DNA of 64,000 nt. It comes from Eledone cirrhosa. Taxonomy: Eukaryota. This document shows, piece by piece, positions 1 to 64,000 of this stretch. Under the pieces are notes generated by a model, which was given only the letters and a program-made list of their open reading frames with translations, was not told the origin of the DNA and searched no databases. The DNA is taken from contig OZ024743.1 of NCBI GenBank assembly GCA_964016885.1, forward strand, positions 162,626,001 through 162,690,000. Direction: 5' to 3'. The position numbers and the translations under genes were made by a program. The number at the start of each line of letters is the position of its first letter. The stretch's first letter is position 1.

Positions 1-829
1 ATCATGATGTATATCATCTGCATATTGTCCGTACTAACCGTTGGGATATAATGTGGGGCTGTAATATAAGAATGTTTTATACATTTTATGTTCACAAGTC
101 GAAATTGTCTCAGATTTTTTATCTAAAATACATTTCTTGGCGTAAAGAATTTCCAGGGCTTCAGCAGCACAAAGATCACAAGGTATTTTATTAGTTATAG
201 GATTTAGCTTTAATTAAGATTTCCTAGTGTAACCTAAACTGGATGTTATTGTCTTTTAAACTCCAGAAATAGACAGAAAGTGAAGTCATATTCCTTCTTA
301 AAGGCTTTTGAAATGAATGAGAGTGCATGTACAAATGCTGCATGAATCTATTGGCTGTTAAACCTACGTCTGCCTTACTAGTAGTTGGTGTGTTAACCTT
401 AAATTTATAAACTATATTGCTTGATAGGCATTTCCCAGCTGGAGGATAGTAGTCCCTATTAATACAATTGCAGATAGAACCTTGCACATAACATTACTGC
501 ATCCAACTTAGCTAAATTACCTAGCTGTAGTAATATAAGCAATTGTGAATCTCTTTAAAGAAAATGGAGGTTAAACAATGGTGATGATGATGATGAAATG
601 TTTATAATAGTGTGTAGAATAATATATTAATATATTAATATAGTCGAATTGTCAGAAGTAATAAAACACTGTTTATCACTTGGCTAAAAAGATATAATAA
701 TAATATATATAGAGAAAAAGGGACAAAGAGTGAGAGAGTCATGGAGAAAATGAAGGATTTTTTTTTTATTTTCTTTACATCAATACTGTGTGAGTGAAAT
801 GGTCTATTTGTAGAAGTAGCAGGGATCAA

Positions 830-1420
830 CAAATCATTTGGTAACCTTCCTACTGAATATGAAGTCAGGAAGGCCACAAGTGCTCTATCCAATGACAAGA
901 TATCTGGATCTGGTGCCATTCTGGTGGAGATCTACAAAATTAGCTTGCACTACCTGTGCAAAATGCTGCATGTTTATTGGCAAGACAAGGTCCCAGACAC
1001 CAAAGTTCTCAGTTAGGCAGTGTTGCCCAGTATCCACAATCCTATGCAATGATCTAGTCACATATTGCCAGATGATAAACAACTTTCAAAATGTCTTTTC
1101 AACAGTTGGTAAAGGATAAGCAATAAAGGCAGAAACCTTTTAAAGGAAGAAATAGCACAAACAATACAAAGATACTCTCAAGACTTCTCTAAAAGACTTC
1201 AACATTAATCTAGCGTCACAGAAGAGCCTTGTGACTGAGAGATCCACTTGGCACAGTCTAACAACGAAAGTTGACATAGCATCAAAACAGACCAGGAGCA
1301 GACAGACTGAGTAGAATAGGAAGCTGAGATAGTCCAGAGTCACTGGCACATTAACAAAAGAAAAAGACTTGTTAGCTACTCCTGGACATATCCATGGGAC
1401 CTCCTGATCATCATTCATAT
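830..1420 (+). mobile_element. Decayed RTE/BovB-like LINE remnant
   Basis: Frameshifted pieces read PTEYEVRKATSALSNDKISGSGAILVEIYK and KQYKDTLKTSLKDFNI...ERSTW, resembling RTE ORF2 pre-RT and C-terminal segments. Confidence 0.55.
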
Positions 1421-1720
1421 CGATAGAACATGTATTTATTGACAGAGTTGTTTTTCCACCACTCAACAGTGAAATAAGGTATGGAAACAGAATTTCTTCA
1501 CTCTGGCAAACTGGAGTAAGCAGATTTCAAATCTTTGTTAAAGAGTGCAAGGGTGCGTAAATAGTATAGTTGTTAATAAAGACCTGAACTTCTCACCATA
1601 ACCATATAGTAATCCAGCACTTTAACAGTTTCACAACCATTCTATCTATTGGGAATATACCCACGTCGTGACAATCCTCTACTACAGGACAGCCTTAATG
1701 AAATGGAGAAGCAAGTTTAC

Positions 1721-1853
1721 CTGAGTAAATAATTCAAGTTTAGTAAAGTCTGGAAAAGGCTTTTTATTAACACGTGCCATATCTGTTACAATTTTCCTCA
1801 TTTCTTCGTGTTTTCCTTGAGTTAGAAGCCAACGAGGACTTTCAGCTACAAAC
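1721..1853 (-). CDS. SLC22 transporter coding exon 4 (133 bp); gene continues beyond the left edge
   Basis: Acceptor tttccag|G matches phase 2. Encodes FVAESPRWLLTQGKHEEMRKIVTDMARVNK (ESPRWL motif). Donor CAG|gtaaac. Confidence 0.92.
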
Positions 1854-2539
1854 CTGGAAAATATTGCAATTGGTGGAGATAAAGTATGTGGAAGTAAGTA
1901 CATAGTCTTTAGAAGAGAGTAGTTGGAAGAATGACAGGAGGAGTACTCTGGGTAACTAATAACAAAAGTACTTGAGGGAGAGCAGAGAGAGTGTTTGGAA
2001 GAATGTCTGACATGGCACATAGGGTAGTTCTTGGGGAATGTACTTGTGTATTGGGTGTAAATGATATAATGTATAAAGCATACACTAACAAACAAATACA
2101 TTTATATAAATGAGAATAAAGATTTACTTTTGATATCTTTATTCCTATGGCTAGTCATTATTTGTTGGTAGATTTAGTTATTTATTGTATTCTGGAAAAA
2201 TGTTGTCATAATGGTGAATCCTATATATGGTTATCATTATAGAATGCACATTACTCTAATTTTTCAATAAAGGTATTTTTCTTTTGAAAGAAAAAAAAAG
2301 AACAAAAATGGAAAACTCCAAATTTTGAGGAATACTTTTGGTGGAATCATATTCTGCAATGTTTAAAACAACTGATGCAGATAACATTTTTGAAAAGAAA
2401 AGGCAAAAATAGAAAGGTTACACTGTAGTAAAGTGGTTAGTGTTAGGGCTTGTCACTGTAGAAAGCCATGCCAAAATGGAAAATGTGTCAAATGACATAC
2501 TAATAATGCTTTCTGCAACACCAACAATTTTAGTGGGAG

Positions 2540-2715
2540 GGAAAAGTCAATTAAATTAACACCGGTATGTTATTGGTACTTTATTTTTATCAATCATGTA
2601 AGGACGAAAAGTAAAGCTAACCTCGGCAGGATTTGAATTCAGAACATAAAGGGCCATAACTATATGCTGTGAAGCATGGAGTCTAAAGCTCTACCAACAC
2701 TACCAATTCACTGCT
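2540..2715 (-). mobile_element. Degenerate tRNA-derived SINE, family 1
   Basis: Reverse complement matches the SINE at 18047-18226 (B-box-like ttcaaatcc; ataaagtacc). Confidence 0.65.
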
Positions 2716-2828
2716 CTTAAAAAGATGACATATTAATAATAGAAAGACAATACTGCCTGAATATTATATGTATCTGTGTGTGTGTATGTGCTTGTATATA
2801 CACGCACACACATATAAGAGAGAGAGAG

Positions 2829-3680
2829 AAAGTGGAATTGGAAATAGCACGGAAAATATATTTAAAGGATCTGTTTTTCTTTTTTTCTTCTTTGATCCGT
2901 CAAAGTGACATTATTGGAAAAATAGGAAGAACAATTTTTTAAAAAAAAGGAGTTTTATAATGTATATAAAATATAACCGGTTTCGATGTATCGATGTAAT
3001 CCATCTTATCAAATGTGGAATATTACAATTAAAAAGAATTAAAAATTAAGTGTTGAAGAAGGTCTGTTCATCTTTCTTGTTGAGAAGACTGGGTCTAAAA
3101 TGGAACCTTATATATATAGAGAGAAGGTTGTCATAGTAGTAGTAGTACTAGTAGTAGTAGTATTTGTTGTTGTTGTTGTTGTTGTTGTTGTAGTGGTGGT
3201 CTTTTTACAGAACAATATTATTTTTAGGGAGAGGAAACTTTTCTATATATATGTGTGTTTATCTCAATTGTGTTAAAGGACTGATCAAGAGTTCAGATGG
3301 GGGTGGCAAAGAGGGGAAAGTCCTCTAACACAATTGAGATACACACATATATACAGAAGAATTTCCTCTCCCTAAAAATAATTTTGTTCTGTGAAAAGAC
3401 ACAACTACCACCACCACTACTACTACTATGACTACTAATTTTTAATTTTTAATTCTTAATTCTTTTTAATTGTAATATTCAACATTTGATAAGATGGATT
3501 ACACCGATACATCAAAACTGGTTATATTTTATATATTTTATATACATTATAAAACTCCTTTTTTTTTTAAATTGTTCCTTTCATTTTTTCAATAATGTCA
3601 CTTTGACGGATCAAAGAAGAAAAAAAGAAAAACAGATCCTTTAAATATATTTTCCGTGCTATTTCCAATTCCACTTTTTC
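2829..3680. repeat. Fold-back inverted repeat, probably of a PLE terminal sequence
   Basis: ~2829-3050 is the reverse complement of ~3455-3680, and ~3130-3272 of ~3326-3436. Both outer arms carry a hammerhead-like motif. Confidence 0.85.
2961..3020 (-). ncRNA. Minimal type I hammerhead-like motif with U3:A8 core
   Basis: Minus strand: cacat-UUGAUAA-gaug(loop)cauc-GAAA-ccgg-UU-auau. Stem I is weak. The + copy at ~3481-3530 has lost G12. Confidence 0.6.
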
Positions 3681-3744
3681 TCTATAACCTCTGTTTTCTA
3701 TAGAACCTTACTCCCTTTTAAAATATATATATATATATATAGAC

Positions 3745-3957
3745 AGTCGATCGACTTTCGTTAAATCGGACCGAAGAAACAATATATCCATTGGTCTTTA
3801 TAATTGCTAATACTATCTATCGGTCGCAACTCCAGGTAGAAGGAGCAACGTGAAATAAAGTGTCTTGCTCAAGGACATAACACATCGCCCGGCCCGGGAA
3901 TAGAACTCACAACTCACAATTGTGAATCTAATTCTGTAACCACTCAACCACGCGCCT
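3745..3957 (-). mobile_element. tRNA-derived CORE-like SINE
   Basis: Minus strand has a tRNA-like head (gtggttgagtggtt...gagttctattccc) followed by gtccttgagcaagacactt. Confidence 0.75.
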
Positions 3958-4236
3958 ATATATATATAAAAGAAGAAATTAAAAGATGGTTAAAGAAGTT
4001 CCATATATTTTATTATGCGCATTTTGAAAACAACATCATCCTGGGACAAAAATTGTGTTCTCATCAGATAAAATAAGGTAACATGATATGAGGCCTAAAT
4101 CCACTTGTCAACAAAACCTACATATGACAGAAAATATAATAGTAAGAAAAAGATAGGAAAATAGAAAAAAAGAAAAGAAGGAGAAAAAGGAAAAATAAAG
4201 TGAGGAGAGGAAAAAAGAAAAAAGAAAAAAGAAGGA

Positions 4237-4304
<68 letters not shown>

Positions 4305-5287
4305 TTGATCAGGAATGCTGTCAAAATGAAAACAACTGTAGATAACGGTTAAAAAGTAAATTGATGAGGTGTATGTGCGAATATTATAGATGGTATTCAA
4401 ATATTAGAGGTCTAAAATATAGAAACTGGGTATATTATTTTATATTGGGTTTAAATACTAAAACTTGGATTAAGAAGTGTAAAAATGTATTAATAAAATA
4501 AAATTAAATTAAATTAAAATAAGTATAAAAAAAGATTTTTATATAAAATAAATAAAAATAAAATAAAAAAATAAAAATAGTCTATCTATGTCAAAATTAA
4601 AAATTTCTGTTAAAAATCTATATATGTGGGGTATACTATTTAATTATTATTTAATATCAACAAGTAAATAAAGGAAATTGCTAGAATGATTTATAAACGT
4701 AGAAAAAACATATGACGTCATAGTTTGTTTACAAAATCTACGAAGATTTGAGCGAAAATTTAAGGCTATCGAAAAAAGGTCAAAGGCTTAAAATATGCTG
4801 AGAAAACTAAATTAATACATTGTAGAATATAATGAAATATGTGTAAAAAAATATATTAAAAAATATATATAAATGTAAAAAGAATATATATGTAAAAAAT
4901 ATGTGTAAAAAAAAATTAACCGTTATTCGTGGAAAAAGTTATAAGACATTAGCTATATACTTTGTGAAAGGTCTTGAAGGATTTATGATTACAAAGACCG
5001 AATAAATCTGATTCTATTAATAAATCTTGATTCTATTAATAGAGATTATATGAGATAATAACCAAACTCGGTATTGAGAAAAAAACAGAACCCTTCTTCC
5101 CAAGAATCCCGAGGATTAATCTGAAGGATCATAAAAGAAATTTTCGAACTGACTTGCCTGTAAGACTAATTGCCCCTTCTAAATCTGACCTAGGGGTTGT
5201 TAGTAAATCCATCTTGGATAGAATTATCCCACAGGTTAGGTTTAAATCTCACCTAAATTTATGGTTGGGTTCAACCGATGTAATAGA

Positions 5288-6092
5288 TTTAAAGTTAACG
5301 TAATTTAAGTTCTCATTATCCTTATGATATGGGTAATATAGGCCGGTATCTAGATTAAGGGATATATCCAGGAAATTTGCTAATTTATCATTATTCTCGA
5401 ATTCAATTTTTAAGTTAAGATGCTTAAATAGATTGCGTATATTTTTCTTAATAATATTAAAGTTTACTTTGTTACAATTAGAGACAGTAAAAAGAGCATC
5501 ATCACGATAAATTCCACCGCGAAGTTGAGGAATTTTCCGATTTAAAGAGTTCAAGATGAAAATTCCACCCAAGTCGGTCAGTTGAGCTAAAACCGACGAA
5601 CCCATGGTGATGTCGAAATTGTTGGAAGTATCCGCTCTTGTCCAATATTCATGGTTAAATTCCAATATTCATTGTTAAATTGCGGTGAGAAAGATTAATT
5701 TCTTCACTAGTGATGTCCGTGTATTTTAACGCATATGAGAGAGCCTTGTTTAGGAGTGAAGGAGAAATAGAAGAGTTATAGCTAGCAATGTCTAATTGAA
5801 TAAATTTTAGTTTGTTTTTATTAATTAGGTCATTGAACCAGTCTATTACATCGGATGAACACAACCATAAATTTAGTTGAGATTTAAACCTAACCTGTGG
5901 GATAATTCTATCCAAGATGGATTTACTAACAACCCCTAGGTCAGATTTAGAAGGGGCAATTAGTCTTACAGGCAAGTCAGTTCGAAAATTTCTTTTATGA
6001 TCCTTCAGATTAATCCTCGGGATTCTTGGGAAGAAGGGTTCTGTTTTTTTCTCAATACCGAGTTTGGTTATTATCTCTATTAATAGAATCAA
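5288..6092 (-). pseudogene. PLE reverse transcriptase fragment (frameshifted)
   Basis: LKDHKRNF...VRLIAPSKSDLG...FIQLDIASYNSSI; FDITMGS...GGIYRDDAL...NFLDISLNL...YYPYHK are Penelope-type RT motifs. Confidence 0.88.
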
Positions 6093-6257
6093 GATTTATT
6101 AATAGAATCAGATTTATTTGGTCTTTGTAATCATAAATCCTTCAAGACCTTTCACAAAGTATATAGCTAATGTCCTATAACTTTTTCCACGAATAACGGT
6201 TAATTTTTTTTTACACATATTTTTTTTTCATATATATTCTTTTTACATATATATCTA

Positions 6258-6530
6258 TCCGGGAACTTCCAACAGAAATGGTCGCATTCTTTAAGGGTAT
6301 GTCAACATTTATTTATAAAACTGATCTATATTATATTTTATATGATGAAAGCGCACCATAATTTGACTTGGTGTCCTTGAAATATGTATAATGAAATAAA
6401 TATGGTTTTATAAATATAGTTTCCATTTGTTAATATATCGTATTTTTACTCCAATAATTTGTTGAGTGCTTTATATCAGTAATAAAAATATTTGCTTGTT
6501 GTATCCAAACAAATTAAATATAACTTCTAC
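6258..6530 (+). mobile_element. Short hammerhead-bearing repeat inserted in the right palindrome arm
   Basis: Absent from the left arm. Homologous to ~50540-50660 (+) and ~53625-53870 (-). Confidence 0.7.
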
Positions 6531-7095
6531 ATATATTTTTTTATATATTTTTTTACACATATTTCATTATATTCTACAATGTATTAATTTAGTTTTCTCA
6601 GTATATTTTAAGCCTTTGACCTTTTTTCGATAGCCTTAAATTTTCGCTCAAACCTTCGTAGATTTTGTAAACAAACTATGACGTCATATGTTTTTTCTAC
6701 GTTTATAAATCATTCTAGCAATTTCCTTTATTTACTTGTTGATATTAAATAATAATTAAATAGTATACCCCACATATATAGATTTTTAACAGAATTTTTT
6801 TAATTTTGACATAGATAGACTATTTTTATTTTTTTATTTTATTTTTATTTATTTTATATAAAAATCTTTTATTATACTTATTTTAATTTTATTTTATTTT
6901 ATTTTATTAATACATTTTTACACTTCTTAATCCAAGTTTTAGTATTTAAACCCAATATAAAATAATATACCCAGTTTCTATATTTTAGACCTCTAATATT
7001 TGAATACCATCTATAATATTCGCACATACACCTCATCAATTTACTTTTTAACCGTTATCTACAGCTGTTTTCATGTTGACAGCATTCCTGATCAA

Positions 7096-7166
<71 letters not shown>

Positions 7167-7340
7167 TTCTCTCTCTTCCTTCTTTTTTCTTTTTTCCTCT
7201 CCTCACTTTATTTTTCCTTTTTCTCCTTCTTTTCTTTTTTTCTATTTTCCTATCTTTTTCTTACTATTATATTGTCTGTCATATGTAGGTTTTGTACTTT
7301 CCTGTTGACAAGTGGATTTAGGCCTCATATCATGTTACCT

Positions 7341-7410
7341 TATTTTATCTGATGAGAACACAATTTTTGTCCCAGGATGATGTTGTTTTCAAAATGCACA
7401 TAATAAAATA
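7341..7410 (+). ncRNA. Type I hammerhead motif, degenerate (G12A); mirror copy at ~4006-4076 on -
   Basis: tattttat-CTGATGA-gaac...gttttc-AAAA-tgcaca-TA-ataaaata. Stem I is a perfect 8 bp. The mirror copy has a palindromic tgcgca stem III. Confidence 0.7.
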
Positions 7411-7684
7411 TATGGAACTTCTTTAACCATCTTTTAATTTCTTTTTTAATATATACTCCAGTTCTACCAACTGTTGAGTGCTACTTATCTGATATATGTT
7501 CTACAATATTACTCACTTTCTACATATATATATATATAAAGAATTAGTATATCTAGTAACATATATATACACAGATATATATAAAGAATTAGTATATCTA
7601 GTAACATATATATACACAGATGCATACTTAGTTGGGAGTGAAATTTTAGTAAGCAAGTTAATTTTATAATTTTCTTATTTTACG

Positions 7685-7691
<7 letters not shown>

Positions 7692-7771
<80 letters not shown>
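7692..7771. repeat. (TA)n microsatellite; others at ~37308-37388 and ~47265-47412, plus (GA/TC)n at ~4237-4301, 7099-7160, 17061-17102, 27459-27498
   Basis: Directly visible. Confidence 0.97.
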
Positions 7772-7775
<4 letters not shown>

Positions 7776-7779
7776 TAAT

Positions 7780-8945
7780 GCGTTGGTGTATCTCAAGCAA
7801 CATATTTGTATGTATAGTGGGTTGTGTATTTTTTTTTTTTTTTTTGTAATGTATGCAGTTCAGGGAAAGGTAAAAGAAGAGTAAGCAATAGAGAGCTGAG
7901 AGGGAGAGGCTAGAATATTATAAAATACAATAAGCAAGAAAAACTTATTTAAAAACAGTATATGTTTTGTGTGTTATTGTTCATTTAAGTGAAGGTAGAG
8001 GTGTAGAAAGATGAGTGTGTGAAAGTTAATGTTAGGATTAGTGTTAGTATAATTACTGTGAACAGTCACGTGCATACAGTCTATGAGCCTTGTTGCTGTA
8101 TTAGTATGGGTCACTTGATAGTGAGCATTTTTGGATTATAATCCTTAATCCGACTAGATTATTCCTCGTTTGGCAAATCCATTACTCATCAGAGTATGTA
8201 TATAGATGTTTTCACGAGTCCAAATCACTCTGACGGTTTAGGGTAGGTACCCACTTCCTAATAAAATGAGCCTCCATTATTCTGAGGTCAACCATATCTT
8301 TTTGCTCCGTAAGTATGTTTGTGGTTATGCTCCTTCCACATATTTCTTTGTATTGAAACATTGTGCTCAGAGGTGTTGCTTTTTGAAAATGTTATGAAAT
8401 TAACATTTTGTGGAACTGATATTGTTTGCTCTGAACACACAGTTCAACTCATACACCACATGGTCTCTGAGGCATATTGGTTTTGTATTGTTGTTGTTGT
8501 TAATTCCTGTGGTAGTGTATTCTCTGACAGGGCATCTCTGAGGCAGTAAACGACTTCTTCTTCGGTGCTCTGTGTCAGGTGTTGTCTGAATGTCCTTCCA
8601 TGCGTTGTTACTTGCACTGGGAAGCTGATCTTCTGATACAGTTTCTAAGGCAGTTCTCTGTCTGTTCTCCTTGGAATGGCAGATCAATGTAGACCCAAGT
8701 TTTATCTTTGTTTTCTGGTTTCTTTCTCTCCTTTTCTTTCTTCTTGTTGGTGTTGTTGTGTCTTTTGTCGTTATTGTTGGTCTGCGACTGGTTGTAGTTG
8801 CTATTAGGACAAAGGGTAGTCGTTGGTGTTGTCGTGTGGTGTCTGTCACTGTGTTTGTGTTCTCCTCTTATACTCTTGATGTTTCTTACAAAGCATTCCC
8901 CATAACCTCTCTTTAACAGCAGTTTCCGAAAGTTGTTTAGCACAG
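7780..8945 (-). mobile_element. 3' part of a second Penelope-like element (RT thumb, GIY-YIG end, 3' UTR)
   Basis: Minus-strand pieces NNFRKLLLKRGY..., VYIDLPFQGE..., and DLRIMEAHFIRKWVPTLNRQ. Ends at a (TA)n tract. Confidence 0.65.
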
Positions 8946-9370
8946 AAAGGCCAAGATCAGGTTCTATGAGAAAGAAGCCAAGAGGGATGTCTTTCTCCAC
9001 CCAGATTCAGCATATCCACAAAGCCTAAAACATCACATGGCCAGGAATAAATTATATATTGCACAGACTATACACCAATAGAAGAAACACAATGGGTGTA
9101 TGCTTTAATTGTTCCTGTTCATCTGACTAAACTATAAAACAATCTCTACATCACAGATGAGTGGTTATATCCTGTTGTAAACTTATATGTAAAAAGAATT
9201 GCTCCAACAAATAAATAATCTTGCCCATGCAAATATAGAAAAATGAATGTAAAATAGTGAAAATGAATCAATATGATTGATGCATGATATTCAGAAAAAA
9301 ATCAAGATGAGTTAGGGAACACAGTAGCAAAAAAGAGACATTTTTCTAGAAAGATATAGCTCCTACTTAC

Positions 9371-9560
9371 CACCATGTAAGAAGAAATGGAAAACCACAA
9401 CATGCTGATGAAATTGTTAAAATACGCCAATCCCGAATAAAATATGCCCAGAGTGAGGTCAGACATATGCCTATTGCCCAAAATCCAACACACCCAACAA
9501 TGGTTCGCCATTTTGGAACAATGAACTCCATAGGTAAAATAAAGTTGCTTATCATTACAC
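9371..9560 (-). CDS. SLC22 transporter coding exon 3 (190 bp)
   Basis: Acceptor ccacag|GT matches phase 1. Encodes ...FILPMEFIVPKWRTIVG...AYFIRDWRIL. Donor TG|gtaagt, phase 2. Confidence 0.92.
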
Positions 9561-9789
9561 CTGTGGAAATTATAAAATTTTAAAGAAAATTACCATTATT
9601 CGCAAGATTATAATTCTCATCTTTTGAAATGAACTATTTAAAAATATTTACATCTCAAAAATTTAGATTATTTAGATTATCAACATTATTGACATTGATT
9701 TTGTTTTAAATTCCTTTGAACAGTTATGAACATACATGTGTGTGTGTGGGTGCATGTGTATATATATATGTATAAACTAGCAGGTAGAT

Positions 9790-10060
9790 CCCATAATGCA
9801 TAAGGTCGCTTGGACACCACAGTCTCCATAATATGTCTAGGGATTTTCAGAGTTGTTCTTGTCAATTATCTCCAAGTTAGCTTGGATCCAGCAGTTATAT
9901 TATCAAAGTTGTTCCAGTAGTGACCGTCCCCTCTTATATTCCGACATAGTGTATTTAGAATTACACTATCCAATATATCCTTTTATTAAGGTGTGATAGG
10001 AGATAAATTTGGCTGATATATCTAGCAAGTCAAATGACCATTTCAAGGCTCCCTTATTGA
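9790..10060 (+). repeat. Interspersed SINE-like repeat; relatives near 31120-31270, 32370-32500, 62500-62690, 62860-62990
   Basis: Shared blocks such as ccagtagtgaccgtccc and tttggctgatatatctagcaagtcaaatgacc. Confidence 0.5.
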
Positions 10061-10375
10061 TGTGTGTATATATAAAATAGTTTAGATGATTTAATAACAC
10101 AACCATAAAAAAGCAAAGAATAATTCAAAACTCAAATGTGATTTTATAGTCCACAGTGAGATAAGTAAAAGACAATTCAGAGTTTAATCCATCACTAAAT
10201 TTCCAGTCACAGTAGTTTTACAATATCACACAGTATATATAAGATGAATTAAAATAACCAGGATTAAATTATTTAATTGGTTTACAAACGTTTTTATCAA
10301 CACAGTAAGAAAAATCATATTAATAGAAACGTTTGTAAATCAATAAAATAATTTAATGTAATTTAATCCTGCTTG

Positions 10376-10407
<32 letters not shown>

Positions 10408-10529
10408 CTAGCTGGCCCGTCCGGCTGGTGTCCAGCTACCATTGGCGTGTTCTACGGCATCCAGATATATATGTTTAGCTGACATACCTAGCTTTGCTTG
10501 GATAAACAGATGATAAGCCGTCTGTGTTG

Positions 10530-11396
10530 TATAGTATTGCTGTTGAAAATATATAGTATAGTATTACTGTTGAAAATATATAGTATAGTATTACTGTTGA
10601 AAATATATAGTATAGTATTACTGTTGAAAATTTATAGTATAGTATAGTATTACTGTTGAAAATATATAGTATAGTATTACTGTTGAAAATTTATAGTATA
10701 GTATAGTATTACTGTTGAAAATATATAGTATAGTACAGTATTACTGTTGAAAATTTATAGTATAGTATTACTGTTGAAAATATATAGTATAGTATTACTG
10801 TTGAAAATATATAGTATAGTACAGTATTACTGTTGAAAATATATAGTACAGTATTACTGTTGAAAATATATAGTATAATATTACTGTTAAAAACATATAG
10901 TACAGTATTACTGTTGAAAATATATAGTATAATATTACTGTTGAAAACATATAGTGTAGTATAGTATTACTTTTGAAAATATATAGTATAGTACAGTATT
11001 ACTGTCGAAAATATATAGTATAGTATTACTGTTGAAAATATATAGTACAGTATTACTGTTAAAAATATATAGTATAGTATTACTGTTGAAAGTATAGTAT
11101 TACTGTTGAAAATATATAGTACAGTATTACTGTTGAAAACATGTAGTATAGTATTACTGTTGAAAATATATAGTACAGTATTACTGTTGAAAATATATAG
11201 TATAGTATTACTGTTGAAAATATATAGTACAGTATTACTGTTGAAAATATATAGTATAGTATTACCGTTAAAAATATATAGTATAGTATTACTGTTGAAA
11301 ATATATAGTATAATATTACTGTTGAAAACATATAGTATAATATTACTGTTGAAAATATATAGTATAGTATGACTGTTGAATACATATAGTATAATA
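10530..11396. repeat. Minisatellite, ~27-bp unit (agtatagtattactgttgaaaatatat), ~30 copies
   Basis: Directly visible tandem array; one more unit lies after the SINE at ~11584-11606. Confidence 0.97.
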
Positions 11397-11580
11397 TTGT
11401 TTCTACTTTTGGCACAAGGCCAGTAATTACCCAGTGCATTACTGGTAGTTTATTTTATCGACCCCGTAAGGATGAAAGGCAAAGTTAACCTCGGCGGGAT
11501 TTGAACTCAGAATGGCAAGGGCCGTAACTATGCGTCAAAGCATGGCGTCCGACTCTCTACCGATACTGCCAATCCCCCCT
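11397..11580 (-). mobile_element. tRNA-derived SINE family 1 inserted into the minisatellite
   Basis: Reverse complement of the 18047-18226 SINE. Confidence 0.85.
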
Positions 11581-11929
11581 TCGTATAATATTACTGTTGA
11601 AAATATGTACACGAATATATAATTATCATCATCAGCATCATCATCGTTTAACGTCCATCTTCCAGACTAGCATGGGTTAGACGGGATTTCCCAATTTGAG
11701 GTAAGGTTGGTCGGGTGACCGTGTCTCGCTCGTATAGGACTATCTGGATGCCCTTCCTAACACCAACCACATTTACAGTGTGGACTGGGAACTTTTTACC
11801 GTGTTACCTATATGGCCACATTACAGTGTGGACTGTGTTTTTTTTTGTTGTGACACCTACACGATCTCGATCTCGATCTCATTATCTCATTAATTATATA
11901 TATATATAATTAATTAAAAGTTGGTTAGA

Positions 11930-13655
11930 AGCGAAGTCAATGCAGACAAGCAGACATACAGACAGATATTATAAGGACACAACGTTATAGTTATGTATCT
12001 ATCTAAAAAGACAGAGTAAGAAAGAGAAAGGAATGTTGTATTATATATATTATCTATATATATAAAACAGAGGATGTCTGTCTGTGTGTCTGTTTCCCTA
12101 AAACTCGAGAAGTACCCAACCGTTTTTTTTCAAACTTTACACATGTAACCCGTATGGCCCCGGAAGTGTTTTGAGCAAATCAAATTATTCTGACCTAGGG
12201 ATCGAATTAGTGAAGTGGCCAATGTCTGTACATAATGAGGGAGTGAGAGCGGAGAGAAAGAAACGGAGAGGCGAAGTGAAGAAGTGGATCTCTACTCCTT
12301 CTCCCCATTCGTCACAGCGTTTTTCGATAGAGGGGAGAAATGTGAACGAGTTACAGAGAGAAAGAGTAAGAGTGAAAGAAACAGACAGACTAAAAGAGGG
12401 GGATAGCAGGAGAGAGAGAGAGAGAGTGACAGACGCCGTCTTTTGAGAGTTGTATGCATCAAAGATACATGACAGTGGAATAACTATTGCGTGTGTGTGT
12501 ATGTGCGTGTGTACGTGCGCGCGTGAGTTTGTGTGCGTTTGCATGCGTGAGTGTGTATGTGTGATTGAGTGATTATAAACTCTCTCACATGGTCTGATGG
12601 AATTAACCCTTTAGCATTTACATTACTCTATATATACTATATTATTTTCATGGTAAAGGCTTTATCTCACATAATATAAAAATCTCAGATTTAATATTAT
12701 TTATTTTGAGAACGATACCTTAACCCTTTAGTATTAATATGAGTGAGTTATAAAGAGAAAGAGGAGTGAGAGTGAAAGAAACAGACAGACTAAAAGAGGG
12801 GGATAGCGGGAGAGAGAGACGCTGAAAGAGGGGAAGGAAAGCTATATGTCTTGCTGTCTGCATTACAATACATATATATACACACACACTGATCGCGTCA
12901 TAATGACGTAATGCAGACAGCCAGACATACAGACAGATATTATAAGGGCGCAACGTTATATCTATGTATCTATCTAAAAAGAAAGACTAAGAATTATAGA
13001 GAGAGATCGCTAAATCGCCTAATGCGGTCCCTAGGGCATTGAAAATTTGAAATATTTTTTGCTCAAAACACTCACAGGACCATAAGTATTACATGTATAA
13101 AGTTTGAAAACAATCGGTTGGGTGGTTCTCAAGTTTTAGTGAGCTGACAGACATTCTCTGTTTTAGATATATAGATATATATATAATTATATATTCGTGT
13201 ACAGATATTTTTGCATACACAATAACAAAATATAAATAAACATATTTATTTCACGAGGCTCAATAAGGATAAATATATATTAAATATATAAGAACGTCTA
13301 GAGCAAATCCCGAGTAATGCCGGGCCATTCTGCTAGTATTTTTATATATAAAACTGGATGTCTGTCTGTGTGTGTGTGAGTTTGAATTCCTAAAACTCGA
13401 GAACCACCCAACCGACTGTTTTCAAACTTTACACATATAATACTTATGTTTCAAATTTTCAATGCCCTAGGGACCGCATTAGGCGATTTAGCGATCTCTC
13501 TCTATAATTCTTAGTCTTTCTCTTTTTAGATAGATACATACATATAACGTCGCACCCTTATAATATCTGTCTGTATGTCTGGCTGTCTGCATTACGTCAC
13601 TTCCCACAATTCCCTCTTAGTCCAGAACGCGCCCTTATAATATCTGTCTGTATGT
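11930..13655. mobile_element. Cluster of non-autonomous Helitron-like pieces in both orientations
   Basis: 5' end TCTATATATATAAAA at ~12054. 3' hairpin cccg-agtaatgc-cggg followed by CTAG at 13309-13336. Internal direct and inverted duplications. Confidence 0.65.
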
Positions 13656-13689
13656 CTGGCTGTCGGCATCATTTACATCCACTGGGTCC

Positions 13690-14130
13690 CCCACGGTCAG
13701 ACAGTCACCAAAGAGTAATATGTAGAGGTTTTGAAGCAGCTCAGAAAGAGATTTCATTGCAAGAGACCAGAACTCTTCAAGTTTGGTCAGTGACACCTGC
13801 ACCAAGACAATGTCCCCTTCCACAAATCCATCCTGGTGACCAACTACCTGGCCGATATGGGATCAAGACTGTCCTTCATCCTCCCTACAATCCAGACTTA
13901 GCCCCATGTGACTTCTGGATATTCCTGAAGCTGAATGAAAAGCTCAGGAGTATCCACTTTGAGGATGTGGAGGAGATGAAGGAGGCTGTGACTAGCGCCC
14001 TGGACACCTTCACTTTAGAGGACTACAAGAGGGCCTTCCAGGAGTGACTGGAGTGCTACGAGTGCAATGAAGTTGGAGGATCCTACTTTGAGGGAGACTA
14101 GAGTTTTGTGTTGATCTGAGTTAAATAAAT
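13690..14130 (+). mobile_element. Mariner transposase C-terminal remnant
   Basis: HLHQDNV...(frameshift)...HPPYNPDLAPCDFWIFLKL matches the mariner YSPDLAPxD motif. Confidence 0.85.
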
Positions 14131-14433
14131 GTCTGTCTCTGACACACAGGAAATTAACAAACAACTTGTCAAGTTGTACAATGCCACAGCTGCTTAGAGT
14201 AACAAGTTATAGCTACAGTATGGTACTTATTTACATCTAGGTGAACTTCTTGCTTGAGAGTTAAGTATTTTGATCAGTGTCACAAAACAGTTTAGGTATA
14301 TAGGTTACAAACACACCAAGCTCTCATCAGGTTGTCTGCTTTTTTAGTCATATTCATTCATGTTCTCACATAAACTAGAAAGTAGAAAATGTAAAATACC
14401 AAATTTAAAAATCAAAAGAAAAGAGAAACTTAC

Positions 14434-14665
14434 TAATAATGAAGGCACCAATGAAGACTCTGCAAACACAGTAGCCTTGCCAAGACGCAGCTAAACCACT
14501 AGCAATTTGAAATATTAATAATAATAAGTAAGAACCATAGAGAATTTTTTTCCGTCCAAAATAGTCTGAGAGTGGGCCAGTGATAATACTGCCAAAAAGT
14601 AATCCAACCATGGTTAAGGTATTGATTAGAGTAATGGCATAACTTTGGTCACAGACAAGGTTCCA
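14434..14665 (-). CDS. SLC22 transporter coding exon 2 (232 bp)
   Basis: Acceptor tttcag|TGG. Encodes WNLVCD...GLLFGSIITGPLSDYFGRKK (MFS/SLC22 motifs). Donor A|gtaagt, phase 1. Confidence 0.93.
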
Positions 14666-15654
14666 CTGAAAGAGAAAAAGCAAAAACATGATTGAAGAAA
14701 CATAAACAAGAAAATATCAAGTGTTATTTGCATTAAACACATTTACCTCTTTAAATGCTACATTTCTGATTAGTGAAATAGTAATGGTGTTAATGAGTTA
14801 ACTCTTTAGCATTTAAACTGGCCATATCCAGCCAAAATTCTCTCACCTTTTTCTGTGCAAACTGACCATAACCTGCTGCTCATACTTATGTTAAGGTGCT
14901 GTTCTCAAAATAAATAATATCAAAATCTCATAGATTCAATAATATATGAGATAACTATCTGAGATAAAGTATTTACCATGAAAATACAATCGTTAATATA
15001 GAGTAATGTAAATGCTAATGGGTTAATCCATACACACACTGATATTAATCAGTTAATTCTTATAAAAGCTCCCAGTCCACACTATAAAGTGGTCATGTAG
15101 GTGTCACGATAAAAAGCACCCAGTCCACACTGTAAAGTGGTCATGTGGGTGTCATGACAAAAACCACCCAGTACACACTTTAAATGTGGTTGGTGTTAGG
15201 AAGGGCATCCAGCTGTAGAAACCAAACCAGAAACATGGTCGCCTGATTTGACTTGTCTCACAAAGGGCCAACTTGTCTAACATGGTGGGAAAATGGACCT
15301 TAAACAGTGACGATGATGAAGATATGCTGTTGTTATTCAGTTAATCTTTAAAATTCTGCTACTAATCAGTTAATCATTATGCATAGAAGAAGTCTGATAT
15401 TTCAGACAGAACTCTTTATAGGGAAAGAAAAATGTCATCTAAGTGTTTAAGAACAATTAATTTGGGAAACATTTGACTTCTCTTATTCCTTAGGGCATAC
15501 AATTTATTCCAGTTTGAACATCATTATCATCACCATGTAATGCCTATTTTCCATTGTATTAATTGTTGCCAACACAGAACATCACTTGTTTCTTTCTATT
15601 CTACTGTTCTACTAATCCTCATACACACTGCTAGTAATTAATCTCTACACACAT

Positions 15655-15998
15655 GGAGGCACATGGCTTAGTGGTTAGAGCATTGGCCTTGCAATCGAAA
15701 GGTTGTGAGTTCAATTCTCAGATCGGGTGATGTGTTGTTTCCTTGAGCAAGACACTTTATTTCACATTGCTCCAGTTTACTCAGCTGTAGAAATGAGATG
15801 ATAGGGACTGGGGTCCCTATCATTCCACTACAAAGTGGTCGTGGAGGTGCCACGGCAAAAAAGCACCCAGCACTCACTGTAAATGAGGTTGGTGTTAGGA
15901 AGGGCATCCAGCTGTAGAAATCAAGCCAGAATCAGTTCCCGTCCCACCCTTGCAAGCAGGGAAAAAGCGGACGTAAAATGAAATGAAATGAAATGAAT
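15655..15998 (+). mobile_element. CORE-like tRNA SINE with RTE-type 3' tail; copies at 40669-41026 (+) and 48037-48430 (-)
   Basis: Head ggcttagtggttagagcattgg...gagttcaattctc; core ccttgagcaagacactt; tail ...ggaagggcatccagctgtag...ggacgtaaaatg. Confidence 0.85.
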
Positions 15999-16266
15999 GA
16001 CACACTACTTCAAACCAGTTAGTCTCTACACACACTACTACAAACCAGTTAGTCTCTACACATACTACTACAAACCAGTTAATCCCTATACACACTACTA
16101 CAAACCAGTTAATCACTATATACATAGCAACAAACCAGTTAATCTCTATACACACAGCAACAAACCAGTTAATCTCTATAAACCAGTTAATTTCTATATA
16201 CATAGCAACAAACCAGTTAATCCTTATTCACACAGCAACAAACCAATTTCACTCTGTACACACTGC
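15999..16266. repeat. Minisatellite, ~30-bp unit (acacactactacaaaccagttaatctctat), ~9 copies
   Basis: Directly visible tandem array. Confidence 0.92.
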
Positions 16267-16469
16267 TATTAGGTGGTGAATTGGCAGTCGTTAGAATGCC
16301 AGATAGAATGCTATGCTGTGTTGGTTTCAGCTCACTGCTCTCTGAGTTCAAATCCCGTCAAGGTCAACTTTGCCCTTCATCCATTGGAGGTCGATAAAAA
16401 AGTACCAGTCTAGTACTGGGACTGATTCTTCCTCTATATCTCATTCTCACTTCCATTCTTTTACCTTTT

Positions 16470-16712
16470 AGGGTGGTGGATTGGCAGTATCGGTAGAGGG
16501 TCGGACGACATGCTTTCCAGCATAGTTACGTCCCTTTATGATCTGAGTTCAAATCCCGCCGAGGTTGACTTTGCCTTACGGGGTCGATAAAATAAAGTAC
16601 CAGTAATGCACTGGGTAATTGCCGAGGTTGACTTTGCCTTACGGGATCGATAAAATAAAGTACCAGTAATGCACTGGGTAATTGCTGGCCTTGTGGCTAA
16701 AGTAGAAACAAT
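16470..16712 (+). mobile_element. SINE family 1 with an internal ~62-bp tandem duplication
   Basis: gccgaggttgactttgccttacgg...gcactgggtaatt occurs twice in tandem. An older copy lies at ~16270-16425. Confidence 0.85.
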
Positions 16713-17054
16713 TCTTTTACCTTTTATCCTTCTCTGGAAGAAATCTGCTGTATTTAGACCTGGAGAGGATTGGGCTGTCAGGTTTTTAAAAACATGCCCT
16801 AGTAACACTGTATGTCAATACAGTGCCCTTACAACACCCTCAAGAGTTACGAGACCATGCATACATACACTGCTATTAATTCATTAATTCTGATATACAG
16901 TTATTTATTATTTAAACATTGCACACACTACTTAATAATGAGTTAATCTTCACAAATGGTAATGTTAATGAGTTATCTTTACTCCTACTATTAATTAGTT
17001 AATCTTTACACAAACTACAAGATCCATTGTTTCTGTAGAATTAAATGAATAGGA

Positions 17055-17105
<51 letters not shown>

Positions 17106-17742
17106 AGAACAATCCTCAATGTTCAACCCATGCCAGCATGGAAAAACAGCTACCTCTCCACATTGTACTGCAAGACATCACTTACTCCCTCCAAGATAAC
17201 CTACATGAAACCAACACTTACTCACCCTCACTTACATCCTTAAATTCCCATTTCCTTGTCCAAGCCCATAAGCATTGAAAGACAGGTACACCCCACGTTG
17301 TAGTGTCAAATGTCACTCTCTTTAAAGCAACCTCCTTCATGCTCCTTCTCTCACCAAATAACATACAGCCCAACCCCCTCAACCCACTTTCATCCATCTA
17401 TTCCTACCACTGCCTTCCCAGACAAGCCAAAGACACAATGAACACTAGAGTGTTGAAAAGTGATAGTGATGATGCCACAATAAAATCCACACTGTAAAAT
17501 GGTAATGCTGATGCCATAATAAAATGCACTCAGCACAATCCATAAAGTGGTAGTGCAGGTGCCATGATAAAACACACCTGGTACATGTTGTGAAGTGGCT
17601 GGTGTTATGAAAAGTATGCACCATGGAAATCATACCAGAATAACGAGACGCAGTAATCTGACCAGTCTAGAAATAGTATATGACAATCCAGGCATAAAAT
17701 AATGGTGATGATGATGATGATTAGATAATGATTTGAAACTAC

Positions 17743-20112
17743 TGTAGTGACCTACATTCCGCGGGCTCACATACATTCTCTGTGCGTGATTTGGCTCAGC
17801 TCAGCCAATCAGCGCCAGTGGAAGAGAATGTATCCCTACGCGTCCTGAGGGAGAAATTTCCCCGCGAAGATTTGAAGAATCTTCCTCTCGCACCAGGAAC
17901 TTCGAACCAGCAACACGTACATGTGACGGTGAGATTTTGCACCTTGGCCTGCCGGCTTTCCGGCGCAATGGCACATTCCCTTTAGTAACCTCATTTTTAT
18001 GTGTAACTTCAACCATACAAGTTAACCAACATTATTTGTGCTACAAGGTGGATTGGCAGTATCGGTAGAGGGTCGGACGCCATGCTTTCCAGCATAGTTA
18101 CGTCCCTTTACCATCTGAGTTCAAATCCCGCCGAGGTTGACTTTGCCTTTCATCCTTACGGGGTCGATAAAATAAAGTACCAGTAATGCACTGGTAATTG
18201 CTGGCCTTGTGCCTAAAGTAGAAACAATTATTTGTGCTACAACAAAAATAAACATACATTTCATCTCTGGTTTCTGCTGTTGACATCATGCTGATAAATT
18301 GGTGACCTGACGTGAGGAATATTGTAAATACAAAATATTCCTTTTAAAATTTTAAAAAAATTAGCAGTATTTCAAAAACTTTTCGCCACGAGGAAATTTC
18401 AAAATGGCTACCGACAAGTCCTGTCTACAATCGACAACAACAGCAGCAGCAGCAGCAGCAGCGACAACATTGTTTAACCACTAACCAACAACAGGGTATA
18501 GTGATATGGCAGCTTCATAGCCTTACCGACACAACCACCACACATCATATTGTTTACTTCTATGCTTTCACATGTATTTTCAAAATTATAGCCCGGAGAC
18601 ATTTTTTTTTTTCTTTCGATACGGTTTCCTGCAATACAAACAAGCAACACAACCTTATGTCACACAAGGTGGCAGGATGGTAAAATGGCCACGAAAACTC
18701 TCAAAAACAATATACATCTAACCCCTAGTGGCATTAACAAACTTCTTTTTCAGTTTTCAGATAGAACTAGTGTCAGAAAGTCTGTACACTGGTGATGTGT
18801 GAACTATTTGACTTTGAAAAACTTTGAACTTATCATTGAGCATTAATTTCTCTGCTCCCTTATATTGACTTTGAATTATCAGTTTGTTACATTCACATAT
18901 TTCTTTGTAAAATGCATTTACTTGTTTTGTGCTCTTTTGCTATTTACTTGCTCATGGTTTTTGTTCATTCACATTCTTTGCTGTTTTACATGCCTGCATA
19001 TGCACACATTTCTTTGTCACCTACCAACATGCTGTTCTTGGTATATGTTCTTCAAACGAAATATTCTGCGAGATCCCTTTTCACCTGGTTGAGGTGCCGT
19101 CACATGCTAGCGACTCGTAGAGCTTAATTCACCTGGATTCAGACAGGCACCGCAACACAAGAATGCTAATTGCAGCTGAACTCAAACAGTTTTGCATCTC
19201 GTTGCACACTCATCGTCCATAACAACCTCCATCTTGTTATCTTACCCGACTCACTGGGAAAACAACAAATAGAACTGGACTTGTCAGCATTTCCACCACT
19301 TCCGTGGATTCGCCCGAATTATGGAATTTACACTGCAACCCACCTACAGATTCAGCTTGCTTTTTTTCTTTTCAAAGCAACCAGCCATTTTTTCCTGGCT
19401 CCCTAGCACATTCGGCAATACATCTGGGAGGCCAACATTTTCTCGCCTACCCATCATCTTCTTGCCAGCTCTGGTAAACTACCATAATAGCTTCATCCAC
19501 AGCTACTGGTACAACACTTACTATTAACATTTAATGCAAGAACAGCAACTTCGCCCATGTCAGACTTTATCCGTTTTCTGTTAGACCTTTGGTGGTCACG
19601 TATAAACTACAAAACAGCTAGTCATTTGACACAGCGGCTCAACACGGCCCTTAGCGCCTCATTTTTTTTCTTGCATGCATCCTTCTGCTCAATTATTTTT
19701 TCACTGATGTGCTCTTTCAGCATTTGTTCTTGCTGATTCAATAATCTGTATCGACTTCTATCTAGGAGGGGAGTATTGTAGTGACCTACATTCCGCGGGC
19801 TCACATACATTCTCTGTGCGTGATTTGGCTCAGCTCAGCCAATCAGCGCCAGTGGAAGAGGATGTATCCCTACGCGTCCTGAGGGAGAAATTTCCCCGCG
19901 AAGATTTGAAGAATCTTCCTCTCGCACCAGCAACACGTACATGTGACGGTGAGATTTTGCACCTTAGCCTGCCGGCTTTCCGGCGCAATGGCACATTCCC
20001 TTTTGTAACCTCATTTTTATGTGTAACTTCAACCATACAAGTTAACAAACATTGTTTGTGCTACAACAAAAATAAACATACATTTAATCTCTAATTTCTG
20101 CTGTTGACATCA
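17743..20112 (+). mobile_element. Non-autonomous LTR retroelement (TRIM/LARD-like)
   Basis: Direct repeats 17743-18288 and 19777-20112, TG...CA. PBS tggtgacctgacgtga at 18300-18315 resembles a tRNA-Trp complement. PPT aggaggggag at 19764-19773. No pol ORF inside. Confidence 0.88.
18047..18226 (+). mobile_element. tRNA-derived SINE family 1 in the 5' LTR, with a 16-bp TSD
   Basis: attatttgtgctacaa at 18031-18046 and 18227-18242. A-box tggcagtatcgg, B-box gttcaaatccc. Central ctttcatcctt...gtcgataaaataaagtaccag resembles the Deu/Nin SINE domain (from memory). Confidence 0.92.
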
Positions 20113-20260
20113 TTATTATGTTACTCGTGTCTCAATATCATTTATAATCCATGCTGCCAAAACTACTAAGAAAATATTGTCACCAGATGTGAAAATCTGA
20201 GACTTAAATTCAGTGAGGAAAAACATTATTAAGAATGATCTAGTTACTATATATATAACT

Positions 20261-23207
20261 CATCATCATCGTTTAACGTCTATCTTCCACGCTAGCATGG
20301 GTTTAGATGGGAATTGTCCCACGCGAGGCAAGATTGGTTGTCTTGCTCGTATAGGACTATCTGGCAGGTTTTCTACGGCTGGATGTCCTTCCTAACACCA
20401 ACCACGTTTACAGTGTGGACTGGAAGGTTTTTACCGTGTTACCTACATGGCCACATTACAGCGTGGACTGTGTGTTTTTTTGTCGTGACACCTACACGAC
20501 CTCATTTATTTAGGACTGGATATTGTGGTACCAACATAGCTTTACATCGAAAGGGGTGGTGTTGATGGGGGGGGGGGGGGGGGTTGGAGTAGTGGGAGGG
20601 GGGTGTATATTTGATTAAGAGGTGCCTACTGACTGTAGGTTTCGCTTTGTACTTAGGCAAGGCGGGTCTTCTGTATTACTGCGTAGCGCCAAAGATCTCG
20701 GTCCAGTGACATTGTCTTGGAGAGGTGTAAGTGTGTAAGGTCGGAATTTATCAAATCATCCCAGGTTTTTCTGGGTCTGCCTACTCCGTAGCTTCCATCT
20801 ATTTTGATCACCCTGCACTTATTTATACAGCTGTTGTCTTTCATGAGCTTCACGTGACCATACCCACATAGTCTTCTCTCGAGTAAACAACATCTGATCC
20901 CTAATTTCTCACTTAGTTCATTTATGCTTTGCCGTTCACGTATTACTATTACACATCCAACGGAGCATGCAAGCTTCGTTCCTGTCCAGTCTGCGCAGAT
21001 CCTCTGCACACAATGCCCATGTCTCACTGCCATGTAACATTGCTGTTCGTATGCAGGCATCATACAGTCTGCCTTTCATTTTTAGAGAGAAACCTTTAGC
21101 AGCCAATAGTGGTATAAGCTCTCTGAACTTTTTCCATCCAGTTCTGACCCTGGCTACTGTACTTTCAGAGCACCCTCCACCACTGCTGATTTTGTCACCC
21201 AGGTAATGGAAGGTGTCCACTATTTCTATAGAACCATCTGGGCAATGGAAGGATCTAGTATCCTGTGGGCACTTGCTACTACTTATTGCACCTGAGCACC
21301 GGCAACATATAAAATCTATTTTCTTAGTTAGTTTACCTGTGATTCCACTACATCTTTTATGCACCCATACTTTGCATTTGGGACATAAAATGGAGTTTCT
21401 GCCTACTCCTTTCCTACACACTGAGCATGGTCATTTCCCAGAGGGGACCAGTGCCCTATTTTCCTTCCTACATACTAGAACTTTAGTCTTAGACAAGTTT
21501 ATTTTAAGGCCTTTTGATTCTAGGCATGCTTCCACATTTGGAATTTCTTCTCTAGTTCAGCCATTGATTCAGCTATGAGTGTTAGATCATCTGCATATAG
21601 ACTTCCCATGGGCAGCCGGTCTTGAACTCCTCTGTTATAGCCTGAAGGGCAATAATAAATAGGAGGGGGCTAAGGACCCTAATGAACACCAACTTTTACG
21701 CTAAATTCTTCACTATTTTCGTTGTTAATTCTAACCTTGCTGACTGTTTCTTTATACATGGCTTGTATAGCTCTCACAAGCCATTCATCTACACCTAGTT
21801 TTCTAAGAGCCCACCAGATAGTGGAGCAGGGGACTCTGTCAAAGGCTTTCTCCAAGTCAACAAAAGCTAAGTAGAGGGGTTTACTTTTAGCTAGGTACTT
21901 CTCCTGTAGTTGTCGTACAAGGAAAAGAGCGTCTGTGGTAATTTTACCTGACACAAACCCAAACTGCATTTGATCTAGATCAATTCGCTCTCTAATTAGT
22001 TGCACTATAACTTTTTCTGTGACCTTCATGACCTGGTTAATTAATTGAATGCCTCTATAGTTTCCCCTATCTAGGGCATCTCCTTTACCCTTGTAGCAGT
22101 TAATGATGATGATGCTACGCCAGTCATCTGGTATGACCCCATTCTGTATGATTTGGTTTACTATCCGGTTGACCATAGTGTGTCCCACCAATCCAGATGC
22201 TTTCAGCATTTCAGCAACTATCTCCGAAGGCCCAGCTGCTTTGCCTGTCTTCATATCTTTGATTGTCTTACTTATTATACTACCTTCAACTTGCACTGCT
22301 GGTCCCTCTATTGGATCGATTTGGGGCAGACTATCTTTTTCCCACTTATTCTCCTCATTTAGTAGCCTCTCATAGTGACACTTCCAAGCTACCTTCTTAT
22401 CAGTATCAGTGATGGCAAGTATACCATCATCATTACGAACACACTTCTCCCTGACAATATCACGGTTTTCCTTGACACAATATCTAGCAATCCCGAACAC
22501 CTCACGTTTTTGGTCCTTGCGTTGTAGAACATGCTTGAACTTTCTTTCCTCTGCTTCCCTTCTTGTAAGGTAGACTTGTCTCCTAGCTTCCCTCCTGGCC
22601 ACTTGATAGTGTTCTCTACTTCCCCCCATCCCGCCATACTTTCCAAGCTTGCTTTTTGGCCTTGATTGACTCCTCCACCTTACTGTTCCACCACCATGTT
22701 ATTCTCCTCCTACCTATAGGTCTGCTCCAGCCACAGATTTCATCTGTTGCCTTCAGCAGGTTAACTTTCAGGAATTCCCACTGTTCCTCTATACTGTACG
22801 TCTCTAATTGCTCTTCCTTACTGTGAAAAGCATCAAGTAATATGCTTTTAAATTTGTTACTAGCTGTGGGGTCCTTTAACTTCCATATTCTTCTTCTCAG
22901 GGTAGTTCTCCTCTGTTTTCGAGTACGTCTCGTCCTGACTATGAGGTCACTAGCTATGAGGCTATGTTAGGAGGTGCATTCTTCATGGAGAGGGATTTAG
23001 TGTTTACAACAGACACTTTGTCACGTCTTCTGGTAAGGATATAATCTATCTGACTGGCATGTTCCCCTGATCTATAGGTGATCAAGTGATTGTCTCGTTT
23101 TTTTAAGTTTGTGTTACAGATAGTTAGATTATTAGCGTCACAGAATTCAGGATTCTGAAGCTTTCCTCATTTCTGGTACCAAACCCGTAGCCTCCATGGA
23201 TTCCGTC
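20261..23207 (-). mobile_element. RTE LINE family A (PHD in RT), 5'-truncated, frameshifted
   Basis: ORFs 21679..22629, 20936..21421 and 20653..21063: NYRGI, AFVDLEKAFDRV, GVH, PHD, FHYLG, GRPRKTW. 3' tail ends in (ATG)n. Confidence 0.93.
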
Positions 23208-23220
23208 ATATATATATATT

Positions 23221-24218
23221 ATTCGTTTTTGAATTCATTTTGCGAGATTTCTTATCTGAAAACATGTGTTGAAACAGATATTATTATACTTTGGGAGGGT
23301 CATGTTACCAATAAAAACACACGCACCTGTTGGTTTTCACTTATTATTAATTTATTATAAATTTCCAGTTGGTTGGTTGATTCGATAACTGGAAGGTTTT
23401 TATATATTGTCAAAGTTCTTTCGTCACACATTCTGTGACCTCCTCACTGACTAGGTTTTTATTTTTGTGTCTCTCCTTTGTTCTGTCCTACACCACCTTG
23501 TTTTTGTGTGTTGTGTGCCTAGATGCGTTACATCTGGGTGTGTGTGTGTGTTTTTATTTATTTATTTATATGTTTATTTATTTGTCACTAGTTGATTGTT
23601 TGTTCTATCTCTGTGTGTCTGATTTGTTTTGTTAGTTTGGTTTTTGTGTGTGTCTGTATGTCTTCATTTTGTCCTTAATTACTAGTTGTGATGTTGCTAT
23701 TCCACACATGTTTAATTTTACTTGGAGTTCGTTTATGTTTGTTGCCTCTGTGATTTGTCTGAGCATTGCATCTTTTTTGTGTGTGGATATAATTTTTATC
23801 TCCGTTCTCTAATGTGCCCCTATGTTCTATTTTAGCATGTTGGGGGAGTACTGGAGTTCTCGCCAGTGTTCAGTTATCCATTCTCCTATACTACGGGCTG
23901 TTTCACCTATGTATGTTATATTCTTATTCCTACACTGTCCCTCAGTACATTTTATGCTATGTACTACATTCCTAGTTTTGCAGTTAATTTGTGGGCTTAG
24001 CTTGCAGACTATGCATTTCCTATCACTATCTCTGATTGTAGCCAAAGAACTGAATGCAGTGGATGAAGTGTTGTATGTGTCTCTCCAATTCTTTGGGGTT
24101 GTACATGCGGGACACGTACAACCAACCAACCGGAAATTTATAATAAATTGAAGTGAAAACCAACTGGTGCGTATGTTTTTATTGGCAACATGAGTATACC
24201 TCCCAAAGTATAACAATA
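23221..24218 (-). mobile_element. PLE 3' fragment (GIY-YIG plus 3' UTR) with an inverted terminal piece
   Basis: NCKTRNVVHSIKC...YIGETARSIGE. Homologous to ~55370-56128. 24119-24218 is an inverted copy of ~23280-23380. Confidence 0.85.
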
Positions 24219-24241
24219 TATATATATATATTGTTATATAT

Positions 24242-25850
24242 AGATTACTAAATGAGGAGAATGCATGGGAAAAAGAGACCCTACCCCAAGTAGACCCTAT
24301 AGAGTACAAGTCAGCAGCAGCATAGTAAGTAAGGCAATCAAAGATATGAAGATGGAGAAGGCAACCGGTCCATCGGGTATAGCTGCCGAGATGCTGAAGG
24401 CATCTGGGTCTGTAGGTCACACTATAACCACACGTATTGTTAACCAGGTAATACTAGGTGTCATACCAAAAGATTGTAGCAGTAGCATCATTGTCAACTG
24501 CTACAAAGGTAAAGGTGATGCACTAGATAGAGGAAACTATAGGGGTATAAAGCTGATGGACCAGGTCATGAAAGTAACAGAAAGAGTTATAGCACAGTTG
24601 ATTAGGGACCGGGTGAAACTAGATGCGATACAATTTGGGTTTGTACCAAGAAGAGGCACCACTGATGCCCTCTTCCTTGTGTGGCAGTTACAGGAAAAGT
24701 ACCTAGCTAAAAGTAAGCCACTCTACCTGGCATTCGTCGATCTCGAGAAAGCCTTTGACAGAGTTCCACGTGCTATAATCTGGTGGGCTCTTAGAAAACT
24801 AGGAGTAGATGAATGGCTTGTGAAAGCTGTACAAGCCATGTATAGGGGAGCAGTCAGCAAAGTTAGGATTAGCAATGAGTATAGCGAGGAATTTAGCGTA
24901 CAGGTTGGTGTCCACCAGGGCTCTGTTCTTAGCCCTCTCCTGTTCATCATAGTCCTGCAGGCAATAACGGAGGAGTTTAAAACCGGATGCCCATGGGAAC
25001 TCCTGTATGCAGATGACCTTGCACTTATAGCTGAATCTATGGTAGAACTAGAGAAGACATTCCAAACTTGGAAGCAGGGACTAGAAAGAAAGGGTCTCAA
25101 AGTCAACCTGAGAAAGAGAACCTGACAAACAGAACCCAGATCCCCTCAGGGAAATGGCCTTGCTCAGTATGTAGGAAAGGTGTAGGTAGGAACTCCATTC
25201 TCTGACCCAAATGCAAACAATGGGTACACAAGAGATGTAGCGGGATCTCGGGAAGCTTAATTAAGAATGTAGGCTTCACATGTAGCAGCTGTGCTGGGAC
25301 AGCAAACAGCAAACAGCCACAGGAAACAAGTACCACCAATCTCTGGGAGGGCTCTGTAGAAACAGTAGACAGCTTCTGCTACCTAGGTGACCGAATTAGC
25401 AGCGGAGGTGGGTGTTCAGAAAGTACAATAACTAGGGTAAGAACGGGATGGAAGAAGTTCAGGGAACTACTGCCACTGCTAGCTGCAAAAGGCTTTTCCC
25501 TCAAAATGAAAGGCAGACTGTATGATGCGTGTATATGAACAGCAATGTTACATGGTAGTGAGACCTGGGTGCTGCAAAGCGGTCGTGGAAGTGCCACGGC
25601 AAAAAAGCACCCAGCCCACACTGTAAAGTGGACGTGTGTAGGCGCCACGGAAAAAAAGCACCCAGCACTCACTGTAAATGAGGTTGGTGTTAGGAACGGC
25701 ATTCAGCTGTAGAAATCAAGCCAGAATCAGTTCCTGTGTGAGCAAGGCATGGTCATTCGACCAGACACTGCCCACAACAGGACAACCCGTCTAACCCATG
25801 CTAGCATGGAAGAACGGACGTAAAACGGTGATGATGATGATGATGATGAT
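24242..25850 (+). mobile_element. RTE LINE family B (PHD in RT), internally deleted
   Basis: ORF 24265..25125 contains AFVDLEKAFDRV, GVHQGSVLSPLLF and LLYADDL, then the PHD. It jumps to the 3' tail at ~25572. Confidence 0.93.
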
Positions 25851-27424
25851 ATATATATATACATAGAGAGAGAGAGAGAGATAAGATGTACGGAACTCAT
25901 GTGCAATTACAGTCAGTTGGTATTTATATAAGCTATATTATAGCAACTGACTGTAATTGCAGTTATTTTCTGTGCCTGAGCTTCCTAATTCTTATAAATT
26001 TATTTCCTCAGCACTTTGGAAGTTAAAAATGTTAAGCTTCATACACAATGATTAACAGATTTCCAAATTGGCCTGAAACAGAAGATATATGTATTCTGGC
26101 AGCTTTCTATGTAAAACAATGGAGATACTGATTTATTGAAATGATTGAAATTGTGCGTACTTTAACATTTTCTTAAATTAAGCTCTTGAATCATTAATTT
26201 TCCTCTGCTTTACTGCAAGGGATCCTGCTTGGGACTGTTGCCTTGCAACAATTTAATGTATGTGTTTGCTATGAATTGGCCCATTGATTCATGAACCCAC
26301 CCACACACACACACAAGCACTCCCTACCATCTAACCTCACCACTGCAACACCCACCACCCATTCCTCCTCTAGAACTAGTTCGTAACTAGTACCCCCTCT
26401 AAATACCTTAGATATTCTCACCACTGCATCCTAATAGCTACTCACTCTACCCCTTGTTCACCCCCACTACCAGCCCTTACTCCTCTCACTCACATGCCAT
26501 TACATCCCCTCTCCCCATAAACTAATCAGCTACTCCTACCCCTTACCACCACCTATCTCTCCATCATACCCTTCACCTACTACATTCCTTCCTTGCCCTA
26601 CTAATCAACCACCCCTACTCTTTACTCATTGCCCTGTCCTGTTAAACCATACCCATCTCCCACTCCTTTTGCCCCTTTCCCCAGAGCTGAGAGGGCTCTA
26701 CAGTTGGGTCTATGACCAACAACTTCTCTATTGGTAGTGCCATAAAAATGCACCTGGTACACTCCATAAGGATGGTTGGCAACAAGAAGGGCACTCCACT
26801 GTAGAAACCATGCCTAAAAGGGTTGAGAGGACCTTTAGTTGTATCAAAGTCACAACAACCTCTCTAGTGTTGGTGATTTACATGATAAATGCACCCAGTA
26901 TACATTGTAAAGTGGTTGGTAATAGGAAGGGCATACAGCCGTAGAAAGTTTACCAAACAAAGGGTTGGGAGGACCTTTTAGTTGTGTCAAGAACATGACA
27001 ACCTCTTTAGTGCTGGTGACCTACACAATACAAACACCCAGTACACGCTGTAAAGTGGTTGATGTTAGGAAGGGTATCAATCCATAGAAAGCTTGCCAAA
27101 CAAGGGGTTGGGAGGACCCTTCAGTTTGTACCAAAAAACACAACTTCTCTGCACCCAATATGACTGTACGTAAGTGGGATACAGATCCCTCAGGCTGTCT
27201 GGGAGGTCAGTAGCCCCGTTTCAGTACTGACTTAGTCTATGTTGACCCACCCAAACATTGCTAACAGGGAAAGCTGATGTTAAATGTTGATGATGATGAC
27301 TCTGCTTTAGCATCAAGTGCTAATATCGTAATATTAGTACAACCTCCAGTAAACCATTAAACTACTGAACAACTTAAACTATATTATATATATATACATA
27401 TATAATATATAATCATTTGTATAT

Positions 27425-27499
<75 letters not shown>

Positions 27500-27559
27500 A
27501 CCCAAATAATTTTATTAGGTCCTGTTAATATTGAACAAGGTACAATTATTAGATAAAAA

Positions 27560-28260
27560 TAATATATTATTAGAAACATACAACACAAAGCGTTATGCTA
27601 CAAATTGTCTATTCCACATTAGTACTTTGTTTAATGACCTTTAGAAGCAATTACTGCATGGCATTGATTCCTCCAAGGAGGCACCATATTCAGGACTACT
27701 GTGTTGTGTCCATACAGTAAGAATTTGTTGTTGGAAATCAGTAATTGAGCTGGGATTTAGCTTGTCAACTTTGTCTTTCATCAATTTCCAACAGTTTCAA
27801 TTGGGTTTAAGTCAGGACTTGATCCTGGCCAAGGTGCCAGCACTTCAATATCAGATTCTCGAAAAAATGGTTAATGGTTTTTGCCCTATGACAAAGAGCA
27901 CTATCTTCTTGCAATTATGCCTCACCATCCCCCATAGAACCTTTTCCCATATGATTTCCAAATACATATTTGCATATACAGTCTTTCCTGCTGGAATTAT
28001 GGTTAGTGCATCTCATCCATTTATGTTTATTGATACCCAGACCATCAATGATTGTGAATGTTTAACTGTTGGTTTGACATAACAAGAATTATAATGCTGT
28101 CTGGGGCAAATTGTCTAATTAATGTTTCATCACTAAACATTACCTTACCCCATTGAACAACAGTCTAGTGACGATATGTGTTGCAGAACAACAGACAGTC
28201 CTTGACGCTTTTATTTGAACGATGAGGCTTGGCAGCTGGCTTAACAGCCTGAAAGTTAAA
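27560..28260 (-). mobile_element. Highly decayed LINE remnant, clade uncertain
   Basis: Weak RT C-terminal-like fragments only. Confidence 0.3.
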
Positions 28261-28462
28261 ATCCTTAACACAATGTCGTCAGATGGTAGAAGATGATAGG
28301 TTTCTGTCCTGAGGAAGTTGGGCTTGGATATATGAGCTGGAAGCAGTTGGATTTGACACTGCCAGTCAGCATGTCATGTGAACTATTTGAGCACTTATCT
28401 TGTATCATCTTCCATAATATGACAGCTAAAATACAGGTGGTCTCTAAATTAAGCACAACACA

Positions 28463-29260
28463 TATCATCATCATCATTTTACGTCCGCTTTTGCCAACTT
28501 GCAAGGGTGAGACAGGTTCTCTTCAGCACAGCATCACTCCATTTCTCATGGTCCTTCATCATCCCCTCCCTCTGTGAGCTTCAGCGATCTGAGGTCAGTT
28601 CTCACCACCTCCATCCATATTTTTCATGGTCTTCCTCTACTGCATCTTCCTTCCACTGGGATTACTTGACACTACTTCACTCCGCGGTCATCATCCATGT
28701 GCATTATATAGCCATACTAACGCAGTCTTCTCTCCTGCATACTACAGTTTATTCCTCTTATACAGTTTCACTCTCAACTCGTCCATGCTTGGTCATTCAC
28801 GCACATTGACATTGCACATCCATCAGAGCATTCTTGCTTCATTTCTCTTTCACATATCCTCCGCAGTTGCTGCCCATGTCTCAGTACCATGCAGCATCGC
28901 ACATCTCACACAGGCATCATACAACCAACTTTTCATTTGCAAGGAGAAACCCTTCATTGTCGACAGAGGAAGCAGCTCCCTAAACTTCTTCCATCCTGTC
29001 CTTATTCTAGATACTATAGCCTCAGAGCATCCTCATCCCTTGCTAATTTGATCACCTAGATATCGGAAGCTATCAACCACCTCTATTAGATCCTACCTGC
29101 ATTTAGAAAATGTGCCTATCACTGACTACTATCAATTTTCCCTGAACATCTACTATGTATGAAGTTTTCCTTTCCTGTTAATTTGCCTGCTATCCCACTA
29201 CACCTCTTGTGTTCATTCTATAGAGTTTATGCCAACTCCTTTTCTACATATCGAGCAGAA
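28463..29260 (-). mobile_element. Divergent RTE (PHD-type) 3' fragment
   Basis: Antisense ORF 28626..29051 mirrors the antisense ORFs of families A and B. (ATG)n tail. Confidence 0.75.
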
Positions 29261-29816
29261 AAGGAATTGGCGTAATATATATATATATTGTGTCTAAAAA
29301 ATATATTTAATAAGATAAATATGTTGTTGTTTGTTCTTTTTTTTTTCAATATAGATTCTATTAAACTTTACTTGGTGTCATGTCACCATTATTTTAGATC
29401 CATTCACATAAAAGTACATGAAACCGAGGATTGTTATAAACAAAATAAGCCATTTACATCATCATCATTTTCATTTAATGTCTGCTTTCCCTGTTAGATT
29501 GCCCGTCCTAAATGCTGCAAGATAAAAATCATATGATAAAATAGAACATCTGTTGTAATTTCAATGAAGTAAAATTAGTCTGTAAAAGTGTGAGTTTTGA
29601 TATCTTATCGGGCAAGTATTCTGTGTTATCACAGAATAAACATTTTGGAAATATATTTTTGAATTTATTGTATATGGCAGTCATCTGGTATGTTAGTATA
29701 TATATTATTTACTAATTTCAACTAGAGAGAAAATCACTTGTAAATTAGATACAAATATTTGGATAGGTTTTCACCATATTGTAGAGAACAGAACATAAAA
29801 TAAAATGGATACATAC

Positions 29817-30146
29817 CTCACTCACTATTGATGTGAATTCTGAATCAAAGATAATTTTAGAACACTGTTCGTTTGGCAATGATTCATTGCAAGACATGAT
29901 GAACAGATTATCAGAACTGTTACTGTTTTCTCTTTGAAAGTTATACCCATCACTGACTATCGTTGTATTTGTTACTTCAGAATGATTACCACCATCACAA
30001 TACCAATCCAGCTTGCCATGTGTAAAAATAGGTAAAACCATTGCTAATCCTGCAGATATTTCTAAAAGACTAACCAATATAAAAAGACGTCTTTGATAGG
30101 GACCAAAACCTCGCAACTCTTCAAAGATTTGTTCATAACTATACAT
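29817..30146 (-). CDS. SLC22-family organic cation/anion transporter, first coding exon (110 aa)
   Basis: Encodes MYSYEQIFEELRGFGPYQRRLF...WYC...SC...C...FTSIVSE, an SLC22-type N-terminus with TM1 and a Cys-containing extracellular loop. ATG at 30146; acceptor tttgtag(cag) just upstream (~30165-30175); donor GAG|gtatgt, phase 0. Confidence 0.9.
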
Positions 30147-32738
30147 TTCTGGATCTTCTCTCTTTCTGCTACAAATAGAAAGAAACACATTTATAAATAT
30201 TTAAGATCAAAGTGTCTGTGCTCATTTTGGAAAGTGGAAGTGTGCCAGTGTCACGATAAAATGCACCCAGCCTAATCTGTAATGTGGTAATACTGGTGTC
30301 ACAATAAAATCCACCCAGTCCGTACTGTAAAGTAGTAGTGCTGGTGACACAAAAAAAGCACCCAGCCCAGCTTGTCAAGTGCTAAGAAAACAACCTGGTA
30401 CACACTATGAAGTGATTGATGTTTGGAAAAAGCATCCAGTCACAGGAACCATGCCAAAATGGAATGCATGAGTAAAACATAGTCCTAACCTGCCTTTCAA
30501 GCCAGAGATATGAAAACGCATCTAATTCATACAAACATGGAAAATAGACATAAAACAGTGATGATAATGATGAAACAAGGAGAAGACGACTACAACACTA
30601 AAACCCTTTTGAACCATACACACTTGAACTAACTAATGCTCTATGATTAAAATTTGGGAGATAGAAACTGTGCAACGGTCTGATGTGTGTGTGTACAAAT
30701 CTTTGCACTGATACTGCTTGGACAGACTATGATATTTGTTTATGTCACACAGCTCAGTGGCTTGATGACATTCAGCCATAGAACACAGCCTGAAAAGGTC
30801 TCATTCTGTCCATGCCAGCATGGAAAAGCAAACATAAAATGATTATATTTGAACCTAACATTATATCAACAAAATACTATAATAATATTGCTGTTGCATT
30901 ACACCTTTCTACTTTCAGAGAATCTTCTCAAATTTCTAGTTCAGGTAAGCTGAATCTAACCCCTTCACATGTCTTTCTTGACTTACAACCACTCTGGTTA
31001 CCATTCCCTACCAGTTGTCATTATGACTAGATTTATGTGTAGGCCTTATGAGAGGGACAGAGACTGTTGTAGTAGTGGTAGAACAGCTTGAGTGTGAGTC
31101 AATGATGGAGATCTTAAATAAAGAAGGGATGGTCGCAACTGGAATCTCTTTTATCATAGGTCTGCTCAGTCAAGGGGTTATATAACAACAATATCAATCA
31201 TATCTATAACAAACCAGTGAAAAAGCTTTTATGTGGTCAGTCAACCTGCTCAACTTAGTAGCCAAAATTTGAAATGACAATCACATAATTTCAGTATACT
31301 ATTTAAATGTGACCCCTTAAATAAGAGTCACTTGTCTTTTATCCTTCTACAGTTTACTGGGGTCAATTCAACAAACTATAACCCACTCCTCTACAAAAAA
31401 TATCCTTGTGCCTAGTCAAACGAGATATTTACAATGAGTATAAGAGAACTATTTGAAAAAAAAAGAACAAAATTTAGGACTATTGTGGAACTTGGGGGTA
31501 GGGGTGACAAAACAAAAAAGATCAATTGATAGGAAGTGAAAAGTTGAGATGTTCATACCTTACACAAGGATATTAGTGTTGTATAGGAAGTAAAATATCT
31601 GTGACTGATATTCAAAATTACATCATGGACTCCAGACAAAAGGGAGTTAACTTCTAATTGCTGTAAAATTATTACTATTATTTTAGTACACCATTTTTTT
31701 CATACCATCTTAACTGACAAGTGCCAATTAATAGTAATTATAAACACATTAATATTGGGGAAGGGAGAATACATTTTAAAAAGTTTATATATGTACAAAA
31801 CTTTATCTATGAATAAAAGCTTCTATGGTAACAAATACGTATATCATTCTATATATGACCTAAATTATATATATGAACAAAGGAAAATGAAAACTGTCTT
31901 TCTTACATTTTCCCCATGCAAACAAGTTAAATACCAATTTTTGCAGTGAAACTTCTTGCTTATGAGGTGGGTTGGATGATAATCACCTATTCAGAACACA
32001 TCTAAAGAGTTAGGCATGTTTACAACTATAAGAGGAATCAGGTGTAGTGTATAGTCCTATCACAAACAATTTCTCTAGTGCCTGTGGCATGATAAAATTC
32101 ACCGAGTGTATTAGTAGTGAGGTTGGTGATAGGAAAAGCATCCATCTGTAAAACCACAGCAAAAACATGTGTGTACCAAATGACAATGGTAGAATACTAG
32201 CCATGATAGTCAATTAAAACACACAGATACCATTATATTCACTTTTTTTTATTTCAAAAATAATATCAAAGTTATTTGTCATACATCTACAGCTTGATCA
32301 CTGATAATATATCCCATGTATCAATGTATATCAAGAAATTATATTTACGAATATGTACAATCTGATCACCTAACATGCTCAAAAAGCAGCCAAATCTCCA
32401 TCATATCAACCCTACTGTCTATTGAAATGATGGGATGGTCACTACAAGGACATTTTTTATCATAAGTTAGTTCAACCAAAGCTGAGCTGGAGCAAACAAC
32501 AACAACCTAGTCACTATCTATCCCAAACTACAGATACAGTTAAATGATGTACACAAGTCTTTGATACTATTACTATATAAATCAAAGTTGTATATAATGG
32601 TAGGTGTGGTTTAAATGGCTATCATGACTACCATGCTTACAGTTTCAACAAACGATCTTAGATGAGCTTCTTTTGCCAAGAAACCAGCAGTGACTATATT
32701 ACATTGGGCACTTCAATCATGCCTTGCAAAAATCGACA

Positions 32739-34465
32739 CATCATCATCATCATCATCATCACCGTTTTACGTCCATTCTTCCACGCTAGCATGGGTTAGA
32801 TGGGTTGTCCTGTTGTGGGCAGTGTCTGGTCGGCTGACCATGCCTTGCTCATACAGGAACTGATTTGGCTTGATTTCTACAGCTGGATGCCCTTCCTAAC
32901 ACCAACCTCATTTACAGTGAGTGCTGGGTGCTTTTTCGTGGCGCCTACACGTCCACTTTACAGTGTGGGCTGGGTGCAGGGGCATATTGTCTATATGCTT
33001 CAGCTTGTACCCATGGGAGGTCGGGTACTCTGTATTACTGTGTGACGCCAGAGGTCACGGTCGTGTGTTATCGTCTTTGAGAGGTGTAATTGGGTAAGGT
33101 CGGCTTTTATCACCTCATCCCAGGTCATCTTGGGTCTCCGCGGTTTACATTGACTTCTAGTGCTCTGCACCTTTTTATGCAGCTGTCATCCTTCACACGC
33201 ATCACATGTCAATACCAACGCAACCGCCTCTCCTGCACACAGCATTTGATTCCTCTTATGCTCAGTCTCTCTCTCAATTCATTCATGCTTGGTCGTTCGC
33301 GTATATTACTATTACACATCAATCGGAGCATGCAGGCTTCATTTCTCTCTAATCTACGTAAGTCTTCCACCTTCAGCGCCCAGGTCTCACTACCATGTAA
33401 TATTGCTGTTCGGATACATGCATCATACAGTCTGCCTTTCATTTTGAGGAAGAAGCCTTTTGCAGCTAGGAGTGGTAGTAGTTCCCTGAACTTCTTCCAT
33501 CCCGTTCTCACCCTAGTTATTGTACTTTCTGAACACCCACCTCCACTGCTAATTCAGTCACCTAGGTAGCAGAAGCTGTCTACTGTCTCTACAGAGCCCT
33601 CCCAGAGATTGGTGGTACTTGTTTCCTGTGGCTGTTTGCTGTCTCAGTATAGCTGCTGCATGTGAAGCCTACATTCTTAATTAAGCTTCCTGAGATCCCG
33701 CTACATCTCTTGTGTACCCATTGTTTGCATTTGGGGCAGAGAATGGAGTTCCTACCTACACCTTTCCTACATACTGAGCAAGGCCATTTCCCTGAGGGGA
33801 TCTGGGTTCTGTTTTCTCGTCTACTTACAAGGACCTTAGTCTTTGTCATGTTGACTTTGAGACTCTTTCTTTCTAGTCCCTGCTTCCAAGTTTGGAATTT
33901 CTTCTCTAGTTCTACCATAGATTCAGCTATAAGTGCAAGGTCATCAGTATACAGGAGTTCCCATGGGCACCCGGTCTTAAACTCCTCTGTTATTGCCTGC
34001 AGGACTATGATGAACAGGAGAGGGCTAAGAACAGAGCCCTGGTGGACCCCAACCTGTACACTAAATTCCTCGCTATACTCATTGCTAATCCTAACTTTGC
34101 TGACTGCTCCCCTATACATGGCTTGTACAGCTTTCACAAGCCATTCATCTACTCCTAGTTTTCTAAGAGCCCACCAGATTACAGCATGTGGAACTCTGTC
34201 AAAGGCTTTCTCGAGATCGACGAATGCCAGGTAGAGTGGCTTACTTTTAGCTAGGTACTTTTCCTGTAACTGCCTCACAAGGAATTTGGGTTTGTACCAA
34301 GAAGAGGCCTCTTCTTGGTACAAACCCAAATTGCATCTCATCTAGTTTCACCCGGTCCATAATCAACTGTGCTATAACTCTTTCTGTTACTTTCATGACC
34401 TGGTCCATCAGCTTTATACCTCTATAGTTTCCTCTATCGAGTGCATCACCTTTACCTTTGTAGCA
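32739..34465 (-). mobile_element. RTE LINE family B copy
   Basis: ORFs 33589..34341 and 33209..33511 are near-identical to 24265-25570. 3' tail at 32739-32975. Confidence 0.93.
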
Positions 34466-34699
34466 GAAAAACCTTTAACCTTATCAACTACCTGGTTGAC
34501 TTTCAAACATAATTTTATATGTTTATTTACCTAGTTCTTTATTTATCTATATGTAATGTGATGTGAAGAAAAACAAAGTGATATCCAGAGAAACATGGAG
34601 CATGTCTTGGATTGAAGAGATAAATTTGATCTACTTGTATCATTCTGGTCACCTTCAGAATTGTGTAATATCTCTAACTGGCTGAAGAGTAAGTTAAAA

Positions 34700-35830
34700 A
34701 TGATCAAATATTTTTTTTATTTGTGCTCAGCCTGGAACTCTTGGAGAAGGCAAACATAATTGAGGTATGACTTGATTGCATTGTTATTCACCAATTCAAC
34801 CACATTCCAGCAACCATTTTGGAAAGGCTGTAGGAGATTTATTGACCTGGGCTGGGTGTTAATGTTGAACAAAACCCAAGTTTTTGTAACAGTAACTACA
34901 ATGGGATTGGGTGTAATGAGACAAGCTTTGATCAGTGAAGATCTGAGATGGGAAATGGGAAGCCACAAACATGGGGCAGCACATATGTTCATGGAGATAT
35001 GTTCAGAGCCTAAGCCTGAATTGATTTACTACTGAAGCAACCAGGTAGTTCACATAGGGGGCTCTTGTAAGCAGTGAAACAATCAAAGTGGGGCTACTGC
35101 ACCAGTATCTTCAACCAAACAGAGAAGCTCCTATATTCACTGCTCACAGTGGCAGTTCTGGTGGTGGAAAAGGAAGAAGAGCCCTCATTGTTACAGGCTG
35201 CACAAACACTTTAGTCAGTCTGAAGCTAGTGGATAGCTGGAGTGGGATGAGTGGGAAGCCAGTAAATGGAAGAAAGATTATGTGAGAAATACCAGTACTG
35301 TAGAGTTGATGACATGTGAAACACGAATGAAGGTTCAGTTAATCGTGATTAAATACAACATTGATGTTGTCAATGTGGTAATGGGTATGGATGCAATTGA
35401 CTGAATGGGAGGCATTGCAATCAATGAGAATGAATTAGAGCTTTTCTGCAGAGAAGAGGGAATACAATGTGTTGTGAGCATGCAACCGAAGAGTAGTGGC
35501 TATGTAATTGTTGAAGTGAGCTCTGGAAATGTTTTTGGAAGATTCATGACAAGGATTTCCATGCATAGTTTGACAGCATGCAATAGATACTCAAACAATT
35601 CAAGGAGAAAGATTGAAATGGATATTCTACTGCCTTGAAAGGAAGAGGTGGAAAGTTGTGTGTTGCCATTGATGGCCTAAGTTCACTCAATAAAAATTAA
35701 GGTCCAGGAATTAAATGACCATGTGACATATCACACAGATGATGAAACCATAAATGAATGTGGGGAGACAAATGAAGTTGCTTTTACAATGGTTGATTTG
35801 AAATCACCCTACCTACAGCTTTGTGTGGTT
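34700..35830 (+). mobile_element. Decayed Gypsy-like gag/protease remnant
   Basis: RALIVTGCTNTLV resembles the ALVDTGC aspartic protease site; followed by VVMGMDAID*MGGIAI. Confidence 0.5.
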
Positions 35831-37295
35831 GAGAGATTATGGAATATCAGCTGATGAAATGTAAGGGAAATATGTACAATTGGCTAGAATGGATTTTGAA
35901 CTAAACTCTGTGCTAAATAAGTGGTCGTGTAGGTGTCACGACAAAAAGCACCCAGTCCACACTGTAAAGTGGTTGTGTAGGAGACATGGTAAAAAGCACC
36001 CAGCACATGCTGTAAATGTGGTTGGTGCTAGGAAAGGCATCCAGCTGTGGAAAACCAGCCAGAAACAGTCCTATACAAGCGAGGCACGGTCACCCGATCT
36101 AACTTGCCTCAAGTGGGACAAACCCATCTAACCCATGCTAGCGTGGAAGATAGACATTAAACGATGATGATGATGATCATCATCATCATCAGTCATGGAA
36201 ACAATCCTTAAGACGTCAGCATCATCGTTTAACGTCCATCTTCCACGCTAACATGGGTAGGACTAGTTGACTCTTAAGGAGAAAATCAAGTCAGAGAACC
36301 ATGTTTAGCTCACCCGGGCACATTTTGACTTGGTTTGTATAGCTGGGTGTCCTTCCTAAAGTTAACCACATTTACAGTGTGTGCTGGGTACTTTTTGTTG
36401 TGTCACCTACATGACCACATTACAGTGTGGACTGGGCACTTTTGTCTTGGAACTAGGGAGTGGGGGAGGACGTTTGGTGAAATTGTGGATGCAGGTAATA
36501 AGGGAGGGATGTTGCCTACTAGGTATAAGCCTCAGCCCAAGAATAATAGAGGGCAGGTCTTCTGTAATATTGCATAGCACCCGAGGTCGTAGTCCTGTCT
36601 CATTTCATTAGCTCCTCTTTTGACATGGTTACATGCAATTTGGAGCCATCCAGTAATAGGGTTGTGATCAACCAGCTTCCACACACCAAGAACAGTTCCC
36701 ATGTTCTCAGATTATCTTTCAGTTTTGGAATCTCATTTTCTTTCTGAAAGACCAGCTTGCCCAGTCTGACTTTCTTCATCCTTGGGACCAGACACTTTTC
36801 AGATTTCGGAATGGAAGATTTTTAGCGTAGATTTTAAAGTTTTTTTATATAAAACTTTACAGGGGACATGGTCATTCAGTAGTAGAGTGCTTGGCTCATG
36901 GCCGCAAGATCGCGAGTTTGCACCTCGATCCCAGCAGCTACTCAGTGAGGGAGGCAGCTCTTTTTGACATTTTCAGTTTTCAAAGTAAATAAAATCAGCA
37001 AAAAATAAATAAAATTTCCATGAGCAACAGAGGTGACATGCACTTGACTGGAAGGAGACTGAGACACAACTGCGTGACCTGGATTGACTGTGAGTCATTT
37101 CGGGCCAAGTTTGGCGTGCAGATGACATCCTGGAAAAAATGTTTGGTTTTCGGAAATTTGGATAAAAGATTGTGAACCTGTATATATAGAAATGTTCGGG
37201 TCCTGCAGAAGCCATTTCTATATTAAATGTTGTATATATTCTACTATATATTGAATACCTTACTTACTGTGGTTACCCCCGATTGAACCCGGGAT

Positions 37296-37389
<94 letters not shown>

Positions 37390-37392
<3 letters not shown>

Positions 37393-37708
37393 GCATAGGT
37401 ATGGTTGAATCCAACATAGTACCTTGGCAACTGTCATTGTCTATAGCTTTGGGTTGATCAATGCCATGGGAGAGAAATTTGGTAGACAGAAACTGCAGGA
37501 GCCCGTCATATATCTACATATATATATGTGTGTGTGTTTATATTTGTGTCTGCCTGTGTTACTGTCCCATAACTTAGCAGTTCAATAAAAGAGATTTATA
37601 AAATAAGTGCTAGACTTGAAGAATAGGTAATCGGGTTAGATAGAGTATATCAAAGCGAAGCTTCAGCATGGCCACTATCTACTCACTGAAACAAGTAAAA
37701 AAATAAAA
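37390..37708 (+). mobile_element. SINE family 3 (degenerate); related piece at ~30640-30830
   Basis: ccttggcaa...tttggtagacagaaactg...gcccgtc...cagcatggcc...gaaacaagtaaaa. Confidence 0.6.
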
Positions 37709-37731
37709 TAACAAGAATACACACACACACA

Positions 37732-37776
<45 letters not shown>

Positions 37777-39582
37777 AATTAACGAAGATCGCTGGTATTA
37801 ATTCAATGGTCTCCGGCCAGCATCTAGCTCACTTAATGATTCTGCAGAATTGCAGTAACGCAGTTGCAATCAGCTGTTCAGAGTGCACACATTTAGTTAA
37901 TAGCAGATGCGGTGGCGGAGTATAGGTAGAGAGAAAGGTAAAATTCTCATCCATCCCCGGACGAAATCATTTCTGTGCAAAATATCGTCACAAATGCAGA
38001 TATGGATCCTTAATGTTTAGAAAATCACGTAATATGTGCAGATATTTACGTAACCGGGCTGTTACACTCATCAGTAGGGATGCCAAATTCATAAGATAGT
38101 TCCATTCAGTGTTTGTCAGCTGTTACCACAGGATATGGAATCTAGTAGTCCTAGCTAATGTGACTTCTCACCAAAAAGGAAACCAAATAATTGGAATATT
38201 TACATCAATTGTCCTTAAAAAGCTAAGGCAATACAGTCAAAAGCCAATTTTGATTAGTTTTTTTCCTAATATCTTCCTATACAATGCTGTTTTATTGGCT
38301 TTAATAGTAAGCTTGTTTTCTCTTTTTTCTCTGCTATTGTTTCTTTATATTGTCGGCTTAAAATCACCGTGACACACATTCCTAACACCATGCATTGACA
38401 GAATTACAAATTTATAGCTACAAAGCAAAAACATTCTGCCACAAATACACTGTTAGAAGCTACACAATTAATCAATCAGGAAAGTTATCAACACATTGTC
38501 TGAACCCAAACATACCATTGCATACTCACCGACGGCTGTTTTACCGAATATCTATCGATATATAACACTATAAACACAACATAAATTTGCAATAGTAGCT
38601 TCTCTCAATAGACGGAATTATATACATGAAATAACCACTTTCATCAGAAACCCCAAAACCTTGAACAATTCAACCATAAGTGACCAGGAATGTGCTGGAA
38701 AGGTCAAATACATGCTTCCCCGAGGATCTGATTCTTAAATCCCACACCAAATTCATATTTTTCTTTAAAATAAACAACACTACCACAGGAAAAATACGCC
38801 ACCATCATACCAACAATCACCACACATTACTACTACTACTACTGCTACTACTAATAAGGAATCATCAGTATACGGAACTTATGTTTAATCCCTATAACAA
38901 TTGTGTTTGCTCCAAGCGAGGGAGTGAGGGCTTCTATGCGGCTGCTTGACCTGCTGGAGGTCACACCACACCATCCTGAATTGAAGAACATTTTTATCGA
39001 CAGCTTCAGGCCCCAGTTTGGTGCTAATCCTTACAAATCAGGGGTGGGTTCTGGAGGAGAATATGTATTGGGATTGAGTGAATGAACTTTTGATTTAACA
39101 TTTTTTCATGATCGCGCATGATACGTGTCTCGTGAACGCATCACATACATGTTTTTTCCTCCACAATCTCTAACATTTCTCGGAATTCTCCAGTTTCGGC
39201 TTCCTCTCTTTGGTGCTTTAGCATCTTTCAGCTCCAACTTTGGACTTTTGTCCAATTTGCCGTGTTGAATGCATGCATGCACACACACAGCATCCATCTC
39301 AGCCCTTTTTGATTTCAGTGATTCTCAGGCTCCTTTTTGAATTTTAGACCTCCTCTCTCCTTCGTCTTTGTGATTCACTGTCCTAAAAAAAAAATTTTTT
39401 TTCTCTACTGTTTTTTTCGTTTCACTGTTATCAAACTTGCTGCTTTGGATGCCCGGACACACACAGCACTTGTCTCAACACCATGTGTGCACTCGCCCCC
39501 AGGCACAGTTCACAATCCTCCATTTTAGCTCGCCCCCAACCTCCTATTTCGTGCGGTCCATGCATTTCTTCTCCTTACCCAT

Positions 39583-40070
39583 ATGACAGAAGATTTGACC
39601 TCCCACACCCTGAAGGCAATGCCCGCTTCTCCTCAACCTTCCACCCCACAGGAGGTTGACCAGTGCCACTCGTTCGCCATGCACAACAGGTGTAAGAGAG
39701 GAAGGAACTGCTCCAACTGCAACAGCTTCTTCCACCTCGCTTGTGTCAAACTCACAGGACGCGCGTTGGATTCCTTGCACCAGTGGCACTGCCCGCCATG
39801 CCTATCCACCCCGAAACCACAGGTGGTCATGGGCACTCGGCCCAATGGGGACCTGAACCCGCTCGACTTGGAAGAGCGTCTGGTGGAGATCTCCTGCTTT
39901 AGGCAGTCGCGGAGAGTCATCACCAGGATCCCCAGGTCTGCCCACACTCCCTAGCGACTTCAATTGACTGAGCGCTTGACTTGAGTGATCTACGGGACTG
40001 GGTCAGACTGTTCAGTTATGTTACTCTCGTACTCGGGATCTCGTTGGTGGGGTACCCAAAGGCGAGAGAC
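39583..40070 (+). mobile_element. 5' fragment of a CRE-like non-LTR element with an N-terminal PHD-like finger
   Basis: CSNC-x4-HLAC-x15-CPPC, then RRVITRIPRSAH and (frameshifted) DWVRLFSY, resembling the RIPxxAR...WxxLF block of animal CRE elements. Putative 5' UTR from ~39090. Confidence 0.55.
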
Positions 40071-41057
40071 AGATCTGAATATACCTAAAGTATATTATTC
40101 ACTATCAACATGAACTTGGAAGGCATGATGACAAAAATTTCTCACTTTACGTTTTATTAGAAATAGTAGCCAAGAATGAAAGAAAGTTCATGGAAGAAGA
40201 GGAGTCGCATTTTTTGTTTGTTTTCTTTTGTAATGTTTATTTTGTTTTTGGTTTGTTTTAGTTTTTCTGTTATTTTTAGAGAGGGGTTCTGAAGCGTAAA
40301 TGTTTGTTAAAAACGTATAATTCCAGAAAAGAATTAACAGAGAAAAAAATAAAACATTATGGCCATTTACGTGGTGGTGCTTCTTCCAAAACTCCACTGT
40401 GTGTGTGTGTTTAATATAGAAATGGCTTCTACAGGACTAGAACTGTTTCATTCCAAGGGAATCATCCTTGAGTACCTTACTTCCTGTGGCTATCCCCGAT
40501 TGAACCCGGGATACACACACACACATGTATAATAAATATATATATACATATATAATATACATATATATATATAATATATATATTATATATATATATATAA
40601 TATATTGATATAAATATATATATAATATATATATATATAAATACATATAATATATATATATATATAAATGGAGGCTAACCACATGGCTTAGTGGTTAGAG
40701 CATTGGTCTTGCAATCGAAAGGTTGTGAGTTCAATTCTCAGACCAGGTGATGTGTTGTTTCCTTGAGCAAGACACTTTATTTCACATTGTTCCAGTTTAC
40801 TCAGCTGTAGAAATGAGATGCTAGGGACTGGGGTCCCTGTCATTTCATTGCAAAGTGGTCGTGGAGGTGCCACGGCAAAAAAGTACCCAGCACTCACTGT
40901 AAATGAGGTTGGTGTTAGGAAGGGCATCCAACTGTAGAAATCAAGCCAGAATCAGTTCCCATCCCACCCTTGCAAGCAGGGAAAAAGCGGATGTAAAACG
41001 AAATGATGATGATGAATGAAATGATGATAAATACATATATAATATATATATATATAA

Positions 41058-44000
41058 ATGTTGGATGTTTCGGTGAGGCACAACCGCTCTAATACAGAGT
41101 ACTGCTTTCACTTGTATGGAGTAGCGACAGCAAGTGTATATCCAGCTATTGAAAGCTAAATATGACACAAATCCTTCGATGTTCATCCTGCAGCGCTCGT
41201 CAAAAAGTTTGCAGTCAAAAAATCAGATACTGGGAAACATACACGGAGAAAACAGCCAACCCAACTTGTACACGGAAAGAAAGACATCTTTGCTGGTACA
41301 CTCAATGTTCAAACACTCCAGAAAGACCATAAAATCCCTGAACTGATTGCTTCAGCAGAGGCGACCAACCATGATGTTATCTGTCTTCAGGAGCACCGGC
41401 GCATACATGAAGAGCTTGTAACAAAGGAGCAAATATTTGGCAATTGGAGGCTGATCACTTGCTCAGCTTGGAAAAACAACATGAATGCAGCAAATGGTGG
41501 AGTTGGAATGCTTTTCAGCCCGCAAGCCTATGATGCACTTGCGTGTGTTGAAATGATAATGATAGCTACGTTTAACGGGAATCCTAAAACCACTGTAATC
41601 TCTTGCTATAGTCCAACAAATGTATGTGACATGGTCGAAGTAGAGAGGTTTTACATAGAACTAACATCATTCACTAGACAAATCCCGAAACATAATGTTC
41701 TCATCATTGGCGGAGACTTCAACGCGCGTCTTGGACAGCTTGATAGATTCAAATTCTCATACCACTCACAAACCAATAGAAACGGTTGTATGCTAAAATA
41801 TTACTTGTGTGAGAACAATTTACGATATCTCAACGCCATATTCCAAAAAAGACCAGGCCAGCAGTGGACACACAAATCTCCAAATGGCGACAAGACACAA
41901 CTGGATTATATCATAATCAATTGAAAATGGAAGAACAGCGCAAAAAACTGCAGAGCATATGACTCTTTTGTTAGTGTTGACTTGGATCATCGCATTGTCT
42001 CGGCCAAGATACGATTAGGTCTCCGAGTGGATAAAAAGAAATCTGCAAATGCTACTCCTTACAACTGGGCAGTTCTGAATACCAATCCTGAGACTTACAA
42101 AACCTTTGTAACCCAACTGAGCAACTGATTTGCTGCCCTACAAGACTCTGCGCCAACAAAATCGTCAAATTCTACATTTAACCACTTTCAAATGGCATTC
42201 AAAGAGGCAGCGGCCGACACCATCCCTTTAAAACCCAAGGTTAAAAAACGAAAACCCTGGGAAACAGAGAGGATACGCCAAAAGCGCAAAGAGTTGCGAA
42301 AAGCTGCAGAATTGAAAGACACTCAACGATCTCCAGAAAACATTAGTAACTTCAGTGCTGCTTGTACAGCACTGAAACGTGAGTATGAAATTGAGCAAGC
42401 CAAATACAGGCAGAGAAAGATCAATCATATCTCGAGTACTGTCAGCAATAAGAAGTCTGCTGAAGCCTGAAAAACTGTCAATGAAATTAGTGGCAGAAAA
42501 AGTAGTGACAGAGCCAAACTGAAAGCCTCCAGCCAAGACGAACGTTTAAAACTGTGGCAACAACATTTTCAGAACCTACTTGGCAAAGCACCACAGATCA
42601 TCGAAGAAGAAATAATACCCGTTTTTACAGAGGAACACCAAATACAGAAAGGTCCTTTCACTATGGAGGAACTACAGAAAGCAGTGAAAAGTATTGGTAA
42701 CGGAAAAGCGTGCGGACTCGACGAGATCCCAGCTGAAGTGTGGAAGGTATCAATTTCATCCAATCCTACTAGAGTTGTGTCTATAATCAAGACCCCATAG
42801 ACAAATGGACTGAGGGATGTATACTCCCTTATCCCAAAAACTACCGTGGCAAAACACTAATGGCAATTGCCGCAAAGATATACAATCTTATGCTGTTTGA
42901 CAGAATAAGACCTGTCATTGACCCCTTACTGAGAAAAAACCAAAATGGCTTCCGCACCATCAGATCAACATCAGGGCAAATACTTACTATTCGGCATATC
43001 TTGGAAGGCGTAAAAGCCAAAAACCTCCCAGCAACTCTCCTGTTTATTGACTTTTCAAAAGCATTCGATTCCATCCATCGTGGGAGGATGAGAGAAATAC
43101 TTCTAGCCTACGGCTTGCCAAAGGAAACAGTAAATGCCATCATGATGTTATATAAAAACACCCGCGCAATGGTGCGCTCACCTGATGGAGATACCAACTT
43201 CTTTGACATCATTGCAGGAGTACCATATATTTTTATCATCAGCCTCGATTATGTATTGAGAAAAGCCCTGGATGAAAACTTAGAGCTTGGTTTCACTCTC
43301 ACAAAGCGAAAGTGTAGACGCCAAGCAGCTCAGAAAATCACCGATGCAGACTATGCGGATGATTTAGCGGTCCTCGCTGACTACCTTAAGGATGCAACAT
43401 TACTACTTCACAGCATCGAATCAGTTGCAAAGAAAATCAGACTCTATGTCAATGCAGGCAAAACAGAATATATTTGCCTGAACCAAAACTCCTCAGCTGG
43501 TATGCGAAGTCTAAACGGTGATATAATCAAGCAAGTTGACGACTTCAAATACCTGGGTAGCTATATCGCCTCCTCAGAACATGATGTTAACATCAGACTG
43601 GGAAAAGCCTGGGGAGCATTGAATGCAATGGAAAAGATATGGAAATCAAACCTGCCGGCCAAACTGAAAAGGAATTTCTTCAGAGCTGCTGTGGAATCTC
43701 TGCTTGTTTATGGCTCTGTCACTTGGACGCTAACGTCGAATCTGGAGAAAAAGCTAGACGGGGCATACACACGTATGCTCCGTGCTGCTTTAAACGTGTC
43801 TTGGAGGGAACACCCAACAAATAAGGATCTCTATGGCAATATACCACCTATCAGCAGGTCAATACGTGGACAGAGACTCAGATTTGCTGGCTACTGTTGG
43901 CGCAGCAAGGAAGAAATAGCAGGTGATGTGTTGTTATGAAGCCCATCTCATGGAGCAAGAAATGCTGGTCGTCCCAAGAAGACATACGTCAAGCAACTTG

Positions 44001-44109
44001 AGGACGATACTGGATGCACTGCGGAAGAACTGGCAAACGCTATGAGAGACAGAGATGGATGGAGGAAACGTGTCGTAGAAAGCCGAGCAAGCTCGACCTG
44101 ATGATGATG
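41058..44109 (+). mobile_element. Near full-length RTE-clade LINE (APE endonuclease plus RT), inactivated
   Basis: GTLNVQTL...ICLQEHR; GGDFNARLG; QLDYII; FIDFSKAFDSI; DYADDL; FKYLGS. Stops and frameshifts. (TGA)n tail, flanked by (TA)n. No PHD insert. Confidence 0.95.
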
Positions 44110-44286
44110 TTATATAGATACATATATAATATATATATATATATATATGTATGTAAAAGGTAAACAGAAATAACAACACAATCGGTACAGTATATGGAAG
44201 GGATATATTAGGTTAACGCTTCGTCAGAAGAAAGAATGAGATATATATACATATATAATACGTTGAACCATCTGACAGAAAGGTAT

Positions 44287-44329
44287 ACGATACTGACGAT
44301 AGCTAATAAGCTTGAAACTAGTACATCGT
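44287..44329 (+). ncRNA. Minimal type I hammerhead motif
   Basis: acgata-CTGACGA-t agct aata agct t-GAAA-ctag-TA-catcgt. Core intact, palindromic stem III; mismatch at the first pair of stem I. Confidence 0.7.
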
Positions 44330-45028
44330 TCCTGTGTCAGTGTTGAACAAAAAGGTGACGATGTTGCCTGAACACTGTACGGCGTAATTCGGGCTGTTTG
44401 TTTACAAACAAACCGAGCATTATAATAAATGTTCGGTAAACCCATACGTACATATATATATATGTGTGCATGTATATATATATATACATATTACTGTACA
44501 TCTGTATACATATTACATATATGTATGTACGTATACATACATACTTACATTTAAGTACCAGCCGTACTAAGAGAAATGAAATTTTGTTTCATTCTTTTCC
44601 ACTTATATATATATATATATATATCATCATCATCATCATCATCATCAACGTTTAACGTCCGTGTTTCACGCTTGCATGGGTTTGGACGGGGGTTTTCCCA
44701 CTTGAGGCAAGAGTGATTGTCTTGCTCGCATAGGACTGTCTGGCAGGTTTTCTACAGTTGGATGCCCTTCCTAACACCAACCACATTTACAGTGTGGGTC
44801 TGGGAGGTTTTTACTGTGTTGCCTACACGGCCACATTACAGCGTGGACTGTGTGTTTTTTTGTCGTGACACCTACACGATCTCATTTGTTTCGGCCTGGA
44901 TGGCGCGGCACCAACATATATATGTAAATACATATATAATATATATACATATATATATATAAATACATATATGATATATATATAACATACATATATATAA
45001 ATACATATAATATATATATATATAAATA

Positions 45029-45826
45029 CTGCCTCAAATGCAAACAATGGGTACACAAGAGATGTAGCAGGATCTCAGGAAGCTTAATTAAAAATGTAGG
45101 CTTCACATGTAGCAGCTGTGCTGGGACAGCAAGCAGCAAACAGCCACAGGAAACAAGTACCACCAATCTCTGGGAGGGCTCCTGGAGCGCTGAAGGTGGA
45201 AGACTTACGTAGATTAGAAAGAAACGAAGCCTGCATGCGCCGATGGATGTGTAATAGTAATATACGCGAATGGCAAAGCATAAATGAATTGAGAGAGAGA
45301 CTGAGCATAAGAGGAATCAAATGCTGTGTGCAGGAGAGGTGGTTGCGATGGTATGGACATGTGATGCGTATGAAGGATGACAGCTGCATAAAAAGGTGCA
45401 GAGCACTAGAAGTCAATGTAAACCGCGGAGACCCAAGAAGACCTGGGATGAGGTGATAAAAGCCGACCTTACCCAATTACACCTCTCAAAGGCGATGACA
45501 CACGACCATGACCTCTGGCGTCACGCAGTAATACAGAGTACCCGACCTCCCATGGGTACAAGCTGAAGCATATAGAAAATATGCTCCCACACCCTCCCAC
45601 TGCAAAGTGGTCGTGGAGGTGCCACGGCAAAAAAGCACCCAGCACTCACTGTAAATGAGGTTGGTGTTAGGAAGGGCATCCAGCTGTAGAAATCAAGCCA
45701 GAATCAGTTCCTGTATGAGCAAGGCATGGTCAGCCGACCAGACACTGCCCACAACAGGACAACCCGTCTAACCCATGCTAGCATGGAAGAACGGGCGTAA
45801 AATAGTGATGATGATGATGATGATGA
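45029..45826 (+). mobile_element. RTE family B 3' fragment
   Basis: Matches the reverse complement of 32740-33735, with an internal deletion. Confidence 0.9.
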
Positions 45827-47321
45827 AATACATATATAATATATATATATATATGCATAATATAGACAGTCCTATACGAGCAAGACAACCAATCTTGCCT
45901 CAGGTGGGAAAATTCCCGTCCAAACCCATGCAAGCGTGGAAGATGGACGTTAAACGATGATGATGATGATGATGATATATATATATATATATATATGCAT
46001 AATATATATATATATATAATTACATATATAATATATATATATAAATACATATATAATATATATATATATATAAATACATATATAATATATATATCTAAAT
46101 ACATATAATATATATATATATGAATATATATGTAACATAATACTCCTATGTTTCACCGGCGGTGATTCGAAACCGAATCTGAGGTTTCTCGCCTCTAGAA
46201 CCACCTATTGTTGGGAGTTTCCCATGATTTTCCTGTCAAGAGACAACTATGATAAACATATATATACCACTGTAACCCCAGCTTGTAGACAGAGGAAACA
46301 CATATGGCTGCCCATAAATCAACCTATATACACATCCTTCTAGCTATAGGGCTATTATAACTTGGAAAATCCTGCATCCAGACCGAAGCAGCAGTCTGTG
46401 AGAGAATAACGATGTAGCCAATTCACTTTTACTCTATCTCTCCCTCCTGGCCTCACTGACTCTCACCTTCTCGGCCACAGACTACGCCACCAGATTAGAG
46501 ACCACGAAGCAGCAGTCCTTGATGAATACTAAGGATACACACATACACACACACTCAGTAGGTTTCATTACACTGTTTTAATTCTGTGTTTTATCTATTC
46601 TTTCATCTTCCTGTTAAATCACTTCTATTATATCATCGCTATTTAAAATCACCAATCCTAATACCTAATTTTTGTTGGACCGGCAATCTCTCTGTATAAT
46701 CAGCTCCTGATTGTTACTGGAATTCTATAAGAATCCAGCTTCTATAATTTTCAGCGAAAGCAGGGGAGTGCATGGCTCTGATGAAAGCCAACCAGCGTGA
46801 AACAGACACTCTCTTCTTTCGCCGAAAAGAAGAGACATAGTCACTACTTTAAAACTGATAGCGTATGGTCTTCTAAATGTTTTTAATTAAACATACGATA
46901 TATAATTATCATCATCATCATCATTTAACATCTATCTTCCACGCTAGCATAGGTTTAGACGGGAATTATCCCACTTGAGGCAAGCTTGGTCGTCTTGCTC
47001 GTATAGGACTGTCTGGCAGGTTTTCTACAGCTGGATGCCCTTCCTAACACCAACCACGTTTACAGTGTGGACTGGGAGGTTTTTACTGTGTTACCTACAC
47101 GGCGACATTACAGCGTGGACTGTGTGTTTTTTTTTTGTTGTGACACCTACACGACCTCATTTATTTAGGACTGGATGCTGTGGTACCAACATAACTTTAC
47201 AGAGAAAGGGGTAGTGTTGATGGGGGTGTTGATGAGGGAGTTAGTGTAGTGGGATGGGGGTATACATATATAATATATATATATATATACATATATAATA
47301 TATATATATATATAATATAAT

Positions 47322-47394
<73 letters not shown>

Positions 47395-47459
47395 ATATTA
47401 TATATATATATAAATACATTTTTTTTTGTTGTTGTTCCCATATACTTGTTGCTGTGCTT

Positions 47460-47883
47460 ATATTAGTGAGACATGGGCAGAAACTGCAGAGGATATGCGA
47501 CGGCTGGAGAGAAATGAGGCAAGCATGCTCCGTTGTATGTGCAATGTCAATATGCGTGAACGACCCAGCATAAATGTGTTGAAAGAGAAACTGTGTCTGA
47601 GAGGGATAGAATGTAGTATGCGAGAGAGGAGACTGAGGTGGTATGGACATGTGATGCGCATGGATGATGACCGATGGGTGAAGAAGTGCCAGGAAATGCC
47701 AGTTGAAGGAAGACATGGTAGAGGCAGACCACGAAAAACATGGGCGGAGGTGGTGAGAACAGATCTCAGATCTCAGAGGTTGGTGTTAGGAAGGGCATCC
47801 AGCTGTAGAAATCAAGCCAGAATCAATTCCCGTCCTACCCTTGCAAGCAGGGAAAAGCGGACGTAAAATGATGATGATGATGA
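47460..47883 (+). mobile_element. RTE family C 3' fragment ending in the CORE-SINE-type tail
   Basis: SETWA...RRLERNE...RRLRWYGHVMRM...GRGRPRKTW, then a tail near-identical to 15885-15990. Confidence 0.85.
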
Positions 47884-48444
47884 TAATATATATATAAATA
47901 CATATATTATATATAAATACATATTATATATATATATATATATAAATACATATTATATATATATATAAATACATATTATATATATATATATATATAAATA
48001 CATATATAATATATATATATAAATAACATATATAATCATCATCATCATCATCATCATTTTACGTCTGCTTTTCCCTGCTTGCAAGGGTGGGACGGGAACT
48101 GATTCTGGCTTGATTTCTACAGCTAGATGCCCTTCCTAACACCAACCTCATTTACAGTGAGTGCTGGGTGCTTTTTTTTTCCGTGGCACCTACACATCCA
48201 CTTTACGGTGTGGGCTGGGTGCTTTTTTGCTGTGGCACCTACACGACCACTTTGCAGTGGAATGATAGGGACCCCAGTCCTATCATCTCATTTCTACAGC
48301 TGAGTAAACTGGAGCAATGTGAAATAAAGTGTCTTGCTCAAGGAAACAACACATCACCCAGTCTGAGAATTGAACTCACAACCTTTCGATTGCAAGGCCA
48401 ATGCTCAAACCACTAAGCCATGTGCCTCCATAATATATATAAAT

Positions 48445-50539
48445 CGAGAGGCTACTAAATGAGGAGAATAAATGGGACAAAGATAGTCTGCCCCACATCG
48501 ATCCAATAGAGGGACCAGCAGTGCAAGTTGAAGGTAGTATAATAAGTAAGGCAATCAAAGATATGAAGACAGGCAAGGCAGCTGGGCCTTCGGAGATAGT
48601 TGCTGAAATGCTGAAAGCATCTGGATCAGTAGGACACACTATGGTCACCCGGATAGTAAACTAAGTCATACAGAATGGGGTCATACCAGGTGACTGGCGT
48701 AGCACCATCATCATTAACTGCTACAAGGGTAAAGGAGATGCCCTAGATAGGGGAAACTATAGAGGCATTAAATTAATTGACCAGGTCATGAAGGTCACAG
48801 AAAGAGTTATAGCGCAACTAATCAGATAGCGAATTGATCTAGATGAAATGCAGTTTGGGTTTGTGTCAGGTAAAAGTACCACAGACGCTCTTTTCCTTGT
48901 ACGACAACTACAGGAGAAGTACCTAGCTAAAAGTAAACCCCTATACTTAGCTTTTGTTGACTTGGAGAAAGCCTTTGACAGAGTGCCCCGCTCTATTATC
49001 TGGTGGGCGCTTAGAAAACTAGGTGTTGATGAATGGCTTGTGAGAGCTATACAAGCCATGTATAAAGAAACAGTCAACAAGGTTAGAATTAACAACAAAT
49101 ATAGTGAAGAATTTAGCGTAAAAGTTGGTGTTCATCAGGGCTCTGTCCTTAGCCTCCTCCTATTTATTATTGCCCTTCAGGCTATAACAGAGGAGTTCAA
49201 GACCGGCTGCCCATGGGAACTTCTTTATGCAGATGATCTAATGCTCACAGCTGAATCAATGGCTGAACTAGAGAAGAAATTCCAAACATGGAAGCATGGC
49301 CTAGAATCAAAAGGCCTTAAAATTAACTTATCTAAGACTAAAGTTCTAGTATGTAGAAAAGAAAATAGGGCACTGGTCCCCTCTGGGAAATGGCCATGCT
49401 CAGTGTGTAGGAAAGGAGTAGGCAGAAACTCCATTTTATGTCCCAAATGCAAAGTATGGGTGCATAAAAGATGTAGTGGGATCACAGGTAAGATAACTAA
49501 GAATATGGATTTTATATGTGGCCGGTGCTCTGGTGCAATAAGTAGCAGCAAGTGCCCACAGAATACTAACTCATTCCATTGCACAGATGGTTCTATAGAA
49601 ATAGTGGACACCTTCCGTTACCTGAGTGACAAAATCAGTAGTGGTGGAGGGTGCTCTGAAAGTACAGTAGCTAGAGTCAGAACGGGATGGAAAAAGTTCA
49701 GAGAGCTTATACCACTATTGGCCGCTAAAGGGTTCTCTCTAAAAATGAAAGGCAGGCTGTATGATGCCTGCATACGAACAGCAATGTTACATGGCAGTGA
49801 GACTTGGGCATTGTGTGAAGAGGATATACGCAGACTGGAGAGGAACGAAGCTTGCATGCTCCGCTGGATGTGTAATAGTAATATACGTGAACGGTAAAGC
49901 ATAAATTAGGAATAAGAGGGATCAGATGTTGTTTACTCGAGAGAAGACTACGTTGGTATGGTCACGTGATGCGCATGAAAGACGACAGCTGTATAAAAAA
50001 GTGCAGGACGATAAAAATAGACGGTAGCCACGGAGTAGGCAGACCCAGAAAAACCTGGGATGATTTGATAAATTCCGACCTTACACACTTACACCTCTCC
50101 AAGATCTTTGGCGCTACACAGTAATGACAGAAGACCCGCCTTGCCTAAGTACAAAGCGAAACCTAGTCAGTAGGCACCTCTTAACAAAAATACACCGCCG
50201 TCCCACTACCCCCAACCCATCCACACCACCCCTTTCGATGTAAAGTTATGTTGGTACCACAACATCCAGTCCGAAATAAATGAGGTCGTGTAGGTGTCAT
50301 GGCAAAAAAAACACACAGTCCACGCTGTAATGTGGCCGTGTAGGTAACACAGTAAAAACCTCCCAGTCCACACTGTAAATGTAGTTGGTGTTAGGAAGGC
50401 CATCCAGCCGTAGAAAACCCGCCAGACAGTCCTATACGAGCAAGACAACCAATCTTGCCTCAAGTGGGATAATTCCTGTCCAAACCCATGCAAGTGTGGA
50501 AGATGGACGTTAAACGATGATGATGATGATGATGATGAT
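48445..50539 (+). mobile_element. RTE family A copy (PHD in RT)
   Basis: ORF 48848..49897: AFVDLEKAFDRV, LLYADDL, C4HC3 PHD at 49385-49529, FRYL. 3' tail with (ATG)n. Confidence 0.95.
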
Positions 50540-51094
50540 ATTCAATTTGTTGGTAATTCAAATCTGATAGGAGCGTACCAAATTTTGGTAACCTTGAAAT
50601 ATATATAATAGAATAAATATGGTTTTATAAATATAGTTTCCATTTATTTAATATCATTATATATATATATATATATGATATATTTATCAGGAGCGAAGGG
50701 TGCATGTATGCAACGCATGCAGTGTATGCGTTATAGAATCTTGACTTGATCAATTGCGTCGGTTGAAGCAAGCAGAATTTTGGCTGTTTACTAAATTGTA
50801 GACACGTAAAAAGATAACACACACATACTCACACACACACACACATACACAGAAAAACACGACAGCAGCGGTTGAAGCAAGCAGAATTTTTGGCTGCTTG
50901 CTAAATCGTAGACACATAAAAAGATAACACACACACACACTAGATAACACTACATGCGGCTTTGACTTGGAGGGTCATTTAGAGGGAATTGGGGGAGGGG
51001 GTAAGGCTGCACAGCCCCACTTTCCGCCATGGCGATTGGACTGCATGCCCTGCTTTCCAGGTTACCCTTCGCCAATTTATATATATATATATAT

Positions 51095-52901
51095 CTAGGG
51101 CAGTTAAAATTCCCGAGATCCATGGACGAGTTCTCTCCAGCAGTCTCTGTCCCTCATTATCGCTGCCATGTCCTGCATCTCCAACAGACCAGTCTGTCCT
51201 TAGGGCATCAACATACATTAACCTTGGTCTTCCTCTTCCAGTGTGTCCATGTAGGGGCTCCCACAGGAGCACTGAGTGCAATGACAACTCTGGATGTCAG
51301 TGAGCATGTCCAGCTAACCTCAGTCTCCTCTGTGTCACTTTTGAGATCACTTTTGGGAGGCTCCCATACAGCTCTGAGTTTTTCATCCTCAATGTATACT
51401 GATTAATGTTCAGAGCCATCCTCAGCATTCTCGTGTAGCACCCATCCACCATCTGAGTGAGTTTCTTGGTCAGTGTCCAAGTCTCAGACCCGTACAGCAG
51501 CACAGACTCCACTACAGCAATGAAGAGGCGGATTTTCAGGTCTTTACGAAGGTCCGACTTCCACACCGATCTCAAGCTGTGGCACGCCGCCCAGGCTTTG
51601 CTCTTCCTCTCAACCACATCATCTTCCATATTCCCAATCTTTGCTCCCAAATACAGGAAGCCCTCAACCAATTCTAGCGGCTTCCCGCCTACATTAGTGA
51701 TCCCCTCTGGCTTCTCAACATTCTCTACCAGATATTTTGTTTTAGTCTCATTCATTCTCAGCCCCACACTCATTGACACAGTCTCAACCTCCCGCATCAA
51801 ATCCTCTGCCTCCTTCACTGTATTTGTCAGCAAATTCAGCGCCTGATACCTTTTTCGCCTTAACTCTCCTGCTCTGAGCCGGTGCTACCGTAAAGCCAGA
51901 GTCCTGGTGTTTCTCCAGTGCAAGGCACATACAATAGTCCACTACGATGATAAAAAGGTAGGGAGTCAATGTATCTCCCTGGAGCACTCCAGCCAGTATC
52001 TCAAAAAACTCTGTCATCCCACCAGGTGTAATGACTTGGGCTTTGGTGTTGGTGTAGAGCAGTGATATCAGGTCCACTATCTTCTTGGGGATTCCATAAG
52101 CATGTAAGATCTTCATCAGGCAGTGACAGTCCACAGAATCAAAGGCCTTCCTAAAGTCAATGAAAACCATGACCACAGGAAGGCACTTTGCTCTAGCTCC
52201 CTCTAATATCCTCCTCAGCATCAGGATGTGACTGGTGGTTGATCTTCCCTCTCTGAAGCCGTTCTTCTCCATCTCAGGCTGGATCCTGTTAAGAATCATT
52301 CTGTTGAGGGTCTTTGCCACAAGTGACGTCAGTGAGATCCCCCTGTAGTTGTTGGTGTTAGAGAGATCTCCCTTCTTTGGCACTGGGACAATGTTACTGA
52401 TCCTCCCTGATTCGGGGCAACTCCTTTCTCCAGTGCCCAGTTACAGAACCCCAGGATATCAAAATCACACCTCTTCATCACCTCTGATGCCACTCCATCT
52501 TCTCCATGAGCCTTGCCCTCCTTGATCCTCTTCTTGGCTCTCTGAAGCTCCTCTCTGGTGAAAGGCTCTGTGTCAATATCCAGTTCCTCAAACAGCCGCC
52601 TGATCTCCCCAGTGCTTTGGGCTGTGGAGGGTGGCTCTCCTAGTAGGGTCCTAAAATGGTCTAGCCATTTCCTCTTCCTATCCTCGGGCCCCGTTCCCTG
52701 AATCTGACTCGAACACCTTCTCTTCCTCCGTGATCTCGTTGATGATCATCCAGCTCTCCTTACATCCAGACCTGTCAACCGCTCTCTCCACACTTCTGAT
52801 CTTCTCTATCAGTGCCTCCTCTCTGGCCTCAGTGTAAGCGGTACAGAGTTCTTCCCTCATCACCTCCACAGTCTCCATCCTCTCCTCCGTAGGATCAGCA
52901 T
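51095..52901 (-). mobile_element. RTE-clade LINE, family without PHD, 5'-truncated
   Basis: ORFs 51784..52383 and 51297..51833: PKKGDLS..NYRGISL, FIDFRKAFDSV, GVLQGDTL, FLYLG, LYGSETW. Confidence 0.92.
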
Positions 52902-53197
52902 CATATATAATATATATATACATATATAATATACATATACATATCATCATCATCATCATCATCGTTTAACGTCTATGTTCCACGCTTGCATGGGTTTGGA
53001 CGGGAGTTTTCCCACTTGAGGCAAGAGTGGTTGTCTTGCTCGCATAGGACTGTCTGGCGGGTTTTCTACGGCTGGATGCCTTTCCTAACACCAACCACAT
53101 TTACAGTGTGGGGCTGGGAGGTTTTTACCGTGTTGCCTACACGGCCACATTACAGCGTGGACTATCTGGCGGGTTTTCTACAGCTGGATGCCTTTCC

Positions 53198-53233
<36 letters not shown>

Positions 53234-53299
53234 CGGGCAGCATGTATATTAGCTTTCTCTCTATCCATGAGGTTATATGTGTCGTGAACAGTGTCCACA

Positions 53300-53376
53300 T
53301 TTGCTGACTGAGGATCCTGTGGCCTGTTATACTGCACATATCAGTGGTGAAACGAAGCGAGATTCGTATCAGCAAA
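53300..53376 (+). ncRNA. Type I hammerhead ribozyme, best-formed copy
   Basis: tttgctga-CTGAGGA(53308-14)-stem II-GAAA(53349-52)-cgaa/ttcg-TA-tcagcaaa. Perfect 8-bp stem I, 4-bp stem III, GUA cleavage triplet. Confidence 0.82.
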
Positions 53377-53554
53377 CTTATAGTTATAAGGTTGGTAATT
53401 TAAAACTCTAATTCAGAGATTTGATTCTGACTTAGTTTTTTTTCTATTTAATTGCTAAACCTGTAGATATTGTTCTCTATACAGTAACGGTAAAACTCAC
53501 TTGTAATAACTCTACACACATCTCCTTGTGTAACACACTTCTCTTTGTGTAATA

Positions 53555-53625
<71 letters not shown>

Positions 53626-53663
53626 ATATTAATAAATGGAAACTATATTTATAAAACCATATT

Positions 53664-53729
53664 TATTTTATTCTATATATTTCAAGGGCAACCAAGGCAA
53701 ATTATGGTGCACTTTCATCAGATAAAATA
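53664..53729 (-). ncRNA. Type I hammerhead motif (same family as ~6335 and ~50560)
   Basis: Minus strand: tattttat-CTGATGA-aagtgcacc...ggttgccctt-GAAA-tata-TA-gaataaaata. Confidence 0.65.
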
Positions 53730-53863
53730 CAGATTTGTTTTATAAATAAATATTGACATACCCGGAAAAAAGACAACCTTAACGGTTGGAGCTTCCTGAT
53801 AGCTTTATATCAGTTATAAAAATGTTTAAGCTTGTTGAATCCCAACAAATTAAATATAACCTC

Positions 53864-53918
<55 letters not shown>

Positions 53919-54505
53919 GGATACTATTTATAGTTATGTGTATTTTAAACTATAAACAGAGAAGGTCAGTAATTTATTACTACCTTATTACCAGTAAGAT
54001 AAACAGCTCAATGTAAGATCATCAGTTGTTCAACAGAGCAGTTATATAAAATTCACAAGAATCAAAGCTATGTTCAAAACATTTATTATCTTACAATTGT
54101 TTCTTCCGAACCTAGGCTTGGAGTCTTCGGAGCAATTTTTAATGTTTGTACATACAATTGACCTCCTACTCAACTCAAGAGACGTACAGATACATATATA
54201 TATTGATGTACAGTGTGGAGCGACATATATTATACTATACTATATTTGTATAGTAACTCAAATTAAAATCAAAATTAAAATACATGCGACAGATAACACA
54301 GATAATGCAGGAGAATAGTTCAATAATCAGATCTAGTAGACAGTGTATGCGTTAGTCATACATGGAGCATGCAAATGTGTCTCATTTATATTGTATGGCA
54401 AGGTATTACATGTAATACAAGCACTTTATATATATATATATATATACATTTCGTTTCTGAATTTGTTTAGCAAGATTCTTTATCTGAAAACGTGTGTTGA
54501 AACCG

Positions 54506-55755
54506 TTGGTGTTAGCATTGCAGGCGACATAGCTAACTTATTCATGGGATGGTGGGACAGTAGACTTAAACTTAAACTTAAAGAACAATTAGAAGACTCC
54601 TTAACCCTGATAATGTACTCCCGCTACGTTGATGATATAAACATTGTAGTTAAAACACCCCCACTAGAGAACAGTCAGGAATTAGAGAAAAACACAATGG
54701 AAAGCATCCAGCAAATAGCTAACTCTATCCACCAGAGTATTAGAGTTACTATAGACTACCCAAGCAAACACCCCAACCATCGATTACCTGTACTAGACAC
54801 AGAGCTCTGGTTAGAAACCATTAATAACAAAAAACAAATCCTCCATTCCCATTATGCCAAACCCATGACTTCCAAATATCTGATCCACCGAAACTCAGCT
54901 GTTTCGGATCACACCAAAATCAACATACTGATTGCGGATTTAGTACGGGTGATGAGAAATGTGTCCCGCATGTGCAACTCCAAAGAACTAGAGAGATACA
55001 TACAACACTTCATCCACCGTATGCAGTTCTCTGGTTACAATCAGAGAGATAAAATCAGAGTGTATAGAGGAGCCAGAATCAAATGGGAAAAAATGGTAAA
55101 TAATGACACAAATGGAACCTGCCCCTTGTATAGGAGCAAATTTTGGAATAGAATAGAAAGAACTAGGAATAAGACTAATAGAATAAACTCATGGTATGAT
55201 AGCAATAAATACCAGAGTGTAATGTTCATCGATACAACCCCTAGAGGTGAATTAGCTTACAAATTTAGAAGGGCCCTAGATAAACATAGACTCAATATTA
55301 AGATAGTAGAAAGACCAGGTACCTCCATAAAAACATTTATTAGCAAGACATACCCTTTTCAAAGACCCCCCTGTATAGATAAGAAATGTATAACCTGTAA
55401 ATTAAGCCCCCATATTAACTGTAAAACTAGAAATGTAGTATATAGCATAAGATGTACTGAAGGACAATGTAGAGACAAAAATATAATGTACATAGGTGAG
55501 ACAGCTCGTAGTGTAGGGGAACGGATAAATGAACACTGGCGAGACCTTCAAGATAGTAAAGAATCATCTGTACTCTACCAACATGCTAAAATAGAACATA
55601 AGGGTAAATTAGAGAACATAGAAATAAAAATAGAATCTACACACAGAAAAGATGCAATGTTTAGACAAATCACAGAGGCAATAAACATAAAAGAATTACA
55701 ACCAAAATTAAATAGAAAATATGAGTGGAACAGCAACATCACAACTTACAATTAA
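54506..55755 (+). CDS. PLE RT C-terminal half plus Cys-rich linker and GIY-YIG endonuclease (uninterrupted frame, ~415 aa, 5'-truncated)
   Basis: GVSIAGDIANLFM, YSRYVDDI, LPVLDT, PCIDKKCITC, NVVYSIRC...YIGETARSVGERINEH, RQITEAINI...PKLN. Confidence 0.9.
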
Positions 55756-55933
55756 GGACAAAATGAAAACACACGTACATAGAACAAACAACCAACCTGT
55801 AACATGTAAATAAACAAATAAATAAACGAATATAAACACACACAGACACCCGGATGTGGCGCATGTGCAGACTGAGCTCACAACACACACAGAAACAAGA
55901 TGGCGTAGGACAGAACAAAGAAAAGAATCCCCA

Positions 55934-55976
55934 GTCACTGAAGAGGTCACAGAATGTGTGACGAAAGAACTTTGAC
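55934..55976 (+). ncRNA. Minimal type I hammerhead in the PLE 3' UTR
   Basis: gtca-CTGAAGA-g-gtcac agaatgt gtgac-GAAA-gaac-TT-tgac. The copy at ~23409-23451 (-) has a mutated core (GTGAGGA). Confidence 0.78.
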
Positions 55977-56612
55977 AATATATAAACAACCATCTGGTTG
56001 TGGAACCAACCAACCAACCGGAAATTTATAAATTCCTAAATTTATAAATTTATTATAATAAATTGAAGTGAAGCAACTGGTGCGTGTATTTCTTATTGGC
56101 AACATGACCCTCCCAAAGTATAACAATATACATATATATATATATAATATATATATGTATAATATATATATACATATAATATATATATACATATATAATA
56201 TATGTGTGCGTGCGTGCGTGCTATGTTCTTAATCTTAATAACAATATACTGTACCTAATATTGTACCTAAATAAAATCTTGAATAAATAATGCTCTGCAA
56301 AATACGGCTTTTAGCCTGTATAAAGCATATCTGAGCTGATTTATGGTATACGATTGAAATAAAATTTATTTTAATCGACTTTTATATATATATAAATCGA
56401 AAATGCAACTGGAGTCCTTTTAAGAATATTTATTTGTTTCCCTTTGAAACCGGTAAAAGAAACAAATAAATATTCTTCAAAATGGCTCCAGTTTCATTTT
56501 CGATTTCTTTTCCGACCGGACTAGAAACTGCTAAATGTTTGGCCGCCTTCTTGTCTCTCTGCCTTTTCAGCCCCATGGATTGTGTCTATTATATTCCTTT
56601 GTTAAATTTCGA

Positions 56613-56670
56613 ATACCTGATGATGTCACCGGATTCATACTGAACCCGGTCATTGAAATGTTCATAGTGT
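56613..56670 (+). ncRNA. Type I hammerhead motif
   Basis: atac-CTGATGA-tgtc accgg a ttca tac tgaa c ccggt catt-GAAA-tgttca-TA-gtgt. Confidence 0.65.
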
Positions 56671-56861
56671 AATAAACCTTTAAGGAATTACACCAGTCCA
56701 GCCTCCTGTTATTTTATAATAATTAACTCCGTACTCGCACCACCAACAACACAAACGAAGACGGGTGATTAGCATTACGTCGAGTGCTCTCCCTAATATT
56801 ACATCAAGATTGACTATACGGAATGACCAGTTCTATCCGGTGATGAACCAACAAACCTAAA

Positions 56862-56902
<41 letters not shown>

Positions 56903-56939
56903 CGTTTTTTTAATTTGACCCTATATATTATTATTATTA

Positions 56940-57055
56940 ACTTTGCCTTTCATCCTTACGGGGTCGATAAAATAAAGTATCAGTAATACACTGGGTAATT
57001 GCTGGCCTTGTGCCAAAAGTAGAAACAATTATTATTATTATTATTATTATTATTA
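56940..57055 (+). mobile_element. 5'-truncated SINE family 1 with (ATT)n tail
   Basis: Matches the 3' half of 18047-18226. Confidence 0.85.
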
Positions 57056-57709
57056 TAAAATCAACATGATCGTAATTTATACCTTGTCATTAAATAATAT
57101 GCATTATTCAGAAAGTTGAAAGAAAACAATATCACACCGTAAACAATGATAAATGAAAAAATTACCTGAGAGAGAAGTGGTCGTACTACACGTGACGGTA
57201 ATTTCTAATAAATGCTTGGAGTTATTATCGGTTGTTGATCGTTTGTTGGCACAGGCACACCGGCTTGGACTTAAGTGCAGAAAACAAAGTGTGCGTGCGT
57301 AGCAACTGCGGCCTGCATTTATCATGATAAATTACTTCAGTCAAAACTGCCTAAGCCGGTGAGGTGGCAAACTGTAGACAGGAAAGTAAACAATTCCTAT
57401 TTATCTCTAAGTCGGCTCTGAGAGTCATCATTAAAGGCGTTCCAGCTGTAATCGTCTTATATTATTTTCAGACGTTATGTATTGTCCTTTTCTTTTTTTT
57501 AATAAAAATACGATAGGTTGTGATTTAAGGGAAATGGTGGTGTTTTTAACAGATTGGTCACGTAAAGATTGTTGCTTAGCACATAGGTCTGTTCGATCAA
57601 GTAGACCTATGTTCAAAGGCATCCAATCGGTAAATTGCTTGGTTTAATTAAACAATAAAAAAATATAAATTGGTTTACTATAAATTGGTTTACTATAAAG
57701 ATAGTGAGG

Positions 57710-58384
57710 AAGAGATCATAAGAAGCGACATATGTTGGACAACAATAAGGGAGATAACTTGGAAGGAAGGTGGGGTAAAATTTAATAAAAAGGAAGATAA
57801 CTCGGACACGATTATATAAATATAAACGATGACAGCCCTACCCTTTGTCCTTGGGTAGAGGGTAGGTATCTCATCTGGGACGTCACAGTCAGTGACTCTT
57901 TTGCTCCCTCCCACATCATAGACGGCCAGGTAAAAATAAGTTAAAAACTGCCTGTCCCTCCTGATTAAATGAGGGCGGCGAGGCAATCTTCACGGTGGAC
58001 TCAGCTGATAGCCGGATCCGCCCTACATGCGACAGCAGATGTTCAACATAAACCCACAAGTCATCTATGCTCGGATACTGGGCGAGTGCATGCAGGACGG
58101 TCTCGTCGCCCGACGCGCATCTCGAACAAGCCCGGCTGACTGCACTCCCATGCCTGTAAAGTTTATCTTTACATGCCCGGTAACATTGCCAAGCCAAGGA
58201 CTTCTGAGAGTTATCAATTGGCCCTGGACCGAAAGTCCTCCCGAAGAGAATAGCTAGTTGACTTTCGTCGACACCCAGAGTTTCTTCTAGGACGTCGTTG
58301 CTCTTGCTGTCCACAAACCTTCTGTAGAACGCCAAGGTAGGGTTTCCACTGATCGCATCGCCTGACTGGTTGAGGGCTGTGAGC
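57710..58384 (-). mobile_element. Tx1/L1-clade LINE 3' fragment
   Basis: ORF 57916..58386 has a zf-RVT-like RACSRCASGDETVLHAL; paralogous to 59000-59500. Confidence 0.8.
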
Positions 58385-58393
58385 AATAATAAT

Positions 58394-58567
58394 TGTTTCT
58401 ACTTTTGGCACAAGGCCAGTACATTCCTGATACTTTATTTTATCGACCCCGTAAGGATGAAAGGTAAAGTTAACCTCGGCGGGATTTGAACTCAGTCCGT
58501 AAAGGGACGTAACTGTGCTGCAAAGCATGTCGTCCGACCCTCTACTGATACTGCCAATCTATTGCCC
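58394..58567 (-). mobile_element. SINE family 1 with TSD ctgtgagcaataataat
   Basis: The duplicated 17-mer lies at ~58377-58393 and ~58568-58584. Confidence 0.88.
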
Positions 58568-58584
58568 CTGTGAGCAATAATAAT

Positions 58585-61500
58585 AATTATTTCTTTATTA
58601 ACCACAAAGGGTCCACATCAAGAAGAAACATTATAACAGCACAGGATAAAAACATAGAGTGTGAGTATGTGGGGAGGGGGGGGGGTGCGTGTAAACAAAG
58701 TTTAACAATGTTAAAAAAAAGATAATAATAAAATTAAAACAAAGAAGGTTCCTCAATAGGGAGGAGACATTCAAGGGTCATTCGTGGAAAAAAAACCCAT
58801 AAAACCACGGATGCTCTGATCTTTAGGATAAGTGCTCTGTCCCAGTTGTACTCCTCCAATCTACAGGCTCACACTCAGAGTGAGCCTATTCACTCGGGCC
58901 ATGCTCGCTTCTCTCACCCACCTTTCAACAAATTGTTTTGAAGGCAGCACTTCTCTCCCCCCCCCCCTTATTTTCCTCCTCAAGTGGAATCTGAAGAAGT
59001 TAATCAGGGCTTCTCCAAAGAGAGAAATGCTTGTCTTCAAACATTTCAAGCGTGTCCACTATACAACCTCTTTCGCCATGGCCACAAGACATAAAAATGG
59101 CCTGCCCTTCTTGACTAAAAGAAGGCAACGGGACAATCTTCACAATGGACTTGGTTGATAACCGAATTTGTCCTACACGTGACAGCAGGTGTTCGACATA
59201 AACCCACAAGTCAGCAATGCTCTGACACTGGACGATTGCGTGCAGGACACTTTCGTCGTCCTGCGTGCATCTCGGACAGGCCCGGCTGACAACACTTCCA
59301 TGTCTGTATAGTTTATCTCGAACTGGCAAAGCTCCTCGGTAGCACTGCCATGCCAGGGACCGAATGTCCTTCCGAAAAGAGTGGCTTGTTGATTTTCGTC
59401 GATGTCTAGAGTTTCCCTGAGAACGTCGTCGCTTTTATCTGCCACTAACCCTCTATAGAACGTTATGGTGGTGTCTCTACCGATCATATTGTCCGATTGT
59501 TGAAGGGTTGTAAGCGCCTGGAGACATTCCAATTTCAAAGCTCTCTCCCTCGGTCCCCGCTTGACCCAGAACTGTAGCTCCGTTAATGATACGAGCTGGT
59601 GCAATATGCATCTGGTGAACGGCGACCACACCTGTTCACCGTTAAGGGAGAGATAAAGATGTAGCCTCAGCGCATGTCTGCGGATCATTAACCACGGCAT
59701 TCCCAGTCCTCCACGCTGGGGCTGTTGACAGCAGATGGACCGCCGGACCACCGGTACGCGTCCTTTCCACAAGAATTGGAAGAGCAAACGCTCTAGTGCA
59801 GTCAGACGGGGTTTGGGACAAGGCACGTCCGTTAAGCGGTAGGAGATGACGGACGCGATGAATGTGTTCGCCACCTCTGTCCATTTCTGGGTGAGATTGG
59901 CTATTCTGTTCGTCACCTCATCCCAATTTCTGTTCATCTGGAGGTCAGGACCAAACCAGACCCCAAGTAATTTAAACGGCCCGTCCGTCTAGCGCCCACG
60001 TGGAGGGGAAAGTCCATGCCTGTTAATGGCATGGACTTGCCCCTCCATGTGGGGAGTTGCAGGCCCACGGACTTTTCCTGATTGGTTTTCGCTCCTGTCA
60101 GCGCTTTGTATTCCTTCAGAGCAGTGCCGATCACCTTAATGCGTTTGGTGTTCGACAATACGACTGTGACGTCGTCGGCATAAGCCGACACAGATCTTCC
60201 TTGTCCTAGTTCACGCGGGGTGCCTCTCAACATCTCTAATTTGTGTAGTAGTGGCTCGAGACTCAATACATACAACAAGGACGAGAGGGGACAGCCCTGG
60301 CGGACTGAACGCATGATGTTGAACGGTTTCGAGAGGTGACCGTTCAATCTGACCACAGAGCAGATGTCACTATAATGCATAGCAGCTATCAATCCTCTGA
60401 AAACTGATCCAAAGCTTGCTGCTTTGAGGACCGCCGCCAGGTACCGATGGTCGACCCTATCAAATGCTTTGGATTGATTCAAGTGAATCAGTGCGCCACC
60501 CATGCAAACTTCTTTAGCCACCCTCTCTATGATATATCGCATGAGGTGGAGGTTGGTGTGGATGGATCTCTTGGAAATAGCACATGTCTGTGCCTCCTCT
60601 ACCAGACCAAGGACAAGCGCCAACCTCGTTGCTAACACCGTGGCCAAAATTTTGAACCCTGCATTTAGCAGAGTTATGGGCCTAAAATTATTTATATTGT
60701 CCCCCTTGTTCAGGTCTTTTTCTCAGCAGTACCCCCACTCTACGGCTCACAGAACTGGTGATTCTCCCATTCTGCTACCAGTTGCAGTACACGCCTGACA
60801 AGAGATCACAAAACAAGTCTGGCATATAAACATAAAGCTCGTGGGGAAGACCATCTAATCCAGGTGATTTGCTCCTCATGCAGTCAGCTAATGCATCCTG
60901 TATCTCAACGGCTGTTATTGGCTATTCGCAACACTCCGCCTTCGTCACCGACAGCTGCGGCAGGCCGCCGAGATAGGTTGTGAAGTCCATCTCGCAATCC
61001 GGCCCGCCACCGCTCCCGGACAGTTGGGCAAAGTGTTGCTGAAAAGTCGCACACATCTGCTTGGGATCGAGTATCATGCGCCCCTCGTAGTGTTCCAGAG
61101 ATCGAATTGTAGCTTTGTTGCCAGGGTGCGCTTCTGCCACATGGGCCCATTGAACGGCTTTCATCCCCTCATGTCTAAGAGCACGCGCCTTAGCTCTGAC
61201 CACGCAGCCTTCGTGCTTAGCATTGAAGAATTGGTCTAGGGCCAATCTCGCCGCAAGAACGTCTTTGTTAATTGCCTCTTCTAGCTTTTTCACTAGTTCC
61301 TTCTCTACTCTAGTTTTCTTTATTGCTACAGCTTTTTCTAAATATCATTGATTCTACTTTAATTGCTCTTTTCAGCGCATACCACCACTTGTCAACGCCC
61401 GCTAACTAATTCACTAATCCAGTCTCTGTAGGCTTTGCGCATTGAGAATGAGGCGTTTAGCTTCCAGTAACCGGGTCCTTGCCTATCTAAATCTATTACA

Positions 61501-62300
61501 CATGTCACAAATTTGTGGTCTGTGTATTCAACTGTTTGAAATTGTGGACAGCTTATGCTATCTCTGTTTACTTCCCTACAGAATACCCTATCTAGATAGG
61601 ATCTGGATGACCCGATGCGGTTTGTCTATGTTCTCATTGGCGCATTCGGAAAATCCAGTCAGTACCTGCCAGACAGTTGGAAGTGTCTGAGCAGAATTGC
61701 GAGGTTTTTACATCCTCCTCCCCTATCCGTTAGTCCTACACAATCTCAGCGTGCATCTAAGATACCGTTCCAGTCGCCCACTAAGACTAAAAAGCGAGAC
61801 GTTCTCAGAAAGGTTTCCAGAAGTCGGAAAAAATCAGTTCGTCCTGCCCCTGTTGAAGCATAGACAGCCATTAACCTGAAGGCGTGCCCTTCTCCGCTGG
61901 TCACGTCCAACACCACCAATTTACCCTCCGGGTTCAGGAGATGGTCCGTATTGTGAGATCCATACCTTTCCGGAATAACACGGCAACTCCGCCTCCAGTT
62001 CCTGGACGGCTTGGAGATGCGTACACCTCGTAGCCACCGAAAATGAGTGCGAAGGTTCGTGCGTCGGAAACTCTGGTCTCGCTAATGGCCAACACATCTA
62101 TGTCCAGTGACCTGAGGTCCTTGTGCAGGTGCCCCTATTTCCAGGACGACCCCAAGCCCCGTGCATTCACACTGCCTGTTTTGAGTGAGGCCATGATTGA
62201 TTTAGAGGAGGAGAAAATGGGAAAGGCCACTTACCTTAGATATTGAGGAGGAAGGACAATAGTTCCATCCTTGCGGGGGGGGGGGGGGCTTAAAAGCCGA
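58585..62300 (-). mobile_element. Tx1/L1-clade LINE, nearly complete ORF2 (58861-62194), inactivated
   Basis: EN start MASLKTGSVNARGLG...LAISETR. RT motifs QSKAFDRVDH, SVRQGCPLS, SAYADDV. C-terminal CPRC..DESVLHAIVQC. Many frameshifts. Confidence 0.9.
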
Positions 62301-63035
62301 AATATCTGTGTAAATTCGTTTGGAGATTGTTCCCCTGAAGTCTTCAATCGAATCTGGGTATGTTGTTTTTAAATGTGAGAGTGTTTTCTGTGTTATTTTT
62401 ATTATTTGTATCTTTTGGGGTAGTGCTATTTTCCCTGGTTCTGTAAAATCGTTTTGTGTGATTGTGGTGTTGTGTTCTATGTAATTTAAAGGGGTTTTAG
62501 TCTTAGGTCAGCCTTGGTTGAGCAAACCTGTGTTCAAAAGCGTTCCAACTGTGGCCACCTCGTCTTTTTCATATAGTGTATCTAAGATTTCTGATGCGTG
62601 TTTCATTTTTTAAATATGGAGTGTGATTTTAGGGATAATTAGCTGATATTTTTACTTGGTCGACAAGATCCTTCGTTGATTCAGCAGAATGTTGGTGGTT
62701 AAGTTAAATTTAACATATTTAATGCACAGAGCATGAGTGTAGCGAGAGAATTTTTTTTAATTAACGTAAGAGTTATTTCCCATAGTTTGTTACGATTTTT
62801 AAGTTGTCGACTCTCCAGCTAAAACTAGTTGTTGAGCCAAAAGCTAACGAGAAAACTTTTACATGATCGTTCGATCTGCTAGAAATGGCAATCAAATTTC
62901 CCATCTTACTGTCTTGAATAAGGGAAGAATACATTAAATTATATAATTCTAAATACACCATACATTGGTGCAACCATTTGATCATACATCTCGATTAGAT
63001 TTAACAAGTGAATAAACAAGTAGTCAAGCCACTAA

Positions 63036-63944
63036 GGGGCGACGTCCATACTCAAATTGCCACGCAAAACGTCAAAATGACGTTTTGGGAGGGTGGGTTG
63101 GTTTTGAGAAAAGATTGTGACGTTTTGCGTATAATTGGAAAGTGTGTGTAAATCCTATTATTTCAATTCAAAAAGGGCAAAAGCACGCCATATTTCTGTT
63201 TTTCACCGTCGACAGAATAAATCACAAGAAGTAGAAAAGTTCACATGCGATGTAAATGGGTGTGGTAAGTTGTTTTCAAGTCTTTCAAGCATGAATCGCC
63301 ACAAAAAAAGAAGGACACACTGCCAGGAAATCAAAATCCTTAGAAGGTGCGAACAACAATGGCAAACAAAAACACAGAAAAACAAAAAAGTAGCATACCA
63401 GTTAACAAACCATCAAAACGACAAAGATCATTGCATGAAATGTTAAGACATATGAAAGAACGAGATGATCAGGAAAGTGATGACAGTGCAGAGGAATCGT
63501 GTGAGGCACTAAAATGTAGAATCAATGATGAAGGCAACAACAAAATTGATTGGCTGCAATGTGACCTTTGTGATCGGGGGTGGCATGCTCTTTGTGCCAA
63601 CATTGAAAACGCAAACATAATAGATGAATTTGTGTGAGTCGTGCAAGTAATTCCCATATAGAAAATATATTACGTACGGGAAAGCAGTGACGTAAGGGCT
63701 TAAAAATTTATAAATATCGAATCAGACAAGAGTAACTTGGTCTTCTTGTTTCCAAAAGGTTTTGTCTACATGAGCTTTTTTCGACAAAAGAAGACTGATT
63801 AACATCCCTAATTTCTAACCCTAAGTCAATTGAGGGTTTTTATGAGTGTTTTTCATCTTGACGTTTTCGGTACTGGGTGGGTGGGTCACGTCCAAAACGT
63901 CATTTTGACGTTTTGCGTGGCGATTTGAGTATGGACGTCGCCCC
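63036..63944 (+). mobile_element. Non-autonomous TIR DNA transposon (TAA TSD; Zator- or PIF/Harbinger-like) retaining C2H2 and PHD coding remnants
   Basis: ~53-bp TIRs ggggcgacgtccatactcaaa...gacgttttgg, with TAA on both sides. ORFs 63135..63446 (C2H2) and 63347..63637 (PHD). Confidence 0.85.
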
Positions 63945-64000
63945 TAAGTGGGCGACCACCTTTGTCATCTGGCCTTATTTTATGTTCTCTGTAAATCTTC

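What the first reader, a model, noticed from the sequence alone, without database searches (positions are those of the whole stretch)
53235..53545. Well-formed hammerhead in a short ORF-less unit between (TA)n tracts: retrozyme-like candidate
53300-53376 has an 8-bp stem I, an intact CUGAGGA/GAAA core, a real 4-bp stem III with loop, and a GUA site, so it could cleave as a monomer. The ~300-bp unit shows no recognisable coding remnant and has no homologue elsewhere in the window. Its size fits animal non-LTR retrozyme monomers (inference).
Basis: partly seen in the sequence, partly recalled or inferred. Interest (0 to 1): 0.75.

Follow-up and report, generated by a model that had tools for sequence, protein, structure and literature searches.

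The report
Truncated Penelope-inserted retrozyme, knotted hammerhead
This is a cut-short copy of a 550-letter, protein-free repeat with hundreds of copies in this animal genome; it carries a predicted self-cutting RNA, and its insertions have the paired fixed ends of Penelope-type jumping genes, whose enzyme likely copies it.

Summary
The hammerhead motif is there (stem I 8 bp, CUGAGGA/GAAA core, stem III 4 bp, GUA at 53366-53368). It is not 'well-formed' throughout: stem II is two C-G pairs behind a U·U mismatch, and Rfam does not detect it.

The 311-bp 'unit' is not a monomer. It is positions 123-449 of a 550-nt, ORF-less, head-to-tail family with hundreds of genome copies. Insertions are 5'-truncated, end at two fixed sites about 100 nt apart, and abut (TA)n. 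Double-ended insertions pair one end of each type (57 of 57; 15 of 16 in a second set), the Penelope 'tail' signature. Tandem units in one locus share rare variants 44-fold above background, which fits a circular or uniform multimeric RNA template.

Across subfamilies, 0 of 40 essential ribozyme sites vary, against 27 of 81 neighbours. A covarying helix joins the 5' flank to loop II; it is either a pseudoknot or a lock.

No autonomous parent was found. Cleavage, circles and the helper are unshown. Damaged ribozymes were also copied. This scan has noted the same anatomy in other families of this and other genomes.

The parts
53198..53233 (.). (TA)n tract at the truncated 5' side of the insertion
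53235..53559 (+). 5'-truncated, single-ended copy (monomer positions q123-q449) of a 550-nt non-coding family; 8 differences from the family majority in 315 sites, none in the ribozyme's essential positions
53277..53299 (+). 5' tail (q165-187), predicted to pair with loop II (53318-53339) in three short helices; covaries between subfamilies
53300..53376 (+). Type I hammerhead motif: stem I 53300-07/53369-76, core 53308-14 and 53349-52, stem II U·U plus 2 C-G (53315-17/53346-48), loop II 53318-45, stem III 53353-56/53363-66, predicted cut after 53368
53552..53559 (+). Fixed 3' end 'A' (q447-453), an AU-rich site that merges with the (TA)n target; inferred reverse-transcription start
53552..53629 (.). 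(TA)n target tract at the 3' end
54430..56130 (+). Neighbour, not part of the element: 5'-truncated Penelope-like element (RT end, CxxxxCxxC linker, GIY-YIG; frame ends 55752) with its own minimal hammerhead at about 55934-55976, an 'A' end at about 56125 and an inverted 'B' tail at 54430-54514; internal control for the anatomy and a candidate helper

Best explanation
This is a 5'-truncated copy of a 550-nt non-coding repeat family with a hammerhead motif, whose insertions sit in (TA)n with the paired offset ends of Penelope-like elements, so it is likely a retrozyme copied by a borrowed Penelope reverse transcriptase, probably from a circular RNA. Steps: (1, inferred) a locus with two ribozymes is transcribed, both cut after q256, and the 550-nt piece is ligated to a circle. 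(2, inferred from Frangieh 2024 and the ends) a PLE enzyme nicks both strands of a (TA)n tract; one strand primes at site A (q447-453) and the other at site B (q550), both AU-rich. (3, pattern shown, cause inferred) each cDNA runs 5'-ward for a random length, often through the unit junction and the cut site, and the two arms are joined head to head. (4, shown) the window's copy is a one-armed product from site A that stopped at q123; it is a dead end whose ribozyme could only cut a read-through transcript. (5, predicted) the weak stem II is supported by a pseudoknot between the 5' tail and loop II.
For: Family: 46 matches from the 40 scored of 1134 candidates; exact patterns give 128, 139, 355, 453 and 565 hits, reversed controls 0. 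Closed unit: 57 of 117 loci run contiguously over 560 nt, 13 cross the cut site twice, longest 1246 nt (loci were chosen by ribozyme or dimer likeness, so biased to long). Ends: 169 of 188 3' ends fall at A or B, followed by (TA)4 in 79 of 85 and 82 of 84; 57 of 57 double-ended A/B-class insertions pair A with B, Fisher p 8e-17; in 36 loci chosen by 3' patterns, 15 A/B, 1 A/A, 0 B/B. The autonomous PLE next door has the same anatomy with its own roughly 55-nt tail. One template per locus: direct tandem units differ at 43 of 660 subfamily sites, inverted arms at 69 of 796, unrelated copies at 35%; rare variants are shared at 21 of 10575 direct sites, 27 of 13180 inverted sites and 4.5e-5 between loci. 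Selection: 0 of 40 essential sites polymorphic against 27 of 81 nearby (p 4e-6) and 54 of 498 overall (p 0.025); core intact in 110 of 131 copies; N7 and loop III vary. U10.1·U11.1 and 2-bp stems II occur in natural hammerheads, and about 40% use a stem I-II pseudoknot (PMC3088659, passages). Tail helix: two-sided changes at q183:210 (CG 60, TA 38), q176:215 (AT 78, TA 26) and q186:207 (CG 112, TA 3) of 122 copies.
Against: No RNA, cleavage or circle data. No Rfam hammerhead hit. With its 5' flank, the window copy's nested fold is a hairpin that hides stem I (-35.4 against -17.2 kcal/mol for the constrained hammerhead without the knot). Damaged ribozymes were copied: both units of L088 share a G8 core change and both arms of L129 share an A6 change; variants shared within a locus hit essential sites (6 of 1057) as often as other non-polymorphic sites (95 of 16017). 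Uniform linear multimers or early gene conversion would also give shared variants. In vitro, a PLE used uncleaved RNA and did not need its hammerhead (PMC11167929). 5' ends do not pile up at the cut site, which fits circles and uncleaved RNA equally. No A>G editing excess (A>G 133 of 19243 against T>C 231 of 25983). The tail covariation rests on few events, and 20 of 122 copies have C·A at q183:210. The helper is not identified and the neighbour PLE shares no homology.
Confidence: 0.62

Rival explanations
1. Same non-autonomous PLE-mobilised family, but the template is an uncleaved linear transcript of tandem genomic copies, with template jumps to regain length. The ribozyme cuts slowly or only sets transcript ends, and the tail helix is a lock that keeps it off; circles are not needed.
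For: Core-damaged templates were inserted (L088, L129) and essential sites are not depleted among variants shared within a locus. The flank hairpin dominates the nested fold. The whole tail-loop helix (about 22 nt) is hard to fit with stem II closed by a 6-nt linker (inference). PAc uses unprocessed RNA in vitro (PMC11167929). 8 of 9 predicted Xenopus retrozyme dimers did not cleave (bioRxiv 10.64898/2026.07.22.740005).
Against: Only 8 of 117 loci hold two ribozymes in tandem, and linear copying can only shorten a source, yet several subfamilies persisted. Direct units share rare variants at the same rate as inverted arms (0.20% each), with little extra divergence (3.7% against 3.2%). The ribozyme is conserved across subfamilies.
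Confidence: 0.28
2. The stretch is the pseudo-LTR or 3' UTR of an autonomous Penelope-like element whose ORF-bearing copies were not sampled.
For: The insertion anatomy is that of PLE ends. One locus (L104/L202) joins a 3-kb PLE ORF and part of its 3' UTR seamlessly to q212 of the unit. Only 153 of perhaps a thousand loci were examined.
Against: Long copies run from q1 back into q550, not into an ORF. Of 153 loci, 6 have a same-strand PLE ORF within 1.5 kb upstream; 3 have a (TA)n tract between, L129 abuts a 3' end, L026 looks like a tail-to-tail deletion (by eye), and only L104 is a 5' join. That PLE family has its own unrelated pLTR and hammerhead. No ORF in the unit.
Confidence: 0.06
3. A DNA-level satellite or MITE-like repeat, spread by recombination or slippage at (TA)n, in which the hammerhead is a chance or dead motif.
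For: Rfam is blank, there is no editing signal of an RNA stage, and (TA)n tracts hold many nested repeats.
Against: Fixed paired 3' ends with random 5' ends, a 3'-biased copy depth, dispersal over many chromosomes, and an invariant ribozyme amid variable flanks.
Confidence: 0.04

Closest known systems
Metazoan non-LTR retrozymes (Cervera and de la Pena 2020, PMC7229834; Li, Clavereau and Pollet 2026, bioRxiv 10.64898/2026.07.22.740005)
   Same: Non-coding, low-GC (36%) head-to-tail unit with one type I hammerhead per unit. 550 nt lies within the 51-972 bp range of Li et al. Monomers and dimers are dispersed. Co-exists with abundant PLEs.
   Different: No long arrays seen (at most 2.3 units). 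No homology to a PLE pLTR found. The ribozyme has U·U at 10.1-11.1, a 28-nt loop II and a covarying tail helix. The helper class is indicated here by insertion ends, whereas those papers argue from co-occurrence and pLTR homology. Circles and cleavage are shown there for some families, not here.
EN+ Penelope-like elements and their 'tail' (Craig et al. 2021, PMC8557442; Frangieh et al. 2024, PMC11167929; Arkhipova et al. 2013, PMC3846280)
   Same: 5' truncation, partial tandems, an inverted 5'-truncated copy, an extension present on only one end that equals the distance between two RT start sites, microsatellite or AT-rich targets, and a hammerhead.
   Different: No ORF. The tail is about 100 nt rather than 30-40. 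The start sites carry a TATA-like microhomology to the target, whereas PAc starts at a non-homologous AC-rich loop. The ribozyme has a full stem III rather than the minimal form of the neighbouring PLE.
Non-autonomous Chlamys PLEs such as MRC1 (PMC8557442)
   Same: ORF-less elements with pLTRs and head-to-tail insertions.
   Different: Those generally share 3'-end sequence with an autonomous family, which was not found here; the paper says most Chlamys lack canonical hammerheads.
Pseudoknotted type I hammerheads with minimal stem II (Perreault et al. 2011, PMC3088659)
   Same: [quoted passage not shown]
   Different: The pseudoknots in the passages read are 4-6 bp. Here the pairing potential covers about 16 bp in three segments and may instead compete with the active fold.

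Membership tests
Type I hammerhead ribozyme | Core CUGANGA, GAAA, NUH with stems I and III | tested here: met
   (core positions 116-124 of 124; stem I 116-124 and stem III 120-124 of 124 paired)
Type I hammerhead ribozyme | Stem II opening with a Watson-Crick 10.1-11.1 pair | tested here: not met
   U·U in 105 of 124, paired in 8; two C-G pairs follow in 121 of 124; U·U is a reported natural, tolerated variant (PMC3088659)
Type I hammerhead ribozyme | [quoted passage not shown] | tested here: inconclusive
   Covarying tail-loop II helix; knot or lock cannot be told apart by nested folding
Type I hammerhead ribozyme | Match to an Rfam hammerhead model | tested here: not met
Type I hammerhead ribozyme | Self-cleavage at the predicted site | not testable with these tools
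   needs an assay; lineage-level conservation is indirect support
Metazoan non-LTR retrozyme | Non-coding unit with a type I hammerhead in each unit | tested here: met
Metazoan non-LTR retrozyme | [quoted passage not shown] 'active' criterion) | tested here: met
   Family level: 8 of 117 loci have two in tandem, 5 with both cores intact. The window's own copy has one and fails this.
Metazoan non-LTR retrozyme | Expressed as linear and circular unit-length RNA | not testable with these tools
   no RNA holder listed
Non-autonomous Penelope-like element | 5' truncation, partial tandem, inverted upstream arm, one-sided tail | tested here: met
Non-autonomous Penelope-like element | Sequence shared with an autonomous PLE family | tested here: inconclusive
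   none with the one family checked in full; other PLE families of the genome were not surveyed; one seamless join (L104)
Autonomous PLE (pLTR or 3' UTR of) | RT plus GIY-YIG ORF continuous with the repeat in long copies | tested here: not met
   1 of 153 loci with a 5' join; long copies loop back into the unit

The most novel reading that the evidence does not exclude
A retrozyme circle is copied directly by a two-headed Penelope enzyme, primed from both strands of a (TA)n cut at two fixed RNA sites. Its hammerhead is switched by its own 5' flank: a roughly 22-nt tail that pairs along loop II, acting as a partial pseudoknot that activates a near-absent stem II or as a full helix that locks the ribozyme so the RNA survives to be copied.
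Probability: 0.25. Interest if true: 0.75.

Novelty: new member of a known kind. Interest (0 to 1): 0.47.

Why it matters
The papers read propose, but do not show, that Penelope-like enzymes mobilise animal retrozymes through circular RNA. Here the ends and shared variants of more than a hundred insertions give a genomic footprint of that route and name exact priming sites (q447-453, q550) and a cut site for a bench test. Cervera and de la Pena note that most animal retrozyme circles lack a self-pairing block of the ribozyme and that the block is unexplained; the covarying tail-loop II helix is a testable candidate, or else an unusually long hammerhead pseudoknot. The locus itself is an ordinary dead copy, and the scan has noted the same insertion anatomy in several other families.

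Tried and rejected
Rfam at gathering score and at E<=10: no hammerhead. Pfam on the neighbouring PLE frame: 0 families; its identity rests on motifs read by eye (recalled: YVDD, GIY-YIG) and on its pLTR-ORF-pLTR copies. RNA runs: no RNA holder listed. Contigs of two runs of unknown type, one sample, cover the unit with 3'-biased depth; they may be the genome's own sample and say nothing on expression. An apparent depth step at the cut site was tested with pattern counts (355 spanning the site against 453 just downstream) and with 5' ends in 30 loci: no barrier; the step reflects subfamily differences in the ribozyme. An apparent pile-up of 5' ends at q1 is a BLAST edge effect (the q526-550 bin is empty). 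A-to-I editing signal: none. Alternative stem II extension q206-209/q223-226: no two-sided change, and broken by the q207 change in the subfamily that keeps the tail pair. The neighbour PLE as parent: no homology; as helper it stays open. The stem I, stem III and H17 rows are invalid (the pattern mis-parsed 6-nt loops); one search gives those counts. The first PK rows were one position out of register and were redone. The sigma-70 scan is irrelevant to an animal genome. Look-up of earlier findings by sequence gave nothing. Relatives' genomes are not held, so other species were not tested.

Full report
Observation. A descriptor tuned to this motif finds it once in the window and in 0 of 300 shuffles. 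Stem II was left out of the description and is the weak part: U·U, C-G, C-G, then 28 nt of loop. Rfam finds no hammerhead at the gathering score in the window or at E<=10 in 52900-54000. The 88-nt fold has z -2.2 and keeps stem I but not the three-way junction.

The unit is a fragment. The window lies in a 3.0-Gb genome, where the stretch has 46 matches among the 40 scored of 1134 candidates, 94-100% identical. Flanks show a 550-nt monomer (L007:1379-1928, 'q' numbering) joined head to tail; the window holds q123-449. The cut site is after q256. Exact patterns give 128 (stem III), 139 (core, longer subfamilies only), 355 (across the cut site), 453 (q286-307) and 565 (near q550) hits, with reversed controls 0. 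About a thousand insertions is an inference from these. The circular unit has no stop-free frame above 64 codons and is 36% GC.

Insertion anatomy. 155 loci reduced to 117 unique ones, chosen by ribozyme or dimer likeness and so biased to long copies. 57 run contiguously for more than 560 nt, 13 cross the cut site twice, the longest is 1246 nt, and 71 have an inverted arm joined at the 5' end. 5' ends are scattered. Of 188 3' ends, 85 fall at site A (q440-458) and 84 at site B (q540-550), followed by (TA)4 within 20 nt in 79 and 82 cases. Where both arms end at A or B, they are always one of each: 26 A-B, 31 B-A, none alike (p 8e-17); 14 further double-ended loci have an end elsewhere. In 36 more loci chosen by 3' patterns: 15 A/B, 1 A/A, 0 B/B, 9 with an end elsewhere, 11 single-armed. 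Both sites read TATA(C/T)TT-like inside the unit, a microhomology to the target. Craig et al. (PMC8557442, passages) describe 5' truncation, partial tandems, an inverted copy, a one-sided 30-40 bp tail and (TA)n bias for PLEs. Frangieh et al. (PMC11167929, parts 1-2 of 4) show that the tail is the stretch between two RT start sites and that both DNA strands are cut and extended. The autonomous PLE family next door (54430-56130; 43463 first-look candidates, frames up to 1257 codons) has the same A end, a roughly 55-nt B tail and (TA)n flanks, an internal control.

Template. Units that follow each other in one locus differ at 43 of 660 subfamily sites, inverted arms at 69 of 796, unrelated pieces at 35%. 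Rare variants (seen in at most 2 loci) are shared at 21 of 10575 direct sites, 27 of 13180 inverted sites and 4.5e-5 between loci. So each insertion comes from one sequence read more than once. A circle explains this simply; a uniform multimer or early gene conversion does too. Against an obligatory self-cut circle: both units of L088 carry a G8 change, both arms of L129 an A6 change, and shared variants hit essential sites (6 of 1057) as often as other non-polymorphic sites (95 of 16017). There is no A>G excess and no barrier at the cut site.

Ribozyme under selection. None of 40 essential positions is polymorphic at 12% or more, against 27 of 81 neighbours (p 4e-6) and 54 of 498 in the rest of the unit (p 0.025). 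N7 and loop III vary; position 10.1-11.1 is U·U, A-U, A·G or A·C, never G-C; an older subfamily swaps the outer stem I pair from U-A to C-G (5 copies). Perreault et al. (PMC3088659, passages) report natural 2-bp stems II, a U10.1·U11.1 start, and pseudoknots between stems I and II in about 40% of hammerheads.

The tail helix. The 23 nt before stem I (53277-53299) can pair with loop II (53318-53339) in three segments. In 122 copies (a few duplicates remain), q183:210 is CG 60, TA 38, CA 20; q176:215 is AT 78, TA 26; q186:207 is CG 112, TA 3; q165-169 with q223-227 pair in 107-117 with almost no variation. Own tail-loop pairs fold better than shuffled partners (-17.4 against -16.3 +/- 0.17 kcal/mol, 0 of 200), but relatedness inflates this and the changes are few events on the tree. 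As a plain hairpin this helix hides stem I in the window copy (-35.4 against -17.2); in the full circle the nested fold keeps stem I and drops the tail helix (2 of 2 monomers). The folding program cannot model a knot. The inner 10 pairs could be an activating pseudoknot; the whole helix is hard to fit with a closed stem II across a 6-nt linker and could be a lock (inference).

Parent and helper. Long copies loop back into the unit, not into an ORF. Of 153 loci, 6 have a same-strand PLE ORF within 1.5 kb upstream; only L104/L202 is a seamless 5' join, 3 kb of the neighbour family's ORF and 150 nt of its 3' UTR to q212. It may be a template switch or a later deletion; no paired far end was found. 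The neighbour family has its own minimal hammerhead and no homology to the unit. It is abundant, about as diverged as the unit and targets (TA)n, so it is a candidate helper only. Its CxxxxCxxC linker suggests the Neptune or Nematis type (motif from PMC8557442; no tree made).

Comparison. It works like a metazoan non-LTR retrozyme (PMC7229834: passages and part 4 of 6) and meets the sequence criteria at family level; RNA circles and cleavage are untested. Li et al. (bioRxiv 10.64898/2026.07.22.740005, parts 1-3 of 5) link retrozymes to PLEs by co-occurrence and pLTR homology, report units of 51-972 bp, found cleavage in 1 of 9 dimers, and leave the mechanism open; their supplements were not seen. 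Five paper searches listed no paper that, by title, abstract start or the parts read, shows the paired-end signature for a retrozyme or describes this family; subscription journals and repeat databases were not searched. PMC3846280 was read as passages.

Earlier notes. My reading was set down before the first look-up. The scan has noted the same anatomy in other families here and in other genomes; these are unchecked AI notes and not support. One such family was fetched and is unrelated in sequence, and their editing signal is absent here. Those notes call the animal a cephalopod; I did not verify this.

Verdict. A real but truncated copy of a new family of a known kind. My odds: non-autonomous, PLE-mobilised family about 0.9; ribozyme active in some context about 0.7; circle as main template about 0.6. 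Interest 0.47.

Noticed in passing
window 54430-56130: 5'-truncated Penelope-like element with an inverted B tail at its 5' end, an A end at its 3' end and a minimal hammerhead (about 55934-55976) whose cut triplet differs from the family's; the family has tens of thousands of first-look candidates and near-intact 1170-1260-codon frames (L199-L201) with N/T-rich low-complexity inserts.
   Followed up: partly
window 23222-24220: A second, more distant PLE end (72-77% to the L200 family), also with an inverted piece.
   Followed up: no
L104 / L202:4230-7986: Seamless join of a 3-kb PLE ORF plus part of its 3' UTR to the retrozyme at q212: template switch or deletion.
   Followed up: partly
L007:1442-1502 (q64-124), absent from the window copy: A stretch with CCAAT and CACGTG motifs and no subfamily polymorphism between q77 and q124; a possible promoter upstream of the ribozyme. 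Untested.
   Followed up: no
L132, L163, L171, L209 (q417-423): A minor third 3' end near q422, at another UGUA site, sometimes followed by (TA)n.
   Followed up: no
L110, L209: Two arms whose 5' ends fall at q256, the predicted cut site; too few to exceed chance.
   Followed up: partly
window 52963-53197: Short dispersed repeat with 25 matches in the window, directly upstream of the (TA)n tract, next to RTE-like RT fragments on the minus strand (51297-52900).
   Followed up: no
window 53630-53866 and 53916-54425: Two further dispersed repeats nested between (TA)n tracts (matches in 25 and 17 fetched loci).
   Followed up: no
window 40684-40741: Partial tRNA-like Rfam match (30.5 bits) just after a (TA)n tract, probably a SINE head.
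   Followed up: no
L198:1030-1845: An unrelated 549-nt hammerhead repeat family of the same genome, also between (TA)n tracts.
   Followed up: partly
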